In this document: positions 1 through 11,245 of the stretch, one piece after another
How the letters are laid out: each line of letters begins with the position of its first letter
Position numbering within the stretch: position 1 is the first letter of the stretch
DNA from: a virus
Strand: one strand, 5' to 3'
Virus genome (UHGV): UHGV-0140595
Length of the DNA stretch: 11,245 nt
Position numbers and translations under genes: made by a program
The notes under the pieces: generated by a model
What the model was told of the DNA's origin: nothing
Database searches by the model: none
Seen by the model: the letters and a program-made list of their open reading frames with translations, nothing else

Positions 1-3000
1 AGGAGACGGGCAGTGCTTTAGTTGCCAACACGGGTGCAGGGACTGATATCGAAGGATACAACAAGCTCTCTCACTTCACTATTACCGGAGGGGAGGCTAA
101 TTATGTTGTGCTGGAAAATACCGGCGAACTGACGGTAGTGGCTAAAACCTCGGCGAAAAATACTACCATTGATACTGGCGGTAAGCTGATTGTCCAGAAG
201 GAGGCTAAAACAGATAGCACCAGACTTAATAATGGCGGCGTTCTGGAGGTTCAGGACGGTGGTGAGGCTAAGCATGTTGAGCAACAATCCGGCGGCGCAT
301 TAATTGCTTCCACGACCTCCGGAACACTTATCGAAGGAACCAACAGTTATGGTGATGCTTTCTACATCAGGAATTCAGAAGCTAAAAATGTAGTGCTGGA
401 AAACGCTGGCTCATTAACAGTCGTCACTGGTTCCCGCGCAGTTGACACGATTATTAATGCCAACGGCAAAATGGATGTTTATGGAAAAGATGTTGGCACT
501 GTACTCAATAGTGCTGGCACCCAAACAATATATGCCAGTGCCACTTCTGATAAAGCAAATATCAAAGGTGGCAAGCAAACGGTATATGGTTTAGCCACTG
601 AAGCAAATATCGAAAGTGGTGAACAAATTGTTGATGGTGGGTCAACAGAGAAAACACACATCAATGGTGGCACGCAAACCGTTCAGAATTATGGTAAGGC
701 AATCAATACCGATATCGTCTCTGGCCTACAACAAATTATGGCAAACGGGACAGCGGAAGGTTCCATTATTAATGGGGGTTCACAGGTAGTTAATGAGGGC
801 GGTCTGGCTGAAAACTCGGTGCTTAATGACGGCGGCACACTCGATGTGCGGGAGAAAGGCAGCGCAACGGGGATACAGCAGAGTAGCCAGGGCGCTTTGG
901 TTGCAACCACCAGGGCGACGCGGGTCACAGGAACACGCGCGGATGGCGTCGCGTTCAGCATCGAGCAGGGTGCGGCGAACAATATCCTGCTGGCAAATGG
1001 CGGCGTGTTAACCGTGGAGTCAGACACCTCTTCTGACAAAACACAGGTCAATATGGGCGGACGGGAGATCGTCAAAACAAAAGCCACTGCGACAGGCACG
1101 ACGCTCACCGGCGGTGAACAAATTGTCGAGGGTGTGGCGAATGAGACAACAATTAACGACGGCGGAATACAAACAGTTTCAGCTAACGGAGAGGCAATAA
1201 AAACAAAGATCAATGAAGGCGGTACGCTGACAGTCAACGATAATGGCAAAGCGACAGATATCGTCCAGAACAGCGGTGCCGCTCTCCAGACGAGCACGGC
1301 TAACGGTATTGAAATCAGCGGTACTCACCAGTACGGTACTTTTTCCATTTCCGGCAATTTAGCGACCAATATGTTGCTGGAAAATGGCGGTAATTTATTG
1401 GTATTAGCAGGTACCGAAGCTCGCGACTCCACGGTTGGCAAGGGTGGGGCAATGCAAAACCTGGGTCAGGACTCCGCCACAAAGGTTAACTCTGGCGGGC
1501 AATATACCCTTGGGCGGTCAAAAGATGAGTTTCAGGCTCTGGCCCGGGCAGAAGATCTCCAGGTCGCTGGCGGTACGGCAATCGTCTACGCAGGTACGCT
1601 GGCGGATGCATCGGTCAGTGGCGCGACAGGAAGCCTGTCGTTAATGACGCCACGGGATAATGTTACGCCAGTTAAACTCGAAGGGGCGGTCCGGATTACC
1701 GATAGCGCGACATTGACTCTGGGAAATGGCGTCGATACCACGCTTGCCGACCTGACGGCTGCCAGCCGGGGCAGTGTCTGGCTTAACAGCAATAATTCCT
1801 GTGCAGGTACCAGCAACTGCGAATATAGAGTAAACAGTTTGCTACTCAACGACGGTGATGTTTATTTGTCAGCACAAACAGCAGCGCCTGCCACAACTAA
1901 CGGTATCTACAATACGCTGACAACCAATGAACTTTCCGGTAGCGGTAATTTCTACCTGCATACCAACGTTGCAGGCTCCCGGGGCGATCAACTGGTCGTC
2001 AACAACAACGCCACTGGTAATTTTAAAATCTTTGTTCAGGATACCGGCGTCAGCCCACAGTCTGACGACGCGATGACGCTGGTGAAAACAGGGGGAGGGG
2101 ATGCTTCGTTTACGCTGGGCAATACCGGCGGTTTCGTTGATCTTGGGACCTATGAGTATGTCCTGAAAAGTGACGGCAACAGCAACTGGAACCTGACCAA
2201 TGATGTCAAACCCAACCCGGACCCCATCCCAAATCCAAAGCCAGACCCAAAACCCGATCCAAAGCCAGACCCAAATCCAAAACCAGACCCTACTCCCGAT
2301 CCAACGCCGACACCCGTTCCGGAGAAACGCATTACGCCTTCTACGGCAGCCGTACTCAATATGGCAGCAACATTACCGTTGGTATTTGATGCTGAGCTAA
2401 ACAGTATTCGCGAGCGGTTGAACATAATGAAAGCGAGTCCACACAACAATAATGTCTGGGGGGCGACGTATAACACCCGTAATAATGTCACCACCGATGC
2501 GGGTGCCGGGTTTGAGCAGACGCTGACCGGAATGACAGTGGGGATCGACAGCCGTAATGATATTCCTGAAGGAATTACCACGCTAGGCGCTTTTATGGGC
2601 TATTCCCATTCACATATCGGTTTTGATCGCGGAGGACATGGCAGTGTGGGCAGTTATTCTCTGGGCGGCTATGCCAGTTGGGAACATGAAAGTGGTTTCT
2701 ATCTGGACGGTGTCGTGAAGCTGAACCGTTTTAAAAGTAACGTAGCAGGTAAAATGAGCAGCGGTGGAGCCGCCAATGGCAGTTACCACAGCAACGGGCT
2801 GGGCGGTCACATTGAAACCGGGATGCGATTTACCGATGGTAACTGGAACCTGACGCCGTATGCATCGTTAACGGGGTTCACCGCTGATAACCCCGAATAT
2901 CATTTATCCAATGGCATGAAATCGAAATCAGTCGATACCCGCAGTATATATCGTGAACTGGGCGCAACGCTGAGTTACAACATGCGTCTGGGGAACGGTA

Positions 3001-3242
3001 TGGAAGTTGAGCCGTGGCTGAAGGCGGCTGTGCGCAAAGAATTTGTCGATGATAACCGGGTGAAAGTGAATAGTGACGGTAATTTCGTCAATTATTTGTC
3101 GGGCAGACGTGGAATATACCAGGCAGGTATTAAAGCCTCATTCAGCAGTACGTTAAGCGGGCATCTTGGGGTGGGGTATAGCCATAGTGCCGGTGTGGAA
3201 TCCCCGTGGAACGCGGTAGCTGGTGTGAACTGGTCGTTCTGA
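1..3242 (+). CDS. AIDA-I/Ag43-type autotransporter adhesin, 5'-truncated at the window edge (repetitive passenger, Pro-rich linker, C-terminal beta-barrel translocator)
   Basis: The reading frame is open from position 3 with no stop, so the GTG at 108 in the ORF track is not the true start. The passenger shows degenerate ~19-20 aa repeats of the form GG.Q.V..G.A...I..GG. A Pro-rich linker PNPDPIPNPKPDPKPDPKPDPNPKPDPTPDPTPTPVP precedes a Gly/Tyr/Ser-rich beta-domain, and the protein ends ...AGVNWSF with the terminal aromatic typical of outer-membrane barrels. Position and orientation relative to the ssrA fragment resemble the ypjA locus of E. coli K-12, but the sequence was not matched. Confidence 0.9.
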   Translation, partial: ETGSALVANTGAGTDIEGYNKLSHFTITGGEANYVVLENTGELTVVAKTSAKNTTIDTGGKLIVQKEAKTDSTRLNNGGVLEVQDGGEAKHVEQQSGGALIASTTSGTLIEGTNSYGDAFYIRNSEAKNVVLENAGSLTVVTGSRAVDTIINANGKMDVYGKDVGTVLNSAGTQTIYASATSDKANIKGGKQTVYGLATEANIESGEQIVDGGSTEKTHINGGTQTVQNYGKAINTDIVSGLQQIMANGTAEGSIINGGSQVVNEGGLAENSVLNDGGTLDVREKGSATGIQQSSQGALVATTRATRVTGTRADGVAFSIEQGAANNILLANGGVLTVESDTSSDKTQVNMGGREIVKTKATATGTTLTGGEQIVEGVANETTINDGGIQTVSANGEAIKTKINEGGTLTVNDNGKATDIVQNSGAALQTSTANGIEISGTHQYGTFSISGNLATNMLLENGGNLLVLAGTEARDSTVGKGGAMQNLGQDSATKVNSGGQYTLGRSKDEFQALARAEDLQVAGGTAIVYAGTLADASVSGATGSLSLMTPRDNVTPVKLEGAVRITDSATLTLGNGVDTTLADLTAASRGSVWLNSNNSCAGTSNCEYRVNSLLLNDGDVYLSAQTAAPATTNGIYNTLTTNELSGSGNFYLHTNVAGSRGDQLVVNNNATGNFKIFVQDTGVSPQSDDAMTLVKTGGGDASFTLGNTGGFVDLGTYEYVLKSDGNSNWNLTNDVKPNPDPIPNPKPDPKPDPKPDPNPKPDPTPDPTPTPVPEKRITPSTAAVLNMAATLPLVFDAELNSIRERLNIMKASPHNNNVWGATYNTRNNVTTDAGAGFEQTLTGMTVGIDSRNDIPEGITTLGAFMGYSHSHIGFDRGGHGSVGSYSLGGYASWEHESGFYLDGVVKLNRFKSNVAGKMSSGGAANGSYHSNGLGGHIETGMRFTDGNWNLTPYASLTGFTADNPEYHLSNGMKSKSVDTRSIYRELGATLSYNMRLGNGMEVEPWLKAAVRKEFVDDNRVKVNSDGNFVNYLSGRRGIYQAGIKASFSSTLSGHLGVGYSHSAGVESPWNAVAGVNWSF
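2208..2322 (+). repeat. Tandem short-period repeat (units like ccagacccaaaNcc) encoding the (P-D/N/T-P-K)n linker of the autotransporter
   Basis: Directly visible reiteration of ccagaccc / ccaaagccagaccc motifs; translated as PDPKPDPKPDPNPKPDPTPDPTP. Confidence 0.6.
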
Positions 3243-3253
3243 CCATCAACGAA

Positions 3254-3275
3254 AAAGCCCACATCTGTGGGCTTT
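3254..3275 (+). terminator. Intrinsic terminator hairpin downstream of the autotransporter gene
   Basis: Perfect inverted repeat aaagcccac-atct-gtgggcttt 12 nt after the stop codon; A-tract on the left and T-tract on the right make it potentially bidirectional. Confidence 0.6.
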
Positions 3276-3402
3276 CATGTTACCAGGAGCCGCGGCTCCT
3301 TTGCGTATCCTTTTATGTCTCCTCACCGTCTGGTCGGTGTTTTGCTGAGACTTCTAACTTCCTGTTTTTGTTGGTGTTGTCCTTACACCGTCCAATCATG
3401 AT

Positions 3403-3446
3403 TGGTGGGCTGGCGGGAGTTGAACCCGCGTCCGAAATTCCTACAT
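3403..3446 (-). other. 44-nt fragment of the 3' end of the tmRNA gene ssrA: prophage attachment-site core (att)
   Basis: The minus strand reads ATGTAGGAATTTCGGACGCGGGTTCAACTCCCGCCAGCCCACCA. From memory this matches the E. coli ssrA 3' terminus (T-arm, acceptor 3' strand, CCA) except for one missing base (CAGC-CCACCA versus CAGCUCCACCA). Similarity to ssrA stops abruptly upstream of ATGTAGG, so it is a partial att copy, not a gene. Confidence 0.8.
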
Positions 3447-3563
3447 ACCATTTTTACACTAACGAAATCATATTTTTTCATTTTAAATCATGATGTTAGT
3501 GTTAATCTGTGTTTGCTTGTTTTACTTGTTTTTAGTGCTCTGCCGCCAAAGTGCCGCCATTTA

Positions 3564-4589
3564 TTAGCGATGCCAGTTGAGGTTATGAAGTGGATTTTTG
3601 GTAACGGCATCTTCCAGATGATCCGGTGCAAAATGGGCATAAATCATGGTCATTTTAATATCAGCGTGCCCTAAAATATCCCTCAATACTAAAATGTTTC
3701 CGCCGTTCATCATAAAGTGGCTGGCGAAAGTGTGGCGCAGAACGTGGGTACATTGACCTTCAGGTAGTTCAATTCCAGCTCGTTTTACCGCACGCTCAAA
3801 AGCCTTTCGGCATGGTGTGAATAACTTTCCTCTGTTTTTGGGTAATTCTTCATACAGTTCCTGAGAAATAGGAACAGTTCGGTTTTTCTTTCCTTTTGTT
3901 TTGGTATAGGTAATTCGATACTTTGATATCTGGTTACCTTGCAGGTTTTCGGCTTCGCTCCATCTTGCCCCGGTTGCCAGACAAATCTTGGCAATCATTA
4001 GCAGACTGGGACTTTGAGATTCAGCACAAGCGTCAAGCAGGCGTTTGATTTCATCAGCAGCAAGGAACGCCAGTTCACCCTCTGCAATTTTGAAAGTTGG
4101 CAGACCGGCGAGAGGGTTGGGTGCAGACCAATGTCCCAGCTTTTTCAGTGTGCCAAAAACTGAGGATAGGTTACGTTGTTCAAGGTTCACCGTTCTGGGC
4201 TTAACTGGTGACATGAGCACACCATCTTCGTTTTTGACCTCACCTTTTAATCTGGCTTCCCGGTATTTTGTGAAATCACCTGCTGTCAATTCAGAAGCGA
4301 TGGGATCGCCAAGCCCATTACAAATGATTTTTAACTTAGCCATTAATCGCTTAGGGTCAGCGAGTGTCTGACCGTACAGGGAATACCATTGCTCAATCAC
4401 TTCTGACAGTTGTCGCCGATCTTCCTTTTCTCCCAGCCAAGGTTTCTTGTTTACCTCGTCCATGGTGAAATTCTCAAACGCAATGGCTTCGCCTTTCGTC
4501 GCAAATTGTTTGCGTACGCGTTTGCCATCTCGCCCGTTTGGGTAGCATTCACATAACCACTTTCCGTTCGGCTGTTTTCTGATGGTCAT
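3564..4589 (-). CDS. int: Phage integrase, tyrosine recombinase of the P2 Int family
   Basis: 341 aa. Blocks CLATGARWSEA, HVLRHTFASHFMMNGGNI and GHADIKMTMIYAHFAP carry the R...HxxR...Y catalytic signature and closely resemble P2 Int as I recall it. Start codon lies 1 nt after the repressor stop (TGA-N1-ATG). Adjacent to att. Confidence 0.95.
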   Translation of the reverse strand: MTIRKQPNGKWLCECYPNGRDGKRVRKQFATKGEAIAFENFTMDEVNKKPWLGEKEDRRQLSEVIEQWYSLYGQTLADPKRLMAKLKIICNGLGDPIASELTAGDFTKYREARLKGEVKNEDGVLMSPVKPRTVNLEQRNLSSVFGTLKKLGHWSAPNPLAGLPTFKIAEGELAFLAADEIKRLLDACAESQSPSLLMIAKICLATGARWSEAENLQGNQISKYRITYTKTKGKKNRTVPISQELYEELPKNRGKLFTPCRKAFERAVKRAGIELPEGQCTHVLRHTFASHFMMNGGNILVLRDILGHADIKMTMIYAHFAPDHLEDAVTKNPLHNLNWHR

Positions 4590-4590
4590 A

Positions 4591-5223
4591 TCAAAGGCTC
4601 TTAATGATTTTCAGTGCGCGGCCTATTACCTTAATGTCATCCAGTTCGCACTTAAACGATGAATCATCCTGATGCACTACTAATCTGTTTCCCGGGAGTC
4701 GTGTCAATTTTACAATGCTTTTTATCCCGTCGATGTCCACTAACCACGTACCATTTACTGGTGGTGTTTGGTTGCGATCTATTAAATAAGAATCACCAGA
4801 AGTAGTCACCAGCAGCAGGTTGCTTGAGTCTGAGGGGAGTATGCTGCTATCAATGATTGCTTTTCCAGCATCGACCAATAAACCACCGTTGAGAGTTGCC
4901 TTTTCAATTTCAGGAGATACAAGCTCAGAAAGAGGTTTAACCTTGCTGGGGTTCACGGAATTGATATTTTTTTTAGGGTCAATGTTTGAACCTGGCTCGC
5001 CCTGTCCGGTGGTTAGCCATAGTAAAGAAACTCCTGTTTCCAAGGCGCACTGAATCACCCATTCTGCGGGAAAGCTATCTCTTAAGTATCTGTTTGCCAT
5101 AGTGCTTTTTGATGCACCTAAGTGATCGCAAAGTTGCTGTCTGGACTTGAAATCATAGGCTGCCATTAGTCTATGGATAGCCTCTCTTCCCCCTGTATTC
5201 TCGCCAGCTTTTACCTGTATCAT
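4591..5223 (-). CDS. cI: CI-type immunity repressor (186 CI-like; N-terminal HTH, C-terminal oligomerisation-type domain)
   Basis: 210 aa. Helix-turn-helix-like segment QQLCDHLGASKSTMANRYLR near the N-terminus. Divergent from the apl-like gene and co-oriented with, and abutting, int, as in the 186 cI-int operon. No clear LexA/lambda-type Ala-Gly cleavage site or GxSM serine motif seen. Confidence 0.8.
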   Translation of the reverse strand: MIQVKAGENTGGREAIHRLMAAYDFKSRQQLCDHLGASKSTMANRYLRDSFPAEWVIQCALETGVSLLWLTTGQGEPGSNIDPKKNINSVNPSKVKPLSELVSPEIEKATLNGGLLVDAGKAIIDSSILPSDSSNLLLVTTSGDSYLIDRNQTPPVNGTWLVDIDGIKSIVKLTRLPGNRLVVHQDDSSFKCELDDIKVIGRALKIIKSL

Positions 5224-5235
5224 TTCTTAATCCTA

Positions 5236-5264
5236 TTGACGTATCAAATATTGGATCGTAGTAT
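5236..5264 (+). promoter_or_regulatory. Candidate rightward lytic promoter (pR-like): -35 TTGACG, 17-bp spacer, -10 TAGTAT
   Basis: TTGACG at 5236-5241 and TAGTAT at 5259-5264, oriented toward the apl-like gene; overlapped by operator-like repeats. Confidence 0.5.
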
Positions 5265-5287
5265 CTCGATGTATCAAATATTGAATC
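5241..5287. promoter_or_regulatory. Two 17-bp direct repeats (gtatcaaatattgRatc) spaced 30 bp apart, each with an internal TCAA-N3-TTGA dyad; candidate operators
   Basis: 5241-5257 gtatcaaatattggatc and 5271-5287 gtatcaaatattgaatc differ at one position. They flank the pR -10, and the second contains the perfect dyad tcaa-ata-ttga. Confidence 0.5.
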
Positions 5288-5332
5288 TAATAAAACAAGA
5301 TAAAACTACATAAACCAAACCTTAATCGAGAG

Positions 5333-5361
5333 ATACTGCACTATGAGCAACGACATTTCAA
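5333..5361 (-). promoter_or_regulatory. Candidate leftward lysogenic promoter (pL-like) convergent with pR: -35 TTGAAA, 17-bp spacer, -10 CAGTAT on the minus strand
   Basis: Minus-strand TTGAAA (plus 5356-5361) and CAGTAT (plus 5333-5338). Predicted start sites of the two promoters are about 55-60 bp apart and face each other, as described for 186 pR/pL. Confidence 0.4.
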
Positions 5362-5591
5362 TTCGTGTACCAAAAGTGATGGCGACACCTGCAGAGTTCG
5401 CGGAATGGGAAGGCCGCTCTCGCGGTTCGGTATATCAAATGATTCATAATGGTAAACTCGCTAAGTTTTTGGAAAGAAAGGAAAAACCGAAAGACAGAGT
5501 ATGTATACGTTACCTTGAGTACAAAAAGGAACAAGTCAGGAAAAACATGGGCCAATCCAATTTCAACTTTAATGTCATCGTTGGTGACTAA
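5343..5591 (+). CDS. apl: Apl/Cox-like excisionase and switch regulator (small HTH DNA-binding protein)
   Basis: 82 aa, first gene of the rightward operon, divergent from cI. Size and position match 186 Apl / P2 Cox. Basic protein with a putative HTH around TPAEFAEWEGRSRGSVYQMIHNG. Confidence 0.7.
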   Translation: MSNDISIRVPKVMATPAEFAEWEGRSRGSVYQMIHNGKLAKFLERKEKPKDRVCIRYLEYKKEQVRKNMGQSNFNFNVIVGD

Positions 5592-5623
5592 GTTCAATTA
5601 TGAGAACTTTCTAAGGTGGCAGC

Positions 5624-6133
5624 ATGTTTGATTACAAAATTTCCAAACATCCGCATTTTGATGAAGCCTGTAGAACTTTTGCACTACGTCACAATATGGC
5701 GAAGCTGGCAGAACGTGCAGGAATGAATGTTCAGACACTGAGAAACAAACTCAACCCAGATCAACCGCATCAGCTCACCGCACCAGAAATCTGGCTGCTT
5801 ACCGATCTGACTGAAGATTCAACGCTGGTAGATGGTTTTCTGGCTCAGATTCACTGCCTGCCATGCGTACCGATTAATGAGGTGGCAAAAGAGAAACTGC
5901 CACATTACGTCATGAGTGCAACCGCAGAGATCGGGCGTGTTGCTGCAGGTGCGGTATCTGGCGATGTAAAAACCAGTGCAGGTCGTCGTGATGCTATCAG
6001 CAGCATTAACTCTGTAACACGACTGATGGCGTTGGCTGCTGTTTCATTGCAGGCCCGTTTACAGGCTAACCCTGCGATGGCGAGTGCAGTTGATACCGTG
6101 ACTGGCCTCGGTGCTTCATTCGGTTTGCTGTGA
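5624..6133 (+). CDS. cII: Phage regulatory protein CII (186 CII / CP76 family), lysogeny-establishment activator
   Basis: 169 aa, the same length as 186 CII. Preceded by RBS AAGGTGG; sits directly after the apl-like gene. The N-terminal region MFDYKISKHPHFDEACR...MAKLAERAGMNVQTLRNKLNP is consistent with this family as I remember it. Confidence 0.8.
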   Translation: MFDYKISKHPHFDEACRTFALRHNMAKLAERAGMNVQTLRNKLNPDQPHQLTAPEIWLLTDLTEDSTLVDGFLAQIHCLPCVPINEVAKEKLPHYVMSATAEIGRVAAGAVSGDVKTSAGRRDAISSINSVTRLMALAAVSLQARLQANPAMASAVDTVTGLGASFGLL

Positions 6134-6140
6134 GGTGCTT

Positions 6141-6341
6141 ATGCTGACGAAAGAACCATCATTTGCATCGCTGCTGGTAAAGCAAAGCCCGGCAATGCAC
6201 TACGGTCACGGCTGGATCATGGGTGAGGATGGAAAACGCTGGCATCCGTGCCGTTCACAAGATGAATTGCTGGCAGAACTATCTACGAAGAAACGGGGGA
6301 ACAAATGGCTATTGAAGGCGCTGAGGCGACTGTTCCATTAA
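6141..6341 (+). CDS. Hypothetical small early protein (position analogous to 186 fil)
   Basis: 66 aa from the first ATG, with GAGGTG upstream overlapping the cII stop. Basic C-terminus. No recognisable motif. Confidence 0.45.
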   Translation: MLTKEPSFASLLVKQSPAMHYGHGWIMGEDGKRWHPCRSQDELLAELSTKKRGNKWLLKALRRLFH

Positions 6342-6646
6342 GCCCCGGTGAACGCCTGAATGGACTTAATCACATTGCGGAGTTAAGGGCGAAAGTTTTT
6401 GGTCTGAATATTGAGTCAGAGCTTGAACGGTTTATTAAAGATATGCGTGATCCACGGGATATTAATAGCGAACAAAATAAACGGGCACTGGCTGCCATAT
6501 TCTTTATGGCAAAAATTCCAGCTGAACGTCATAGCATCAGCATTAATGAGCTGACCACTGACGAAAAGCGGGAGTTGATTAAAGCAATGAATCATTTTCG
6601 TGCAGTGGTGAGCTTATTTCCCAGACGGCTAACCATGCCGAATTAA
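6305..6646 (+). CDS. Hypothetical early protein (position analogous to 186 dhr / P2 orf78-orf81)
   Basis: 113 aa; RBS GGGGGA 4 nt upstream of the ATG; overlaps the preceding ORF by 37 nt in another frame. Confidence 0.55.
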   Translation: MAIEGAEATVPLSPGERLNGLNHIAELRAKVFGLNIESELERFIKDMRDPRDINSEQNKRALAAIFFMAKIPAERHSISINELTTDEKRELIKAMNHFRAVVSLFPRRLTMPN

Positions 6647-6713
6647 CCAACTAATGAAATTAATGGCGTAAACCCGCCAGGCATCCCTTTATCTAAATTC
6701 AGGAGAATTGATT

Positions 6714-6947
6714 ATGCGTAATATTGAAACCCTCACGACCAAAACCGGACCGGATGACGCAGGGCTTAATATTTTACTGACAGAGGCTCGTCTGGAAGAA
6801 CGCCGGGCAAGGGCTGAAGCAATGGCAGCTCGCCTTGATAGCCTGGCGTGTCATATCACATCCCGCCAGCTAAACCACGTCGAAGCGGCAGAACTGCTTC
6901 GTGTGACTGCTGAAGCAATCCAGAACGAAGCGCAGGAGATCCACTAA
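6714..6947 (+). CDS. Hypothetical early protein, predicted alpha-helical
   Basis: 77 aa from the ATG at 6714, with RBS AGGAGA 7 nt upstream (the track's TTG start at 6708 is less likely). Its stop overlaps the traR-like start (TAATG). Confidence 0.6.
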   Translation: MRNIETLTTKTGPDDAGLNILLTEARLEERRARAEAMAARLDSLACHITSRQLNHVEAAELLRVTAEAIQNEAQEIH

Positions 6948-7174
6948 TGGCTGATGCAATGGATCTCGTACAGCAGCGCGTTGAAGAAGAACGCCAGCGT
7001 CATATCCGTGCTGCCCGTGCCAAAACGCCGGGCGTGTCCCGCGTGCTTTGCATTGAGTGTGAAGCGCCAATTCCGCCAGCACGCCGCCGTGCCATTCCGG
7101 GTGTGCAGCTTTGCATTACCTGTCAGGAAATCGCAGAGCTGAAAGGCAAACATTACAACGGAGGTGCTGTATGA
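6947..7174 (+). CDS. TraR/DksA-family C4 zinc-finger protein (P2 orf82 type)
   Basis: 75 aa with CIEC-(N17)-CITC forming a four-cysteine zinc finger near the C-terminus, the TraR/DksA architecture. Translationally coupled on both sides (TAATG upstream, ATGA downstream). Confidence 0.85.
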   Translation: MADAMDLVQQRVEEERQRHIRAARAKTPGVSRVLCIECEAPIPPARRRAIPGVQLCITCQEIAELKGKHYNGGAV

Positions 7175-8028
7175 GCACCATTCTGAAATGGGCGGGAAAT
7201 AAAACTGCCATAATGTCAGAACTGAAAAAACACCTTCCTGCTGGCCCGCGACTGGTTGAACCTTTCGCGGGTTCCTGTGCTGTGATGATGGAGACGGATT
7301 ACCCCAGCTATCTGGTTGCGGATATTAATCCTGATTTAATCAACCTCTATAAAAAGGTTGCCGCTGATTGTGAATCGTTTATATCTCGCGCCAGAGTTTT
7401 ATTTGAGATCGCAAACAGGGAGGTGGCTTATTACAACATAAGGCAGGAGTTTAATTACTCCACTGAAATTACTGATTTCATGAAAGCGGTATATTTCCTG
7501 TATCTCAATCGTCACGGTTACCGTGGTTTATGTCGCTATAACAAGAGCGGGCATTTCAACATTCCCTACGGTAATTATAAAAATCCGTATTTCCCTGAAA
7601 AAGAAATTCGCGCATTTGCAGAAAAAGCCCAGCGGGCAACGTTTATCTGCGCCAGCTTTGATGAAACGCTGGCGATGTTGAAGGCGGGAGATGTGGTGTA
7701 TTGCGATCCGCCGTATGACGGCACGTTTTCCGGTTATCACACTGACGGCTTCACTGAAGATGACCAGTATCACCTGGCATCCGTTCTTGAACATCGGTCA
7801 TCAGAAGGACATCCGGTCATTGTTTCTAACAGTGACACATCCCTGATCCGTTCGCTGTATCGCAATTTTACTCACCACTACATCAAGGCAAAACGCAACA
7901 TCGGTGTGGCAGCTGGCGAGGGTAAATCAGCAACAGAAATCATTGCTGTTTCCGGGCCGCGCTGCTGGGTGGGATTTGATTATTCGCGTGGCGTGGACAG
8001 TTCTGCCGTGTACGGAGTACGTGCATGA
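7171..8028 (+). CDS. dam: DNA adenine methyltransferase, Dam family (probable GATC N6-adenine methyltransferase)
   Basis: 285 aa from the ATG at 7171 with RBS GGAGGT. N-terminal KWAGNK...[10 protein letters not shown] (AdoMet motif I) and DPPY at residues 179-182 (motif IV), in the same order as E. coli Dam. The track start at 7111 would overlap the traR-like gene by 64 nt and is rejected. Confidence 0.9.
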
Positions 8029-10439
8029 GTCATGCCGATATGAACAACTGCTGCGGCTTTAACGAGGCTGCCGCAGCATTCTCATGGAACAGCCCGAAAA
8101 AGGCCATTAACCCTTATCTGGACCCGGCGGAAGTTGCGCCGGTTTCTGCGCTTTCAAACCTGATCACTCTGTACGCTGCCGATAACGAGCAGGAACAACT
8201 GCGCCGCGAGGCACTGAGTGATCAGGTCTGGGAGCGTTATTTCTTTAATGAATCCCGTGATCCTGTCCAGCGCGAAATGGAGCAGGATAAGCTAATTAGC
8301 CGGGCAAAGCTGGCGCATGAGCAGCAGCGTTTTAATCCAGACATGGTCATTCTGGCGGATGTCAACGCCCAGCCTTCCCATATCAGCAAGCCGCTGATGC
8401 AACGTATTAAATACTTCAGCAACCTGGGCAGGCCAAAGGCTTATTCCCGCTATTTGCGTGAGACGATTAAGCCATGCCTGGAACGACTGGAGCATGTACG
8501 CGACAGCCAGCTATCTGCATCTTTTCGTTTTATGGCAAGCCATGAAGGGCTGGACGGTCTGCTGATCCTGCCTGAAATGAGTCAGGATCAGGTGAAACGC
8601 CTGTCCACCCTTGTCGCTGCGCATATGAGCATGTGTCTTGATGCCGCTTGTGGTGATTTGTACGCCTCCGATGATGTTAAGCCGGAAGAAATCCGCAAGA
8701 CATGGGAAAAGGTTGCAGCAGAAACCCTGCGACTGGATGTCATACCGCCTGCGTTTGAGCAACTCCGCCGGAAAAGAAACCGCCGCAAACCTGTGCCCTA
8801 TGAACTCATTCCGGGTTCGCTGGCGCGTATGCTGTGCGCCGACTGGTGGTATCGGAAATTATGGAAGATGCGTTGCGAATGGCGGGAAGAGCAGTTGCGT
8901 GCTGTCTGTCTGGTCAGCAAAAAAGCATCTCCCTATGTCAGCTATGAAGCCGTGATGCATAAACGTGAGCAGCGCCGTAAGTCGCTGGAGTTTTTCCGTT
9001 CTCATGAACTGGTGAACGAAGACGGCGACACGCTGGACATGGAGGATGTGGTAAACGCCAGCAGCAGCAACCCTGCGCATCGCCGCAATGAGATGATGGC
9101 CTGTGTTAAAGGCCTGGAGCTTATCGCGGAAATGCGCGGTGACTGCGCCGTTTTCTACACCATCACCTGTCCGTCACGTTTCCATTCCACGCTAAATAAC
9201 GGCAGGCCCAACCCGACCTGGACAAATGCGACGGTAAGACAAAGCAGTGATTATCTGGTTGGCATGTTTGCTGCATTTCGTAAGGCGATGCACAAAGCCG
9301 GATTGCGCTGGTATGGCGTGCGGGTGGCTGAGCCGCATCATGACGGTACAGTTCACTGGCACCTGTTGTGTTTTATGCGCAAAAAAGATCGCCGCGCCAT
9401 TACTGCTTTGTTGCGTAAGTTTGCCATTCGTGAAGACCGCGAGGAGCTGGGGAATAACACGGGGCCACGCTTTAAGTCTGAGTTGATTAACCCGCGCAAA
9501 GGAACGCCGACAAGCTACATCGCGAAATATATCAGTAAGAACATTGACGGGCGTGGTCTGGCTGGCGAGATCAGCAAGGAAACGGGTAAATCCCTGCGTG
9601 ATAACGCTGAATACGTGAATGCCTGGGCGTCTCTGCATCGTGTTCAGCAATTCCGCTTCTTTGGCATTCCGGGGCGTCAGGCTTACCGTGAACTGCGATT
9701 GCTGGCTGGTCAGGCGGCAAGGCAACAGGGTGACAAAAAAGCAGGTGCGCCGGTACTGGATAACCCGCGCCTTGATGCAATCCTGGCTGCTGCTGATGCT
9801 GGTTGTTTTGCCACCTACATCATGAAGCAGGGCGGCGTACTGGTTCCCCGTAAATATCACCTCATCAGAACTGCTTATGAAATCAACGAAGAGCCGACCG
9901 CCTATGGCGATCACGGCATTCGTATTTATGGCATCTGGTCACCTATTGCAGAGGGCAAGATCTGCACTCATGCCGTGAAGTGGAAAATGGTTCGTAAGGC
10001 CGTTGACGTTCAGGAGGCGGCAGCCGACCAGGGCGCTTGCGCCCCTTGGACTCGTGGCAATAACTGTCCCCTTGCTGAAAATTTGTACCAACAAGGGAAA
10101 GACAAATCAACTGATGGAGATACCAGAACGGATATCACCCGCATGGATGACAAGGAGTTGCACGATTACCTGCACAGTATGAGCAAAAAAGAGCGCCGGG
10201 AACTGGCAGCAAGGTTACGCCTGGTGAAACCGAAACGGCGTAAAGACTACAAACAGCGAATTACAGACCATCAGCGACTGCAGCTCGTGTATGAACTGAA
10301 GTCCAGGGGATTTGATGGCAGCGAGAAAGAGGTCGATTTACTGCTTCGCGGCGGCAGTATTCCGTCAGGAGCAGGCCTACGTATCTTCTATCGGAACCAG
10401 CGTTTGCAGGAAGATGATAAGTGGCGAAACCTGTATTAA
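8025..10439 (+). CDS. Replication initiation endonuclease, P2 gpA-like (HUH rolling-circle initiator)
   Basis: 804 aa. HUH motif VHWHLL (H444-W-H446) and twin-tyrosine motif YIAKYISK (Y498, Y502) in the phiX174 gpA / P2 gpA arrangement. Start overlaps the dam stop (ATGA). Confidence 0.9.
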
Positions 10440-10508
10440 TTACGCGGGTTAACAATTCGTGCTCTTAATAATACCAGGCATATCAGGCTGATGAGCGTAA
10501 AAAAACGT

Positions 10509-10535
10509 TTTACATCAGTAAGATTATTATATACT
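10509..10535 (+). promoter_or_regulatory. Candidate sigma70 promoter for the SOS module (-35 TTTACA, -10 TATACT)
   Basis: TTTACA at 10509-10514 and TATACT at 10530-10535 with a 15-nt spacer. Exact elements are uncertain; the region is extremely AT-rich. Confidence 0.35.
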
Positions 10536-10551
10536 GTAAATATAAACAGTG
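10532..10551. promoter_or_regulatory. LexA operator (SOS box) TACTGT-aaatataa-ACAGTG
   Basis: Exact CTGT-N8-ACAG with a TA-rich spacer at 10534-10549, about 40 bp upstream of the ORF at 10592. A degenerate overlapping second half-site, ACAG at 10561-10564, may form a weak second box. Confidence 0.75.
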
Positions 10552-10591
10552 GTTATATATACAGTATTGCTTTGGTGTCATAGGAGGAAAG

Positions 10592-10780
10592 ATGCAGGAC
10601 TATTTTTTGGAGTCTTTGAAGCTCCAGCGCATTGATTTTTTTCTTAAGCTTGTTGCGGCTAGTGAGTGTAGTGATGAAGAGAAGGGGCTGGCTCTGCAGT
10701 GGGTTTCTGAATTGACTGATGAACTCATGGCAAAAATCAGAAGCCACGAATACAACCGCTCAATGGATGTCATCAGCTGA
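10592..10780 (+). CDS. Hypothetical small acidic protein, first gene of the LexA-controlled module (possible Tum-like antirepressor N-terminal part)
   Basis: 62 aa; strong RBS AGGAGG 4 nt upstream of the ATG; immediately downstream of the SOS box. Confidence 0.6.
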   Translation: MQDYFLESLKLQRIDFFLKLVAASECSDEEKGLALQWVSELTDELMAKIRSHEYNRSMDVIS

Positions 10781-10790
10781 GGTGACTTTT

Positions 10791-11024
10791 ATGCGCATTG
10801 AAATAATGATCGATAAAGAGCAGAAGATTAGCCAGTCTACCCTGGACGCCCTTGAATCCGAGCTTTACCGCAATCTGCGCCCCCTGTATCCCAAAACGGT
10901 AATCCGTATCCGTAAAGGTAGCTCTAACGGTGTGGAACTGACCGGACTGCAACTGGACGAAGAAAGAAAACAAGTGATGAAAATTATGCAGAAGGTGTGG
11001 GAAGACGACAGCTGGCTGCATTGA
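10791..11024 (+). CDS. dinI: DinI-family protein (DNA-damage-inducible protein I-like)
   Basis: 77 aa, MRIEIMIDK...LDALESEL...DEERKQVMKIMQKVWEDDSWLH, which aligns along its length with E. coli DinI (MRIEVTIAK...IDALAGEL...KEDKQRISEILQETWESADDWF) as I recall it. RBS GAGGTG overlaps the upstream stop. The longer track start at 10719 is rejected. Confidence 0.8.
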   Translation: MRIEIMIDKEQKISQSTLDALESELYRNLRPLYPKTVIRIRKGSSNGVELTGLQLDEERKQVMKIMQKVWEDDSWLH

Positions 11025-11079
11025 TTTTGTCAATAGACGCTTGTTTTTACTAATCAAAAAGGGTTACATATGAGTGAGA

Positions 11080-11111
11080 GGCGATGTCAATCAGATATCG
11101 CCTTGTTTTTT
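11080..11111 (+). terminator. Rho-independent terminator after the dinI-like gene
   Basis: Stem ggcgat / atcgcc with an 11-nt loop, followed by ttgttttttg. Confidence 0.6.
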
Positions 11112-11245
11112 GTCAAGAAAAGAATAATAGGCTAAAAATGAAAATTAATAATGTAGCGTTACCAATATCTCTTGCTGTAATCCTAACTGGTTGGTAATGC
11201 TGCCAACTTACTGATTTAGTGTATGATGGTGATTTTAAGGTGCTT

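Follow-up and report, generated by a model that had tools for sequence, protein, structure and literature searches.

What lies immediately downstream of the replication gene A of this P2-family prophage: newly acquired cargo, or something that belongs to the phage itself? The window, i.e., the whole stretch of DNA analysed (11,245 nt), includes gene A up to its TAA stop codon at 10437-10439, and the region under study extends from there to the end of the window (10440-11245). The interval between gene A and the portal gene Q is a published defence hotspot of the P2 family (Rousset et al. 2022, PMC9122126). As the sequence-only reading had noticed, base composition drops past the gene A stop: the G+C content, 0.53 in gene A, is 0.405 in 10440-11192, and 4 of the 11 A/T runs of at least 6 nt found in the window are located in this latter segment. 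That reading took everything from 10440 on for horizontally acquired cargo and placed anything larger than a 19-codon ORF past 11245. In fact, two complete genes, a predicted double LexA operator and the end of an IS1 are all found inside the region.

Very probably, 10440-11245 consists of the SOS operon of a prophage of the Fels-2/186 type, followed by a terminator, the start of the cargo and a lipoprotein gene cut by IS1. The region is ordinary and largely explained already, this SOS operon being a known system. The outcome is mainly a correction of annotation: what could be taken for new defence cargo and for a new small membrane protein is, respectively, a regulatory operon that is conserved and a pseudo-ORF created by an IS.

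The segment between gene A and the end of tumB

The elements found from gene A to the end of tumB are the following.

8025-10439, + strand: replication gene A (gpA, 804 aa), left anchor of the gpA-gpQ interval (Pfam Phage_GPA, 1.7e-127)
10449-10466, + strand: conserved 18-mer TTANCAATTCNNGCTCTT right after the gene A stop, invariant in five relatives
10509-10537, + strand: predicted tum promoter (equivalent of p95 of phage 186), with a -35 TTTACA at 10509-10514, assigned by analogy
10532-10566, no strand assigned: double overlapping predicted LexA (SOS) operator, made of box 1 and box 2
10592-10780, + strand: tumA (tum), 62-aa antirepressor, identical to WP_001154431.1 of E. coli HS
10791-11024, + strand: tumB, 77-aa protein of the DinI family (RecA-filament modulator), matching Pfam DinI (PF06183) over its full length (6.6e-23)

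The homologues of gene A in the relatives are annotated as replication endonucleases. The 18-mer that follows it is shared by five relatives, among which are diverged phages of Yersinia and Klebsiella, and is absent from 186 and PSP3.

The first complete gene, tumA, is preceded by a Shine-Dalgarno sequence (AGGAGG, 10582-10587). Its product belongs to phrog_698 (5.9e-38) and also matches phrog_8554; the N-terminus of phage 186's Tum protein matches both profiles too (2.4e-5 and 1.4e-11, respectively). Pairwise BLAST detected no similarity of TumA to 186 Tum or to PSP3 TumA. Joined to the position of the gene, the PHROG profiles suggest that TumA is homologous to 186 Tum, which binds CI and prevents it from binding its operators (cited in PMC3121763). 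The antirepressor function of tumA is supported by the identical protein of E. coli HS, whose deletion blocks induction. The delta-tum allele of the P2-like prophage of this strain was obtained in the Phollow study with primers joining the ATG to the TGA (PMC11195241), and the mutant does not lyse after mitomycin C, its induction being abolished (PMC11195241). These primers join precisely the ATG (10592) of the tumA of the window to its TGA: a single mismatch separates NHR24 from 10572-10594, and NHR28 is an exact match to 10778-10800 over its genomic part (23 nt). The prophage retains an intact and experimentally validated SOS-induction module.

The second gene, tumB, encodes a protein related to DinI (2.7e-6 with PDB 1GHH) that shares 78% identity with PSP3 TumB and 41% identity with the C-terminal half of 186 Tum. 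A DinI-like domain is present after the antirepressor part, as in the 186-type operon. In Fels-2 and PSP3, two genes correspond to the tum gene of 186, the upstream one encoding the antirepressor and the downstream one being homologous to dinI (Lemire et al., PMC3121763). Furthermore, in Salmonella TA100 (Fels-2+), STM2726, STM2727 and STM2728 are all induced by the mutagen MX (2.6- to 14.8-fold, p <=0.01), and STM2727 was placed with the LexA regulon (PMC2225428). Gene order suggests that these three genes correspond to those of the window; their induction in the MX microarray could alternatively reflect the replication of the prophage.

Upstream of tumA, sequence comparison reveals a LexA box overlapping the promoter directly downstream of gene A, as a 186-type SOS operon requires. 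Two candidate -10 hexamers face the -35 of the predicted promoter, TATACT (10530-10535, 15-nt spacer) and TACTGT (10532-10537, 17-nt spacer), the second arrangement being the one annotated for p95 of 186. A scan restricted to spacers of 16-18 nt missed TATACT, whose spacer is only 15 nt. Box 1 (10532-10551, TACTGTAAATATAAACAGTG) includes a perfect CTGT-N8-ACAG at 10534-10549, the sole one of the window, whereas the left half-site of box 2 (10547-10566, CAGTGGTTATATATACAGTA) is degenerate (GTGG). With 17/20 and 16/20 matches to the 20-nt LexA consensus, they are the two best candidates of the window, the next one reaching 13/20. Both boxes form an 18-nt inverted repeat (10531-10548/10550-10567), and their cores, 10534-10549 and 10549-10564, have G10549 in common. 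In Yersinia phage MLG42 and Klebsiella phage phi4.1, despite diverged flanks, there is no change in the -35 TTTACA, in the -10 TATACTGT or in the core bases of the two boxes. These data are consistent with both putative boxes being occupied by LexA.

A canonical second LexA box with an N8 spacing, starting from CAGT at 10547, was also considered and dropped; the right register is GTGG-N8-ACAG at 10549-10564, which is degenerate and overlaps box 1.

The target of the antirepressor would be carried by the same prophage. Matches to repressor PHROGs assign cI to 4591-5223, and apl-like, cII and fil genes are annotated in the 99.9%-identical prophage of E. coli 23CRST047, which points to a cognate, putatively non-cleavable CI repressor of the 186 type with its apl/cII switch. 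The induction could thus proceed as follows. In the lysogen, the host LexA would sit on the two overlapping SOS boxes and cover the -10 and the start region of the tum promoter. After DNA damage, self-cleavage of LexA would allow transcription of tumA-tumB; TumA (62 aa) would then bind the CI repressor and block its binding to its operators, leading to lytic growth. The DinI-like TumB would modulate RecA filaments and thus tune induction. The lipoprotein gene located further downstream would probably be reached by partial read-through of a terminator, like orf97 in phage 186. Lastly, an insertion of IS1 at the lipobox cysteine codon of this gene has inactivated it and created the apparent 19-codon ORF (see below).

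Terminator and start of the variable part

11078-11111, + strand: intrinsic terminator after tumB (positional counterpart of t95a of 186), with an 11-bp stem (11078-11104) and a T-run to 11111

The terminator that had been proposed at 11080-11111 is real, its centroid structure having an energy of -16.6 kcal/mol and a z-score of -3.07 relative to shuffled sequences. It looks strong, and co-transcription of the lipoprotein gene with the operon is therefore uncertain. The search for known RNA families in 10300-11245 yielded a single sub-threshold chance match and nothing else.

Homology among relatives breaks at 11024/11025, exactly at the tumB stop. Downstream of it, three groups cannot be aligned with each other (window/Fels-2; MLG42/phi4.1/PSP3; 186), each of them having its own hairpin. 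The genes that follow tumB differ among 23CRST047, Fels-2, E. coli HS, Klebsiella phi4.1, Yersinia MLG42 and ESSI2. In the same way, phage records include 116 with the tumB-type DinI gene, 66 with this type of tumA and 33 with the lipoprotein gene. Since 10440-11024 is conserved where downstream genes differ and since homology breaks at the tumB stop, the variable region starts at 11025 and not at 10440. The true variable slot of the prophage begins at the tumB stop, and only 168 bp of it, up to IS1, are included in the window.

Several features could have suggested that all the sequence from 10440 on is horizontally acquired variable (defence) cargo: its low G+C, the published status of the gpA-gpQ interval (PMC9122126) and the genes encoding GmrSD-like proteins or AbiU that relatives hold in this interval. 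However, 10440-11024, including promoter and operator, is conserved in relatives with quite different downstream genes. The pair made of tumA and the DinI gene recurs with many cargos: WP_001154431 (Tum) and WP_001217575 (DinI-like) are found in Table S5A of PMC9122126 with RVT_1, AIPR, DUF262/DUF1524 or KAP_NTPase cargos. PADLOC assigns no defence family to TumA, TumB or the lipoprotein, HEC-06/GmrSD and AbiU being detected only in genes of the relatives located past the end of the window. Furthermore, Tum is required for induction (PMC11195241). The cargo explanation is very improbable for the region as a whole and is already contradicted for 10440-11024, which is a conserved SOS-induction operon.

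The low G+C of this operon has another origin. G+C reaches 0.33 in both intergenic stretches, 0.44 in tumA and 0.48 in tumB. The segment 10440-11192 is among the lowest 1.8% of the 753-nt windows of the sequence, and the only equally low ones belong to the cI/apl switch. The composition of 10440-11024 is due to an A/T-rich promoter-operator and to small regulatory genes, like that of the cI/apl region of the same prophage.

The proposal of a hotspot after gene A holds for the gpA-gpQ locus, as the GmrSD-like and AbiU genes of relatives indicate, but the hotspot itself lies beyond the window. The closest relative illustrates its content. E. coli 23CRST047 (NZ_AP045820.1) matches positions 1-11193 with 99.94-100% identity, and 4 mismatches are found over 6,754 nt on the prophage side. 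In this strain, the lipoprotein gene is intact, and downstream of it come a gene encoding a 593-aa GmrSD_N/GmrSD_C protein (PADLOC HEC-06, 7.9e-73), then the portal gene Q, located 2.9 kb past the tumB stop, and the terminase gene P. The slot after the lipoprotein gene is occupied by AbiU in Fels-2 (PADLOC, 2.7e-112) and by the gene of an unrelated 463-aa protein in E. coli HS. By analogy with 23CRST047, the remainder of the lipoprotein gene, then the GmrSD-like gene and Q, are probably located past IS1.

The truncated lipoprotein gene and the IS1 end

11138-11192, + strand: first 18 codons (signal peptide) of a 225-aa prophage lipoprotein gene, truncated (WP_000700647.1, phrog_1353)
11193-11245, + strand: left terminal inverted repeat and 5' end of IS1, 53 nt identical to a copy annotated as an IS1 family transposase

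The hydrophobic 19-codon ORF that had attracted attention does exist (11138-11197, encoding MKINNVALPISLAVILTGW*), but it is not a free-standing gene, its TGG TAA end being supplied by IS1. Its ATG is that of a gene of 225 aa in every intact relative examined, namely 23CRST047, Fels-2 and E. coli HS; what is conserved is this long ORF and not the 19-aa one, for which conservation had been proposed as a check. At least 50 E. coli genomes carry the colinear region, and so do 28 phage records. The intact lipoprotein starts with MKINNVALPISLAVILTG-C, i.e., a signal peptide with a lipobox LTGC, followed by VPH. Its Gly18-Cys19 and two further cysteines are invariant across 21 homologues. In the window, the TGC codon of the lipobox cysteine is replaced by TGG TAA from IS1. 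As this cysteine codon is lost to IS1, the copy of the window is a pseudogene, and as IS1 gives the last sense codon and the stop (TAA, 11195-11197), the 19-codon ORF is no gene but the result of a truncation.

It is barely credible that this ORF truly encodes a small hydrophobic membrane peptide, or a leader peptide, from a promoter of its own. Such a view could invoke an open frame with an ATG, a hydrophobic sequence and a promoter-like match (9/12) upstream, made of the TTGTCA at 11110-11115 and of AAAAAT (11134-11139) as its -10 partner. All this must be set against the 225-aa ORF opened by the same ATG in intact relatives, the origin of the last codon and of the stop in the IS1 inverted repeat, and the lack of the lipobox cysteine needed for processing. 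The TTGTCA is indeed present, but it was rejected as a promoter of the ORF: its -10 overlaps the ATG at 11138, so that a transcript starting from it would be unable to encode the ORF, and promoter-like matches occur at chance level (2 found, 2.1 expected).

The truncated gene is the start of an accessory lipoprotein gene of this prophage knocked out by IS1. The terminal repeat of IS1 is GGTAATGCTGCCAACTTACTGAT..., and the next 30 nt are also identical to annotated IS1 copies. Among 5,426 complete E. coli genomes, 4,958 contain the segment 11193-11245, with about 72,000 occurrences in all. In an identical copy, the transposase CDS starts 3 nt after the matched segment; insA is thus predicted to begin about 3 nt past the end of the window, reading rightwards. 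Colinearity with the intact prophage stops at 11193, where ...ACTGGTTGCGTGCC... of the intact prophage becomes ...ACTGGTTGGTAATGCTGCCAACTTACTGAT... in the window; an IS1-free sequence across 11150-11300 would continue with ...ACTGGTTGCGTGCCACATG....

An artefact of assembly could also give this picture, a contig end collapsed into a repeat while the lipoprotein gene is really intact. The window stops just 53 nt into a high-copy repeat, and the exact phage-IS1 junction (35-46-mers) has no match in GTDB representatives, IMG/VR, JGI metagenome contigs or, implicitly, the 5,426 complete E. coli genomes. However, the join coincides with the very start of the terminal repeat of IS1 and the shared sequence does not exceed 1 nt, which is the pattern of a transposition and not that of a repeat-mediated chimera. 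IS1 favours A/T-rich targets, and the target at the junction is A/T-rich (31% G+C). Because the join falls exactly at the IS1 terminus, with an ambiguity of at most 1 nt, a real transposition is favoured over a chimeric assembly, and the artefact is quite unlikely. It should be added that a rearrangement or a deletion beyond IS1 is possible, the right end and the target duplication lying outside the window. As the sequence breaks in a repeat, recovery of the right-hand cargo needs long reads.

No Pfam, NCBIfam or PADLOC family matches the lipoprotein. Its AlphaFold model is all-beta (pLDDT 79.8), and no convincing fold neighbour was found for this model in the PDB or BFVD. Homologues sharing 55-60% identity are located in mobile islands unrelated to P2, beside genes encoding AbiC-like, resolvase, OLD-family and MobA proteins. 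The gene behaves as a free accessory gene, and a role in exclusion or defence is a guess.

Homology of the lipoprotein to Orf97 of phage 186 was considered and rejected, the two proteins sharing no similarity (E = 3.8).

Comparison with known systems

The organization of the region is very similar to that of phage 186, whose annotation places p95, the LexA box, tum, t95a, orf97 and t95b in this order, t95a being a partial terminator followed by orf97. In both cases, the operon comes straight after gene A and has a LexA-repressed promoter (predicted in the window) whose -10 overlaps a LexA box, the -10 of 186 (TACTGT) corresponding to the first 6 nt of its box; an antirepressor part is followed by a DinI-like domain, a terminator and one accessory gene. 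However, Tum is a single 146-aa fusion in 186, whereas tumA (62 aa) and tumB (77 aa) are separate here, and TumA is related to 186 Tum at the profile level only. Furthermore, 186 has a single LexA box, as does PSP3, whereas two overlapping boxes are predicted here, and the third gene of the window, which encodes the lipoprotein, is unrelated to that of Orf97.

The split tum architecture is shared with Fels-2, PSP3 and the prophage of E. coli HS. In Fels-2, TumB is the same as in the window, TumA has 2 different residues out of 62 and identity reaches 97.6% at the DNA level. In E. coli HS, where tum is required for induction by mitomycin C, TumA and TumB are both identical to those of the window. 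What sets the window apart is only the insertion of IS1 in the lipoprotein gene, and the cargo that follows the lipoprotein gene differs between these phages.

The region after gene A would also belong to the same interval as the gpA-gpQ hotspot (old/tin in P2), which is highly variable in relatives and includes recognised defence genes there. A difference is that a conserved tum operon comes first in members of the 186/Fels-2 type; furthermore, the window contains neither a defence gene nor gpQ. As for IS1, it is represented by its first 53 nt alone, its transposase genes, right end and target duplication being located past the window.

Another likeness concerns operons of the ColE1 type. Both have two LexA boxes (predicted in the window) whose 16-nt cores overlap by one base, and the inner half-site (CAG|TGG) departs from the consensus in the same way. 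However, the operator of the window would govern a phage antirepressor and not a toxin, and the position of the -35 differs. Two LexA dimers reportedly bind colicin genes, which gives tight repression (PMC2994835). By analogy, it is reasonable to suppose that tum is under a similarly tight control in the Fels-2 group, and the colicin-like double LexA operator may explain the tight repression of induction in this phage group.

It could also be imagined that the lipoprotein is an exclusion or defence factor co-induced with the SOS operon and that the tum promoter-operator is a cassette shared by descent with colicin E1 plasmids; this combined proposal is speculative and rather unlikely. If it were true for the lipoprotein, the loss of the gene through IS1 would here be a selected event. 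If it were true for the descent, the phage group would gain a tight and heterogeneous induction similar to that of colicins.

Lastly, 48 nt of the tum operator-promoter have a counterpart, with 84-88% identity, on about 860 small Col-type plasmids. On the plasmid with a listed colicin gene, this counterpart is located 37 nt upstream of a gene of the colicin E1 type.

Cargo between the lipoprotein gene and Q in relatives

Among the relatives, the slot between the gene of the 225-aa lipoprotein and the portal gene Q holds the following genes.

L001 (E. coli 23CRST047 prophage locus), 7663-9444: GmrSD/HEC-06-like gene
L002 (Fels-2), 7644-9341: AbiU
L006 (E. coli HS), 6664-8055: gene of a 463-aa protein

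The E. coli HS protein has no family match and displays just weak coiled-coil/SMC-like similarities. In the Klebsiella phage ST437-OXA245phi4.1 (L008, 5030-7684), three reverse-strand hypothetical genes, encoding 227, 359 and 301 aa, follow tumB and stand in place of the lipoprotein and defence genes. They possibly constitute an uncharacterised three-gene system in the gpA-gpQ hotspot.

The lipoprotein gene itself may often be truncated or mis-started. Several database clusters (homologues P0004, P0006 and P0007) are 99-100% identical to the lipoprotein yet shorter (155-205 aa); one of the shortened clusters includes 52 member sequences and takes its name from a Salmonella record.

Sequences between gene A and tumB

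An 18-mer is found directly 3' of the gene A stop codon.

10449-10466: TTANCAATTCNNGCTCTT

Five relatives, among them diverged phages of Yersinia and Klebsiella, have it unchanged, and it is not present in 186 or PSP3. These two phages also carry a single LexA box each, whereas the tum operator of the window has two. About 860 small Col plasmids carry a segment that shares 84-88% identity over 48 nt with the tum promoter-operator (10526-10573); on pF2_18C_Col, a colicin E1-type gene follows this segment at a distance of 37 nt. The tum operator and the plasmid segment have in common an inner half-site that departs from the consensus, as well as a portion of the 5' leader.

At the tumA-tumB junction, a 6-bp hairpin followed by TTTTAT (10769-10786) spans the tumA stop codon and the tumB Shine-Dalgarno sequence. 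This hairpin might couple or limit tumB translation.

Borders of the window

On its left side, the window begins within a gene for an AIDA/pertactin-type autotransporter (1-3242), which is labelled ypjA/ehaD in the identical stretch of E. coli 23CRST047. The integrase gene follows the autotransporter gene at a distance of about 320 bp.

3564-4589: prophage integrase

Since the window starts in this repeat-rich gene and ends in IS1, its limits suggest a short-read contig bordered by repeats. Within the left inverted repeat of IS1, a promoter-like match (CTGCCA-16-TATGAT, 11200-11227) falls at the site of the IS1 insA promoter.

Follow-up and report, generated by a model that had tools for sequence, protein, structure and literature searches.

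The 11,245-nt stretch of the virus genome UHGV-0140595 analysed here (the window) encodes a CI immunity repressor at 4591-5223 in which no match to an S24 peptidase domain was found, and this raises the question of how a prophage of this kind could be induced by DNA damage. A repressor without a self-cleavage domain would not respond directly to RecA, so that an antirepressor is needed. Three readings of the segment 3' of the replication gene had been offered in the preliminary description: a two-gene version of the Tum-style antirepressor circuit of coliphage 186, a frameshifted and inactive tum, and a fusion protein that depends on frameshifting. We favour the first and estimate a probability of about 0.88 that the module is the SOS induction operon of a Fels-2-like (Peduoviridae) Escherichia coli prophage in its split, tumA-tumB form. 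The analysis bears on this through the gene structure, the homology of both halves to 186 Tum, the conservation of the LexA box, the selection on the first gene and the near-identity to Fels-2; the binding of LexA, the binding of TumA to CI and the role of TumB are proposed from work on 186, PSP3 and Fels-2. The features concerned are as follows.

3564-4589, minus strand: integrase
4591-5223, minus strand: CI immunity repressor, presumed target of TumA, with Phage_CI_repr and Phage_CI_C domains
8025-10439: replication gene A, directly 5' of the SOS box and the two-gene module
10509-10537, plus strand: putative sigma-70 promoter read from the sequence, counterpart of 186 p95
10532-10551, plus strand: SOS box 1, predicted LexA site, TACTGTAAATATAAACAGTG
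10547-10566, plus strand: SOS box 2, predicted, CAGTGGTTATATATACAGTA, overlapping box 1 by 5 nt
10592-10780, plus strand: tumA-type gene for a 62-aa putative antirepressor homologue, orthologue of Fels-2 STM2728, phrog_698
10791-11024, plus strand: tumB-type gene for a 77-aa DinI-family protein, with its own Shine-Dalgarno sequence GAGGTG at 10779-10784
11078-11111, plus strand: intrinsic terminator (stem 11078-11104, 11-bp stem with a 5-nt loop, then a T run) that closes the two-gene operon

A P2/186-like prophage is represented in the window by its left part: integrase, CI, early genes, Dam methylase and gene A, in that order. Its best complete-genome match is an E. coli chromosome (99.9% identity), in which the prophage adjoins the ypjA/EhaD autotransporter gene. 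Over the 806 bases 3' of gene A, identity is 97.6% to Salmonella phage Fels-2 and 97-98% to many P2-like phages of Klebsiella, Salmonella and Escherichia. Of 5426 complete E. coli genomes, 1125, roughly one fifth, contain the split module. The layout given in the preliminary description holds: the module lies immediately after gene A, likewise in relatives; the 62-aa and 77-aa ORFs are separated by 10 nt, the reading frame of the second being +1 with respect to that of the first; and the pair is closed by a terminator, which corresponds in position to t95a of 186.

The putative promoter consists of a -35 element TTTACA at 10509-10514 and a -10 element, TATACT or TACTGT, at 10530-10537. It aligns with the annotated p95 promoter of 186, whose -10 element is likewise TACTGT within the LexA box; a simple promoter scan made no call at 10509-10537. 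The near-consensus SOS box that had been pointed out in this AT-rich region, CTGT-N8-ACAG at 10534-10549, occurs once in the window, where chance alone would give 0.13 matches, and TACTGTAAATATAAACAGTG is the only site in the window with at most three mismatches to the 20-nt LexA consensus (0/200 shuffles). A box with intact CTG and CAG cores lies 5' of the orthologous gene in all 31 genome loci with enough upstream sequence; between the constant cores, the spacer bases differ from locus to locus. This conservation, together with the work on 186, PSP3 and Fels-2, suggests that the operon is under LexA control.

A second box, CAGTGGTTATATATACAGTA, had been overlooked. It is offset 15 nt downstream of the first and recurs in 19 of the 31 related genome loci. 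Alignment to ColE1-like promoters shows the two overlapping boxes at 10532-10566, 15 bp apart, to be homologous to the operators of ColE operons: the 35-nt double operator of the ColE1-type colicin promoter has nearly the same sequence (~85% identity over 48 nt), and its second box differs from CAGTGGTTATATATACAGTA by one or two bases. A plasmid search with a 56-nt operator stretch gave matches in 980 records, chiefly of small Col plasmids, in one of which the match lies 37 nt 5' of a colicin E1-like gene. The two settings differ in that the colicin operator controls a colicin gene on a plasmid and the one in the window a prophage antirepressor operon; the -35 region and leader also differ, and the alignment has a 16-nt gap relative to ColE1. 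A single SOS box is present in 186, in PSP3 and in 80 of 80 186-type contigs. Double SOS boxes of colicin genes bind two LexA dimers (PMC2994835), and by analogy repression of the Fels-2-type promoter is probably tighter, and its firing later in the SOS response.

The 62-aa ORF is preceded by a Shine-Dalgarno sequence, AGGAGG, at 10582-10587. Its product is 97% identical to Fels-2 STM2728 and belongs to phrog_698 (E 5.9e-38); searches of Pfam and NCBIfam gave no family for it. Pairwise BLASTP found no similarity of the 62-aa protein to either 186 Tum or PSP3 TumA, so that profile methods were needed, and the homology to Tum is a profile-level one throughout. Residues 7-44 of 186 Tum match phrog_698, the ORF's own family (E 2.4e-5), and phrog_8554 is matched by both proteins. 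We aligned 28 diverse relatives of the 62-aa protein and, separately, 20 relatives of the N-terminus of 186 Tum; in an hhalign comparison of the two alignments, residues 3-44 matched residues 3-44 with a probability of 95.9% (E 5e-9). Both families share the pattern E-x5-R-[IV]-x5-[RK]-L-x-A-x3-C-x3-[DE]-[KR]-x-[LI]-A-[LI]-x-[WL]-[IV]-[AS]-E-[LI]. By these profiles, the 62-aa protein and the N-terminal half of 186 Tum, its antirepressor part, are distant homologues. The AlphaFold model is a two-helix hairpin (helices 2-23 and 28-61, pLDDT 88); a PDB sequence search with the protein returned nothing, and Foldseek with the model returned generic helical hairpins only, none with E < 0.001. The gene is labelled 'hypothetical protein' in RefSeq (WP_001154431.1) and in most phage records, occasionally 'levan regulatory protein', and none of the records found for it carries the name TumA. 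It could now be named a TumA-type antirepressor, which would correct the widespread annotation as a hypothetical protein.

The closest known counterpart is in Fels-2, where STM2728 and STM2726.1 form the same two genes in the same order, with the same 10-nt gap, double SOS box and terminator. STM2728 is annotated as hypothetical and STM2726.1 as DinI family, 'similar to TumB of PSP3'. The prophage in the window differs from Fels-2 in its host, E. coli, and its site by ypjA/EhaD, in its CI, which is just 57% identical, and in the cargo gene past the terminator. In both Fels-2 and PSP3 tum is split in two (Lemire et al. 2011, PMC3121763), and the upstream gene of PSP3 is reported there, second-hand from a personal communication, to carry antirepressor activity (PMC3121763). 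Fels-2 is reported to be LexA-inducible, being induced in lexA null cells. The tumA/tumB genes of PSP3 show the same split after gene A and under a LexA box; its record describes tumA as 'similar to 5' end 186 tum; UV induction of prophage' and tumB as 'similar to dinI and 3' end of 186 tum'. PSP3 TumA falls in the 186-like subfamily phrog_1993, not in phrog_698, and the PSP3 genes are in frame with a 3-nt gap under a single SOS box, whereas the window has a 10-nt gap and a double box.

Phage 186 has, at the same position, the LexA-repressed promoter p95, a LexA site, the tum gene and the terminator t95a. In line with the preliminary description, its Tum is a 146-aa protein whose C-terminal half is DinI-like; the N-terminal part is the antirepressor, and Tum acts on a CI from the Pfam family that also includes the CI of the window. 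186 Tum binds CI, blocks its DNA binding and is needed for induction by the SOS response (PMC3121763). The 186 record adds that a 77-aa DinI-like product is also made from an internal GTG start and that the truncated product 'modulates SOS induction'. In contrast to the window, 186 has one fused gene with internal starts and a single SOS box, followed by orf97, which is absent in the window.

From these parallels, the following course of events can be proposed. In a healthy cell LexA would sit on the double overlapping operator, which covers the -10 element and the transcription start of a promoter just 3' of gene A, and its occupancy would keep the operon silent. DNA damage would activate RecA, LexA would cleave itself and the operon would be transcribed. 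TumA, a predicted helical hairpin, would then bind the non-self-cleaving CI and stop it from binding its operator, upon which the early lytic promoter would fire and the prophage would be induced. TumB would be co-transcribed and translated from its own ribosome-binding site, 9-12 nt past the stop codon of tumA. Its most likely role is to bind RecA filaments and adjust how strong the SOS signal is or how long it lasts, as an accessory outside the antirepressor. Such a module would explain how the prophage responds to DNA-damaging antibiotics in spite of a repressor that does not cleave itself.

The competing reading that survives best, and that we nevertheless consider unlikely, is that the 62-aa protein is SOS-induced but acts on a target other than CI, for instance a host or RecA-related one together with its DinI-like partner, and that the prophage is induced by another route. 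The likeness to 186 Tum is distant and TumA has no solved structure or motif, both of which leave room for such a target. The same is true of the relation between TumA and CI. The CI of the window is 57% identical to that of Fels-2 and 32% identical to that of 186, and across 25 loci, in which TumA identity ranged from 69 to 98% and CI identity from 33 to 92%, correlated divergence of the two proteins was sought and not found (Mantel rho -0.11, p 0.87); in one Escherichia locus TumA is 98% identical and CI about 45%. This decoupling is not predicted by a simple one-to-one co-evolving pair. Against a target other than CI stand the profile homology, which covers exactly the N-terminal region of Tum, the gene position and LexA control, which are as in 186, the need for an antirepressor that follows from a CI without a self-cleavage domain, and the induction of Fels-2 when LexA is lost. 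At the family level, moreover, Tum type tracks the type of CI N-terminal domain, the nearest neighbour of a CI sharing its Tum type in 83 of 85 cases.

An action of TumA on CI can be reconciled with the decoupling if the surface recognised is a conserved one. The residues conserved across these CIs are mainly in the N-terminal DNA-binding domain. Among partners of Fels-2-type TumA the median identity of the CI N-terminal domain is 62%, compared with 41% between Fels-2-type and 186-type partners; for the C-terminal domain the corresponding values are 34% and 30%. These figures fit a model in which TumA recognises the N-terminal domain of CI at a conserved surface; such contact would account for the block of DNA binding. 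Phage lineage is a confounder in the association of Tum type with the CI N-terminal domain, and we treat the model as a lead only. One locus, from Pantoea stewartii, is the sole one to combine a Fels-2-type TumA with a CI about 69% identical to CIs that normally occur with a 186-type Tum; it may have arisen by natural recombination, or it may hint at cross-compatibility.

Taken further, and tentatively, Fels-2-type TumA may be a broad-spectrum antirepressor of the conserved CI N-terminal surface whose operon has acquired a colicin-type double operator that delays induction; we think this possible, with the odds somewhat against it. If it were so, a near-invariant 62-aa TumA could inactivate heteroimmune CIs that are 33-92% identical and thereby cross-induce co-resident 186/Fels-2-like prophages, and the double operator would delay induction until DNA damage is severe or prolonged, unlike in the single-box 186 type. 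The double SOS box and the decoupling of TumA from CI thus provide small, testable leads on the timing of induction and on cross-talk between prophages.

Much less probable is the second reading in the preliminary description, according to which a frameshift disrupted a fused ancestral 146-aa gene, so that only an inactive remnant persists and the prophage is non-inducible. It would account for two ORFs in different frames 10 nt apart, and the fused gene is indeed present in 77 of 80 viral contigs with a 186-type N-terminus. We compared 33 loci from different species, which included Escherichia, Citrobacter, Klebsiella, Enterobacter, Serratia, Pantoea, Erwinia, Tatumella and others. In 32 of these loci, from Escherichia to Pantoea, the 62-aa ORF is intact; it has exactly 62 codons in 29 and directly follows gene A wherever upstream sequence exists. 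A dN/dS near 1, or absence of the ORF from relatives, had been named beforehand as evidence against the proposed circuit; relative to the copy in the window, dN/dS came out at 0.03-0.13, even at saturated synonymous sites, and the median over 404 pairs was 0.07. The gene is thus under strong purifying selection, and neither relaxed selection nor sporadic disruption of the kind seen in pseudogenes was found. This selection and conservation exclude a decaying tum. Both ORFs also have their own Shine-Dalgarno sequence and ATG, the module is as common in E. coli genomes as stated above, and Fels-2, with the same arrangement, is LexA-inducible. Fused and split tum are both stable architectures, each in its own lineage.

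The third reading, a programmed +1 or -1 frameshift across 10719-10790 that would yield a fused, Tum-like active antirepressor, has in its favour that the DinI frame is open upstream to 10719 and that a hairpin at 10769-10786 (-12 kcal/mol) lies at the junction, and we regard it as hardly credible, since in related loci 9, 10, 11 or 12 nt separate the stop codon of tumA from the start of the DinI gene, whose relative frame is 0, +1 or +2, so that the frame relation is not conserved and a frameshift-dependent fusion is excluded. The 101-aa ORF at 10719-11024 arises only because the DinI frame stays open 5' of the true start codon. No canonical slippery heptamer was seen in the overlap, which was read by eye. 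The hairpin has 6 bp (the energy is that of the whole-junction fold) and covers the tumA stop and the tumB Shine-Dalgarno sequence; it is common to the window and Fels-2 and is not kept in more distant loci. It was rejected as a coupling or frameshift element on this ground, and is probably not a regulatory element. Neither a conserved frame relation nor a conserved stimulatory structure, as expected of programmed frameshifting, was found at the junction.

Loss of the second gene points the same way. About 12 loci lack the DinI gene and about 4 have a truncated one, together about half of the loci, and the 62-aa gene is intact there, which argues against a fused product and for the 62-aa protein as the essential part of the split operon, with the DinI-like protein as the accessory. 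The assignment of the second ORF to the DinI family was borne out by Pfam PF06183 (E 6.6e-23; 81.3 bits against a cut-off of 24.2; residues 14-76). The 77-aa protein is 100% identical to Fels-2 STM2726.1, 78% identical to PSP3 TumB and 41% identical to the C-terminus of 186 Tum; the alignment of both ORFs to 186 Tum that had been suggested thus links the second one directly and the 62-aa ORF by profile, not by BLASTP. The homologous C-terminal half of 186 Tum in turn matches the solved DinI structure 1ghh (E 2e-6). Against NCBIfam NF007893, the equivalog for chromosomal DinI, the 77-aa protein scores 42.7 bits, below the cut-off of 111. On these scores it is a phage DinI-like paralogue and not the host DinI. 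Membership of the family makes it most likely that TumB binds RecA filaments and tunes the SOS response.

[quoted passage not shown] In the Gifsy operons dinI comes first, the reverse of the order in the window (PMC3121763), and by the description given in that paper their antirepressors and repressors are set apart from Tum and the 186-type CI (PMC3121763).

The feature is therefore real and of a known kind, the LexA-TumA/TumB induction module of Fels-2-like prophages, for which the split of tum has already been published. The two-gene, Tum-style circuit proposed at the outset is upheld by the profile homology to the Tum N-terminus, by tumA/tumB of PSP3 and by the published account (PMC3121763). 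What is added here is the profile-level membership of the 62-aa protein with the Tum N-terminus, the colicin-type double operator and the decoupling of TumA from CI, none of which changes the classification.

Some features of the surrounding DNA may be mentioned. The DNA adenine methylase gene (7111-8028) is part of the early operon and overlaps the start of gene A; its Fels-2 counterpart is annotated as similar to the Dam of retron Ec67. At its other end the prophage directly adjoins the 3' part of the adhesin-like autotransporter gene (ypjA/EhaD; window 108-3563). Scans of the whole window for tRNA, tmRNA and Rfam families were empty, and the attachment-site region is expected between 3243 and 3563. 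Downstream of the terminator, an ORF that starts at 11139 runs off the end of the window at 11245. It shows no similarity to 186 orf97 or to Fels-2 STM2726, and was on this account rejected as an orf97 counterpart that would extend the SOS operon. Similarity to Fels-2 ends at about 11193. In the complete E. coli locus the ORF corresponds to a 225-aa hypothetical protein, which is followed by a DUF262 protein. A variable slot for cargo genes seems to lie between tum and the portal gene. In the related E. coli prophage H158, a GapS1 family protein is among the features listed under a match interrupted by extra DNA, and RE2010 carries an 'abortive infection protein' at the position corresponding to the cargo slot.
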